A DNA stretch of 64,000 nucleotides from the NCBI GenBank assembly GCA_008933805.1, contig WBUH01000002.1, positions 314,696 through 378,695 on the forward strand, read 5' to 3'. Position 1 is the stretch's first letter. Every line of letters begins with the position of its first letter. The notes under the pieces are model-generated. The model saw only the letters and a program-made list of their open reading frames with translations. It was not told the origin of the DNA and ran no database searches. Source of the DNA: Bacteroidota bacterium (GTDB lineage: Bacteria > Bacteroidota > Bacteroidia > UBA8524). Below are positions 1-64,000 of this stretch, in pieces. Both the position numbers and the translations under genes were made by a program.

Positions 1-159
1 GCAAGTCTGTAGCGCAGGTTGTGTGTCAGCGACTTGTGAGATTAAGTCTGTCCAGCCGACGGTAGCAAAGGTTACAAAATACAGCCCATCTGTATTGTGA
101 AATTTGAAGGCGCTGCAAACCACACTACAGACTTGCGAGAGCGGGGCATGACCGGCAGC

Positions 160-1035
160 TTACACCAGCAAATTAAGCGAAGCAGGATCGATTTTAAAAT
201 TTATTTCCGTACCCATTTCGGCAGGTTCCCCGTCAAAGTGGACGGCTCCTTTATCGTTGCGCCGTATGATAACGTCTTCTGCCTTAAACGATAAGATGTT
301 TTTATTCTTGTCAATGCTTTTGGTAAACATTTGCAGAGCAAGGCGGGGTACATCGTAAAACTTAAACGGTTTCATCACCACCACGTCCATCAACCCGTCA
401 CGGGTACTGGCTGCGGGAGCTATGGTAGCATTGTTGCCCCATTGAGAAGCATTAGCTACTGATATTAAAAAGGCGTCTTCGGTATATTCTTTACCGTCAA
501 TCACCAAACTGTATTGTTGGGGCTTAAAACTGCCCAACTCACGCACCACAATCTTGGTATAGGTTTTAAACCCTCGTTGGGGGGCAGTGGCAAACAAATA
601 CCCTATGTGCGCATCAAAGCCAATGCCCGCCACATTTACGTAGCGTTGGTTGTTTATCAGTAAAGTATCTACTTTTTTAAGGCTAGGAGCATTAAGACGT
701 TGCAACGCCTTTTCGGTTTGCATGGGTATGTTGTGATGGCGGGCAAACCCGTTACCCGAACCCATCGGCACAATGCCCATTAATGTATCAGTGCCTGCTA
801 ACTGGCGGGCTACTTGGTTAATAGTTCCATCGCCGCCCGCACCCACAATTATGTCAAAACCATTGGCAAGTGCATTGCCCACCAGTTGTTCCACACTGTC
901 GTGGTCGCCCCATTCTTCAATGGCAAACTCGTACTTCGCCGTATCTATGTTAGCAGCTACCTGTGCCTTAAAATTATCCTTCTTCTTTCCGCCCGAAATC
1001 GGGTTCACTAAAAAATATATTTTCTGTTTTGCCAT
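160..1035 (-). CDS. YegS/diacylglycerol-kinase-family lipid kinase
   Basis: 291 aa with a GAGGDGT nucleotide-binding motif and DAGK catalytic-domain-like layout. Lies adjacent to murB. Confidence 0.7.
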   Translation of the reverse strand: MAKQKIYFLVNPISGGKKKDNFKAQVAANIDTAKYEFAIEEWGDHDSVEQLVGNALANGFDIIVGAGGDGTINQVARQLAGTDTLMGIVPMGSGNGFARHHNIPMQTEKALQRLNAPSLKKVDTLLINNQRYVNVAGIGFDAHIGYLFATAPQRGFKTYTKIVVRELGSFKPQQYSLVIDGKEYTEDAFLISVANASQWGNNATIAPAASTRDGLMDVVVMKPFKFYDVPRLALQMFTKSIDKNKNILSFKAEDVIIRRNDKGAVHFDGEPAEMGTEINFKIDPASLNLLV

Positions 1036-1046
1036 CCTCTGCGGGA

Positions 1047-2063
1047 TTAAATCATGTTCACTTCCGGCACAAGCTGTATCCCAAAACGCTCCTTTACCGA
1101 GGCGATTACGTTTTGTGCGTGGGCATAAATTTCATGTCCCGTTGCATTGCCGTAATTCACCAACACCAACGCCTGCATTTTGTGGTTACCCGTGTTGCCC
1201 ACTACCTTTCCCTTCCAGCCTGTTTGTTCAATCAGCCAGCCTGCGGGTACTTTGGTAATGGTGTCATTCACCTTGTAACCGGGCATATCTGCAAATTGTT
1301 CTTTCAGTTGCAGGTATTGCACCGTGGGTATTTCAGGGTTTTTAAAAAAGCTGCCCGCATTTCCTAAAATAGCAGGGTTGGGCAACTTGCTTTGCCGGAT
1401 GGCAATTACGGCATCGCTTATTGCCTTAACGTTAAGCGTTTTAACCCCCATTGTTTCCAGCGTTTCTTGTATAGCCCCGTAGGTAGTGTTAAATACAGGT
1501 TTTTTGCTGAGTTTAATGGTGATGGAAAGTATAAAAACTTTGTTTTTCAGTTCACGTTTAAAAATGCTTTCGCGGTAGCCAAAATCACATTGGCTGTTAG
1601 TAACGGTATGTGTTTGCAAATCGTCGAAACTAAAGTATTCAACCGTTTGCAGTACGTCTTTAATCTCTACCCCATACGCACCTATGTTTTGCATGGGCGC
1701 AGCCCCCACCGTGCCGGGTATCAGCGATAGGTTTTCTATCCCCCCGAACCCCCTTTCAACACAATACATCACCAAGCTGTGCCAGTTCTCTCCCGATGCG
1801 GCTTTCAGCACCACTTCGTCCTCATTTTCTGCAACTATGTCTATTCCCTTCAACTCGTTCAGCAGCGTAATACCTTCCCAGTTTTGGGTGAACAATACAT
1901 TACTGCCCCCTCCTAATATCAAACGGGGCAGGGCAAAAAGTTGTGGGTCGGCGCAATATTCCGTTAGGTTTTGAAGGGAATTAATGCGGATAAAATATCG
2001 GGTAAACGCTTCGATACCAAAGGTATTGAAGGGCTTTAGCGAAATGTTTTCTTGTATCTCCAT
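1047..2063 (-). CDS. murB: UDP-N-acetylenolpyruvoylglucosamine reductase (MurB)
   Basis: 338 aa with an FAD-binding PCMH-type N-terminus and the conserved MurB C-terminal region. Typical MurB length and motifs. Confidence 0.85.
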   Translation of the reverse strand: MEIQENISLKPFNTFGIEAFTRYFIRINSLQNLTEYCADPQLFALPRLILGGGSNVLFTQNWEGITLLNELKGIDIVAENEDEVVLKAASGENWHSLVMYCVERGFGGIENLSLIPGTVGAAPMQNIGAYGVEIKDVLQTVEYFSFDDLQTHTVTNSQCDFGYRESIFKRELKNKVFILSITIKLSKKPVFNTTYGAIQETLETMGVKTLNVKAISDAVIAIRQSKLPNPAILGNAGSFFKNPEIPTVQYLQLKEQFADMPGYKVNDTITKVPAGWLIEQTGWKGKVVGNTGNHKMQALVLVNYGNATGHEIYAHAQNVIASVKERFGIQLVPEVNMI

Positions 2064-2137
2064 GAGGGTGTTGCGAAGGTAGGAAAATGTTAGTGCCTTA
2101 GCGGAGGGTTGTTTATCTTGCTACCAAAATTAATGCA

Positions 2138-2653
2138 ATGAGTATTTTTAAAAAGCTGTTTGGTGCATTGCTTCCTGCAAAAATTGAGGATGAATATTTT
2201 GGGGTGCTCGAATACAATGAGTTTAGCTATGCCGGAATGGATACAATCAAATTTTACAGGGGTGAAGTGTTTTTTAAACCCGTAAATGAGAGAATAGGTA
2301 TCACATTTTCAGCGGATAAAAGCGGCCCTCAGCCCTATCAAAAAGAATTATTTAAGCAGGTGGAAGAAAAATATGCTGCGTTAGCAAATGCTGCAAAAAC
2401 AGCACTGGCAAATGATGCCAACAAAGAATATTTAGCTGAAAAGAAAGCAGATACTATTGATGTTGTAAACGATTATAAGTTGGTTTCAATAGGGATTAAT
2501 AAGAAAGAAGGGGACGTTTTCAGTTGGGATTTTCAATACGTACAAAAACAAAATGAGGATATTGAAATTACTGTGTACTTTACCAATTTTGAGGTGAATG
2601 ATGTTGAGATTGATAATTTTGCGCTGGAAGACGACGAGGGAGACGAAGAATAA
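2138..2653 (+). CDS. hypothetical protein with acidic C-terminus
   Basis: 171-aa ORF with good coding look and no recognisable domain. Confidence 0.4.
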   Translation: MSIFKKLFGALLPAKIEDEYFGVLEYNEFSYAGMDTIKFYRGEVFFKPVNERIGITFSADKSGPQPYQKELFKQVEEKYAALANAAKTALANDANKEYLAEKKADTIDVVNDYKLVSIGINKKEGDVFSWDFQYVQKQNEDIEITVYFTNFEVNDVEIDNFALEDDEGDEE

Positions 2654-2659
2654 GCAGGC

Positions 2660-3829
2660 ATGAGTGCAAAAGTATTTTTTTCAAATCTGTGGAAGGCAGT
2701 TTACAAGAATCCGCGAAACCGACTGAAAGAAGAACGGTTTTTAAAAAAGCGGCGGGCATTTGTAGATAGCATTAAACAACTGCCTACGGAGTTTGACAGG
2801 GAGATTGTTGTTATCCGAACGGACGATATCGGCGATTATATTTTGTTTAGAAACTCGCTGGAGTTGTTGCGAAAAGCAAAACCCGGTTATAAAATCACCT
2901 TAATAGGCCATGCACTTTGGCAGCCGATTGCAGAGGGCTGGGACAGTGATTTTGCAGACGAGTTTATTTGGCTGCAAAAGGGTAGGTTTTTGAAAGAAGA
3001 AGACTATGCCCAACAGTTTTTGCGAGAAATAAGTGCTAAAAGACCTGAGTTAGTGATAGCTCCTTCGTACTCACGCAGTACATTTATTGACGGGGTGATT
3101 GCCCGTTTACTGCCTGCTAAAGAAAAATATTGCTGGCAACGCAACGATAGAGAAGTACGCCAATGGCTGCGTAACTATTGCGATGCTGATTTTACCCATA
3201 CTAAACCCATCCCCGACGGATTACACGAGTTTGGTTTGAACACTCGTTTTATGGAGTGGGTAACAGGGCAGGCTGCTGAACTTGTGAAACCGATTATCGA
3301 CGCAAAAAAACTCCCCTCAATTACAGGGTTGTCGCAACAGTATGTAGTATTGTTTGCGGGGGCTGCTGCAAAACGCAAACGGTGGGGTACTGAAAAATTT
3401 GCGCAAGTAGCCGATTATATCGCTGCTAAATACGGTTTGCAGTGTGTGGTTTGCGGCTCAAAAGGAGATGGTGCATTGGCCGATGAAATTATCAGCAATG
3501 CCAAAAACAAATCATCAATAGTAAACTACACCGGCCAAACGGATTTGCTGCAATTAGCCACTGTGCTCAATGGCAGTCAATTAATAATTACCAACGATAC
3601 CAGTGCTGCTCATTACGCCGCTGCGCTAGGAAAAAGTACCATTGCCTTATTAAACGGTAACAGTTACGGCAGGTTTTTTCCGTACCCTGCCGCACTTCAC
3701 CCAAATGTAAAAGCCATTTACCCGCCTGCGGTTACCAATCCGCCCTACGATTGGGTAGGCATGGGCGATATACAATCCATCAGTATCACGACTGTAATTA
3801 AAGAAGTGGATTTGTTTTTGGAGGGGTAG
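2660..3829 (+). CDS. glycosyltransferase family 9 (LPS heptosyltransferase-like)
   Basis: 389 aa with GT9 architecture and a C-terminal GT-B nucleotide-binding half. ATG start. Sits in an LPS core gene neighbourhood next to kdtA. Confidence 0.65.
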   Translation: MSAKVFFSNLWKAVYKNPRNRLKEERFLKKRRAFVDSIKQLPTEFDREIVVIRTDDIGDYILFRNSLELLRKAKPGYKITLIGHALWQPIAEGWDSDFADEFIWLQKGRFLKEEDYAQQFLREISAKRPELVIAPSYSRSTFIDGVIARLLPAKEKYCWQRNDREVRQWLRNYCDADFTHTKPIPDGLHEFGLNTRFMEWVTGQAAELVKPIIDAKKLPSITGLSQQYVVLFAGAAAKRKRWGTEKFAQVADYIAAKYGLQCVVCGSKGDGALADEIISNAKNKSSIVNYTGQTDLLQLATVLNGSQLIITNDTSAAHYAAALGKSTIALLNGNSYGRFFPYPAALHPNVKAIYPPAVTNPPYDWVGMGDIQSISITTVIKEVDLFLEG

Positions 3830-3843
3830 TTAATGTCCGTATG

Positions 3844-3882
3844 CGTCATTGCGAGAAAGGCGATAGCCTGACGAAGCAATCC
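3844..3882. repeat. GTCAT-hairpin REP-like element
   Basis: cgtcattgcgag...gaagcaatcc, an imperfect hairpin of the same family seen at 18.2, 41.2, 46.4 and 61.2 kb. Confidence 0.4.
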
Positions 3883-3946
3883 GTTACGACTAAGTGATAG
3901 ATTAATTTGCTAAGATGGTAGTAAAATTAAGTGCCCTTCGACAGGC

Positions 3947-5176
3947 TCAGGGTTTTATAAGATCAAAAATCTTTTGCGCTGCGCCTGCATTGTGTTGGAT
4001 GAAGGCCGCGGCATTTTCACCTGTTTTCAAACGCTTCTCCTCGTGAGTAAGAAACTCAGATAGGATGTTCTTTAATTCAGCAGCATTGTTGATGATTAAG
4101 CCGCCGCCCGCATTTACCAAACGCTTTCCTTCGGGGTACTTGTTAACAGGCGGGCCATACAAAACGGGAATTGAAAACACAGCGGCCTCTAAAATATTGT
4201 GCAGCCCCTTGCGGAATGCACCACCGATAAGCGCCATATCGCCGTATTGATACAGCGACGAAAGCATCCCGATGTTATCAATCAGCACAACATCGTATTC
4301 CGTAGCATTTGCCTCGGTTAGCTTTGAGTAACGGATAACCTTACTGAATTTCTTTTCAATTTCAGCCAAATGCCCTTCGTCAATCTTATGGGGAGCAATT
4401 ACCAGTTTTAATACGTTGTTTAGCTGCGGATGAACTTCCGCCAGCAAAGCTTCTTCTTCCGGCCAACTGCTGCCGGCTACCAATAGTTTTTTATCGGCTT
4501 TAAAAGCAGCAATTAAGGGGAATTTTTTAGCGTTTTGAGCATTGTGCAACACACGGTCGCAACGGGTATCGCCTGTATAGGTAACTGTTTTGTAACCGAT
4601 GTTTTGTAATAAAACCACAGAGCCTTCGTCTTGCGTAAATACATGATTAAAGCTGTGCAGCATTTGCAAATGCAAGCCGTTATATTTTTTAAAGAAAGGT
4701 TGGTTTTGCCTAAACAATGCTGAAACAAGGTATAAGGGAATGTTTCGTTGCTTAGTTTGTGTGAGGTAGTGAAACCAAAAATCGTACTTCACAAACAACA
4801 CCATATCGGGCTTAACCCCATCCAAAAAGCGGGAAGCATTTCCGGCAGTATCGGGCGGAAGGTAAAAAGCAAAATCAATGGCGGGGTGTCTGTGGCGGTA
4901 TTCATATCCCGACGGTGAAAAGAAAGTGGCGATAATTTCCCACTCGTTTCGGTCAAATTTTTCAATTACGGGCAAGCCTTGCTCAAACTCGCCCAACGAG
5001 GCCACGTGCAGCCACAGCCGTTTTTTTGTTTTTGCAGGAAGGGTATGCTGTATCTGTTCAAAAATATTTTTCCGGCCTGCCACCCATTTGCGGGCTTTAT
5101 CATTCCACAAGGCCATTAAACGGGCACCTGCTGTGTAGGCTGCAATTCCCAAATCATACAATACAGGCATGGGCAA
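3947..5176 (-). CDS. kdtA: 3-deoxy-D-manno-octulosonic acid transferase (KdtA/WaaA)
   Basis: 409 aa with a Glycos_transf_N N-terminal domain and GT-B fold, matching the Kdo transferase family. Confidence 0.85.
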   Translation of the reverse strand: MPMPVLYDLGIAAYTAGARLMALWNDKARKWVAGRKNIFEQIQHTLPAKTKKRLWLHVASLGEFEQGLPVIEKFDRNEWEIIATFFSPSGYEYRHRHPAIDFAFYLPPDTAGNASRFLDGVKPDMVLFVKYDFWFHYLTQTKQRNIPLYLVSALFRQNQPFFKKYNGLHLQMLHSFNHVFTQDEGSVVLLQNIGYKTVTYTGDTRCDRVLHNAQNAKKFPLIAAFKADKKLLVAGSSWPEEEALLAEVHPQLNNVLKLVIAPHKIDEGHLAEIEKKFSKVIRYSKLTEANATEYDVVLIDNIGMLSSLYQYGDMALIGGAFRKGLHNILEAAVFSIPVLYGPPVNKYPEGKRLVNAGGGLIINNAAELKNILSEFLTHEEKRLKTGENAAAFIQHNAGAAQKIFDLIKP

Positions 5177-5187
5177 ACCGTTATCTG

Positions 5188-6048
5188 TTAGCGGAAAATA
5201 AACTCGTCTTCATCACGGTTGGCACCGTATATGGGCAATATCCAACCGATACGAAGCGCCCAATAATTATCACTTCGGGTTTTGGTATCGGGTCCCATTA
5301 AATCGTAGTTCCAGTTACGGGCAAATTGCGTACGACCTTGTGTAAACTCAAGCCCCACGTAAAAATTCACCATTTTTTTAATACTCATATACTGGTAACC
5401 GATGAACTCCTGCACGTAATAGCCGTTAGTCAATCGGTCGTAGCCCTTCATGTAATCGCCTTGCAGTTGGGGGGCAAAGTTAGAAACACTCTGAAAGTGC
5501 ATACGGTGTTGCAAAAAGCCGCCGCCCAAACTTACAAACAAACCTGAGTTACGGTTTTTATCCAACGGGAATAATCGGCCTAAGTGTGCGCTTACATTAA
5601 AGCCGCGCATAGATAGTTGGGGGTTAAAATTATATCCGTCTTTATCTACTAAATAACCGTCGCTGTTGCGCAACGAATCAAGCATTGAATATTCCAGCAC
5701 ATTACGCCCGAAGATGAAACCGCCTTCAGCACGCAAATCCCAGCCGCTCTCAAACTTCATCCCTACACTTCCGCCAAGGTTTGAAAATACCCCGAAGCGT
5801 TTACCCAAATCGGCCTGCGGAAAACAGTACGAATAGTTGAACCTGAAAACCACTGCACGTTGTGCTTTAAACTCACGTTGGCGCAAAGGTTGTTGCACCT
5901 TGCGAACCGTATCAGATGGGGGAGGGAAGGGCGGAGGGCTTTGCTGAGCAAAAGCCGCTGTAGCCGAAGCCACACACAGCAAACTCCCAAGTATTTTTAG
6001 GTACTTCATTTTCAGGCTCAAACCTACGTTATTTTTATGTAAAGGCAT
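5188..6048 (-). CDS. outer-membrane beta-barrel protein (putative)
   Basis: N-terminal signal peptide, alternating beta-strand pattern, aromatic-rich, and a C-terminal F-x-F-R-like end. Confidence 0.45.
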   Translation of the reverse strand: MPLHKNNVGLSLKMKYLKILGSLLCVASATAAFAQQSPPPFPPPSDTVRKVQQPLRQREFKAQRAVVFRFNYSYCFPQADLGKRFGVFSNLGGSVGMKFESGWDLRAEGGFIFGRNVLEYSMLDSLRNSDGYLVDKDGYNFNPQLSMRGFNVSAHLGRLFPLDKNRNSGLFVSLGGGFLQHRMHFQSVSNFAPQLQGDYMKGYDRLTNGYYVQEFIGYQYMSIKKMVNFYVGLEFTQGRTQFARNWNYDLMGPDTKTRSDNYWALRIGWILPIYGANRDEDEFIFR

Positions 6049-6189
6049 AACAGCTAAACGAAAACCAACGGTAAATAGTTGGTAGTGTAGCCGCTATTTA
6101 TCAGCACGCTAAAAACCTTTTTCGGCGCGTATTGTTACCTCATATTTCATATTTATTGGGTTATATTTGCACAAAATCATTTATTCAGC

Positions 6190-7338
6190 GTGGAATCACA
6201 AGGGATGAAAAAAATTCAGATGGTTGATGTTTACAGCCAGTATGAAAAAATACAAAATGAAGTGGATGCTGCTATCGCAAACGTTATAAAAACGTCGGCA
6301 TTTATAAACGGTCCGGAAGTAAAAGCATTTCAACAAGAGTTAGAACAATACTTGGGCGTGAAGCACGTGATACCATGCGCTAATGGTACCGATGCGTTGC
6401 AAATAGCCATGATGGCATTGGGTTTGAAACCCGGCGACGAGGTGATAACTGCCAGCTTTACTTACGTAGCTACCGCCGAAGTGATTGGGTTGCTTCAACT
6501 TACCCCCGTGTTGGTGGATGTTGACCCTGCAACTTTTGAGATTGATTTAAAGGCTATTGAAGCTGCAATTACCCCAAAAACCAAAGCCATTGTGCCTGTG
6601 CATTTGTTTGGCCAGTGTGCAAACATGGAAGGGGTGATGGAGATTGCCCAAAAGCATAACTTATACGTAATTGAAGATACAGCCCAAGCTATTGGTGCTG
6701 AATATACCTTTACCAACGGAACTGTAAAGAAAGCAGGAACCATAGGTACAGTGGGAGCAACATCGTTTTACCCGTCTAAAAACTTAGGTTGTATGGGCGA
6801 TGGTGGTGCTATATTCACCAATGATGATGCTTTGGCTGCAAAAATGCGCATGATTTGTAATCACGGTCAAAGCACCTTGTATTACCATGATGAGATAGGC
6901 GTAAACAGCCGTTTGGACAGCTTGCAAGCCGCAGTATTGCGCATTAAACTACGCAGTTTGGATAATTATGCTGCTGCCCGTAATAAGGTAGCCGATTTTT
7001 ATGATAAAGCGTTTGCAAACAACCCAAAACTAACCGTACCAGCAAGGGCTAACGATTCAACTCACGTATTTCACCAATACACGTTGCTATTGAACAACGT
7101 TGACCGCGATGAGTTACGTAAGTTTTTGAGCGAGCGCGGTGTGCCCAGCATGATTTACTACCCTGTTCCGTTGCACATGCAAAAAGCGTATACCGACCCA
7201 AGGTATAAAGAAGGAATGTTCCCCGTGACCGAGCAATTGTGTAAAACCGTATTCTCGCTGCCTATGCATAGCGAATTGGATGAGCAACAACTTGCTTTTA
7301 TCACCAGTAATGTATTAGATTTCGTTAACAATCACTAA
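6190..7338 (+). CDS. DegT/DnrJ/EryC1/StrS-family PLP-dependent sugar aminotransferase
   Basis: 382 aa with the conserved aminotransferase fold and a lysine-containing PLP region. First gene of a nucleotide-sugar operon. Confidence 0.85.
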   Translation: MESQGMKKIQMVDVYSQYEKIQNEVDAAIANVIKTSAFINGPEVKAFQQELEQYLGVKHVIPCANGTDALQIAMMALGLKPGDEVITASFTYVATAEVIGLLQLTPVLVDVDPATFEIDLKAIEAAITPKTKAIVPVHLFGQCANMEGVMEIAQKHNLYVIEDTAQAIGAEYTFTNGTVKKAGTIGTVGATSFYPSKNLGCMGDGGAIFTNDDALAAKMRMICNHGQSTLYYHDEIGVNSRLDSLQAAVLRIKLRSLDNYAAARNKVADFYDKAFANNPKLTVPARANDSTHVFHQYTLLLNNVDRDELRKFLSERGVPSMIYYPVPLHMQKAYTDPRYKEGMFPVTEQLCKTVFSLPMHSELDEQQLAFITSNVLDFVNNH

Positions 7339-7362
7339 TAAACCAAAATCGTATTAAGCACT

Positions 7363-8709
7363 ATGAAAATAGTAGTAGTTGGAACCGGCTATGTGGGCCT
7401 TGTAACCGGAACATGTTTTGCCGAAGTAGGTATTGATGTTACTTGTGTTGACATTGACCAACGTAAGATTGAAAATCTTAAAAAGGGCATAATGCCTATT
7501 TATGAACCTGGGCTTGAAGAAATGGTACTTCGTAACGTTGAAAAAGAGCGGTTGCACTTTTCAACCAGCCTTGCTGAAAGTATTGTTGGTGCCGATGTTG
7601 CTTTTATAGCAGTAGGAACCCCTCCGGGTGAAGACGGAAGTGCTGATTTGAAATACGTATTGGCTGTAGCGGATGAGATTGGTCGTAACATGACTGATTA
7701 TTTAGTGGTTGTTACTAAAAGTACTGTACCCGTGGGTACTGCTGAAAAAGTACGTGCTAAAGTATCAGAAGCATTAAATGCCCGCGGCTCAAAACTAACT
7801 TACGATGTGGCCTCTAACCCTGAGTTTTTGAAAGAGGGTGCTGCAATCGATGATTTCTTGAAACCCGATCGTATTGTTATCGGTGTTGAATCAGAAAAAG
7901 CAGAAGAAATTATGCGTCGTTTGTACAAGCCTTTCTTGTTAAACGGTCACCCCATTATTTTCATGGATGTGCCTTCAGCTGAAATGACCAAGTATGCTGC
8001 AAACAGTATGCTGGCTACCAAAATCAGCTTTATGAACGATATAGCTAACCTATGCGAAATTGTGGGTGCTGATGTAAACATGGTGCGTAAGGGTATAGGC
8101 AGCGATGCGCGTATCGGTAATAAATTTATCTATCCCGGTGTTGGTTATGGCGGTTCATGCTTCCCAAAAGATGTGAAAGCCCTTATTAAAACTGCGGTTG
8201 AAAAAGGCTATAACATGCGCATACTTGAGGCAGTTGAAGAGGTAAACGAAGACCAGAAAATGGTGATGGTTACCAAAATAATGAAACACTTCAACGGCGA
8301 TATTAAAGGCAAAACCTTTGGTATGTGGGGACTATCGTTTAAACCAAAAACTGATGATATGCGCGAAGCTCCATCATTGGTGATTATAGAAAAATTGCTT
8401 GAAGGCGGTGCAAAAGTAAAAGCATACGACCCCGTGGCAATGAAAGAAGCCAAACACATGCTGGGTGATACTATTGAGTATGTGGATGAGCAAGACGATG
8501 CACTACAAGGTGCTGATGCTTTATTGCTGATTACCGAATGGCCTGAATTCCGTGTGCCTAACTTTGAAAATCTTGCTAAAATAATGAATGACAAAGTGGT
8601 GTTTGACGGACGTAATATTTACGATGGCAAAGAACTTAACGATATGGGCTTTGCATATTACGGTGTAGGTATAAACGGTAAAAACCAAATTGCTAAAGCC
8701 AATGCGTAA
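7363..8709 (+). CDS. ugd: UDP-glucose 6-dehydrogenase
   Basis: 448 aa with an N-terminal GTGYVG Rossmann motif and a catalytic GGSCFPKD motif. Confidence 0.85.
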
Positions 8710-9688
8710 ACGTATATTAATAACCGGCGGTGCCGGTTTTTTGGGTTCGCATTTGTGCGACCGCTTTATAAAAGAAGACTATGATGTGATTGCAATGGAC
8801 AATCTTATCACAGGTGATGTGCGCAATATTGAGCATTTGTTTAAACTGCCCAATTTTGAGTTCTATCACCACGATGTGTCTAAGTTTATCCATGTGCCCG
8901 GCAAGTTGGATTACATTCTGCACTTTGCCTCTCCTGCAAGCCCTATTGACTATTTGAAAATACCCATTCAAACCCTTAAAGTGGGTTCATTGGGTGTGCA
9001 CAATTGCTTGGGCTTGGCAAAAGAAAAAGGTGCACGTATGCTTATTGCGTCAACATCTGAAGTATATGGCGACCCGTTAGTGCATCCTCAAAACGAGGAC
9101 TACTGGGGCAACGTAAACCCTGTAGGCCCACGCGGTGTGTACGACGAGGCTAAGCGTTTCCAAGAAGCTATGACAATGGCTTACCACACTTATCACGGTG
9201 TTGAAACCCGTATCGTACGTATATTTAATACCTACGGCCCTCGTATGCGTCTGAATGATGGTAGAGCATTGCCCGCATTTATCGGACAAGCGTTGAGGGG
9301 TGAAGACATTACTGTTTTTGGTGATGGTAGCCAAACCCGCAGTTTTTGCTACGTGGATGATTTGGTAGAAGGTATTTACCGTTTGCTGATGAGCGATTAT
9401 GCTTACCCTGTAAACATTGGTAACCCTATCGAAATCACCATTAAAGAGTTTGCCGAAGAGATTATAAAACTTACCGGTACATCGCAAAAGATAGTGTATA
9501 AACCATTACCTACTGACGACCCTAAGCAACGCCGCCCTGATATTACCCGCGCTAAAGAAATACTTGGCTGGGAACCTAAAGTGAGCCGCGCTGAAGGATT
9601 AAAAATAACATACGATTACTTTAAATCACTCCCCGAAGCGGACTTGTTTAAAGACCCGCACGGAAGGGAGTTTGCTTCGAATAAATGA
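8702..9688 (+). CDS. UDP-glucuronate decarboxylase / NAD-dependent epimerase-dehydratase (UXS/ArnA C-domain-like)
   Basis: SDR-extended fold with [10 protein letters not shown] and YDEAK motifs. The ATG overlaps the ugd stop (ATGCGTAA), so the likely start is 8702 rather than the ORF-track 8690. Confidence 0.75.
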
Positions 9689-10734
9689 GAAAAAATATAA
9701 TATTTATTCTTGCCTGTATAGCCCTGCAATGTTGTTCATTCGCAGGGCTATATGCTAAAAGGGTGTACCTGAATATGGTTTGGGAATCTTGCAAAAAGCG
9801 TGAGGCTGTTTTTTATTATGAAAAACCCGATAATGTTGCAAGCAGAGAGATTCCTATTTCGATATATTATAAGTATGAAGATAAATTGTACTGTAAAGGA
9901 AGTTTTAGCAGTGTTGAAGTAAGTAAAGAAAGCTGTAACGGTAAGTTTACCTACTATTTTACATCGGGTAATGTGATGTGTGAAGGAGAGTATCAAAACG
10001 GTGATAAAACCGGTTATTGGAAAATCTATTATAAAGAAGGGGGAGTTGAGCGGGAAGGTTTATATAAAGACGGAACTAAAATAGGTTTATGGCTGAACTA
10101 TGCGCAAGGCAAAACCATCGCTGATACAACATTGCATTATGGCCCTGACTACACGGGTGAAGTAATCCAAAAAAATAAGAATGGAAGCATAAGCGAAAAA
10201 GCTTGGTATGTTAATGGTACATATCACGGCAAGTATGAAAATTATAATTCTACGGGTGGTTTATTATACACCGGTAATTACGACGATGGTTTAAAGATAA
10301 ATGAATGGGTGTTTTATCATTCTGAAAATATAGTAGCAGCAAAAGTATATTATGGTAAGAATGAGACTATAGATTCGGTATTTTTTTTCAATGAAGATGG
10401 TAGTATAAGCACTGAACAAATAGATACCGCAACTATTTGTAAACATCCCGAAATGTCTGCCGATATACGCCAGTCTATAATTGCTAAAAATCTTAATTAT
10501 CCGGCATTTGCTATTGAAAATGCTATTCAAGGCCAAGTTCTAGTTCAGTTTACCGTTAGATCGGAAGGTAGCATTGATAATGTAAAATGTATTAATGATA
10601 TTAAATTAGATTTTGGGCTTGAGGAAGAATGTATTAGGGTTGTTAAGACAAATTTTAAGTTCAAACCTCATAAAATATGTAATGTTAAAACCGCAATAAG
10701 GTATAAAATGCCTATAAAATTTAGATTACGTTAA
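9685..10734 (+). CDS. MORN-repeat protein with TonB-C-like C-terminal domain
   Basis: Signal or lipoprotein-like N-terminus and repeated G-x-W-x-x-Y-Y MORN/YwqK-like motifs. The C-terminal ~80 aa resemble the TonB C-terminal domain. AT-rich. Confidence 0.45.
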
Positions 10735-11321
10735 TGGATAACAATCCCGTTACATATTACTCACACCCCACCGCCATTATTGATGATGGTTGCACCATTG
10801 GTGCAGGTACTAAAATCTGGCACTTTTCGCACATTATGCAGGGTTGTATAATTGGTGAAGGTTGTAATTTGGGGCAAAACGTGGTGGTTTCACCACAAGT
10901 GGTGTTGGGTAATAATGTTAAGGTGCAAAACAACGTATCCATATACACTGGTGTAACCTGTGCCGATGATGTGTTCTTAGGCCCCAGCATGGTGTTTACC
11001 AACGTTATTAATCCCCGTAGCGCAGTAAGCCGTAGGGAAAACTATGCAAAAACCCATGTAGGCAAAGGGGCAAGTATAGGGGCTAATGCAACTATAGTTT
11101 GCGGAAACAACATTGGTGAGTATGCATTTATTGGTGCGGGTGCGGTAGTAACCAAAGAGGTTCCAGCGTATGCGTTAGTAATAGGCAATCCGGCAAGGCA
11201 AACAGGCTGGATGAGCGAATACGGCCACAAACTTATGTTTGATGAGCAAGGCATAGCCGTGTGTGAAGAAAGCAAACAAAAATATCAGTTGAAAGACGGC
11301 GTTGTGAGCCGTATATTGTAA
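10734..11321 (+). CDS. hexapeptide-repeat sugar N-acetyltransferase (PglD/WbbJ-like)
   Basis: 195 aa of left-handed beta-helix hexapeptide repeats. Sits directly downstream in the sugar operon. Confidence 0.7.
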
Positions 11322-11325
11322 CCCC

Positions 11326-12351
11326 ATGAGCAAGCCAAAAATATTAGTTACTGGTGGTGTTGGATTTATAGGTTCGCACACCGTGGTTGAGTTGTACAAT
11401 GCAGGTTATCAGCCTGTAATTATTGACAACCTAAATAACTCAGAAGCATTTATATTAGACCGTATAGAGCAGATAACAGGCCAAAGGCCGGTGTTTTTTG
11501 AAGGAGATGTGTGTGAGCGTGCCGATTTGCAAGCATTGCTGGCACAGCATACCGATATAGCCGGTGTGATACACTTTGCGGCTTATAAAGCCGTAGGCGA
11601 GTCGGTGCAGCATCCGTTAAAATATTACCACAATAACGTAAGCGGGTTGGTGATTTTGTTGCAAGAACTGCAAGCCAAAGGCATCAATAACCTTGTGTTT
11701 TCATCGTCATGTACCGTTTACGGGCAGCCCGAGATAAATCCTGTTACAGAAACCTCACCCGTACAGAAGGCAGAGTCTCCCTACGGTAATACCAAACAAA
11801 TTTGTGAGGAAATCCTTATCGATACCGTTAAAGTGAGTGATACCAAAGCCATTGCTTTGCGTTATTTTAACCCCATTGGCGCACATGATAGCGCATTGAT
11901 TGGTGAGTTACCCTTAGGTGTACCCAATAACCTTGTTCCTTTTATAACACAAACAGCTATTGGCAAACGTGAGAAGCTAACCATATTCGGCAGCGACTAT
12001 AACACTGTTGACGGTACTTGTGTGCGCGATTATTTGCATGTAGTGGATTTGGCCATCGCTCACGTGCGAGCCATTGAACGACTGCTGAACAATGAAAGTG
12101 CAGAGAAGCTGGAGATATTTAACTTAGGTACAGGCAAGGGTAGCAGCGTAAAAGAAGTGGTTGATACCTTTGTAGCTGAAACAGGGGTGAACTTTAACTT
12201 TGTATATGGCCCCCGCCGTGATGGCGATGTGGAGCAAGTATATGCCGATACCACTAAGGCCAACAACGTTTTGGGCTGGAAAACCCAACGCGATCTTAAA
12301 AATATGCTGATTACTGCTTGGGCGTGGGAAAAATCGTTGGCTAAAAAATAA
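11326..12351 (+). CDS. galE: UDP-glucose 4-epimerase
   Basis: 341 aa with the TGGVGFIGSH motif and YxxxK catalytic motif; GalE length and layout. Confidence 0.85.
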   Translation: MSKPKILVTGGVGFIGSHTVVELYNAGYQPVIIDNLNNSEAFILDRIEQITGQRPVFFEGDVCERADLQALLAQHTDIAGVIHFAAYKAVGESVQHPLKYYHNNVSGLVILLQELQAKGINNLVFSSSCTVYGQPEINPVTETSPVQKAESPYGNTKQICEEILIDTVKVSDTKAIALRYFNPIGAHDSALIGELPLGVPNNLVPFITQTAIGKREKLTIFGSDYNTVDGTCVRDYLHVVDLAIAHVRAIERLLNNESAEKLEIFNLGTGKGSSVKEVVDTFVAETGVNFNFVYGPRRDGDVEQVYADTTKANNVLGWKTQRDLKNMLITAWAWEKSLAKK

Positions 12352-12425
12352 TTAGCCAATAACTATTTGATTAGTTGTTTTTACGAGTAAAATATTTATA
12401 AATTCGTGCAAACAGTTAATTGCAA

Positions 12426-13241
12426 ATGCCACAAACACAAGGTCAATTCGTACTTTATACCCGTGATGAATTTAAGAACTATCTTGAGAATACTAAATTC
12501 ACGCGCAGTATAAATAAAATTCAGAACCACCATACCTACATACCGGGCTATGTCCACTACTTTAGGGACAACCCGCCTCAACCCTTTAAGTGGCTAAACA
12601 GCATGAAAAGCAGTCACTTGCAACGTGGGTTTAGCGATATCGGTCAAAATCTTACTACGTTTCCTGACGGCTTAATTGCGTTGTGCAGGAGTATGGATAC
12701 TACCCCGGCCGCAATTAAAGGAGCAAATACAGGGGCTGTTGCTATTGAACATTTGGGTTGGTTTGATATTAACCAAGACCAAATGACCGAGGAGCATAAA
12801 GAAACCATAATATTCTTAAATGCAGTGCTTTGCAAACGGTTTAGTTTGCTGCCTAACGACCAAACTATCTTGTATCACCATTGGTTCGACCTTAATACAG
12901 GTAGGCGCACCAATGGCTCAGGGAGTACGAAAAGCTGTCCCGGAACTAATTTTTTCGGGGGTAATACAGTAGAAGCGGCCAACAAAAACTTTATACCCCT
13001 AATCTCTCAAAAAATAACAAGCTTTATAACCAGTCCGGATACGCAAACACCGCAGCCCATAGCTACCGGTACAGTTACCGCCAGCAAGCTAAATGTGAGG
13101 GCAGGAGCGGGGACAAATTTCGCGGTGGTGTATTCGCTAAGCAGCGGCGCAAAAGTTACCGCCTATGCAGAAATGAACGGATGGTATAAAATCGACCCGA
13201 CACAAAGCCAGTGGGTATCTAAACAATTCATTGCACAATAA
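12426..13241 (+). CDS. N-acetylmuramoyl-L-alanine amidase (amidase_2/PGRP) with C-terminal SH3b domain
   Basis: Zn ligands in the His...His...Cys arrangement and an SH3_3-like C-terminus. No signal peptide. The ORF-track start is TTG; the ATG at 12426 is preferred. Confidence 0.65.
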   Translation: MPQTQGQFVLYTRDEFKNYLENTKFTRSINKIQNHHTYIPGYVHYFRDNPPQPFKWLNSMKSSHLQRGFSDIGQNLTTFPDGLIALCRSMDTTPAAIKGANTGAVAIEHLGWFDINQDQMTEEHKETIIFLNAVLCKRFSLLPNDQTILYHHWFDLNTGRRTNGSGSTKSCPGTNFFGGNTVEAANKNFIPLISQKITSFITSPDTQTPQPIATGTVTASKLNVRAGAGTNFAVVYSLSSGAKVTAYAEMNGWYKIDPTQSQWVSKQFIAQ

Positions 13242-13246
13242 ACATT

Positions 13247-14506
13247 ATGGAAAACAATACTACTGAAACCAACAATGCGCCTATGCCATTGTATAAAAAG
13301 GTTTTTACCTTAACATTTTGGCAAGAACAAAACCATTGGCTGGCATTGCTTATTGTGCTATTAGTGGCCACCGTAGGTGTTTATTTAGCTATTCACAGCC
13401 TTGATAAATATGAAACAGCTGAGGATAAACGGAAATATTATGACGACCCGCACGAGGCAGAGTACAAAACTATTGATGCAACGGATGTAGCATACATAAC
13501 CTCGTTAATAAATGAAGGGTCGGCTAATATGCCTACTATTGATCAAACGGCTGAACAGGACGTTGTAGAAGGTGATACTTCTCGCACTGATGCTCCTCCA
13601 ACTATATTTACCGCCCAGCAGTTTAAAAACAACCCTAATAACCGAGCGGTAAAAAATATTATCATTTATCAACTGCCAAATATTTTCCCCGAGGATACCG
13701 CCAGAATATTTGCATTGCTTGATTTGCAGCCCAACAGCCTTGCCGTTTCGTTTATTCAAAATGCTAGGTTTAAGGTTAAATCCTATTTTTGGTTAGCGGG
13801 TCCTCATACCTACGTTGAGATAATATTTTGGACGATTTTTGGAGTACTTACCAGCATATTATTTTATGTAGCCATGGCCATATCAAGCGGTACGGGCTTT
13901 AAACCTTCCGAAACCCCCGGCCATCTGGCAAAAATTGCCTACTCACCATTCATATCTCTCATTATTATATTCTCCTACAACTATCTTTCAAGTCCTGATA
14001 GCATATTTGATGTAAGCGCATCAAAAGGAACTCTGATAATTTCATTCTTGTTAGGGTTTTATTCAAGCAGGGCCATGAAACTGCTGGATAAATTGAAAGA
14101 GCTGGTGTTGCCATACGGTGATGAGTCAAAATCGGTTGTTCCGCCAACTTCGCAAACCGACCCAGCATTATTGGCACCAAGCCCTACAGGTTCACCCGTT
14201 AATGTGGATATTAACTTAAACGACCCACAACATCCCGATGCTGAAGAATTGAACGGTCATATTGCGCAAACGTTAGTGTCGTTGGTTCCACAAGGCGGAG
14301 GCGAGCCAATAGCCCTTGCCAAAAGCGGAGAAGATGAATTAGAAGGGCTGTTTGCCGCACAAAACGTACCTCAAGGAAATTATACACTTACTGCCAACCT
14401 TGCCACATCCGATGGCGGTAACTATGGCGGTAGTCAAGATATACAGGTGATAAACGGTGAGAATACCTATACGCTCACCCTCACCAAAACGGAAATAAGC
14501 GGGTAG
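13247..14506 (+). CDS. multi-pass membrane protein with Pro-rich linker and C-terminal beta-rich domain
   Basis: Five predicted transmembrane segments and a C-terminal carboxypeptidase-regulatory/Ig-like beta region. Starts 6 bp after the amidase gene. Confidence 0.4.
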   Translation: MENNTTETNNAPMPLYKKVFTLTFWQEQNHWLALLIVLLVATVGVYLAIHSLDKYETAEDKRKYYDDPHEAEYKTIDATDVAYITSLINEGSANMPTIDQTAEQDVVEGDTSRTDAPPTIFTAQQFKNNPNNRAVKNIIIYQLPNIFPEDTARIFALLDLQPNSLAVSFIQNARFKVKSYFWLAGPHTYVEIIFWTIFGVLTSILFYVAMAISSGTGFKPSETPGHLAKIAYSPFISLIIIFSYNYLSSPDSIFDVSASKGTLIISFLLGFYSSRAMKLLDKLKELVLPYGDESKSVVPPTSQTDPALLAPSPTGSPVNVDINLNDPQHPDAEELNGHIAQTLVSLVPQGGGEPIALAKSGEDELEGLFAAQNVPQGNYTLTANLATSDGGNYGGSQDIQVINGENTYTLTLTKTEISG

Positions 14507-14523
14507 TTTTTTAGCTTATCTTT

Positions 14524-14565
14524 ACCGGGCAGTTGGCAATAATACGCCGGCTTGCCCGGTTTTTT
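14524..14565 (+). terminator. rho-independent terminator candidate
   Basis: ccgggcagttggcaataatacgccggcttgcccgg stem-loop followed by a TTTTTTATTT run. Confidence 0.45.
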
Positions 14566-14580
14566 ATTTATGGAATTACG

Positions 14581-15183
14581 ATGATTGAAATAGATGTGAG
14601 CCGTAGTCCAAAAGAATGGCATTCTACTCTTTTTGGCAAAGCTGATAAAAATGATTTCGTTATATTTTACGATGACGATGATAGCTACATTTGGTTTACA
14701 ACTCAGTATACTCAGTTTTTAATCGGGATAGGGGGATTTGAGGTAGCTCCTATATATGGTCGAATGGTTAAAAGTTTAAAATCCTTTTTATATCAAGTTA
14801 ATCTATGCTTACCTGTGGGTTATAGGGTGCAGGCAATCAGCCATGCTTTGTATGATTTGTTATTGAACTTTGAAACAGAGCCAGAAGCAAGGATTATTAT
14901 TTGGAATGATGCCGACTATTTATTCAAGAAAAATAAGAAAGCATTTGTTGAGATTTTTGATAGTATGATTGTAGCATCTTACGGTAATAGATTAGGAAGA
15001 ACAACTATCAAAGAAGATGGAACCCCATACAAGGTTGACCAACGAAATATTTTTTTCTTTAAAAGTGAAAACAAGGCTGAGGTAATGGATATTTTAAATA
15101 CTGAATACTACCAGCCATACGAAGAGATATATAAAAAAATAGAATTCAATATTGTTACCCTTAAAAGTATTAGTGATAAATGA
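14581..15183 (+). CDS. hypothetical cytoplasmic protein (AT-rich)
   Basis: The ORF-track TTG start at 14533 runs through the terminator hairpin, so the ATG at 14581 is preferred. No domain recognised. Confidence 0.35.
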   Translation: MIEIDVSRSPKEWHSTLFGKADKNDFVIFYDDDDSYIWFTTQYTQFLIGIGGFEVAPIYGRMVKSLKSFLYQVNLCLPVGYRVQAISHALYDLLLNFETEPEARIIIWNDADYLFKKNKKAFVEIFDSMIVASYGNRLGRTTIKEDGTPYKVDQRNIFFFKSENKAEVMDILNTEYYQPYEEIYKKIEFNIVTLKSISDK

Positions 15184-16178
15184 TAGCAGGCATAATAAAT
15201 AGGACGTTATACATTATTACGATAATAGGTTGTTTGGGTTGCGAAGCGAAAAACCAAGTTGTTGCTAAAGCTGATTTACTTAGTATTCCTATTTTCCCGG
15301 GAGAAAATACGATTGTTGAAAGATATAATCCTATGACATTTAGTGGATGGAGAGACTTTGAAAAGAAAGCCAATAACGAGATACTTAGGATTGAATTTAG
15401 AGAAGGGAAAATAGTTCAACAAATACAACTTAAAAATGGAACTGATACACTGGATTATTGGTGCAATAAAGAATACCTAACACGAAATTGGAAAGACGGA
15501 ATTTCTCAATTTGTTCCTGCAAGCAGTGGTGATAGTTCTGTAGTAAAAACCTTTGCAGATCATTTTGTTGCCAAAGAGTTTGATTATTTAGCGGATAATT
15601 TTTACGGGCAAATTGGAGAATTGGATTTTGATAAAATTCATAAGACGGTAGAAAGCCTTATTGGGCAAATAAGCTCCTATAAAATTAATGCCTTTGTGAA
15701 AGAATCATATAATAAGGGCACTCATCCGGTTGAGTTGTTTTGCAAGGTTACATTTATTAGTAATACAAATTCAATTATAGCTGGGCTGCTGCTCCATCCC
15801 GATAGTATAACAAGGACTGTTGTATCCATAAATTTTGAACCCTTAGAGCAAACTATAGCTAAATTTTTGATTGAAAAATCGCCTTTAGATGGAAAGCAAA
15901 ATACAGACAATAAACTACTTATTGATAGTTCAGGATTCCATGACAAATTTTTTTCATCACCTTATTTAAAAAGTGGTGAGTATCAATATCAATACAATGG
16001 CCTCAAAGTTTGGCAACTCAATAATATGGATATCATGGAGTCAATTACGGTAACACATAACAACAAAAGAGTTGTGTTTCATTTGTATTGGAAAGAAAAA
16101 GACGGTAAGTATTTTTTGTTACGAAGGATGGCATTTGCAGTTCAAGAGTATCAACCCATTTGGTTAATCTCGCGATAG
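15180..16178 (+). CDS. hypothetical lipoprotein (AT-rich)
   Basis: Lipobox-like ...IIGCLGC... signal sequence. Overlaps the upstream gene by 4 nt. Confidence 0.4.
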   Translation: MIAGIINRTLYIITIIGCLGCEAKNQVVAKADLLSIPIFPGENTIVERYNPMTFSGWRDFEKKANNEILRIEFREGKIVQQIQLKNGTDTLDYWCNKEYLTRNWKDGISQFVPASSGDSSVVKTFADHFVAKEFDYLADNFYGQIGELDFDKIHKTVESLIGQISSYKINAFVKESYNKGTHPVELFCKVTFISNTNSIIAGLLLHPDSITRTVVSINFEPLEQTIAKFLIEKSPLDGKQNTDNKLLIDSSGFHDKFFSSPYLKSGEYQYQYNGLKVWQLNNMDIMESITVTHNNKRVVFHLYWKEKDGKYFLLRRMAFAVQEYQPIWLISR

Positions 16179-16230
16179 CAATTCGTTCTTGGCAACTGAA
16201 TTCATCAACTAACGCCAACAAGCCCTATCT

Positions 16231-18144
16231 TTGCCCGCTGTGGGAGTAAATTATCTTTCGGTAGAAAATATCAGCAAATCATACGGCGAAAAGGAACTAT
16301 TTAAAAGCCTTTCATTCGGGATAGACCAAGGTCAAAAGGTGGCCCTTGTAGCTAATAACGGTACGGGTAAAAGCACCTTGCTTAACCTGATTGCGGGATT
16401 AGACATACCCGATACGGGGCAAGTAGTGTTTCGCAGGGATATCAAAGTAGGGTATTTACCCCAAGAACCTGATTTTGCAGGAGCTGTAACTGTTGCCGAT
16501 TATATCTTTTACGAAAATAACCCCGTAATACAAGCCATAAAAGCCTATGAAACGGCTGCCGAAGCCCATAGTTTAGCACCCACCATTGACACTGAACGCC
16601 AACTGAACGAAGCCACAAGGCAGGCTGATACACTGGATGTGTGGCAATACGAAGCAAAAGTGCGCCAGATATTGGGCAAGCTGGATATACACCTGCCCAA
16701 CCGTAAAATTGCCCAATTATCAGGTGGTGAGCGCAAGAGGGTGGCCATTGCCCGTTTGCTGATAAGCAACCCCGATATTTTGGTGATGGATGAGCCTACC
16801 AACCATTTGGATATTGAGATGATAGAGTGGCTGGAAAGCTACCTGAGCACCGATAATACTACGTTACTGATGGTAACGCACGACCGTTACTTTTTGGACA
16901 ACGTAACCAATGAAATTATTGAATTAGACGAAGGTAAGCTGTATCGCTATTCGGGCGACTATACTTACTTTTTGGAAAAGAAAGACGAGCGCATGGCAAT
17001 GCAGGAGCGCGAAACCGATAAGGCCCGCAACCTGATGCGTAAAGAGTTGGAATGGATACGTAGGCAACCCAAAGCACGGGGGACAAAATCAAAATCGCGG
17101 ATTGATGCTTTTTATGAACTGAAAGAGAAAGCAGGCAATGTGCGCAAAGAAGAAAGCATCAGTTTTAATGTGAAAATGAACCGTATCGGCGGTAAAGTGA
17201 TGGAGCTTAAAAACCTTCGCAAAGGGTATGGCGATACTGTGTTTTTCAACAACTTTACGTACACATTTAAAGGCGGCGAACGAGTGGGGATTGTAGGTAA
17301 AAACGGTGCCGGAAAGTCAACGTTTTTAAATGTGATTACCGGCCTTGAAAATACTGATGCGGGTACGGTAGTGCCCGGCGAAACCCTTGTGATTGGTTAC
17401 TACAACCAAAAGGGGATGAAGCTGGACGAGGATAAAAGGGTGATTGAGGTGATACGTGATATTGCCGATGTGCTTCCGTTGGGGGGTAAAGAAGGCAGTT
17501 TAACGGCTATGCAATTGTTGCAAACGTTTAACTTTCATCCCAAGCAGCAGCATGATTATGTTTCAACCCTTAGCGGGGGGGAACGCAGACGGTTGTACCT
17601 GCTTACCATTTTGATGAAGAACCCCAACTTCTTAATTCTGGATGAGCCTACCAACGACCTTGATTTACTTACACTTACCACCCTTGAGGAGTTTTTAGCC
17701 ACCTACAAAGGGTGTTTGGTAATTGTATCGCATGACCGTTATTTCCTTGACCGTTTGTGCGACCACTTGTTTGTGTTTGAGGGCGACGCGAATATTAAAG
17801 ACTACAACGGAACGTATACCCAATACCGCATTGAGAAAGAAGTAGAGGACGAGAAACGTAAGTTGGAGGAGAAAGCAGCTAAGGCGGCTGCTGAACCTAA
17901 AACCCAATCCACTGCTGAGGCTGCCAAAACCCGCAAACCCACCTATAAAGAGAAGCTGGAATGGGAAAGCCTTGAAACGGATATGGCTAAACTGGAAGCC
18001 CGCAAAACAGAGCTTACTAATAAACTAAGCAGCGGTGACGGCGACCACACCCAAATAGCCCAATGGGCGCAAGAAATTGAACAAGTAGATACCCAACTGG
18101 AAGAAAAAGAACTCCGCTGGTTGGAGTTGAGTGAGTTGTTTTGA
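16231..18144 (+). CDS. ABC-F family ATPase (Uup/YheS-like)
   Basis: Two tandem ABC cassettes with Walker A, signature LSGGE and Walker B, plus a C-terminal coiled coil. No transmembrane domain. Confidence 0.8.
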   Translation: MPAVGVNYLSVENISKSYGEKELFKSLSFGIDQGQKVALVANNGTGKSTLLNLIAGLDIPDTGQVVFRRDIKVGYLPQEPDFAGAVTVADYIFYENNPVIQAIKAYETAAEAHSLAPTIDTERQLNEATRQADTLDVWQYEAKVRQILGKLDIHLPNRKIAQLSGGERKRVAIARLLISNPDILVMDEPTNHLDIEMIEWLESYLSTDNTTLLMVTHDRYFLDNVTNEIIELDEGKLYRYSGDYTYFLEKKDERMAMQERETDKARNLMRKELEWIRRQPKARGTKSKSRIDAFYELKEKAGNVRKEESISFNVKMNRIGGKVMELKNLRKGYGDTVFFNNFTYTFKGGERVGIVGKNGAGKSTFLNVITGLENTDAGTVVPGETLVIGYYNQKGMKLDEDKRVIEVIRDIADVLPLGGKEGSLTAMQLLQTFNFHPKQQHDYVSTLSGGERRRLYLLTILMKNPNFLILDEPTNDLDLLTLTTLEEFLATYKGCLVIVSHDRYFLDRLCDHLFVFEGDANIKDYNGTYTQYRIEKEVEDEKRKLEEKAAKAAAEPKTQSTAEAAKTRKPTYKEKLEWESLETDMAKLEARKTELTNKLSSGDGDHTQIAQWAQEIEQVDTQLEEKELRWLELSELF

Positions 18145-18149
18145 TAACC

Positions 18150-18245
18150 TTCTCCTGTCCTTCTGAACGACAGTGAAGAATCCATAGCAATCTGTAAGCT
18201 GACAAAGTAAGAGAAGATGCTTCCTTCGTCAGCATGACAGTGTAA
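18150..18245. repeat. GTCAT-hairpin REP-like element cluster
   Basis: Positions 18216-18240 (gatgcttccttcgtcagcatgacag) are a perfect reverse complement of 46368-46392. Confidence 0.6.
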
Positions 18246-18283
18246 GGTTGATAATGTATAACACCGCAAGCCGTCTAGAATTT

Positions 18284-20005
18284 CTAATCTTTCTTTGGTT
18301 CACGCATAAAGAATACAAAACCACCGTCTTGGCCTATGCGCAATAAATCAACACGTTTGGCATATTCAGGGGCTTTAGAAATGTGGCAGCAGAAAAAAAC
18401 AGGTTTATCTATTTTGCCTTCCAGCAGCCAGTCGCGTAGCAGGTGGTCAAACCAATCCGTTGGCGCGCGTTGTTTGTAACCTTCCACCTCGGCATCATAA
18501 AAGCGTTTTAAATCAGGCGCCATATTGTCCCACGGTTTTATGCGGGCATAGTAATAATGGGCATAGGTATCGTAGCCCAAGGGCTGCACGTAAGCATCCT
18601 TGTCTTGCAGGCTTTCCCAAAACTTAATAGCAGCACCTTGGCTGTATTGTTCAACTTTGGGTACCACTACGTATAAAAACAATTGCAGGCTAAGCATAGT
18701 GCCGCCTAACAGCGTTATAAAACCCCTTTGCAACCGTTGGCGGTACAGCAGCACAGTACCCATAATAATGGCCGTCAGAAACAAAATACCTATCAGCCAT
18801 TCCCAACCGCCCCAAGCAACGTTGCGACTAAAATTGGCCACCGCAAACGGGTCTTTAATCATAGGGAATAATTTGGCCTTTAAACTTGCCGATGAGGCAA
18901 TCATGGGTAGCATGGTAAAGGCAGCTCCCAATGCCACACCAATTACCAACAACGGGATTGAAAGCCAGCGTTTCCATTGCCATTGTCCGCTAATAATGTT
19001 TTCAATCGTATAAGCAGCCAAAAATGTAAGCGGCAAATAGCACAACGATGAGTAGTGAACAATTTTAGTTTTTACAATGCTAAACAGTATCAGCACCACC
19101 CAAAACAAAATCAACATCCATTGGGCAAATACCTTTTGCTCGTCAGAAATGTTTTCATTCTTCTTGAACATATAAAACCCGATAATGGATATAGGGAAAC
19201 AACCCAACAGCAATACAATGGGGTGGTAGTAGAAGGGTTGACCGTGTCCGGCAACGGGGTTGCGGAAAAGGTCTATTTGGTACAAGATAAACTCACGCAA
19301 AAAGAAGAAACCGTTGTTTAACGTTTCTACTCCAAACCAAGCAAAAGCCACGGCAATAGCGCAGAGTGTATACAGGATAATTTCTTTAACGTTAAAATAA
19401 AACCTGAAACGGTTTACCACCCAATAGCTCAATACACATAACAAGGTAACGGCAGCAGCAGCAGGGCCTTTGGTTAATACCGCCAAGCCCAAAAACATAC
19501 CTGCAAGCGCATAAATACCCAAACGGCGTTTACCTGTTTCAGTTATTGAAGCGCGGTATATTTGAAATACTCCTAAAAAGATAAACAGGTTAAAAGTAGG
19601 GTCGATAATGGCCGATTTAAAGTATAAATGCGGGGTAAATGCACCCACAAAACAAGCCACCCACCAATAACCCATTCGGGTATTAAATATTTTTCTACCT
19701 ATATGAAAAACCACCAGCAGAGTGGCGATGCCGCACAAAGCATTGGGAAAACGGGCAGCAAACTCGTTTACTCCAAATACTTTCATGCTAAGTACCTGTA
19801 GCCAAAAAAACAACGGTGGTTTTTCCCAAAAGGGCTGAAAATTTACCTGTACCTGAAAGTAATTGCCGCTTACCATCATTTCGCGGGCACTTTCAGCAAA
19901 ATTTATTTCGTCCCAATCAAACAAATGCACCTGCCCCAAAAAGGGGATAAATAGCAGCGCACCAATCAGGGCAACTATATAGTAGTGTTTACGTTCGTTG
20001 TTCAT
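18284..20005 (-). CDS. glycosyltransferase family 39 (ArnT/PMT-like undecaprenyl-phosphate-sugar-dependent transferase)
   Basis: 573-aa polytopic membrane protein with a PMT/ArnT-type N-terminal loop. Confidence 0.8.
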   Translation of the reverse strand: MNNERKHYYIVALIGALLFIPFLGQVHLFDWDEINFAESAREMMVSGNYFQVQVNFQPFWEKPPLFFWLQVLSMKVFGVNEFAARFPNALCGIATLLVVFHIGRKIFNTRMGYWWVACFVGAFTPHLYFKSAIIDPTFNLFIFLGVFQIYRASITETGKRRLGIYALAGMFLGLAVLTKGPAAAAVTLLCVLSYWVVNRFRFYFNVKEIILYTLCAIAVAFAWFGVETLNNGFFFLREFILYQIDLFRNPVAGHGQPFYYHPIVLLLGCFPISIIGFYMFKKNENISDEQKVFAQWMLILFWVVLILFSIVKTKIVHYSSLCYLPLTFLAAYTIENIISGQWQWKRWLSIPLLVIGVALGAAFTMLPMIASSASLKAKLFPMIKDPFAVANFSRNVAWGGWEWLIGILFLTAIIMGTVLLYRQRLQRGFITLLGGTMLSLQLFLYVVVPKVEQYSQGAAIKFWESLQDKDAYVQPLGYDTYAHYYYARIKPWDNMAPDLKRFYDAEVEGYKQRAPTDWFDHLLRDWLLEGKIDKPVFFCCHISKAPEYAKRVDLLRIGQDGGFVFFMREPKKD

Positions 20006-20664
20006 TTTTTTAATTTCAACAAAGGTTTATCCAGTTTAGGCGAAGCCATAAAGCCTTTTTTCTCCTCAACCCAATAATATAAAACCATTGAGCAAAGAGT
20101 GCCAATCAGCATTCCTGCCAATACATCCTCGGTAAAATGCTGTCCTAAATAAATACGACTTATACCACCTAAGGCTGCTAAACAAAACAGTAACCCTGTA
20201 ATCCCTTGATTTTTTGGTATTAAAAAGGCCAGCATACTAAACAGCGCAAACGTGCTGATAGTATGCCCTGACGGGAAACTGTATATGTATGCAATTTTCA
20301 CACCTTCAACAGGGTGCAGTAGGTTAAGTCCTTCAAAATAGCGGTGGGGGCGGGGAGTGGGGCCAAAAACAACCGTTTTAAGCAGTTGCGATATACCTCC
20401 CGATAACGCAAAGGTTAGCAACGTAAGCAATCCCCAGCGCATCGTTACTAGTAAAAACAGGGCTACAGCCACAGCGATAGAGGTTAGTCCGTCGCCTATA
20501 TGGGTATAAAGTTTAAAGAAAATATCAGCGGCAGGCGTGTGCAGGCCATCTAAAAACAATACTAAATTCCCTTTTGGGTAGCATATTAATTGCAGTGTCA
20601 AAAAGCCTGCAAATACTAACAAGAGGATGAAAAACAGTTTGTTTTTTTTAATAAAACTTGACAC
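20002..20664 (-). CDS. PAP2-family phosphatase (lipid A phosphatase LpxE/LpxF-like candidate)
   Basis: 220-aa membrane protein with PAP2 PSGH and SR..H motifs. Overlaps the downstream GT39 gene by 4 nt, consistent with translational coupling. Confidence 0.7.
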   Translation of the reverse strand: MSSFIKKNKLFFILLLVFAGFLTLQLICYPKGNLVLFLDGLHTPAADIFFKLYTHIGDGLTSIAVAVALFLLVTMRWGLLTLLTFALSGGISQLLKTVVFGPTPRPHRYFEGLNLLHPVEGVKIAYIYSFPSGHTISTFALFSMLAFLIPKNQGITGLLFCLAALGGISRIYLGQHFTEDVLAGMLIGTLCSMVLYYWVEEKKGFMASPKLDKPLLKLKK

Positions 20665-20765
20665 GAGTATTGTTTTGATTTACTTTGTAAAAAGTATATT
20701 TTGTCAACGCAAAATAAAGCTATTATCCATATACTTTCGCAGCAACAGTGTTTTTAAAGCAATGA

Positions 20766-21152
20766 ATGATGAGTAAGAAAAAAAAGTACGTAGTTGAGTT
20801 TGGGTTTAAATCTTCGCCCAGTATTCTTTATAATTATTTGAGTACGCCATCGGGCCTTGCTGAGTGGTTTTGTGATGATGTGGATATACACGACAAAAGA
20901 GAATATGTTTTTCGTTGGGCCGGCTCAGAACAAAAAGCAGAGATGCTAAAGAACAGCCCTAATAAATACATTCGTTTCCGTTGGGAAGACAGCCACGAGG
21001 AGGAATTTTTTGAATTTGAGATTATCCAAGACGAAATTACCGGCGATGTTGGGCTTGTGATTACTGATTTTGCTATTGAGAGCGAGGTTGAGGAATCAAA
21101 ACAATTGTGGGGCACCCAAGTACAAACCCTAAAAACAGCCATTGGCTCATAA
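20766..21152 (+). CDS. SRPBCC/Aha1-like small protein
   Basis: 128 aa with weak resemblance to the AHSA1/START-like fold. Confidence 0.35.
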   Translation: MMSKKKKYVVEFGFKSSPSILYNYLSTPSGLAEWFCDDVDIHDKREYVFRWAGSEQKAEMLKNSPNKYIRFRWEDSHEEEFFEFEIIQDEITGDVGLVITDFAIESEVEESKQLWGTQVQTLKTAIGS

Positions 21153-21224
21153 AACTTCTTTCATATTCAGTTTTTTGGCTGAAAATTTGCAACTGCCATC
21201 GGCAATAGCAAAATAACATCCATA

Positions 21225-30739: not shown

Positions 30740-31576
30740 ATGAATTATTTTGTAATACAGTGCTACGGCAAAGAGCGCATATTGCGCGAAGCGAAGTTTT
30801 GCGTACTCTCGCTGCTTAGGTACCTACAAGGGCAGGAGGGGTATAAAATAGTTTTGTACACGGATAACCCTGCTTTTTTTGAGGATATAAAAGAGTTTGT
30901 GGTGTGTGAACCACTGCCGCCCGAAACGGTGCAGCAATGGAAAGGTGAACACAATTTTGTGCATCGGGTGAAAATACAGATGCTGCTTGATTTTGCTTCA
31001 AAATACAGCGGCAAGTTTATTTACTTGGATAGCGATACGTGGTTTAAGCAATCGCCTGCGGAACTGTTTACCCAAATTGACGATAGCAATGCGCTGATGC
31101 ACTTGCCCGAAGCCCAACTGAAAAGCAACGCCAACCCGATAATTAAAAAGATACACCGTTTTGTAAAGGCCAATACATTTACCCTAACAAACGGTGAAAA
31201 GGTGAATATACCGGCCGAGTATTTTATGTGGAATGCGGGCGTGATTGGATTGCATACCAATGCCCGACCTGTTATGGAAAAGGTGCTGCAACTTACCGAT
31301 GCCATGCTGGCCGCCTACCAAAAACACGTGATGGAGCAACTGGCGTTTTCGTACTTTTTACAAAAGGAGTTTACTACCCGCCGTTGTGATGATGTGATAG
31401 AACATTACTGGCCGTATTGCGCCGTTGCTGAGCAACCCATGATAGAGTTGTTTACCGGCATAGAGGGGCAAACTATGGCTGACAAAATAGCGGCTGTTGC
31501 AGGGTTTGATTGGAGTTTTACGGCAGAAAAACCAGTGAAGAAAAGTTTTTGGCAACGTTTATTTAACAGACAATAA
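30740..31576 (+). CDS. hypothetical protein
   Basis: 278 aa. Starts immediately after the thioesterase stop codon. Confidence 0.4.
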   Translation: MNYFVIQCYGKERILREAKFCVLSLLRYLQGQEGYKIVLYTDNPAFFEDIKEFVVCEPLPPETVQQWKGEHNFVHRVKIQMLLDFASKYSGKFIYLDSDTWFKQSPAELFTQIDDSNALMHLPEAQLKSNANPIIKKIHRFVKANTFTLTNGEKVNIPAEYFMWNAGVIGLHTNARPVMEKVLQLTDAMLAAYQKHVMEQLAFSYFLQKEFTTRRCDDVIEHYWPYCAVAEQPMIELFTGIEGQTMADKIAAVAGFDWSFTAEKPVKKSFWQRLFNRQ

Positions 31577-31653
31577 TTTCTTTACCCGAGCGGAGAGATG
31601 CTCAGGCGATAAGGGTGGCTTATTTCGTTTTAAGCCTTGCGGGAAATAAAGAC

Positions 31654-32151
31654 CTAATTCACCACCTTATTGGCGCAATACGAACTTGCAAACGCATTGG
31701 GTTTGGCTTTAAAAATAAAGCCCATGCTTAAAATGTACCCCATAGCTTCGCTAAGTGCGCTGTTTGATTTGAACTGAGGGCTGGTATTAATATCCGCATG
31801 CACCTCAAGCTCTACGTTGTATTTATCCAACAGGTTGCACAATTGGTAGGCCGCATCAATTGATTTTGCCACCTCGTTCAGCATACGTTCTTTTACGGTA
31901 ATGCCTGCTTTTTGCTTATCGGTTTTGATAAACATAAAGCCGCCGCGCTTTTCACGTACAAAAACAATTACGGTGGCGTATTCAATCGTTTCCCCATACA
32001 CTTGTGAGTCGGTACCAATGCACACCTTTAATCGGTTGCCCATGGCCCGCTCGTTTAAAATTGTTGTCTCCACTTCGGTCAAGATGTCCTCGCCGAGCTT
32101 CGTGCCGTCAAGTTTTCTCCACATATACTCAAAGATAGCAGAAAACGGCAC
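31654..32151 (-). CDS. hypothetical protein (possible RNase H-like DUF458/YkuK-type)
   Basis: 165 aa with weak family resemblance only. Confidence 0.35.
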   Translation of the reverse strand: MPFSAIFEYMWRKLDGTKLGEDILTEVETTILNERAMGNRLKVCIGTDSQVYGETIEYATVIVFVREKRGGFMFIKTDKQKAGITVKERMLNEVAKSIDAAYQLCNLLDKYNVELEVHADINTSPQFKSNSALSEAMGYILSMGFIFKAKPNAFASSYCANKVVN

Positions 32152-32264
32152 TTTTCAAATATCAAATTATTGTAAACCAAAAAGATGGGTGCATAACTGT
32201 GTGGATATCCGCAAGGCTCCGATTTACAGTTTTTAGGGGTATAAATGGTTGTTTGGGCTATTAT

Positions 32265-32690
32265 TCGGCAGGTTGAAGCCAGTGTTTTTGAGGTAACCCT
32301 AAATTAACTACGTTACATAGGGTTATATGATTAACGTTTTTTAGCCACGAAGACAGTAAGCCACAAAGTATTATAAATTAGTGACTTCGCGCCTTTGCAG
32401 CAAATAAAAAGCCTGTTTGGAGGGAATCACCTTCAATCCCACTAAATAAAAATCTGAAACAGGTCAATAGCGTTTCGGCAGGTTGAAACCAGTGTTTTTG
32501 GGGTAACCCTAAATTAACTACGTTACATAGGTTTATATGATTAACGTTTTTTAGCCACGAAGACAGTAAGACACAAAGTATCATAATTAGCGACTTCGCG
32601 CCTTTGCGGCAAATAGAAAGCCTGTGAGCAATCCCGTTAAATAAAAAATCCGAAAACCAACAATGCAGTTTTCGGATTTAGAAATAAGAT
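32265..32690. repeat. two-copy tandem repeat (~210-bp unit) with terminal hairpins
   Basis: Copy cores at 32265-32416 and 32475-32626 are about 93% identical. Each unit ends in an aaatcYgaaac-type hairpin. The last hairpin (32646-32690) plus a T-run serves as the ettA terminator on the minus strand. Confidence 0.8.
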
Positions 32691-32700
32691 TTTATAGTAT

Positions 32701-34371
32701 TTAAACCCCTAGTTTCTTAAACCTAACCCTTGTAGGTTGGGCATCACCAAGGCGTTTTTTACGGTTCTCTTCGTAATCGCTAAAGTTACCTTCAAACCAA
32801 TACACTTGTGAGTTACCTTCAAAAGCTAAAATGTGCGTGGCCACCCGGTCAAGGAACCAACGGTCGTGGCTAATAATCACCGCACAGCCTGCAAAGTTTT
32901 CAAGGGCTTCTTCCAGCGCGCGCAAGGTATTTACGTCAATATCGTTGGTAGGTTCATCCAGTAGCAGTACGTTACCGCCGTCTTTCAGCGTAAGAGCCAA
33001 ATGCACACGGTTACGTTCACCGCCCGATAGTACCCCTACCTTTTTGCTTTGGTCGTTACCGCTAAAGTTAAACTTAGAAATATAGGCACGTGAGTTGATT
33101 TGCTTATCGCCCAGCATCATGGTATCGGTGCCGCCTGCAATTACATCAAACACGGTTTTATCCGCTTCCAACCCGTCGTGGCTTTGGTCAACGTAGGCAG
33201 TTTTAACCGTCTCACCCACTTTAAACGAGCCTTTATCGGGTTGCTCTAAGCCCAAAATCAATTTAAACAACGTGGTTTTACCCGCACCGTTAGGGCCAAT
33301 AACCCCCACAATGCCCGCTTTTGGCAGGTTAAAGTTCAAATCTTCAAACAGCAACTTATCGCCAAAGGCTTTGCTCACCCCTTGGGCTTCAATCACCACA
33401 TCCCCCAAACGAGGACCCGGCGGAATAAACAACTCAAGTTTGGTTTCTTTTTCTTTGCTCTCTTCGCTCAATAGCTTGTCGTATGCAGCCAAACGGGCTT
33501 TACCCTTAGCCTGACGTGCTTTGGGAGCCATGCGCACCCATTCCAACTCACGCTCAAGGGTTTTCTGACGTTTGCTCTCGGTTTTCTCTTCTTGCGCCAT
33601 CCGTTGTGATTTTTGCTCCAACCAGCTGCTGTAGTTACCCTTCCAAGGAATACCCTCGCCGCGGTCAAGTTCCAAAATCCAACCCGCCACATTATCCAAG
33701 AAATAACGATCGTGGGTTACTGCAATTACAGTCCCTTTATAGCTTTGCAAGAAATGCTCCAGCCACAGCACGCTTTCAGCATCCAAGTGGTTGGTAGGCT
33801 CATCCAGCAACAAAATATCCGGTTCGCTCAATAACAAACGGCACAATGCCACACGACGACGCTCACCGCCTGATAATGGTTTTATCAATGTATCACCTTC
33901 GGGGCAGCGCAATGCATCCATTGCAATCTCAAGTCGGTTATCCAATTCCCAAGCATTGTAGGCATCAATCTTTTCCATCAGCTCGCCTTGTTTCTCAATC
34001 AACTTCATCATTTCATCCTCGTCAATCGGCTCCGATAGTCTCAAGTTCACCGCTTCGTATTCGGCCAGCACATCTACAATGTGTTGCACGCCTTCTTGCA
34101 CAATCTCTTTAACGGTTTTGGTTTCGTCAAGTTTAGGCTCTTGTTCCAAATACCCTACCTTATAACCCGGGCTGAAAACTACCTCGCCGTTGTAGTTTTT
34201 ATCGATGCCTGCAATAATTTTCAGCAGGCTTGATTTACCCGCACCGTTCAAACCCAGTACGCCTATTTTGGCACCGTAGAAAAACGACAGGTATATATTT
34301 TTAAGTACTTGCTTTTGCGGGGGGTAAATTTTGCTTACGCCCGCCATTGAAAAGATAATTTTTTCTGACAT
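32701..34371 (-). CDS. ettA: energy-dependent translational throttle ABC-F protein EttA
   Basis: 556 aa with two ABC cassettes, an EttA-type N-terminus (MSEKIIFSM...VSK) and an arm insertion. Confidence 0.85.
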
Positions 34372-34507
34372 GGAATTAGGTAGCTATATGGATGCAAAGT
34401 AAAGGGGATTTTGCGTAAGTGGGATGATTTTCTTACACAGAGTATGGCTTTATGCTTAACCCCATTTTACAGTAATACGCGCGGGTTGTGTTATTTTTGT
34501 TACATCC

Positions 34508-35092
34508 ATGCCCAACAAACTGGTTGAATATTTTAGGCAGATACATCCGTTGAGCGATGTTGAGGCACAGGCTATTGAAGATAGTATGGTGCTGAAATCG
34601 TTTGCGAAGGGCACTGTGCTGCTTAGTGAGGGACAAATTAGTACTGAGTGCTACTTTGTTTGGGAGGGCTGTGTGCGCCAATATTATTTGGTAGGAGGGG
34701 AGGAAAAGACCAATAACTTTTTTACAGAGGGGCAATGGGTAATTTCGTTGAATAGTTTTATGCAGCAACTACCTGCCGACCATTTTTTTGTATGCGCCGA
34801 GGATACAACATTGGTGGTGGGCAATGCCGAACGAGAGAACGATTTGTATGCCCAGTTTCCAAAGTTTGAAACCATATCCCGTAAGGTGATGGAAAGGGTA
34901 GTGGCAGAACACCAGCAACGGATGGCTTCATACATTACTGATACGCCTGAACAACGGTATTTAAAACTGTTGGAAGGCAGGCCCGATATTGCACAACGCA
35001 TTCCCCAATACCAAATTGCCACGTATGTAGGTGTGAAACCTGAATCGTTGAGCAGAATACGCAAACGGTTACTGGTTAGTGATAAATTTTAA
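34508..35092 (+). CDS. Crp/Fnr-family transcriptional regulator
   Basis: cNMP-binding beta-barrel plus a C-terminal HTH (SLSRIRKRL). Confidence 0.7.
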   Translation: MPNKLVEYFRQIHPLSDVEAQAIEDSMVLKSFAKGTVLLSEGQISTECYFVWEGCVRQYYLVGGEEKTNNFFTEGQWVISLNSFMQQLPADHFFVCAEDTTLVVGNAERENDLYAQFPKFETISRKVMERVVAEHQQRMASYITDTPEQRYLKLLEGRPDIAQRIPQYQIATYVGVKPESLSRIRKRLLVSDKF

Positions 35093-35104
35093 AAGTGAGT
35101 AAAG

Positions 35105-35701
35105 ATGGCCGATGGCGAGCTAATTAGTTTTTTAAACAGTTTTGACACTCTTACCGATGAAGAGCGCGAGGCAATTGCACAAAACCTTGTGGTAAAATCA
35201 TACAAAAAAGGGGAAGTGTTATTGCGTGAAGGAGAACTTTGTGATGAGTGCTTTTTTTTACTGAAAGGCTGTTTGCGTCAATATTACTTAACAGACAACG
35301 ATGAAAAAACTACGGCATTTTATACTGAGGGGCAGGCCGCAGTTTCAGTGGCCAGCTATGCTACTCAAACACCTTCAAAACATTTTGTTGCTTGTGTTGA
35401 AGACACCACTGTGATAGTGGGCAATTTGGGACAGGAAGAGAAAATGTATGCGAAATTCCCGAAACTGCTCACAATTACTCGAAGTATGATTGAGGAGGAC
35501 TATGGTAAAACGCAGGAAGATTTTGCGGCATTTATCACCTCATCTCCTGAAAAAAGATACCTGGATTTATTGAGCAATCGTCCCGAGCTTTTGCAACGTG
35601 TTCCGCAACACCAAATTGCCAGTTATTTGGGCATTACCCCCGAATCGTTGAGCAGGATTAGAAAACGGGTAGCTCAAAAGACTAAACCTGCCGTTGGGTA
35701 A
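35105..35701 (+). CDS. Crp/Fnr-family transcriptional regulator (tandem paralog)
   Basis: Same architecture, with a near-identical C-terminal HTH (PESLSRIRKR). Confidence 0.7.
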   Translation: MADGELISFLNSFDTLTDEEREAIAQNLVVKSYKKGEVLLREGELCDECFFLLKGCLRQYYLTDNDEKTTAFYTEGQAAVSVASYATQTPSKHFVACVEDTTVIVGNLGQEEKMYAKFPKLLTITRSMIEEDYGKTQEDFAAFITSSPEKRYLDLLSNRPELLQRVPQHQIASYLGITPESLSRIRKRVAQKTKPAVG

Positions 35702-36398
35702 ACGTTTTACTTTTTACTATCAACCATATAGCTATGGCAAGTTCTCCCAATGCCATAGGTAAGCTTAAAACAGTTTCCATACTTGCTATCTCGTTGCTGT
35801 ATTGCGGTGTTATTATTTTGGTAAGGGAAATACCCGTATAACACACTGCTGCAATTGTTGTGAGGGCAGCAAGAAATGCAGGAATTTGAACGGTCTTAAA
35901 CTGTAAGTAGGCAAAGCAGCCAAGGTGGATGCCAAACAATAATAACCCTGCCGTCCAAATGCTGTTAAAGGTTTCTATTGAAAGTAAGACAAGTTGGTTG
36001 TGAAGGGATAACGAGGTTCCGTTACCAGTAAGCAATAATGCTACAGCCAGCGCTCCTATTGCAACGGCTAAAATGCAAGAATAGGACAGACGGAGCAACG
36101 CATTAAGGGTGGCTATGTTTTTGCTCACCGGTTTAAAAAAATGATACATAGCCCACGCTGATAGCACATCCAGCAGAAAAATAACTATCCATCCTATAAA
36201 ACCTGTTCTGAACAGTATAGGCGATTGTTGAATATTAATAACGGTTTGTGCGGCATTGCCTCGTGCCCAAAGCGTATTTAATGAGAAACTGTAAGAATAG
36301 CCGGCCACGATGGCCATGATAATTAATACTGTACCTATAAATGAAGCGGTTTTCTGTTGGCAGTATTCTGTTGATGTTAGCGCTGACATTGTTTTCAT
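35682..36398 (-). CDS. multi-pass membrane protein (DUF4386-like)
   Basis: Five to six TM helices. Paralog of the next gene. Confidence 0.45.
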   Translation of the reverse strand: MKTMSALTSTEYCQQKTASFIGTVLIIMAIVAGYSYSFSLNTLWARGNAAQTVINIQQSPILFRTGFIGWIVIFLLDVLSAWAMYHFFKPVSKNIATLNALLRLSYSCILAVAIGALAVALLLTGNGTSLSLHNQLVLLSIETFNSIWTAGLLLFGIHLGCFAYLQFKTVQIPAFLAALTTIAAVCYTGISLTKIITPQYSNEIASMETVLSLPMALGELAIAIWLIVKSKTFTQRQV

Positions 36399-36470
36399 TG
36401 TTTATGCCTGCAAAGTTGCTGTTACTGTTTTTGCCGCGCATTGACTTTTGGTAAGAAATGCGGTTTAGGT

Positions 36471-37130
36471 TTAAATGGTATGGTTAGCTGTTGTAAATCC
36501 TTTTACCATTAAGCGAATGGCAAATACCAATTCAAATAAACCGCCGGGTATGGAAAGGTACAGGCCAAAGGGGAGTCCAGCCATTTCTAACAATGAACCT
36601 GTTGCAAGCAATACATAACCGCCAATAGCCCAAATGGACATGTAACGGGGGATGATTTGTTGCTGTTGCAAGAACTTAAAGAACGGTAAGCTGCCTAAAC
36701 TCAAGACTAACATTGCGGATTGATACGCCCAAAAGAGAGTGTTTTTGGTGCTGCTTACATTGTGTTGAGTTGAATATGTAAAGTATAATACTGTAGCGGC
36801 TATGATAATGAACCCCAATGCTTCTAACAAGCGGGTGAGGCGGTATGCTTTGGTTACGGCAGGGTTTAAGTGCGAGAGAGTAGTATGGGTTACTATTCCT
36901 ATTAATGCCACGCACAGTGCATTTACAAGCACCAAAGCAGCTCCGATGATAAGAGAGTTGCTGTTTATTGCAGTGCTGTTTAATGCTGTGCTGATAAACC
37001 CATCGGCGGTGCTGTATGCAAAAAACGGAATGATGAATAAGATGCCTATGTATAGTGCGTTTCTTTTGGGGGTGTTCATGTGAATTTGATTAACGGGTAC
37101 AAAGCTATTGCCCGCGTTTTCCAAACTCAT
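36471..37130 (-). CDS. multi-pass membrane protein (paralog)
   Basis: Similar TM topology to 35682-36398. Confidence 0.45.
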   Translation of the reverse strand: MSLENAGNSFVPVNQIHMNTPKRNALYIGILFIIPFFAYSTADGFISTALNSTAINSNSLIIGAALVLVNALCVALIGIVTHTTLSHLNPAVTKAYRLTRLLEALGFIIIAATVLYFTYSTQHNVSSTKNTLFWAYQSAMLVLSLGSLPFFKFLQQQQIIPRYMSIWAIGGYVLLATGSLLEMAGLPFGLYLSIPGGLFELVFAIRLMVKGFTTANHTI

Positions 37131-37159
37131 TGATTTGGGTTAAGAAGTGTGATGGGTTG

Positions 37160-37262
37160 TTAAATGGGGTTGAAACCCCATTCTGTTAAAATTACACTAT
37201 GCAACGGGACTTAAGTCCCGTTGCATAGTGTAATTTCAAAAGTGGTGGATTTTAATCCGCCT
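37160..37262. repeat. composite palindromic element copy 3
   Basis: ggggttgaaacccc hairpin, then a 44-nt palindrome attacactatgcaacgGGACTTAAGTCCcgttgcatagtgtaat at 37191-37234, then a ggtggattttaatccgcc hairpin. Confidence 0.7.
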
Positions 37263-37464
37263 AATATTATTTCTATTATTAAAATTATTCTTAATGCCAA
37301 TCGTGACGGCAAAACCTACATTGTTTTGCAAGCGGGGTTCGAGTCAGCTTACCGCATTCAGGGCAAAAATTAAGTAAAGGATGATTAGGGTACTCGTTTA
37401 AAATTCGGATCGCAGTTTTTTGTTCAAACACTTTGATGCCGTCTTTTAAGAGATTAATGGTACT

Positions 37465-37659
37465 TTAAGGATATTCGGGTTTTAATCTACCGGCTCTGAG
37501 GTAAAAATTAACCCAAAACTGTTCATTACCAGCTCTCGAAGCCCTTTCGCTAATATCCCTTTCGGTATAGAACTTTGTGTGTGCGTCTTTTTCATCCAAA
37601 GTAAGTAGTTCATTACAATGGGTAAATACATACCAAATAGTTTCGTTATCTAGTTCCAT
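37465..37659 (-). CDS. small hypothetical protein
   Basis: 64-aa ORF adjacent to ogt. Weak support. Confidence 0.25.
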   Translation of the reverse strand: MELDNETIWYVFTHCNELLTLDEKDAHTKFYTERDISERASRAGNEQFWVNFYLRAGRLKPEYP

Positions 37660-37663
37660 TGAA

Positions 37664-38146
37664 TTAAAACAAACTCTTTGCTATTGCGCCTTCGTGCTCT
37701 AAGAGCAGGCGTTTTTTATCCAAGCCGCCTGCGTAGCCTACCAAATCACCATTAGCCCCAATCACACGGTGGCAGGGTATAAGTATTCCAATCGGGTTTT
37801 TACCGTTGGCACTTGCGGCAGCGCGTATTACCTTTTCATCGCCCAAGCGTTTGGCCATTTCGTTATAGCTGATTACTTTACCGTGAGGTATTTTCATTAA
37901 CTCCTCCCATACCTTTTTCTGGAAATCAGTTCCCGCAGGTTGTAAAGGTACGGTGAAGGTGGTAAGTCGGTTGGCAAAGTATTCTTCCAACTCTGTAATA
38001 CATTGGTGCATTACGGGTGTAGCGGGCGTTTCAGGCAGCGCTTTTTCATCCCCTTTGCAAAAATCAATGCGGGTAATGTGGGTTTCGGTGCCTGTAACAG
38101 CAATTAACCCGATGGGCGAAGAATAGTATGCGGTATATGTTGTCAA
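37664..38146 (-). CDS. ogt: methylated-DNA--protein-cysteine methyltransferase
   Basis: 160 aa with the IPCHRV active-site motif. Confidence 0.85.
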   Translation of the reverse strand: MTTYTAYYSSPIGLIAVTGTETHITRIDFCKGDEKALPETPATPVMHQCITELEEYFANRLTTFTVPLQPAGTDFQKKVWEELMKIPHGKVISYNEMAKRLGDEKVIRAAASANGKNPIGILIPCHRVIGANGDLVGYAGGLDKKRLLLEHEGAIAKSLF

Positions 38147-38176
38147 GTAGCCGTAAATATCGGAATATTTAGCGGC

Positions 38177-38893
38177 TTAAGCGTTATCGTTTTTTGTAGC
38201 AGTGAGAGGTATTTTGCCTAATTGACGAATGGTGAAGTAACCAACGATCAAAAACGCTGCAAAAGCAACGGTCATTGCCCAAACACGAGGATAATCCATT
38301 GGGTGCAGGGTGTATGAAAGTATATTTTTTGCTAATCCTGTAGGGTTGGTTACAATGTCCCAACTGTTCCAACGCTCGTAGCGGCCAAGGTAAATACCAA
38401 AACCGGTAAGCAACATACTTATCACCACAAATATCCATCCCGTTAGCTTGTTAAACGTATTGCTGATAACGCTTTGCATATCGGCCAGCGATACAAAACC
38501 CAACATCAGGCCCGTCCAAGCGGCACTTAATAACATCAACAAATCAAACCAGTAGGGGATGCCGCTGCGTTGTTTAAGGTGAAATAAATCGGTAAGTATG
38601 TAAGGAGCATTGGGAAAAAACAAAAGCCAAAGGGATGCCGAGGCTGTGATTATCAGCAGGTTTTTACGGCGAGAAGTACGGTAAGCCAGTAACGTACTGA
38701 TAACGTAGGGGATGAAGGCCAAAAGCAAATTCCATACAAGAAAACGGAAGTGCCCGGTTCCTGTAATGGTTACTCGTGTAAATATCAGTCCGAAACTGAT
38801 AGCAAGTGATGCCGCCAACCAAAAGGCTACTTTGGCGCGATGAGTGTTTACTAAAAAGTTGATAAAGTGCTGCATGGTATAATTGCAACGCAA
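38177..38893 (-). CDS. membrane protein (DUF1361-like)
   Basis: Polytopic membrane protein of 238 aa. Confidence 0.4.
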   Translation of the reverse strand: MRCNYTMQHFINFLVNTHRAKVAFWLAASLAISFGLIFTRVTITGTGHFRFLVWNLLLAFIPYVISTLLAYRTSRRKNLLIITASASLWLLFFPNAPYILTDLFHLKQRSGIPYWFDLLMLLSAAWTGLMLGFVSLADMQSVISNTFNKLTGWIFVVISMLLTGFGIYLGRYERWNSWDIVTNPTGLAKNILSYTLHPMDYPRVWAMTVAFAAFLIVGYFTIRQLGKIPLTATKNDNA

Positions 38894-38916
38894 AACCCAT
38901 GCCCGATAGTATGTGG

Positions 38917-39435
38917 TTATTTTACCATGGCATACACCAGCGCATCTAATACTACGCCGTTTTTGTAGATGGCTTTGCGCTGTGTACCTTCAAAACGGTA
39001 GCCAGCGTTTTCTAACACGGTAGCAGATGCGCGATTGTTTTGAAACACAATGCCGTATATGCGCACCAAATCAGTGTTTTCAAATGCATAATCGGTAATT
39101 GCTTTTACGGCTTCAGTGGCTATGCCTTTGCCCCAATGTTCTTCGCCCAGCCAATAGCCTATTTCGGCACTCAGGCGGTGTACGTCGTCTTTTAGCAGCA
39201 ACGATATTACACCGGCAGCTTCTCCGTTTATCTCAATAGCATTTACCATGTCTTTATTTTCTGGCGACAATACCGACGAGATAAAAAAATCAGCATGTTC
39301 TTTTTGATAAGGACTTGGGAAACGGTCACGCATATTATCAGCAATTTGCGTGTTGTTACCGTATTTGGCTATACTTGCGGCATCATCAGGATGCAGCGGA
39401 CGCAGTTTGCATTTGGTAAGGGGCAAATTTATCAT
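38917..39435 (-). CDS. GNAT-family N-acetyltransferase (RimL/RimJ-like)
   Basis: 172 aa with GNAT core motifs. Confidence 0.7.
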   Translation of the reverse strand: MINLPLTKCKLRPLHPDDAASIAKYGNNTQIADNMRDRFPSPYQKEHADFFISSVLSPENKDMVNAIEINGEAAGVISLLLKDDVHRLSAEIGYWLGEEHWGKGIATEAVKAITDYAFENTDLVRIYGIVFQNNRASATVLENAGYRFEGTQRKAIYKNGVVLDALVYAMVK

Positions 39436-39854
39436 TGTTCGCTTAGGGCTATTATTTTATCAAATTCAGCAGGGGTTACAGCACTTACAGACAACCTGCC
39501 CAAACGTGCTAGCTGCATATTTTCCAGCTCAGGAGTTGTTTTAATAGTGGCAAGGTCAACCGGCTTTTTAAGTTTTTTGTGCGGGGCTAAGTTCACGGCC
39601 ACCCAGTTCACATCATCGGTGGTTGGGTCTTGGTAGGCTTCTTTCACCACTTTGGCAATCCCTACAATATGCAAACCCTCGTTACTGTGGTAAAACAACA
39701 CCAAATCACCTTTTTTCATGCTACGCAGATTGTTACGGGCCGCATAATTGCGCACACCGTCCCAAAAGGTTTCACCGTCTTTTTCAAATTGCTCCCAGCT
39801 ATACTTAAACGGCTCTGATTTTACCAGCCAGTAATTCATCTCTTTTTTTGCCAT
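39432..39854 (-). CDS. EVE (PUA-like) domain protein
   Basis: 140 aa with the YWLVKSEP signature at the N-terminus. Confidence 0.75.
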   Translation of the reverse strand: MAKKEMNYWLVKSEPFKYSWEQFEKDGETFWDGVRNYAARNNLRSMKKGDLVLFYHSNEGLHIVGIAKVVKEAYQDPTTDDVNWVAVNLAPHKKLKKPVDLATIKTTPELENMQLARLGRLSVSAVTPAEFDKIIALSEQ

Positions 39855-39884
39855 GTTGCGAAGTTAGAAATTTGTAGCAGAGTT

Positions 39885-40403
39885 TTAATGATGCCACCTT
39901 GCCCGTTTTCCCCGATAATCAAAATGTATCATTTGCTTGCTTGCAAAACCTTTCATCTTTTTGTATGTACCAACTCCACCGCTATCGCCTACTATTTTCT
40001 TATCAAGTATATCAAACACTAAATCAACATCAGCAATGTTGCTTTTCCCATCGTTGTTTACATCTAAAACAATTATATCTATTGCGTTGCCGTGTAAGTG
40101 CTGGCTATAAGGTTTGGCACCGCTTTTTAGTTTTACCAGAATTGAGTTAAACCATTTTGGCCGTTTGCAACTCACAATATAAAAGTCGGCTTTATACCCT
40201 CTTTCATTTAAAGAGTCTTTTAATTGGTTATAAAACGCTACCGTTTTAGGGTTTACTTTAGAAACATCAGTTAAATAAAAGAATACCGCCGTAGAAGAAA
40301 TCAGTAAGATGGCTATCGTCCAAAGCAAACCTTTTACTAACTTTTTAATTTTCACAGCGTTTAAATTGAGAACGAATTTATCGGATATGCTATTACAAAA
40401 CAT
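39885..40403 (-). CDS. peptidase M15-like (hedgehog/DD-peptidase fold) protein
   Basis: H-x6-D...H zinc-binding pattern (HLHGNAIDI). N-terminal membrane anchor. Confidence 0.4.
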   Translation of the reverse strand: MFCNSISDKFVLNLNAVKIKKLVKGLLWTIAILLISSTAVFFYLTDVSKVNPKTVAFYNQLKDSLNERGYKADFYIVSCKRPKWFNSILVKLKSGAKPYSQHLHGNAIDIIVLDVNNDGKSNIADVDLVFDILDKKIVGDSGGVGTYKKMKGFASKQMIHFDYRGKRARWHH

Positions 40404-40423
40404 ATCACTAAATTGTTTTTATA

Positions 40424-41161
40424 ATGTATAAGCTAGTTATACTTCTTGCAGCTTCATTTTTATGTTGCCAATCACCCTATGTGCAAAAGGGGACAGAGAA
40501 CGTTGTTTTGTTTGATACTGTTGCTAACGACAGTTTTGAAATACGGATTGATAACTACCGCCAAAGGGATGTTAAAGGTTCTTACGATACCATCATCTTT
40601 TATTTTGATGCCAGCCTAAAGGCAGGTAATTATTTGCGAAAGTTTTTTAATGATTCCGTTCACAGTAATACGCTACTGGTGGGTATTGCCCATTTTGGTA
40701 ATTACAGAGAGAAACGCCGCCGTGACTTGATGGCCGATAACAATCACATGAACCATCTTTTAGATTCGGGTATAGTACCCTATATACAAGCTCATTACGG
40801 TTGGGCTGACGAGCGGATAATTGTGGGGCACTCGTTTGGTGGTTTGTGGGTCTACCGAGATTTTTTTGCTGCCGACACCCTGTTTACCACATTTATAGCT
40901 GTTAGTCCCTCGTTGTGGGTAGAAGGGACTTTGATGCCTTCAGAATATGCAAAGAGGAGGGGTAAGGAAAACTTGAGAACGCTTTATATGTATTGGGGTG
41001 GCGGTGAGGAGTTTAATTATGTAAAAGGAGCCTGCCACAGGGCTAAGAAGGAGATTGACGCCGATAGTATGTTGCGGGTTAAAATACCCATGAGGGAGTT
41101 GAAAGGCGAAACACACAACACCACACTTACGCCTGCTATGGAATCGTTTTTTGGTAGATGA
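40424..41161 (+). CDS. alpha/beta-hydrolase esterase
   Basis: GHSFGG nucleophile elbow and a signal peptide. Confidence 0.6.
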   Translation: MYKLVILLAASFLCCQSPYVQKGTENVVLFDTVANDSFEIRIDNYRQRDVKGSYDTIIFYFDASLKAGNYLRKFFNDSVHSNTLLVGIAHFGNYREKRRRDLMADNNHMNHLLDSGIVPYIQAHYGWADERIIVGHSFGGLWVYRDFFAADTLFTTFIAVSPSLWVEGTLMPSEYAKRRGKENLRTLYMYWGGGEEFNYVKGACHRAKKEIDADSMLRVKIPMRELKGETHNTTLTPAMESFFGR

Positions 41162-41176
41162 GGTGTACGCGTTTGC

Positions 41177-41215
41177 AGTCATTCCCATTTTAAATGGGAA
41201 TCTGTGGGTGGAGAG
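41177..41215. repeat. GTCAT-hairpin REP-like element
   Basis: cagtcattcccattttaaatgggaatctgtgggtgga, near-identical to 61197-61232. Confidence 0.6.
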
Positions 41216-41242
41216 GTTAAAATATTTTGCAGTAGGTATAAA

Positions 41243-41278
41243 ACAAAAAAAATCCCGCCTTTATGAGGCGGGATTTAC
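41243..41278 (-). terminator. rho-independent terminator of rpsA
   Basis: On the minus strand: aaatcccgcc-tcataa-aggcgggattt stem-loop followed by a U-run, directly downstream of the rpsA stop. Confidence 0.7.
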
Positions 41279-41296
41279 TATAAAGTTCAAAGAATA

Positions 41297-43291
41297 TTAT
41301 TCTTCGGTGCTACCGTTTTCAGCTTCGGTTGAAGGCTCTTCGGCAGTTGGTTCTTCTGTTTTCTCAACACGGGCTTCAGCGTCTTTTTGCAGTTTTTCTG
41401 CTTTTTTAGCGGCTGTTTTCTTTTCTGATGATTCAAGCTGTGCTTTAAGCGCGCTTAATACATCGATATCGCCAAGGGTTGATTTTTCAGTGTTTTGGTT
41501 GATTTTCTTAGCTGCTTTAGAAACTGCTTTTTCTTCCTTCACTTTCTTATCATCAGCATCTGCCTTTTTCACTTTCTCTTCTTCTTTCCAAAGTGCAGTG
41601 TGTGATACTGTAATGCGACGGTTTTCTTTGCTAAACTCAGTTACTTTAAACTCAAGTACTTCGTCTTCTTTAGCATTGCCTTTGTCGGCTTTTTGAAGTT
41701 GTTTCACCGGAGCGTACCCTTCAACACCGTAAGGTAGTGCAATGGTTGCACTCTTATCACCGATTTTAAGTACAGTACCTTCGTGTACTGAACCTTCGGG
41801 GAATAAGGTTTCGAAAGTATCCCATGGGTTTTCATCCAACTGTTTGTGGCCTAGGCTCAAACGGCGGTTTTCTTTGTCAACTTCCAACACCAATACTTCA
41901 AGTTCTTGATCTTTCTTCACAAACTCAGCAGGGTGCTTGATTTTCTTAGACCATGAAAGGTCAGAAACGTGCAACAAACCGTCAACACCTTCTTCCAACT
42001 CAATAAATACACCGTAGTTGGTTAGGTTACGAACGATACCTGTGTGGCGGCTGCCCACAGCGTATTTCTCTTCGATATTAACCCAAGGATCTGGTGAAAG
42101 TTGTTTGATGCCTAATGACATTTTGCGCTCGTCTTTGTCAAGGGTTAAAACAACCGCTTGTACTTCGTCGCCCACTTTCATAAAGTCTTGTGGGTTGCGC
42201 AAGTGTTGGCTCCAGCTCATTTCTGATACGTGTATCAAACCTTCGATGCCTGGGGCAATTTCAAGGAATGCACCGTAATCAGCAACGGTAACAATTTTAC
42301 CTGTTACTTTAGCTTCAACTTTAATCTCTTCTGGAAGGTTATCCCAAGGATGAGACTGAAGTTGTTTCAAGCCCAATGAAATACGTTTCTTGTCGTCGTC
42401 AAAGTCAAGTACAACAACGTTGATTTTTTGGTCAAGCTGCAATACCTCTTCTGGGTGGTTGATACGTCCCCATGAAATATCGGTAATGTGCAACAAACCG
42501 TCAACACCACCCAAATCAATAAACACACCAAATGAGGTCATGTTTTTAACAACACCTTCCAATACCTGACCTTTTTCAAGTTTAGAAAGTATGTCTGATT
42601 TTTGAGCTTCGATATCGTCTTCGATAAGCGCTTTGTGTGAAATTACTACGTTTTTGAACAGTTGGTTGATTTTCACAACTTTAAACTGCATGGTTTGACC
42701 CACGTACACATCGTAATCACGGATGGGTTTAATATCTATTTGAGAGCCGGGAAGGAAAGCATCCATACCCATAACATCCACCACCAAACCGCCTTTTGTG
42801 CGTGATTTGATGTAGCCGGTAACGATTTCATCGTTCTCGTGGGCTTTGATGATGTTTTCCCAAGCCCTTTCGCCAATAGCTTTCTTACGAGAAAGAACTA
42901 ATTGGCCAAGTTTGTCTTCTTTAGTTTCAAGCAATACTTCCACTTCGTCGCCAACTTTAATATCTGGCAAATCGCGGAATTCAGTACGGGCAATCAAACC
43001 GTCTGATTTGAATCCAATGTTCAAAACAATGTCTTTGTCGTTAATAGCCACAACTTGGCCTTTAACAAGTTCGCCTTCGTTAAGTTGGCTCAAAGTGTCT
43101 GAATAAAGGTTCTCTAGCTTTTTCCTTTCAACATCAGAGTAGCCGCCAAATCCTTGGTCGTCCATACTCCAGTCAAAGTCAGCGGGAGCTGCAGGTGCAG
43201 AGGCAGTTTTTACCTCTTTTGGTTTGGCAACCTCATTGGCAGTTACTTCTGCGTTAGGCTGCGGGTCAAGATTTTTGTTTTCTTCTGTCAA
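41297..43291 (-). CDS. rpsA: 30S ribosomal protein S1
   Basis: 664 aa with six S1 OB-fold repeats and a charged Lys/Glu-rich C-terminal tail. Confidence 0.9.
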   Translation of the reverse strand: MTEENKNLDPQPNAEVTANEVAKPKEVKTASAPAAPADFDWSMDDQGFGGYSDVERKKLENLYSDTLSQLNEGELVKGQVVAINDKDIVLNIGFKSDGLIARTEFRDLPDIKVGDEVEVLLETKEDKLGQLVLSRKKAIGERAWENIIKAHENDEIVTGYIKSRTKGGLVVDVMGMDAFLPGSQIDIKPIRDYDVYVGQTMQFKVVKINQLFKNVVISHKALIEDDIEAQKSDILSKLEKGQVLEGVVKNMTSFGVFIDLGGVDGLLHITDISWGRINHPEEVLQLDQKINVVVLDFDDDKKRISLGLKQLQSHPWDNLPEEIKVEAKVTGKIVTVADYGAFLEIAPGIEGLIHVSEMSWSQHLRNPQDFMKVGDEVQAVVLTLDKDERKMSLGIKQLSPDPWVNIEEKYAVGSRHTGIVRNLTNYGVFIELEEGVDGLLHVSDLSWSKKIKHPAEFVKKDQELEVLVLEVDKENRRLSLGHKQLDENPWDTFETLFPEGSVHEGTVLKIGDKSATIALPYGVEGYAPVKQLQKADKGNAKEDEVLEFKVTEFSKENRRITVSHTALWKEEEKVKKADADDKKVKEEKAVSKAAKKINQNTEKSTLGDIDVLSALKAQLESSEKKTAAKKAEKLQKDAEARVEKTEEPTAEEPSTEAENGSTEE

Positions 43292-43373
43292 ATTATTAAT
43301 CCTCCTTTGGGGGGCGGCAAAGGTAGAAAAAATATGGTAAAAACCAAATTTTAACTGATAGTTTTTGAGGCTT

Positions 43374-43814
43374 TTAGGGCTTCACAGGCATGTGATTTTC
43401 TATGCCCTGCATAAATGCTGCATTTTCCACTATCCCTGCCTTTTGTTCATTAAGCAAAATTGATTGATGCAATAAGGGTATTACCTTATCATAGTCAACA
43501 TCTTTGATGTCTTTAAACGTGATACTTTTTACCTGTTTATTCGGGGTGGTGTCTAATAGATTAAACGGGTCTTTTATTTCAGCACCGTTGCAAAAGCAAA
43601 GCGACACTCCTTTGTCGTGGGCATACACATAGCACAAACGCCCGTGATGGTAATAAAACGGGAAGTTGTAGGCTATTTTTTCAGTTATGTTTTTTGAACA
43701 TGAAAATATAAGCTGGCGCAAAAAGCCAACTATGCCCGCATTTTTATTATTTGTAGCTAAAATGTACTGTTCAATAGTATGCATTGTATTTTGTTTTGAA
43801 AAGTGAAAGAACAA
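43374..43814 (-). CDS. DUF1801 (YdhG-like) protein
   Basis: 146 aa. Paralog of the next gene. Confidence 0.45.
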   Translation of the reverse strand: MFFHFSKQNTMHTIEQYILATNNKNAGIVGFLRQLIFSCSKNITEKIAYNFPFYYHHGRLCYVYAHDKGVSLCFCNGAEIKDPFNLLDTTPNKQVKSITFKDIKDVDYDKVIPLLHQSILLNEQKAGIVENAAFMQGIENHMPVKP

Positions 43815-43959
43815 ACAATCAAAAATAGCAAAACCGATAATTAGTTGCTATACCTGTGTAAAAGTGGTTTAAAAGTTTGCAGGTACACACAGCATTATCC
43901 TTTTGCTAAGCGATAACGAGTGTGTGTAGTAAAAAAGTATAAGGGTGTACGTGTAAAAT

Positions 43960-44358
43960 TTAGCAATAAGCAAGTTTGGCGGTGGCATCTTCAGATGCTG
44001 TGGTAGCTTGGTGTAACATTGATAATACCAAATCGGCATTTACTTCTTTTATCGAGTTGAAGAAGATATGTTTTTCATTTTGTCCGTCGGTAGGAAACGA
44101 AACCCCTTCAGGGTCTGTTAGCAAATGTGCGTTACAAAACGATAACGCAGTGCCTTTGTTTTGGTTGTTTATATAGCAAGCTCCGCCGTTGATGTAGTAG
44201 TATGGGGTGTTGTGGCTCATGTCTTCCTCAACATTAGGAGAAAATGATAGTATAATCTCACGCAAGTAGCCAAATATTGCTGCCTGTGTGTTTGAGCATT
44301 CCATGATGTAGTTTTCTATAGCACGCATAATCTTTTCAAATATTTTTAGTTTTCCCAA
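43960..44358 (-). CDS. DUF1801 (YdhG-like) protein (paralog)
   Basis: 132 aa with a similar motif order. Confidence 0.45.
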   Translation of the reverse strand: MGKLKIFEKIMRAIENYIMECSNTQAAIFGYLREIILSFSPNVEEDMSHNTPYYYINGGACYINNQNKGTALSFCNAHLLTDPEGVSFPTDGQNEKHIFFNSIKEVNADLVLSMLHQATTASEDATAKLAYC

Positions 44359-44483
44359 AAACCGGAATAAGCAATTTCACCTCAGTTGAACATTCCTATA
44401 CTTCAAAAATATTTGATGGACTACTAAAATCTTTGTAAGGGCGGGTAAAAAGTTTTAAAGTTTGCATTGTAAATCAGGTATTT

Positions 44484-44882
44484 CTACCTGAAACAGTTGC
44501 CTTTCTGCGTCATCCATGGTAAAATAACGTAGTTCAAACGTCCTGCAATTACTGCCGGATCTTTCTTTACAAGTGCTTCTGCTTCCTCCTTAGTGGGCAC
44601 ATCCAGCACCAATAAACCACGCCAGTCTCCGTCTTCCATAAATGGGCCTGCAACATTTAACAAGCCCAGCGCGTGCAGGCTGTCTAAATGGTTTAAGTGC
44701 TGTTCTTGAATGCGGTTGGTGGTTGTAGAATCTTGGGTGCGGTTGCTGCCTTTGGTGTACATTACAAACATGTACTGTTTTAGCCCGTTGTCAATGCTAT
44801 CGGTTGGTGTTTGGGCGTACGACTTTAAAAATGCGGCTGAAAACAATAGTATGGCAACGGTGGTTTTTTTGATGTAATTCAT
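44484..44882 (-). CDS. YciI-like (dimeric alpha/beta barrel) protein with signal peptide
   Basis: 132 aa with a C-terminal YciI-like region. Confidence 0.45.
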   Translation of the reverse strand: MNYIKKTTVAILLFSAAFLKSYAQTPTDSIDNGLKQYMFVMYTKGSNRTQDSTTTNRIQEQHLNHLDSLHALGLLNVAGPFMEDGDWRGLLVLDVPTKEEAEALVKKDPAVIAGRLNYVILPWMTQKGNCFR

Positions 44883-44894
44883 ACGTGTATTTTT

Positions 44895-46241
44895 TTAAAA
44901 ATCTAACGGTAGATTGTCAAAATTTCCAGAACTCATTAAAAGTAATACTGTGTTGTTTTGAATTACCGAATGCAGGTAGCGGTGCAGCATTTTACTTTCG
45001 GTGTATACTATAACACTGCCGCCAAATGCTTCGGCAACGGTTTCAATATCCAGCGGGGGCATCTTTTTCAGTTCAAGCACGTGTTCGTTAAAAAACACAA
45101 TGGCATCATCGGCTTGTGTTAATGTTTGATGGTATTGCGAAAGAAAACTTTTGTTAAGACTGCTAAAGGTATGCAGCTCAAAACAGGCTACTACTTTGTG
45201 GGTGGGATATTGCTGTTTTACAGCATTTACAGTAGCTTTAACTTTTGAGGGTGAGTGTGCAAAATCCCTAAAAACGACTAAACTGCCGGTGTCTTTAATT
45301 TTTTCGAGCCTGCGGGCGGTGCCGCCAAAAGTTGAAATGGCTGCATAAAAATCATCATCGCTGATGCCTAGTTGGTTGCAAAGGTGCTTTGCTCCGGCCA
45401 TGTTTTGCAGGTTGTGCAGGCCAAATACTTGTAACGGCAAGTTACCGTTTGGTGTGGTTAGAAAGGTTTGCCCGTTTTCAAGGGTATGGGGCAGGGCCTC
45501 GTAGGGGAGTAGTTGCAGACGGTTTGCGTGCGGTGCTACCAACGTTTGCAAATGCTCGTCGGCAGCATAATAGGCTAGGGGGGCACCATCAGGTAGTTGG
45601 TTGATAAACAACTCAAATTGGTGCACATACCCTTCAAACGTGGGGAATACGTTGATATGGTCCCAAGCAATGCCTGTAAGCTGGGCTATATTGGCATGGT
45701 ATACCAAAAACTTAGGGCGCGGGTCGATGGGCGAGGTAAGGTACTCGTCGCCCTCCAGTATTACTATGGGGGAATCGCTCATGCGCACCATTCGTTCAAA
45801 CCCGTCAATGGCTGAGCCTACCAAGTAATCAAACTGCTTGCCCAAGGTGTGCAGCACGTGCATTATCATGGCGGTGGTGGTGGTTTTGCCATGACTGCCG
45901 CCAATTACCACGCGGGTTTTGTTTTTGCTGTGTTCGTATATAAACTCGGGGAAGGAGTATATGGGCAAGCCTAATTCTTTAGCTTTTTGTAACTCCGGAT
46001 TATCGGTACGGGCGTGCATGCCCAATATAACGGCATCAACCTGCGGTGTGATTTTTTCGGGAAACCAACCGAAGGTTTCGGGCAATAAGCCTTTTTCTTT
46101 CAATCGGGTAAGGGCAGGGTCGAATATTTCATCGTCGCTGCCGGTAACGGTGTGGCCTTGTGCCAGTAAATCAAGGGCAAGGTTGTGCATTACTGCGCCG
46201 CCTATGGATATAAAATGGTAGTGCATAGTATAAGGCGGCAA
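44895..46241 (-). CDS. mpl: UDP-N-acetylmuramate:L-alanyl-gamma-D-glutamyl-meso-diaminopimelate ligase
   Basis: 448 aa of the Mur ligase family with the Mpl-type N-terminus (ISIGGAVMHNLA) and a GSHGKTTT P-loop. Confidence 0.85.
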   Translation of the reverse strand: MPPYTMHYHFISIGGAVMHNLALDLLAQGHTVTGSDDEIFDPALTRLKEKGLLPETFGWFPEKITPQVDAVILGMHARTDNPELQKAKELGLPIYSFPEFIYEHSKNKTRVVIGGSHGKTTTTAMIMHVLHTLGKQFDYLVGSAIDGFERMVRMSDSPIVILEGDEYLTSPIDPRPKFLVYHANIAQLTGIAWDHINVFPTFEGYVHQFELFINQLPDGAPLAYYAADEHLQTLVAPHANRLQLLPYEALPHTLENGQTFLTTPNGNLPLQVFGLHNLQNMAGAKHLCNQLGISDDDFYAAISTFGGTARRLEKIKDTGSLVVFRDFAHSPSKVKATVNAVKQQYPTHKVVACFELHTFSSLNKSFLSQYHQTLTQADDAIVFFNEHVLELKKMPPLDIETVAEAFGGSVIVYTESKMLHRYLHSVIQNNTVLLLMSSGNFDNLPLDF

Positions 46242-46354
46242 GTTAAAAAGTTATAGGCAAATTAGTATGCGTGGGAGTAATAGTGAGCGTGTAAACTATA
46301 CTTAAACGGGTTTTAAGGCTACCCAACTTAGTGGGACTACTTAGGAAGACCTTG

Positions 46355-46470
46355 CATTATTGGTTTCCTGTCATGCTGACGAAGGAAGCATCTTATAAAG
46401 AATATGTAAACAGTTAACATATTTGTTATAGGATTCCTCGCTGCGCTTCGGAATGACAAAGATTAGCTAC
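46355..46470. repeat. GTCAT-hairpin REP-like element cluster at the island boundary
   Basis: Positions 46368-46392 (ctgtcatgctgacgaaggaagcatc) are the exact reverse complement of 18216-18240. A second hairpin lies at 46432-46468. Confidence 0.6.
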
Positions 46471-46575
46471 TTTCCGATACAAAAAGTAACTAACTTTTTT
46501 GTTAACAGTATTGGTAAGGGGTTTAACGGTTTACTGTTTTTCAAGGTACAAATAGGGTACAAAAGAAGACAAATA

Positions 46576-46830
46576 TCACTCACTTGTAATCCGTATTTTA
46601 GTATAATTGTCAGAAAGGTCGTCTATTCTACTTTGAACATCTTGCAGGTCGTATTTTATTTGTTGCAAGTCTTCATCTGTCTGAATTTGAATATTTCTTG
46701 TTCTTCTCTGTATAGTATCAATCCTTTTTTGAACATCTAACAATTTTGTATGCATATTGTAAGATAAATAGGCATTTGCAAGAAGTAAAATGAAAATAAA
46801 AAATATGGTAATAGGTACAGCTTTTTTCAT
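46576..46830 (-). CDS. small membrane/coiled-coil protein
   Basis: 84 aa with an N-terminal TM segment then coiled coil. Confidence 0.3.
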   Translation of the reverse strand: MKKAVPITIFFIFILLLANAYLSYNMHTKLLDVQKRIDTIQRRTRNIQIQTDEDLQQIKYDLQDVQSRIDDLSDNYTKIRITSE

Positions 46831-46854
46831 GCAGGTTTAACTTTTAAGGTTAAT

Positions 46855-47208
46855 TCAAATAGGTACACTTGCATAACCGGTTTCAGAAATGATAAGGTGG
46901 TCTAAAATTTCAATGTTTAGATATTTTGCCCCCATCTTTAAGTTGTTTGTTAGGTTTATATCTTCACCGCTTGGGGTTAGGTTCCCTGAAGGATGGTTAT
47001 GCACAAGTATAATCTTACGAATATTTTTTGAAGATGCTAAGTGAAACACGTCTAAGGGTTCTACTCCGGCTTTGTTTAAACTGCCCAATGCTACCAACTC
47101 AATAAATGAGATAACAAGGGTAGGGGTTAACCCGATTACCCAAAAGTGTTCTTTTTGACGGCCTAACCTGTTTTCACGCTTCAGCACCGCTTGCATAATA
47201 GTAAACAC
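46855..47208 (-). CDS. RadC-like JAB/MPN domain protein (short form)
   Basis: HNHPSG JAMM motif and GEDINLTNNL. Typical of the short RadC proteins found on mobile elements. Confidence 0.7.
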   Translation of the reverse strand: MFTIMQAVLKRENRLGRQKEHFWVIGLTPTLVISFIELVALGSLNKAGVEPLDVFHLASSKNIRKIILVHNHPSGNLTPSGEDINLTNNLKMGAKYLNIEILDHLIISETGYASVPI

Positions 47209-47789
47209 ATCTTCACTATTGGCAATCTTAATCTTTTGTTCTTTGGTTAAGCGGACTTGAATACAATGTCCGAATATACATTTATTGGGTTTAACTCCAA
47301 ATACAATAAGGTTATCTCAACTAAGGCAGATGCGTTCCGCTTAAAAGGAAAACAGGAAACGATTATTTACACAAGGGTTTAAGTTTAACCTATTGTCTCT
47401 ATCGTATAAAATATTACACACAAAGCCTTCATTTAGCTTACAAGGCTTTTCCCATAGTTATACAAGTTCAGTTCAGTATCTCTCACTTAGCATTCAAGTT
47501 CAAAGGTGTAATGAGTAACCTTTTCAACGCTTGGAAAAAAAGCACCGGGGGGGTATTTTTTTATGCGGGGGAGTGTTTTTATATTGGGGGTAGTATGTAG
47601 GCTCTCTCTCAGGTATTGGTTTGTAATGAATAAGATAAGGCTACAAGCAACAAAGGAAAAGGCTAAAAGAAGTATTATTTGGAGGGTTGTATAAGTTAAG
47701 TAAGGCTCTCTCTCATTGAGGACTGTTTTCATATAAGGCGTAGAATGTTGTTTCTTTCCCCAAAATAATATTAGTCAGAAAGATGTCTT

Positions 47790-48464
47790 TTAAAAGTCCA
47801 CTTCTAGTTGGTGTCCGTTTTCTTTAAGCCATTTTTTTGCTTTTAAATAATTGGGGACTTGTATCGAAAGTATATTCCAAAACCTTGGAGTATGGTTATT
47901 TTCCAATAGGTGAACTAATTCATGGACGACAAGATATTCAAGTACATACATAGGAGCTTTTATAATACGCCAATTAAAAATGATATTGTTTTTAGGGGTA
48001 CATGACCCCCAGCGGTATTTCATTTCAGATGTTTTAAACTCATTATATTTTACTCCTAGGTTTTTTGCATAGTTTTTTGCTAATGGTTCTATTTTTTTCT
48101 GAGCTTTATGTAGATACCATTTCTTGAACAACTCGTTTGCTTTTGATTGATTGGTTTTTGATATAAGAAAACGGTGATTAAACACTATATCATTTATCTC
48201 TTCTTCAACTACTAATAGTTGATAGTTTTTTCCTAAGTATAAAAGGGTTTCGCCTGAAATAAACTCCTTGGGTTTATAGTCTAGAGGATATTTTTGTGTG
48301 TGACTAATTTTTTCTTTTATCCACTGGCTTTTTGATTGGATAATAGATTCTATTTTTTGTTGTGAAGTATTAATGGGTGCGCGTACAATAATTTTCCTAT
48401 CACGCTCTACAGTTATGTTTAGCGTTTTTCTTTTACTGTATTTTATTTCATAGTCAAATTGCAT
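47790..48464 (-). CDS. YgjP/DUF45-family metal-dependent hydrolase (Type I R-M associated)
   Basis: HELVHLLENNH HExxH-type motif. Located immediately downstream of hsdR with abutting coordinates. Confidence 0.75.
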   Translation of the reverse strand: MQFDYEIKYSKRKTLNITVERDRKIIVRAPINTSQQKIESIIQSKSQWIKEKISHTQKYPLDYKPKEFISGETLLYLGKNYQLLVVEEEINDIVFNHRFLISKTNQSKANELFKKWYLHKAQKKIEPLAKNYAKNLGVKYNEFKTSEMKYRWGSCTPKNNIIFNWRIIKAPMYVLEYLVVHELVHLLENNHTPRFWNILSIQVPNYLKAKKWLKENGHQLEVDF

Positions 48465-51400
48465 TAGTCAATGATTTTAAAGTGGTTGGTTTTTGCCAAT
48501 TCCATTATTCTTGATATTAATTCGTGTCTTTTTGTGATGATGTTAGGAATTGCCTTAAAATCAGGAGATAAAATGCACTTTTGTAAAAATTCTTTTAGCT
48601 TCAATTGTGCTGGAGGACTATCCCAAAAACCTGTTAGCTTAATTTCGGTTACAACTAAATTAACAATGTGCTGGGTTAGGTTTACTGTAAGTGCAATTTC
48701 TTCTTCGGTAAGGGTACGGTTATCAAATAATTCGGCTTTAAAAATCCGAAAGAATGGCATTTGCTTTTTGCGGTCAAGTCCAAACGTTTCTTCTTTTTCC
48801 CTATTCTTTATTTTTTCGCGCAGTTTTTCTAATTCTTCATAAATGGCTTTCCAGTTGCCCTTAAAGTTTTCTAGTATTTTTTCTAAAGCTTCGGAAAACG
48901 AAGCAAATAATTCAGGGTCTTCGTCTATATTTATGTCAATATAGTGGCGAATTGCATGTTCAACCTCTGCAGCTTTTGTTTTTTCTCTTTTCTTGGTATT
49001 TACCCCTTTCTGAAAATCATCAGCTATTATTGATATGGGGGCAACTGTTTGTTCTATTCCTTTCGATTTTAAATATTCATCAGCAATACTTCTTAGCTTA
49101 GGAGGTATGCCTTTCATGCTAAAGCGTTTATCTCTAAAATGTTTGTTTGCTAATTCGTTAATTTCTGTAAAGGCTTTCCAGTCGTTAAAAAAGTCTAATG
49201 CTTCTTTGCGAGGTATTACATTGTTGAAACAGGTCGTTAGTTTTCTATATAGCTTTATGTATTCAAAGCGAATATCTTCATCATAAAATACATCAAAAAA
49301 AGCATCAGCATCCGCAAGGTCTTCTAAGCCTTGTTTTTTTAGAAATTCCCAAATATCCTTATGTGCTTGTATAAGTTCGTTTAGCTCAGTTTCATCATTA
49401 GAAATACAGTCAATAATTTCTTGTATTTCTTTTTCGGCATAGGTATCAAGTGCCCTTTTTAAGTGGTGGCCTATGCCCACAAAATCAACAATGAAACCTT
49501 TATTTTTTCCTTCAGAACCAATACGGTTTACTCTTGCTATGGTTTGTAATAAATTATGTTCTATAATAACCCTATCAAGATACATTACCTGTTCTATGGG
49601 TGCATCAAAACCTGTTAGCAGCATATTGTTTACTATAATAATACCTACGTTGCCAATAATTGTTGCATCTTCATCATCTGCTTGGCTAAAGGGAAGTTTG
49701 AAACGTTTGATGCTTTTTTTGTGATAGCCGCTATTAGTATATTGTTTTATGTGTGGGGCATCGTTATGGCTGCCTGAAATTATTACGGCGGTTTCTAATT
49801 CTTTTAATAAACTTATATCTACCATCAAGGGGTTGTTTGCCTCAAGGGAGGAAATTTTTTCTTTTAAAGCGTCTTCAATGGCACTTTTATATCTAACTGC
49901 TGCTTCACGGCTATTGGCTACAATTTGTGCTTTAAAACCACCTGTAAATATTTGTTCTACATAATGGTTTACCATGCTGTTGGCTTTTTCTTTTATGGTT
50001 TCAGCGGCTTCTAAATAAGCATCGCGGCTGCCAAAGCCCAATATCTGAAGTCGCTCTATCAACTCATACTCACTAAAAACGTCTTCAAACTTTTTATCCA
50101 TGCCTTTTTTATCAGGAATTTCGGCATTGTGGGTAAAGCCTTGGTATATAATTTCTAGTGTTACGCCATCATCAATGGCTTGGCGCATGGTGTATTTGTC
50201 TATATAATCTTTGTATTTTTTTTCGGTTTTGCCTGTTGGTGTACCTGTAAAACCTATTGAGGTTGCATTGGGCAGGGCTTTATCTAAGTTGGCTGCTAAT
50301 AATGAATATTGTGACCGGTGAGCTTCGTCTGTCATTATTAGTATATTGCTATTATTATTTAGTTCAGGAAATAGTTGCAAGCCTTCTAAATCGTCCCCGT
50401 TTTCCTGAAACTTATGTATCATAGCCATTACTAAATCAGAGTTATCATTGCTAAGCAACTCTTTAAGGCTTTTACCATCGGGTACATTTTTTTTGTTTAT
50501 AAAGTGGGCTACTTTAATAGTAAACCCTATGCTTTGGCCTGTATCAGTAAGTTGTTCTTCCAGTTGTGTTCTATCTGTAACAAATACTATTTTCCACGAT
50601 TGCAGTTTGGGTTTCAATCGCATTTCGCGTACTAAAAACATCATGGTTAGTGATTTGCCCGAACCTTGGGTGTGCCATATAATACCCCCACGTTCTAATG
50701 GGTTTTTGCCTTCTAGTAAACGTTTGGTGGCAATTTTTACTGCTCTAAATTGTTGGTAACGGCCTACTACTTTTATTTTTTGTCCTTTATCGTTTATCTG
50801 AAAAACGGTAAATACTTGTATTATATCTAATAAGTTGCGTAAATCAAGCATACCTGCAACCAGCCTTTGTTGGTCGTTAGGTGATGATTTGCCATGTTCT
50901 AAATCATTAAGAGATTTGGGGTAGGGGTCTGTCCATCTATAAAAATGTTTTTCAATGTTTGTAGTAATTGTTCCAAATTTGGCCTCAGTACGGCATGTGG
51001 TTATTATAAACTGATTATAAAAAAACAGTTCTTTATTCCCCTCGCCATTATACCCCCTTTCTTCTGAATAACGCAACAGTTGGTCTATCGCCTCGGGGAT
51101 TGGTTCTTTTACTTTTGATGATTTTGCCTCTACGACTACCACGGGCAAACCGTTTATAAACAAAACAATATCGGGTAAGATGTGGTGGTCTGTACCGGTT
51201 ACTTTTACTTTAAATTGAGATATGGCAGTAAATATGTTGTTTTGAGGGTTTTCAAAATCAATAAAGCGTACGGTAGGGCTTGGCTCGCCTGTTTGCTCGT
51301 TACGTGATACGGTTGTATTTTCTAGCAGGTAGTGTAATACCTGTTGATTGTTTTCTATCAGGCTGTTTTTAGGAAAGGTGGTTATTTTGCGTATCACCTC

Positions 51401-51664
51401 TTCTATCTGTCCATCGGTTAGGAAGGGGTTTATAGTTTTTAAAGCTGTTTGCAGTTTGGGGAGCAATACTACTTGTGCAAACGATGTACGAAAACTTTGT
51501 TGCGGAGTTTGCTGGTTTTTAAGCTCAATTACTTGGTTGTGTCCTGCATTCCAACCAAGGCTGATAAGTTGCTCTAAAAATGGTTTTTCAACAAAGTTGT
51601 ATTCATCAAGCTTTAGGCTGTTGCCTAAATTGCCGTTATATTTGTCATCGTTGCTTAGTATCAT
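48464..51664 (-). CDS. hsdR: Type I restriction enzyme R subunit
   Basis: 1066 aa with an N-terminal HsdR_N/nuclease region and SF2 helicase motifs (TGSGKS, DEAH). Confidence 0.9.
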   Translation of the reverse strand: MILSNDDKYNGNLGNSLKLDEYNFVEKPFLEQLISLGWNAGHNQVIELKNQQTPQQSFRTSFAQVVLLPKLQTALKTINPFLTDGQIEEVIRKITTFPKNSLIENNQQVLHYLLENTTVSRNEQTGEPSPTVRFIDFENPQNNIFTAISQFKVKVTGTDHHILPDIVLFINGLPVVVVEAKSSKVKEPIPEAIDQLLRYSEERGYNGEGNKELFFYNQFIITTCRTEAKFGTITTNIEKHFYRWTDPYPKSLNDLEHGKSSPNDQQRLVAGMLDLRNLLDIIQVFTVFQINDKGQKIKVVGRYQQFRAVKIATKRLLEGKNPLERGGIIWHTQGSGKSLTMMFLVREMRLKPKLQSWKIVFVTDRTQLEEQLTDTGQSIGFTIKVAHFINKKNVPDGKSLKELLSNDNSDLVMAMIHKFQENGDDLEGLQLFPELNNNSNILIMTDEAHRSQYSLLAANLDKALPNATSIGFTGTPTGKTEKKYKDYIDKYTMRQAIDDGVTLEIIYQGFTHNAEIPDKKGMDKKFEDVFSEYELIERLQILGFGSRDAYLEAAETIKEKANSMVNHYVEQIFTGGFKAQIVANSREAAVRYKSAIEDALKEKISSLEANNPLMVDISLLKELETAVIISGSHNDAPHIKQYTNSGYHKKSIKRFKLPFSQADDEDATIIGNVGIIIVNNMLLTGFDAPIEQVMYLDRVIIEHNLLQTIARVNRIGSEGKNKGFIVDFVGIGHHLKRALDTYAEKEIQEIIDCISNDETELNELIQAHKDIWEFLKKQGLEDLADADAFFDVFYDEDIRFEYIKLYRKLTTCFNNVIPRKEALDFFNDWKAFTEINELANKHFRDKRFSMKGIPPKLRSIADEYLKSKGIEQTVAPISIIADDFQKGVNTKKREKTKAAEVEHAIRHYIDINIDEDPELFASFSEALEKILENFKGNWKAIYEELEKLREKIKNREKEETFGLDRKKQMPFFRIFKAELFDNRTLTEEEIALTVNLTQHIVNLVVTEIKLTGFWDSPPAQLKLKEFLQKCILSPDFKAIPNIITKRHELISRIMELAKTNHFKIID

Positions 51665-54600
51665 GCTTTAAACACCTTATTAATAATCTCGTCTATTTCC
51701 TTTATTGAAATAGCCCCCCTTATACTTCCATCTTCTAGTTTACTTGGTTTATCCTCTGTTATGATAAGAGTACCATTTGTGCCACCACCATCTTGAAAAG
51801 GAAGAATTTTATTTTCAATATACCAATTGTATTTCTCATTCCATCGTTGTTGGTACTCGGTGTTGTGAAGCATGCCGCAATGCTCCCAGTAAAATACTTC
51901 ACCTGTGTTGTCGTTTTCAATTGTAAAATCAGGTAGTCTTTCTACTTCTTTTATTGTGAGTTTCTTTTCATATAGCGGAGATAGATTTTTATCAATAAGC
52001 CGTTGGTATATTAATAATTCACTTTTTGACCTAAGCATTTTCCCATCACTTGCTTGGTGAATTAAGTTTTTCTCTAAGTATTCGCCTTCTACTTCTACCA
52101 ATTCAGGTTTTATAAAAAGATTGGTCATTCTTTTAAGCGCGTCTGATTTTAATGGTGAAGCCAAGCCTTTAATATCAAAAACATCGCCCTGAATTAGCAA
52201 AATTACCTTTTCTTTTTGACGGGTTAGAGCTGTATAAAGCATCTCGCGTGAAAGCAAAAAACAAGGATTAGGAACTACTATAAAAACTTTTCCAAACTCA
52301 CTACCCTGTGCTTTATGCACGGTAAGTGCGTAAGCTAACTCTAATGGCACATTACCTTCTTCGGAAAACTCCCAAGATTTGAAGGTGTATTTAAACCCTT
52401 TTTGAGATGTAAATTCGATTTCAGTGTTTTGTGGACGGCCTGTGAAAGTATGATAAGCTTGCTTGAATTGACCTATTACCATCCCTATTTCACCATTGGC
52501 TATATAGTTCATTGAACCTTCGGGATAAACTTCTTTTCTACGTGAGTTAATTAGATTAATAACTTTATCACCATAAACAATTTGCTCCAGTCCAATAGGT
52601 GCAGGTGTTTTTCCATTTCTAATTTTTGCGAAATCAAGATTGTCTTTTCTAAATAGCTTATGAATTTTCCTATTAATCGCTCTTACACCAAACTCTTTTT
52701 CTCTAATAGGGGATAATATTTGCCAAGATTCAACTTTCTCAACTGCTTCTCTAAAATTAAAAAACCCATAGTCATTAGCTCCCAGTGATTTGTTAAAGGT
52801 ATCAACATCTTCTATAGATTCCATTTTAAGCTCATCAACCAGCACTTTTTTAAACAATTGCTCAAATTCAGCTTCGTTTTTCCAATGCTCTATGCGTAAA
52901 CGTGTTGAATTTGGTGTTGTTATGATATGATTAATGACGTTATCCGCCCCCGGTTCAAGTGTTTCACCGCTAAACCATTCTGCCAGTTGTAAATCTTCGC
53001 CTTTTGAGTTTGATTGCCTTCTATTAATCGTGAGCTCCGTATAACCTTTCCCAACTCTTGGGAAGGTTGTTTCAATTCCATCGGGTTTAAGGTGGTGGAT
53101 GATGTCTAGAAATGGACGACCAGCCCCTATGGGCGGCAATTGGCGATGGTCTCCTACTAAAATAAAACGTTTTACTCCTTTTAAACAATCAAGGGTGGTT
53201 GCCAGCATTTCTTCAGTAAGCATGGATGCTTCATCTAAGATAACTGTTTCATATTGGCCTTCGCAAAAGTTGCTAGAGAAAACATATTGTTGTGTTTCAC
53301 CAATATACCGGCCATAACCGGCAAGAAACTGGGCGATGGTTTTGGCAGTTACCCGTATGTTTTTTGCAACTTCTTCCATACGTACCCGTGCTTTTCCGGT
53401 GGGAGCAAGTAGTAACACTCCATTGTTTTCTACCTCTTTTTGACCTGCTAAGATGGTAAGTAAAGTGGTTTTACCTGTACCGGCCGGGCCAATTAAAACT
53501 GAAAACCTGCTTTCTGCAATTTCTTTTAATACAGCGACTTTTTCGTCACGGGCACTTATTTCAAGGCTATCAGGAGTTCCTTCGGTATGTTTTTTAAGTT
53601 CATTAGCAAGCAAACCTTTCCAATCTGCCTGTAGTTCGAGCCTTTTTGCATTAACCCGTTCATCAACCTTTTGGCTAATAATTTGGCGAGTGTTAGCAAA
53701 ACGTGAGAGTTGATAAGCCCGCTCGCCATCTTTCATCTCTTCTAACGCAACCCCATTGGTAAAGTAATCTTCGGCCAAATCAAAATAGTCACTATTAATA
53801 TTACAAGAAGGAATTATGGCAAGGTTGCGTATTTGGGTAATAAGTTGTTTGCGAGGTAAAAGAGTGTGCCCTTGTAATGCAGCAATTTCTAATTGCCAAA
53901 TAGTTAAGGCACGAACACGGTTATTATCAAATGGGTCATTAAGTACTAATTGGTCAGGCAACAAGGTATCGGGCACATGTTTTAAATACAACCCAAGGTC
54001 TATGGTACTTAATGCAACAGGTGTGGTAGTGAAACGTAAATCTTCATAAATGAGGTAGGGATTTTGTAAATATTCTTCATCCCTGCGGTTAATACCAATA
54101 CGTTCTCTTTCCTCTGTTACAAAAAGAAATTTAGCTTGGTCAATACTTAAATCGAAACGGCTGAGTAGATGCAAAATGTTAATACGGGTAGGGTTAGCCT
54201 TCTCTTTTAAGCGTTGATAGGATTTTCTTGAGGAGAAAGGAATTAATGCTGCTATATCATCGGATAAAATTCCTTGGTGATTTTCTATGGCCTGTTCAAA
54301 AAGATGCCAAGGATTTTCATTATCGCTTTTTAGCCGGTTAATAATTTCGGCGGCTACAAAATGGCCTTTTTCAACGCCAAAGGCGCACAAGGCCGAACCC
54401 ATACCCGGATATGCGCCACGTAATTTTTCTAATTGGGCAATTTCATCATGAATCCATTGAATACTGGCTTGATGGTTTGTACCAATACCTAATTCTTCTG
54501 CCTTTTCTAATGATTTAACACACTCTAACAATACCCTGATGGCGCTATCGTTACTTACGTGTTCTGCTGCATACGAAAACTCAAAACGTTTGTCGTTTGG

Positions 54601-55404
54601 AACTATAACGGCCAATTCAGCAATATCAAAATCAGGGTGCGTTTCTTGATATGTTATGGCATCGTGATAAGGCAGCAGGAACCCATTTTTACCATCTTGG
54701 CGAATGGTGTGCATTACCATATGTTCCCAGTAGGCTGCCCCAAAACGGTTGTTACTGCCATCGTAGGCTTCTGAAGGAATAATCTTATTAATTTTACCAA
54801 CGCCGGCAATTACCCGCCCCGATTCTTCAACAAAGGGAACTTGCTTTGCATAAAAAAACACCAAAGAGGTTTCTTCTTTCAGGTGTTCAAAAAAGCAGTT
54901 TAGCAATGCCTTTTGATTGTTTATTTCTTGCACCCAACTATCGTTGCCGTTTTTTGCCCAATCAAGATGCGGCTCACGGGCTTCGTCAAAGTTTAGTGAA
55001 AAGAGTTCGGTTTTGTCTTTTGCATTTTCTTTCAGCATCCAGTGATAGGGTACTGCTGCGGCAGAAAATGCCGGGAACTGAACTTGTGTTGGCTTCAAAT
55101 GCCCGTGTGTGCCGGGCGAGCTTTCTATATACGGGTGAGATAATGTTTTATAGAATGGGAAGGGTGCCATAAAGGTAGCCCGCTCACCCCAGCATGGGGG
55201 GAGCTGAGCTTCGTTTAAATCTTTAAAAGAACTGCCGGCTAATTCCTGCTCTTGTTCATCGTTACGATTTAGGGCACAGTTTTTTAAAATAAGGCAAGCA
55301 CCATTGGCTTTTGGGTTGCTGCAAATGGTGCCGTTCCATGCGTTATCGTGCCAAGGCACACGCACAGACAGATGTTTTAATTGATAGCGAGGATTGTGTT
55401 TCAT
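51661..55404 (-). CDS. large helicase-nuclease fusion embedded in the Type I R-M operon (unknown N-terminal ~620-aa region + SF1 RecD-like helicase + C-terminal Vsr/DUF559-like PD-(D/E)xK domain)
   Basis: Walker A LIGPAGTGKTT, Walker B ILDEASM, the VGDHRQLPPIG motif and a C-terminal UvrD_C_2 (TVHKAQGSEF). The C-terminus has PDF...GEVFYWEHCG, resembling Vsr/DUF559. Overlaps hsdR by 4 nt and lies 24 bp from hsdS. Confidence 0.65.
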   Translation of the reverse strand: MKHNPRYQLKHLSVRVPWHDNAWNGTICSNPKANGACLILKNCALNRNDEQEQELAGSSFKDLNEAQLPPCWGERATFMAPFPFYKTLSHPYIESSPGTHGHLKPTQVQFPAFSAAAVPYHWMLKENAKDKTELFSLNFDEAREPHLDWAKNGNDSWVQEINNQKALLNCFFEHLKEETSLVFFYAKQVPFVEESGRVIAGVGKINKIIPSEAYDGSNNRFGAAYWEHMVMHTIRQDGKNGFLLPYHDAITYQETHPDFDIAELAVIVPNDKRFEFSYAAEHVSNDSAIRVLLECVKSLEKAEELGIGTNHQASIQWIHDEIAQLEKLRGAYPGMGSALCAFGVEKGHFVAAEIINRLKSDNENPWHLFEQAIENHQGILSDDIAALIPFSSRKSYQRLKEKANPTRINILHLLSRFDLSIDQAKFLFVTEERERIGINRRDEEYLQNPYLIYEDLRFTTTPVALSTIDLGLYLKHVPDTLLPDQLVLNDPFDNNRVRALTIWQLEIAALQGHTLLPRKQLITQIRNLAIIPSCNINSDYFDLAEDYFTNGVALEEMKDGERAYQLSRFANTRQIISQKVDERVNAKRLELQADWKGLLANELKKHTEGTPDSLEISARDEKVAVLKEIAESRFSVLIGPAGTGKTTLLTILAGQKEVENNGVLLLAPTGKARVRMEEVAKNIRVTAKTIAQFLAGYGRYIGETQQYVFSSNFCEGQYETVILDEASMLTEEMLATTLDCLKGVKRFILVGDHRQLPPIGAGRPFLDIIHHLKPDGIETTFPRVGKGYTELTINRRQSNSKGEDLQLAEWFSGETLEPGADNVINHIITTPNSTRLRIEHWKNEAEFEQLFKKVLVDELKMESIEDVDTFNKSLGANDYGFFNFREAVEKVESWQILSPIREKEFGVRAINRKIHKLFRKDNLDFAKIRNGKTPAPIGLEQIVYGDKVINLINSRRKEVYPEGSMNYIANGEIGMVIGQFKQAYHTFTGRPQNTEIEFTSQKGFKYTFKSWEFSEEGNVPLELAYALTVHKAQGSEFGKVFIVVPNPCFLLSREMLYTALTRQKEKVILLIQGDVFDIKGLASPLKSDALKRMTNLFIKPELVEVEGEYLEKNLIHQASDGKMLRSKSELLIYQRLIDKNLSPLYEKKLTIKEVERLPDFTIENDNTGEVFYWEHCGMLHNTEYQQRWNEKYNWYIENKILPFQDGGGTNGTLIITEDKPSKLEDGSIRGAISIKEIDEIINKVFKA

Positions 55405-55427
55405 GCAGTTGATTTTTTTAATACAAT

Positions 55428-56669
55428 TTATATATTTACCCTTACTTTACCGCTTAATAAATCTTGCATTAAGCCTGTTTTAAGGGATTGGAGTTTAATC
55501 GAATGAGTATTTTGTGTATTTATTAAAAAAATTATTTGTTCAATTTTTTTAATAATTAATTCTTGTTCTAATATACCTTTAGGTACTAAAATAGGTAAAT
55601 TTAAAAGACTTTCTTTATTTAATTTAAATCTACCGGCACCTTGGCGAGTTAGGTGGAAAATTATATCCCGATGTAAAAAAAAATAATGAATCCATTTTGT
55701 GATACACTTATGAGTCCCTTTTAAGATATGTGCATGATTACTTACATTGAATCTTCCCGATGCAAGAATAGTTTGTGCGTGATTTTTCCATTTTAAAAAA
55801 TGGTCTCCGTCTTCGCCAATTAATACAAATGTACCTTCAACCCTGAATGTGTTTATTTTATCTATTATACCTGTTGCTCCATAATAAGGATATGTACCAA
55901 TTATTTTCTCCCTTTCAATGGCAGAAATTGGTTTTCTCAAATTGTTATACAACTCAATACAACTTTTAAGAGGAAAACACTCCCATTCCTTCGGAATCCT
56001 GCCCAGCGGACTGTCTTTAAATTCGTGCGTTTCTTCGCTGCGTATGTTACCGTTTTCGTCTATACCTTTGGTAAGCAGGTCTTGCATCAGGCCTGTTTTT
56101 ACGCGGTTGTATTTGGCTATAAGGGCTTGGGTTTGGGTTATGGCTTCATCCACCTTGCTAAGAATAGCGGCAATGGCTTGTTGCTCAGTTGTGGATTTCG
56201 GGATGGTGAATTCTAACTCTTTTACAATTTTTGCGTTTAAATTACTCTGAGTTGTGTGGGCAGAATGAGCAATAATTGTATTCCTTTTTTCAAGCAATAA
56301 ATAGTATAAAAACTCAAGAGTAATCTTCTTTTCATTGGGAATAATATTAAGTATTGCTTGGTTAGTTGCTAATTCTATTAAATTTATTCTTGGAACTCCA
56401 AGTGTAGCATATATTGAATACAATATTGAATATTCAGGAACTAACCATGCGGACGAACTGTTAAGACCTTCTATGGTTATTTGTTTAATTGTTTGTGATA
56501 CGTATTTATTGGTATTAGTTAAATCTTCGATAGAAGCAAACGGAATGTTCCCATCATAATAAAATGGATTATCGCTTTTTGGAGTGCCTCCTGAACGCAT
56601 TTTCAAAACAAGTTCAATAAACTGTTTCTTATTCCACCCATAAGGAATATTCACTTTGTTTTCTTCCAT
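55428..56669 (-). CDS. hsdS: Type I restriction-modification specificity subunit
   Basis: 413 aa with two TRDs separated and flanked by conserved coiled-coil spacers (TGLMQDLL repeated). Confidence 0.85.
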   Translation of the reverse strand: MEENKVNIPYGWNKKQFIELVLKMRSGGTPKSDNPFYYDGNIPFASIEDLTNTNKYVSQTIKQITIEGLNSSSAWLVPEYSILYSIYATLGVPRINLIELATNQAILNIIPNEKKITLEFLYYLLLEKRNTIIAHSAHTTQSNLNAKIVKELEFTIPKSTTEQQAIAAILSKVDEAITQTQALIAKYNRVKTGLMQDLLTKGIDENGNIRSEETHEFKDSPLGRIPKEWECFPLKSCIELYNNLRKPISAIEREKIIGTYPYYGATGIIDKINTFRVEGTFVLIGEDGDHFLKWKNHAQTILASGRFNVSNHAHILKGTHKCITKWIHYFFLHRDIIFHLTRQGAGRFKLNKESLLNLPILVPKGILEQELIIKKIEQIIFLINTQNTHSIKLQSLKTGLMQDLLSGKVRVNI

Positions 56670-59560
56670 TAATTCAAATAATTTAATTGGGTAAGAAAAT
56701 CGTTTAGTTCTTTCATGGTTTCGTTGCGTTGTGCCTCTATACTTTGCGCAGAAACAAAGTATTTATCGTACAGGTTTTCGCAAGCGGCAATTAGTGCCCG
56801 TGTTTCAGTACTTAGGTAGCGTTGCAGTTGGTTGTTTATTATATCAAAGTGTTTTTTAAGTATCAGTTTTTTTGCATCATCATCGGTAATTATACCGCCT
56901 ATTTCCTCCAACAAAGCATCTAGTTTTTGCATGTGTTTTTGCAGCAGTTCTTTGTCTTTTAGGCGTGCGGTGTAGGCTTTGCTTATTTCTTTAAATTCTT
57001 TTTGGGCGTGTAGTACCTGTGCCAGTTTAAACAGGGTTTCGGCTGTGTTTTCGGTGTTTATTTTCAACTCTTTTTCAAGGGCTGTGGTACTTGCCTTTAT
57101 TTGTTCAAAACTGGCAGTTGTTTTTAAATCTGTTTTAAAGTGTGTTATCAGTCCGGCTATTTGGGCATCCAGTTTGTCAAGTTCAGTATTGGCAGTTTGC
57201 AGCAGTTTTTTGCTTTCTTCTTTTTCATCTTCGGTACCGTAGCGTTTTAGTATTAGTTTTAGTTGCAGTTCGGCCTGTTTTTGCTTAAGGGTGGCTTTTA
57301 TATCCTTTATGGCTTTTTCGGTAGCAGTTATTTTTTTCTCTGCTTCTTGGTAGGGCAGAGCTTCTTTTGGGGTTAGTTTCTCTTTTAGGTAGTAGGCTAT
57401 TTGCTTTTTCAGCTCTTCTTTTACTTTGGCGGTGGTAATGGTTTCGTCTTCTTCGGCTTCCAGTTCCAACAGGTTGGCGGTTTCTTCCACAGTTTCATCC
57501 AACAGGGTTTCTTTTTCAGCTTGTTGGTTTTCTAAGGCTTCAATCTCGGTTTGCTCTTTGGTAAAAAACTCTTCAATCAAATAGTTATCGGGTATAAGAC
57601 TGGGTTCCCATCCGTTTTGCATTATGGTTTTAAGGTCGTATTTTATATTGTCCCACCAGTTTACAAATACCCCTGCTATTTGGTACTTATCCAATACCCC
57701 TACGGCTTCAAACTTTTCTTTAATAGTTTCCAGCAGTTCTTTTCGCACTTTTGGCAGTTTATCACCGCCTGCGGTAACGTATGCTGCAATACTGTCTGAT
57801 ACTTGGTTTTCTTTAACTTTCTCTTTTTGCCCAGCCAGTTTAGAAAAATCTTCTTTGGCCAGTTGCCACCAATCTGCCAGGTGCAAGCCCAAGTGGGTTA
57901 GCGTATCAATAACATTTTTATCGTTATCTATATGGGCTTTTATCTGTGCTTTTTCGGTTATAGCAAACTCTTTGTAACCTTCGTTTTTATCTTTAAATAA
58001 TAGGTGTGCGTTGTAGCCAAATTTTTTGGCCTGCGTATTTTGTATAGTGTTAACTTCAGTAATGGGTATGCCACCTATAAGGTGTGCCTTCACATCTTCG
58101 GGTTCAGGCTCAGGAGTGTTATCTACATACCGTCTTATGTTTAGTGTGTAATCAAAGTCGGCTATGGTTGCTAAATCTACCAGTTTTGAGTACTTAGCCT
58201 CTTCTATTTTGTGGGTAAATACATAATCTATCTTTTCAATATCCTCGGGTCGCAGGTTGTTTTGCTTTTTGCCTTCGGCATATTCTTTATCGGCATTTAT
58301 AAAAAATACTTTGTTTTTTAGCTCATCGGGTTTGTTTTTGTTTAACACCATTATGCAGGCGGGTATGCCTGTACCATAAAACAACTGCGGGGGTAGGCTT
58401 ATAATGCCCTCTATTACATCGGCATTTAGCATGCCTTGGCGTATTTCTTTTTCTTTACCCCCTCTAAACAGCACGCCGTGGGGCATTACCACTACTACTT
58501 TACCTGTTTTTTTGCAACTGGCCAGCATGTGCTGCACAAACATTAAATCGCTTTTTTTGCTTGTTTCAGGAGCAAAACCATACGGGAAGCGAGCAAGGTA
58601 TTTCATTTCGCTGCGGTTATAGTTTTGCGAAAACGGCGGGTTGGCTATTACCCTGTCAAACTGCATTATTTGTCCGTTTTGCTCGTGCAATGGCTCTGTT
58701 AAAGTATCACCAAACTCAATACTATATTTAGTTATATTGTGCAGGATAATATTCATTTTGCAAATGGCAACAACGGTGGGGTCTAGCTCTTGCCCAAAAA
58801 GCTGTATGTTCTCTGCGTTTTGTCCTTGCTCTTCAACATATTGATACGATTGTATTAACATACCCCCCGAACCCGCTGTGGGGTCGTAAATTGTCATTCT
58901 TTCTTCGGGTTTAATTAATTGTACCAACAACCTAACCACCTGATAGGGGGTGTAAAACTGTCCTCCTTTTTTTCCGCTTTCATCCGCAAAATGTTTCAAC
59001 AAGTATTCATAGGCTGCACCCAATAAATCGGGAAATTCAAAGTTTTCATTTATAAGTGCCGGAAACTCGTTAAAGTGGTCAATCATATCCTTCAAGTCCT
59101 TGTTTTTCACAATAGCCTTGCCGTCAACATCTTTATTAAAGTTTACCCTACCTTTAAAAATACCTGTAAGTGTTTCAGGGTTTGCTTCTTCAATAGCATC
59201 CAGTGCTTTATTAAGCATTTGCCCGATATCATTTTGCAGGTGTTTTATAGGAGGGTGTTCGGTTCCGTTTTCATCAACAAAACCTTGATGCCATCGCGCC
59301 CTTAGGGGCACAAAAAAAGTACTGCCATAAGTAACTTTGTCTTCTAATACTTCGTTTAGGGTAGCTTCATCTAAATGAGAATAATCTTTTTTGCGTATTT
59401 GTTCTCGTTTTTGGTCAAACACATCCGACATACGTTTGAGAAACAACATGCCAAAAATAAATTCTTTGTATTCTGATGCATCCATTTTGCCGCGTAAAAT
59501 ATCAGCGGCTTTCATTAAGAAATTTTCTAGTTGGGTTAATTTTATCTTATCGTTCTTCAC
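56669..59560 (-). CDS. hsdM: Type I R-M N6-adenine DNA methyltransferase subunit with long C-terminal coiled-coil extension
   Basis: HsdM_N region, NPPF catalytic motif and AdoMet-binding motif. The 963-aa length includes a ~400-aa Lys/Glu-rich coiled-coil tail not usual for HsdM. Confidence 0.85.
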
Positions 59561-59672
59561 TGTATGCTTTGTGTTTTAGCTTATTCCCTACGGTTACAAA
59601 GTTGTATGGAACTATGAGGGTAGGTTTTCGCTCCAAATTAAACCAAAAAATACAGCAAGAGGTAGTTTTTCT

Positions 59673-60629
59673 TCACCCCCACATCACAGGATAATCATTA
59701 TCAGTGAGTGCCCATCCTGCAACGGGGTCGGGTTTAATTAGCACATCGGCAAGGTCTGCACCCTGTTCCCGCATAGCGGGGGTAGCCCTTTTTTCTAAAT
59801 AGTCGGAAACCGAAATTTGAGTGCGCGGTATGAGTATGCCTGTGGCTTTTTGTTTCCACTTGTGATATTGGTTCACATCCGGAAACAGTACAATCCTTTT
59901 ACCCTTTAGGGGAGCAAACATTTCATTGTGCATGTTTTGTGCCCCACCTGTTGCCAGCCAGTTGAACGTAGGCATAAACACACTTGCTATAATAGCGGTT
60001 TTTTCGCTCTCAACAATGGCTATTGGTTTGTCAGGATAAGAGCTTATCAAATGCTCACCAAACAAACATTGTTTTAAGTTGAAATCAGGTTGTTTAATCA
60101 CACTATGCACCCACGTAATGTAGTTGTGTGGTTCTTTTACACGTTTACCCGTTGCGGGGTTGTACAGCATTATTTTACCTGTGTGTACATTTCCCTGTGC
60201 ATCTACCTGCCAAAATACGGTTGCACCCGGCCAATGTTTTGAGGTTCCTACGGGATATGTTTTTAGTAGCGTGTTGGTTATTTCAACCCCAAACAAGTTG
60301 TTCAGGTAAGTTGCAAAGTGGTTGCTTTGGTAGCTTTTAAGGCTGTTTGCAGCAATACAGGGGGCAATGTAGCTTGTAGTTTTGGATTGTGTTTTAGGCT
60401 TATGGCTAAAACGGTTAGGCGGTGGCAGGCTGCCGTTATCAGCAAAGTATTGTTTGGGGGTGTAGTGGTGGCCGCATTTATCTAAGCGGTTGCATTTTCC
60501 AACGTGGTGCGCAAGGGGTTCACCCGTTTCAATCTCTACATACAAAGTAAACTGGCGGGGCTTGCCGCAGGCAGGGCATTGGTGGCGACTGTGCGCGCCT
60601 TTATAGGGTTGCAATTGATAGCGGTGCAT
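59673..60629 (-). CDS. zinc-ribbon protein, possible primase-like (mobile-element replication)
   Basis: N-terminal C-x2-C...C-x4-C-x-HH zinc-binding cluster resembling a primase zinc finger, and a possible Toprim-like acidic stretch (VESEKTAIIAS). Low certainty. Confidence 0.4.
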   Translation of the reverse strand: MHRYQLQPYKGAHSRHQCPACGKPRQFTLYVEIETGEPLAHHVGKCNRLDKCGHHYTPKQYFADNGSLPPPNRFSHKPKTQSKTTSYIAPCIAANSLKSYQSNHFATYLNNLFGVEITNTLLKTYPVGTSKHWPGATVFWQVDAQGNVHTGKIMLYNPATGKRVKEPHNYITWVHSVIKQPDFNLKQCLFGEHLISSYPDKPIAIVESEKTAIIASVFMPTFNWLATGGAQNMHNEMFAPLKGKRIVLFPDVNQYHKWKQKATGILIPRTQISVSDYLEKRATPAMREQGADLADVLIKPDPVAGWALTDNDYPVMWG

Positions 60630-61196
60630 TTTATTTGATAGTTGGGTGATAGGTGTTCACGGTGATATACACCACTGAATGTGAACGGCGTGAACAAAAT
60701 AGTACTGTTTATTTTAACCGGTTGTTATTGTATCATTAAACGCGACGTAATTAATGCGTATATCTTTTGTTTGATTGAGGATGCTTTTGTTCTCGATTTG
60801 CCAAAATTATTTCTTCCTGATAAACAATAACTTATGATTCTTTAATGACGATTGTTGCAAAAACGGTCAGCTTAAACTTGACAAAAGTCTATTAACAAAG
60901 TATAGTCTATAAATGGTCGTTACCTATAAAGTCGAAGGTGTATTGAAGCTTGGAGCTTCAACCTTCAAAAAGGGTTGGGAACTGATTAAACTGCTGTTCC
61001 CTTACTTCGTCCTCTTCCGGCTGGCGTAATGCCATACTTTTATCGGGAAAAGTCTTAAAACTGATGGCCACAGTTTTGGGACTTTTTTCTTTTTAATGCA
61101 ACGTATTGTCATTCTAACTGTAGGGAAGAATCTTATTGGTAATGTGTAAATAGGTTATATTAAACACAATTGAAATAAAATGGTGTGCGGCGGCCA

Positions 61197-61283
61197 GTCA
61201 TTCCCATTTAAAATGGGAATCTGTGAGGTGGACATTCTTAAAATTAGTCTTGCGCACAGAATCCCTCCTTCGAGGGAATGACG
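61197..61283. repeat. GTCAT-hairpin REP-like elements (two)
   Basis: 61197-61232 is near-identical to 41177-41215. 61259-61283 is gaatccctccttcgagggaatgacg of the same family in opposite orientation. Confidence 0.6.
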
Positions 61284-61385
61284 TTCCCAACTCACTCAAT
61301 ATGGAAGCGTAGTAATTGTTTTTACATTACCCGTTCATGTGTTCACAATGTTCACGTTCAGCAGTGTAAGTGCTTGTGAGCGCTT

Positions 61386-64000: not shown

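What the first reader, a model, noticed from the sequence alone, without database searches (positions are those of the whole stretch)
51661..55404. 1247-aa helicase-nuclease wedged inside a Type I R-M operon (hsdM-hsdS-X-hsdR)
The four genes are translationally coupled: hsdS/hsdM overlap by 1 nt, X and hsdS are 24 bp apart, and X/hsdR overlap by 4 nt. The hsdS-hsdR slot is where accessory defence genes such as the anticodon nucleases PrrC and RloC are known to sit. X is different: an N-terminal region of about 620 aa with no recognisable family (VRVPWHDNAWNGTICSNP...), an SF1 RecD/AAA_30-like helicase core (GPAGTGKTT, ILDEASM, VGDHRQLPPIG, UvrD_C_2), and a C-terminal PDF...EVFYWEHCG stretch resembling the Vsr/DUF559 PD-(D/E)xK fold. 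This could be a new R-M-coupled defence or anti-defence effector.
Basis: partly seen in the sequence, partly recalled or inferred. Interest (0 to 1): 0.85.

Follow-up and report, generated by a model that had tools for sequence, protein, structure and literature searches.

The report
Catalogued defence-candidate helicase-nuclease inside Type I R-M
The 1247-aa gene wedged between hsdS and hsdR is real and is very probably an anti-phage helicase-nuclease, but its family is already listed in PADLOC as the untested candidate PDC-S68, found by the same "embedded in R-M" reasoning, and most relatives work outside R-M operons.

Summary
In detail: a 1247-aa ORF (51661-55404, minus strand) lies 23 nt after hsdS and overlaps hsdR by 4 nt. 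A fifth coupled gene, a YgjP-like peptidase, follows hsdR.

X matches the PADLOC model PDC-S68 over its full length (E = 0, 1499 bits). PDC-S68 is one of 145 untested "phage defence candidates" that Payne et al. (bioRxiv 2024) derived from genes embedded in Type I R-M, BREX and DISARM. The idea is therefore already published; the function is not tested.

New here:
- **Context:** close relatives (65-80% identity) sit in the same hsdS-hsdR slot in 10 of 14 informative loci, although the host HsdR is only 28-51% identical in most. In 37 distant members none is embedded; the annotated neighbours there include DISARM, DRT1, Type IIG and bSEFIR genes.
- **Tiamat link:** Tiamat-like genes adjoin 14 of 75 family loci versus 0 of 112 controls.

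Verdict: an autonomous, portable defence cassette, not an obligate R-M partner. Moderate interest.

The parts
51661..55404 (-). Gene X: 1247-aa PDC-S68-family helicase-nuclease (stop codon 51661-51663)
   Evidence: ORF list. PADLOC PDLC05065 PDC-S68, E = 0, 1498.7 bits, residues 7-1245 against model 3-1219/1221. More than 2200 homologues of about 1250 aa.
54670..55404 (-). aa 1-245: N-terminal beta-barrel module with three invariant Cys (C28, C37, C71); possible PUA-like (EVE/YTH) reader. No sequence family.
53995..54669 (-). aa 246-470: all-helical domain linking the N-terminal module to the helicase
   Evidence: AF2 secondary structure H246-H472, pLDDT above 90. Conserved RGPxPGLG, LLSRF and NPY blocks. 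No family match.
52195..53994 (-). aa 471-1070: complete RecD-like SF1B helicase. Walker A GPAGTGKT 639-646 = nt 53467-53490; Walker B DE 724-725; SH3-like 2B YGDKVIN/ANGEIG 944-974; motif VI region HKAQGSEF 1030-1037.
   Evidence: Family profile against PDB: RecD2 3e1s E 1.1e-48; E. coli RecD E 3e-44, spanning profile 471-1066 and RecD residues 17-585. Pfam AAA_30 and UvrD_C_2. TIGR01448/TIGR01447 hits fall below the equivalog cut-offs. Helicase motif residues are invariant in 71 diverse members.
51664..52068 (-). aa 1113-1247: Vsr/I-Bth0305I-type PD-(D/E)xK nuclease domain. SKSE 1126-1129; PDF 1158-1160 = nt 51925-51933; WEH 1173-1175 = nt 51880-51888.
56669..59560 (-). hsdM (963 aa, GTG start; N6_Mtase + HsdM_N, with a C-terminal extension of about 470 aa)
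   Evidence: Pfam, PADLOC MTase_I, TIGR00497
55428..56669 (-). hsdS (413 aa, two target-recognition domains)
   Evidence: Pfam Methylase_S x2; PADLOC Specificity_I
48464..51664 (-). hsdR (1066 aa)
   Evidence: HSDR_N, SWI2_SNF2, ResIII, T1R_D3; TIGR00348 at 468 bits
47790..48464 (-). YgjP-like metallopeptidase (224 aa), overlapping hsdR by 1 nt; the fifth gene of the coupled unit
   Evidence: Pfam PF01863 E 1e-58. The same gene follows hsdR in L002, L003, L089, L090, L093, L098, L099, L101 and L105.

Best explanation
X is a self-contained, horizontally mobile anti-phage (or anti-MGE) helicase-nuclease of the PADLOC candidate family PDC-S68. Here it is lodged as cargo in the permissive hsdS-hsdR slot of a Type I R-M operon and co-transcribed with it.

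Proposed mechanism:
1. The N-terminal 470-aa module acts as the sensor or targeting part. It consists of a beta-barrel with three invariant cysteines and conserved aromatic residues (W18, Y185, W226), followed by a helical domain. It would recognise a feature of invading nucleic acid, possibly a modified base, as EVE/YTH/SRA-type readers do in Type IV restriction enzymes. This step is inferred and weakly supported.
2. The RecD-like SF1B motor hydrolyses ATP and translocates 5'->3' on a DNA strand. The motifs are shown to be intact; the polarity is inferred from RecD/RecD2 homology.
3. The C-terminal Vsr-type PD-(D/E)xK domain cleaves the DNA. The fold and the invariant acidic/His residues are shown; the activity is inferred.

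In this operon X would give a second layer of defence against phages that escape Type I restriction. It would not need the Hsd proteins to function.
For: **Family identity**
- Full-length PDC-S68 hit, E = 0.
- The family was defined from genes embedded in Type I R-M, BREX and DISARM.

**Autonomy**
- Distant members (24-50% identity) are never embedded: 0 of 37.
- Where neighbours were annotated, they are defence genes: DRT1a and Type IIG (L009), Type IIG (L028), SEFIR/TIR (L005), DISARM and an integrase on B. cereus megaplasmids.
- X is 75-78% identical across operons whose HsdR is 28-51% identical in six of the eight loci compared (80-81% in the other two), HsdM 34-48% in all but one locus, and YgjP 34-40%.

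**The slot holds variable defence cargo**
- bSEFIR, HEC-09 (NYN) and SoFic genes, plus a deaminase-HATPase gene with weaker PADLOC matches, occur beside X in related operons.

**Active enzyme**
- Walker A/B, Q755, Q1033 and R1062 are invariant, as are E1129, E1174 and H1175; D1159 is at least 90% conserved across 71 sequences at 32-59% identity.

**Sensor lead**

**Precedent**
- Helicase plus C-terminal Vsr-type nuclease fusions recur in defence systems: CoCoNuT III-B CnuH, ARMADA YprA.

**Low-GC island**
- The locus lies beside RadC, a primase-like gene and a PstI-type R-M.
Against: - No experiment exists. No paper in the searchable library names PDC-S68, and Payne et al. call the PDCs untested.
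- In the close clade the embedding is strikingly consistent (10 of 14) and translationally tight, so a functional link with Hsd proteins in this clade is not excluded.
- Hsd detection in distant loci used only this window's Hsd proteins as phmmer queries, so it may miss divergent R-M genes.
Confidence: 0.6

Rival explanations
1. R-M guardian of the PrrC/RloC type. X is held latent by contact with the Type I enzyme. It is unleashed when a phage anti-restriction factor (Ocr/Stp-like) disables HsdMSR, and then degrades nucleic acid as an abortive back-up.
For: Same slot as prrC. Tight translational coupling. 10 of 14 close-clade loci are embedded in the same position.
Against: - 0 of 37 distant family members are embedded, and many stand alone on their own transcription unit.
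- The X cassette is conserved while the Hsd partners diverge to 28-51% identity. That is hard to reconcile with a co-evolving protein-protein interface.
- There is no PrrC/RloC domain similarity.
Confidence: 0.15
2. Accessory processing enzyme of the Type I system. It would be a dedicated RecBCD-like 'degradasome' that loads on the double-strand breaks made by HsdR and destroys the cut DNA, enhancing restriction.
For: RecD-like motor plus nuclease. Co-transcription with hsdR.
Against: Same context argument as above. It does not explain the large, conserved, family-specific N-terminal module. It does not explain the recurrent pairing with Tiamat-like genes instead of R-M.
Confidence: 0.1
3. Not defence. 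X would be a replication, conjugation or repair helicase of the integrative element that carries the island (TraA/RecD-like), or a phage/MGE anti-defence factor.
For: Weak helicase-core hits to TraA/TraI relaxase-helicases. A primase-like DUF6371 gene and an AAA_25 gene lie nearby. 21 full-length members lie on IMG/VR contigs. 25 plasmid records carry a relative.
Against: - No relaxase or replication-initiator domain. The hits to TraA cover only the helicase core and fall far below the cut-offs.
- Where neighbours were annotated they are mostly defence genes, not transfer genes.
- Only 2 of 50,697 phage records carry a relative.
- 23 of the 25 plasmids are typed non-mobilizable.
Confidence: 0.06

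Closest known systems
PADLOC PDC-S68 (phage defence candidate, Payne, Hughes, Fineran & Jackson, bioRxiv 2024, doi 10.1101/2024.01.29.577857)
   Same: Full-length profile match, E = 0. Single gene. The family was defined from genes embedded in Type I R-M, BREX or DISARM, which is exactly this arrangement.
   Different: Nothing differs in kind. The family has no tested function, no described domain anatomy and no mechanism. The domain dissection, context statistics and Tiamat link given here are additions.
RecD2 / RecD (SF1B 5'->3' helicases; PDB 3e1s, 1w36_D)
   Same: Residues 471-1070 align to essentially the whole of RecD, including the N-terminal domain and the SH3-like 2B domain. All motor motifs are present.
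   Different: Scores fall far below the NCBIfam equivalog cut-offs (210 vs 500 bits; 157.5 vs 310.15 bits). X also has a 470-aa N-terminal module and a C-terminal nuclease that RecD and RecD2 lack. No RecB or RecC partners.
Vsr / DUF559 / I-Bth0305I (EDxHD) clade of PD-(D/E)xK nucleases
   Different: No Pfam-level sequence match. Fused to a helicase. The residue-by-residue correspondence to the Vsr catalytic residues is my inference, not a computed superposition.
SauUSI-type and PvuRts1I/AbaSI-type modification-dependent (Type IV) restriction enzymes
   Different: Different motor (SF1B rather than SF2), different nuclease from SauUSI (Vsr-like rather than PLD), and different domain order. Modification dependence is untested.
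PrrC / RloC anticodon nucleases
   Same: Same genomic slot between hsdS and hsdR.
   Different: No shared domains: no PrrC hit in PADLOC. The predicted effector is a DNA nuclease, not an anticodon nuclease. The family is mostly not R-M-embedded.
Helicase-Vsr fusions in CoCoNuT type III-B (CnuH) and ARMADA (YprA family)
   Same: A motor with a C-terminal Vsr-type nuclease as the defence effector.
   Different: Those motors are UPF1-like SF1 or YprA SF2, with McrBC-type or DISARM-like partners. X has a RecD-like motor, a unique N-terminus and usually no fixed partner.

Membership tests
PADLOC PDC-S68 | Full-length match to the family HMM | tested here: met
   PDLC05065 E = 0, 1498.7 bits, residues 7-1245 against model 3-1219/1221. 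Sister models PDLC05066 (565 bits) and PDLC05064 (479 bits).
PADLOC PDC-S68 | Single-gene cassette found embedded in Type I R-M, BREX or DISARM | tested here: met
   hsdM-hsdS-X-hsdR in the window and in 10 of 14 informative close-clade loci.
PADLOC PDC-S68 | Demonstrated anti-phage activity | not testable with these tools
   Payne et al. describe the 145 PDCs as untested. No paper names PDC-S68.
RecD / RecD2 orthologue | Score above the NCBIfam equivalog cut-off | tested here: not met
   TIGR01448: 210 bits against a cut-off of 500. TIGR01447: 157.5 against 310.15.
SF1B RecD-like helicase superfamily | Walker A/B, motifs III-VI and an SH3-like 2B domain, conserved across the family | tested here: met
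   Invariant G639-K645, D724, Q755, R796, Q1033-S1035 and R1062; E725 at least 90% conserved. Profile alignment to the whole of RecD, E 3e-44.
Vsr-like PD-(D/E)xK nuclease clade | Fold similarity to Vsr / I-Bth0305I / DUF559 structures | tested here: met
Vsr-like PD-(D/E)xK nuclease clade | Conserved catalytic acidic/His residues | tested here: met
   E1129, E1174 and H1175 invariant; D1159 at least 90% conserved in 71 diverse members. Equivalence to Vsr E25/D51/H64 is inferred from motif order.
Vsr-like PD-(D/E)xK nuclease clade | Sequence-profile match to Pfam Vsr or DUF559 | tested here: not met
   No Pfam hit beyond residue 1070.
PUA-like readers (EVE / YTH / SRA) | Significant fold or sequence similarity of the N-terminal barrel | tested here: inconclusive
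PrrC / RloC | ABC-type ATPase plus C-terminal anticodon-nuclease domain | tested here: not met
   No PrrC or RloC model among the 21 PADLOC hits. The ATPase is SF1B.
Type IV (modification-dependent) restriction enzyme | Cleavage dependent on modified bases | not testable with these tools
   Only the architecture analogy and the weak reader-fold lead are available.

The most novel reading that the evidence does not exclude
X represents an undescribed class of translocating, Type IV-like restriction enzyme. A previously unrecognised N-terminal sensor (a divergent PUA-like barrel with a 3-Cys metal site and a helical domain, absent from Pfam) would read modified or otherwise foreign DNA and license a RecD-type motor with a Vsr-type nuclease. 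In a subset of genomes the enzyme would act together with Tiamat-like giant ATPases as a two-gene system.
Probability: 0.25. Interest if true: 0.7.

Novelty: new member of a known kind. Interest (0 to 1): 0.45.

Why it matters
The family is large: more than 2200 clusters at 90% identity and about 275 clusters at 50% identity with strong N-terminal matches. It spans most bacterial phyla and at least one archaeon, yet it has no tested function and no name beyond a catalogue number.

If it is a motor-driven nuclease with a new sensor domain, it would add a widespread single-protein defence system. It would also give a tractable case for two open questions: why defence genes nest in the hsdS-hsdR slot, and what Tiamat does.

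For this scan the practical message is different. The finding is correct, but its central idea has been published and is already searchable with PADLOC.

Tried and rejected
- **Literature by name:** 'PDC-S68' gives 0 papers. The supplementary tables of Payne et al. are truncated as stored and do not contain S68.
- **Fold search against AlphaFold DB:** the library is not installed. Foldseek against PDB was used instead and gave no significant hit.
- **N-terminus by sequence:** Pfam at E<=10 on 22 diverse N-terminal pieces found nothing. A PDB profile search of the N-terminus returned only chance hits at E 1.3.
- **Promoter and terminator scan of the operon:** counts were at shuffle level, so it was uninformative.
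- **tRNA scan for an integration site:** none in the window.
- **Considered and rejected:**
  - Relaxase/TraA helicase: only core-helicase similarity.
  - Nhi/AbiO, Mokosh or Gabija membership: helicase-only hits, E 1e-7 or worse.
  - CRISPR type IV-D RecD: helicase-only, with no cas context.
Full report

Yes. The minus strand carries a 1247-aa ORF at 51661-55404. Reading the junctions directly:
- hsdS ends with TAA at 55430-55428, followed by a 23-nt spacer and the ATG of X.
- The stop of X and the start of hsdR share ATGA, a 4-nt overlap.
- hsdM and hsdS overlap by one base.
- hsdR overlaps a fifth gene, a YgjP-like metallopeptidase (47790-48464), by one base.

The neighbours are unambiguous HsdM, HsdS and HsdR (Pfam, PADLOC, NCBIfam). 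Pfam sees only the helicase core (AAA_30 624-772, UvrD_C_2 1023-1070) and nothing in 1-620 or after 1070.

**2. What family is it?**

The decisive result is that X matches the PADLOC model PDLC05065, 'PDC-S68', end to end: E = 0, 1498.7 bits, residues 7-1245 against model positions 3-1219 of 1221.

PDC stands for 'phage defence candidate'. Payne, Hughes, Fineran and Jackson (bioRxiv 2024, doi 10.1101/2024.01.29.577857) collected genes embedded in BREX, DISARM and Type I R-M operons. They filtered out mobilome and housekeeping functions and released 145 untested candidates through PADLOC. They cite PrrC as the archetype of a system almost exclusively embedded in Type I R-M.

No paper in the searchable library mentions PDC-S68 by name, and the stored supplementary tables are truncated before it. 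I therefore found no description of its domains, contexts or function.

**3. Size and spread of the family**

- A word-indexed search returned more than 2200 clusters. The best 120 were 73-81% identical and all about 1247 aa, mostly Bacteroidota but also Deltaproteobacteria and Pseudothermotoga.
- An exhaustive HMMER scan with residues 1-500 found 1354 cluster representatives at 50% identity (275 with E <= 1e-30). In nearly all full-length hits the N-terminal module sits at the N-terminus of a 1220-1280-aa protein. The module is essentially confined to this architecture.
- A few variants add a C-terminal Schlafen/AlbA_2 domain.
- Genome scans found full-length members in Planctomycetota, Nitrospirota, Chloroflexota, Spirochaetota, Actinomycetota, Alpha- and Gammaproteobacteria, Acidobacteriota, Bacillota and one archaeon, Ca. 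Methanosuratincola.
- 25 plasmid records carry a relative, 15 of them B. cereus megaplasmids.
- Curated phage genomes almost never carry it: 2 small metagenomic records of 50,697.

**4. Anatomy**

*Helicase.* A profile of 71 diverse members (32-59% identity) aligns residues 471-1066 to virtually the whole of E. coli RecD (E 3e-44), and 483-766 plus a second stretch to D. radiodurans RecD2 (E 1e-48).
- The motor is therefore a complete RecD-like SF1B helicase, including the RecD N-terminal domain and the SH3-like 2B domain.
- The truly unassigned part is 1-470, not 1-620.
- The scores are far below the NCBIfam equivalog thresholds, so X is not a RecD or RecD2 orthologue.
- All motor motifs are conserved: Walker A, D724 of Walker B, Q755, R796, Q1033-S1035 and R1062 are invariant, and E725 is at least 90% conserved.

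- then Can2, TnsA, AbaSI, Hjc and many Type II enzymes.

E1129, F1160, E1174 and H1175 are invariant. S1126, K1127, S1128, D1159, W1173 and G1177 are at least 90% conserved. The order SxxE ... PDF ... EHxG parallels TxxE ... PDF ... THG of Vsr. That last correspondence is my inference from motif order, not a computed superposition. The nuclease is predicted to be active.

*N-terminus.* The model of 1-500 is confident (pLDDT 91.2, pTM 0.90). It shows a beta-barrel-like module (about 1-245) followed by an all-helical domain (246-470).
- No Pfam family matches any of 22 diverse N-terminal pieces, even at E <= 10.
- No PDB sequence matches the profile.
- Foldseek independently ranks the EVE-type MJECL36 first, PH1033 fourth and the MspJI restriction enzyme seventh. 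None is significant: best E 0.24.

I therefore treat 'divergent PUA-like reader' as a lead, not a result. Across all 22 sequences, including the archaeal one, R15, W18, C28, N34, C37, C71, S180, Y185, P190, W226 and P245 are invariant. Three invariant cysteines suggest a metal site, and the aromatic residues would suit a base-binding pocket. Both points are inference.

**5. Genomic context**

*Close clade (65-80% identity to X).*
- 10 of 14 loci with at least 1.5 kb on both sides are embedded as hsdM-hsdS-(0-1 gene)-X-(0-1 gene)-hsdR, usually followed by the YgjP-like gene.
- 15 of 21 loci have HsdS or HsdM upstream.
- 12 of 18 loci have HsdR downstream.

*The host operons are not the same operon.* X stays 75-78% identical, while HsdR is only 28-51% identical in six of the eight loci where it could be compared (80-81% in the other two). 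HsdM is 34-48% in all but one locus, and YgjP is 34-40%. X therefore behaves as a conserved cassette that has come to occupy the same slot in divergent Type I systems.

*The slot collects defence cargo.* Directly beside X, related operons carry bSEFIR (L090, L105), HEC-09 NYN (L106, L107; Payne et al. report confirming anti-phage activity for their Hma-embedded candidate systems), SoFic (L093), a deaminase-HATPase protein (L097) and an unassigned HExxH protein (L091, L101, L102, L112).

*Distant members (24-50% identity).* None of 37 informative loci is embedded, and only 7 have any detectable Hsd homologue within the flanks. One caveat applies: detection used this window's Hsd proteins as phmmer queries. 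Annotated neighbours at some of these loci include:
- DRT1a plus a Type IIG enzyme (L009);
- a Type IIG enzyme (L028);
- a SEFIR/TIR protein and giant helicases (L005, which is itself a close-clade locus);
- an integrase and DISARM drmA/drmB on B. cereus megaplasmids.

Equally, the family is not an obligate R-M partner.

**6. An unexpected association with Tiamat-like genes**

A giant protein with a Tiamat (TmtA)-like sacsin/HATPase N-terminus often lies immediately next to X, usually downstream on the same strand. It is often fused to a Mokosh-like SF1 or an SF2 helicase. PADLOC confirmed TmtA similarity in L007, L015, L018, L019, L025, L027, L095, L113 and L129.

Using only the N-terminal 800 aa as queries, 14 of 75 family loci contain such a gene. 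None of 112 control loci does; the controls are generic RecD-like helicases recovered by the same scans (Fisher p = 1.3e-6). Two caveats apply: six of the queries come from the family loci themselves, and some loci are related to each other.

The association spans X identities from 26% to 77%. In Pedobacter (L007) both genes sit together between hsdS and hsdR. The window itself has no such gene.

**7. Most likely mechanism**

X is best read as an autonomous motor-nuclease defence effector:
1. An N-terminal sensor. Its role is inferred and the fold lead is weak.
2. A RecD-type 5'->3' motor. The intact motifs are shown; the polarity is inferred from homology.
3. A Vsr-type nuclease. The fold and conserved residues are shown; the activity is inferred.

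The design resembles motor-coupled or reader-coupled Type IV restriction enzymes (SauUSI, AbaSI/PvuRts1I; my own knowledge of those enzymes). It also resembles other helicase-Vsr defence fusions: CoCoNuT III-B CnuH and ARMADA YprA.

In this operon X would supply a second layer behind Type I restriction. The PrrC-like 'guardian' reading and a 'post-cleavage degradasome' reading remain possible for the embedded clade. Both are disfavoured by the family-wide context and by the mismatch between conservation of X and conservation of the Hsd proteins.

**8. The local setting**

The operon lies in a low-GC stretch: 33-40% against 42-46% upstream. Per gene, GC runs from 30.8% to 39.3%, against 46.7% for the adjacent Mur ligase gene. 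The stretch begins just after a Mur ligase gene and contains:
- RadC;
- the five-gene unit;
- a DUF6371/zinc-ribbon primase-like gene;
- an AAA_25 gene;
- a BsuBI/PstI-type restriction enzyme with a C5-methyltransferase.

This is a defence island, probably on an integrated element, that runs off the end of the window.

**9. Verdict**

- The defence reading and the Vsr-like nuclease call are right.
- 'New' and 'R-M-coupled' are not.

X is a new member of a catalogued but unstudied candidate family. The residual interest lies in four things: the sequence-orphan N-terminal module, the portability of the cassette into the hsdS-hsdR slot, the Tiamat link, and the absence of any experimental test.

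Noticed in passing
L007:13762-20658, L015:13827-18605, L018:13713-18386, L019:5088-9965(-), L025:3682-7923, L027:7793-13012, L095:7110-13094, L113:2473-5724, L129:2413-5982: Giant Tiamat (TmtA)-like sacsin/HATPase proteins lie directly beside PDC-S68-family genes. They are often fused to a Mokosh-like SF1 or an SF2 helicase. They occur in 14 of 75 family loci against 0 of 112 control loci (Fisher p 1.3e-6), across X identities of 26-77%. This may be a two-gene module. The window itself has no such gene.
   Followed up: partly
window 47790-48464 (-): A YgjP-like (DUF45/WLM-type) metallopeptidase gene overlaps the hsdR stop by 1 nt. The same gene follows hsdR in at least nine related operons (L002, L003, L089, L090, L093, L098, L099, L101, L105), although it is only 34-40% identical. 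It looks like a conserved fifth component of this Type I subtype, of unknown role.
   Followed up: partly
L090:4793-5983, L105:4793-5983, L106:1987-2616, L107:782-1411, L093:3530-4606, L097:8191-9672, L101:4679-5995, L091:540-1901: In related operons the hsdS-hsdR slot carries further cargo next to X. Known systems: bSEFIR, HEC-09 (NYN) and SoFic. Also a cytidine-deaminase/HATPase_c_4 protein. Also a recurrent protein of about 440-450 aa with an HEYxH motif and no Pfam or PADLOC match; this last one is itself an uncatalogued embedded candidate.
   Followed up: partly
window 56669-59560 (-): HsdM is 963 aa. The methyltransferase ends near residue 490. The remaining 470 aa or so are a charged region, probably coiled-coil, that matches long PADLOC MTase_I models (PDLC03031) but no Pfam domain.
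   Followed up: no
window 46855-47208, 59673-60629, 61386-62426, 62530-63951: The low-GC island also holds a RadC-like JAB gene, a DUF6371 + zinc-ribbon (PG0870-like) primase-like gene, an AAA_25 (RepA/DnaB-loader-like) gene, and a BsuBI/PstI-type restriction endonuclease with the 3' end of a C5 cytosine methyltransferase. This suggests an integrated mobile element whose far end lies beyond the window.
   Followed up: no
L002 (contig CDRVHD010000011.1, assembly GCA_977070945.1): This contig is labelled Pseudomonas shirazensis, yet it carries SusD/TonB-dependent receptor genes typical of Bacteroidota next to the operon. The taxonomic label of that assembly contig is probably wrong (contamination).
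   Followed up: no
P0123, P0379 (about 1406 aa family members): Some family members carry an extra C-terminal Schlafen AlbA_2 domain after the Vsr-like nuclease. Others (P0127, P0131, P0203; 1493-1562 aa) have unassigned extra sequence beyond the usual length, which I did not locate.
   Followed up: no
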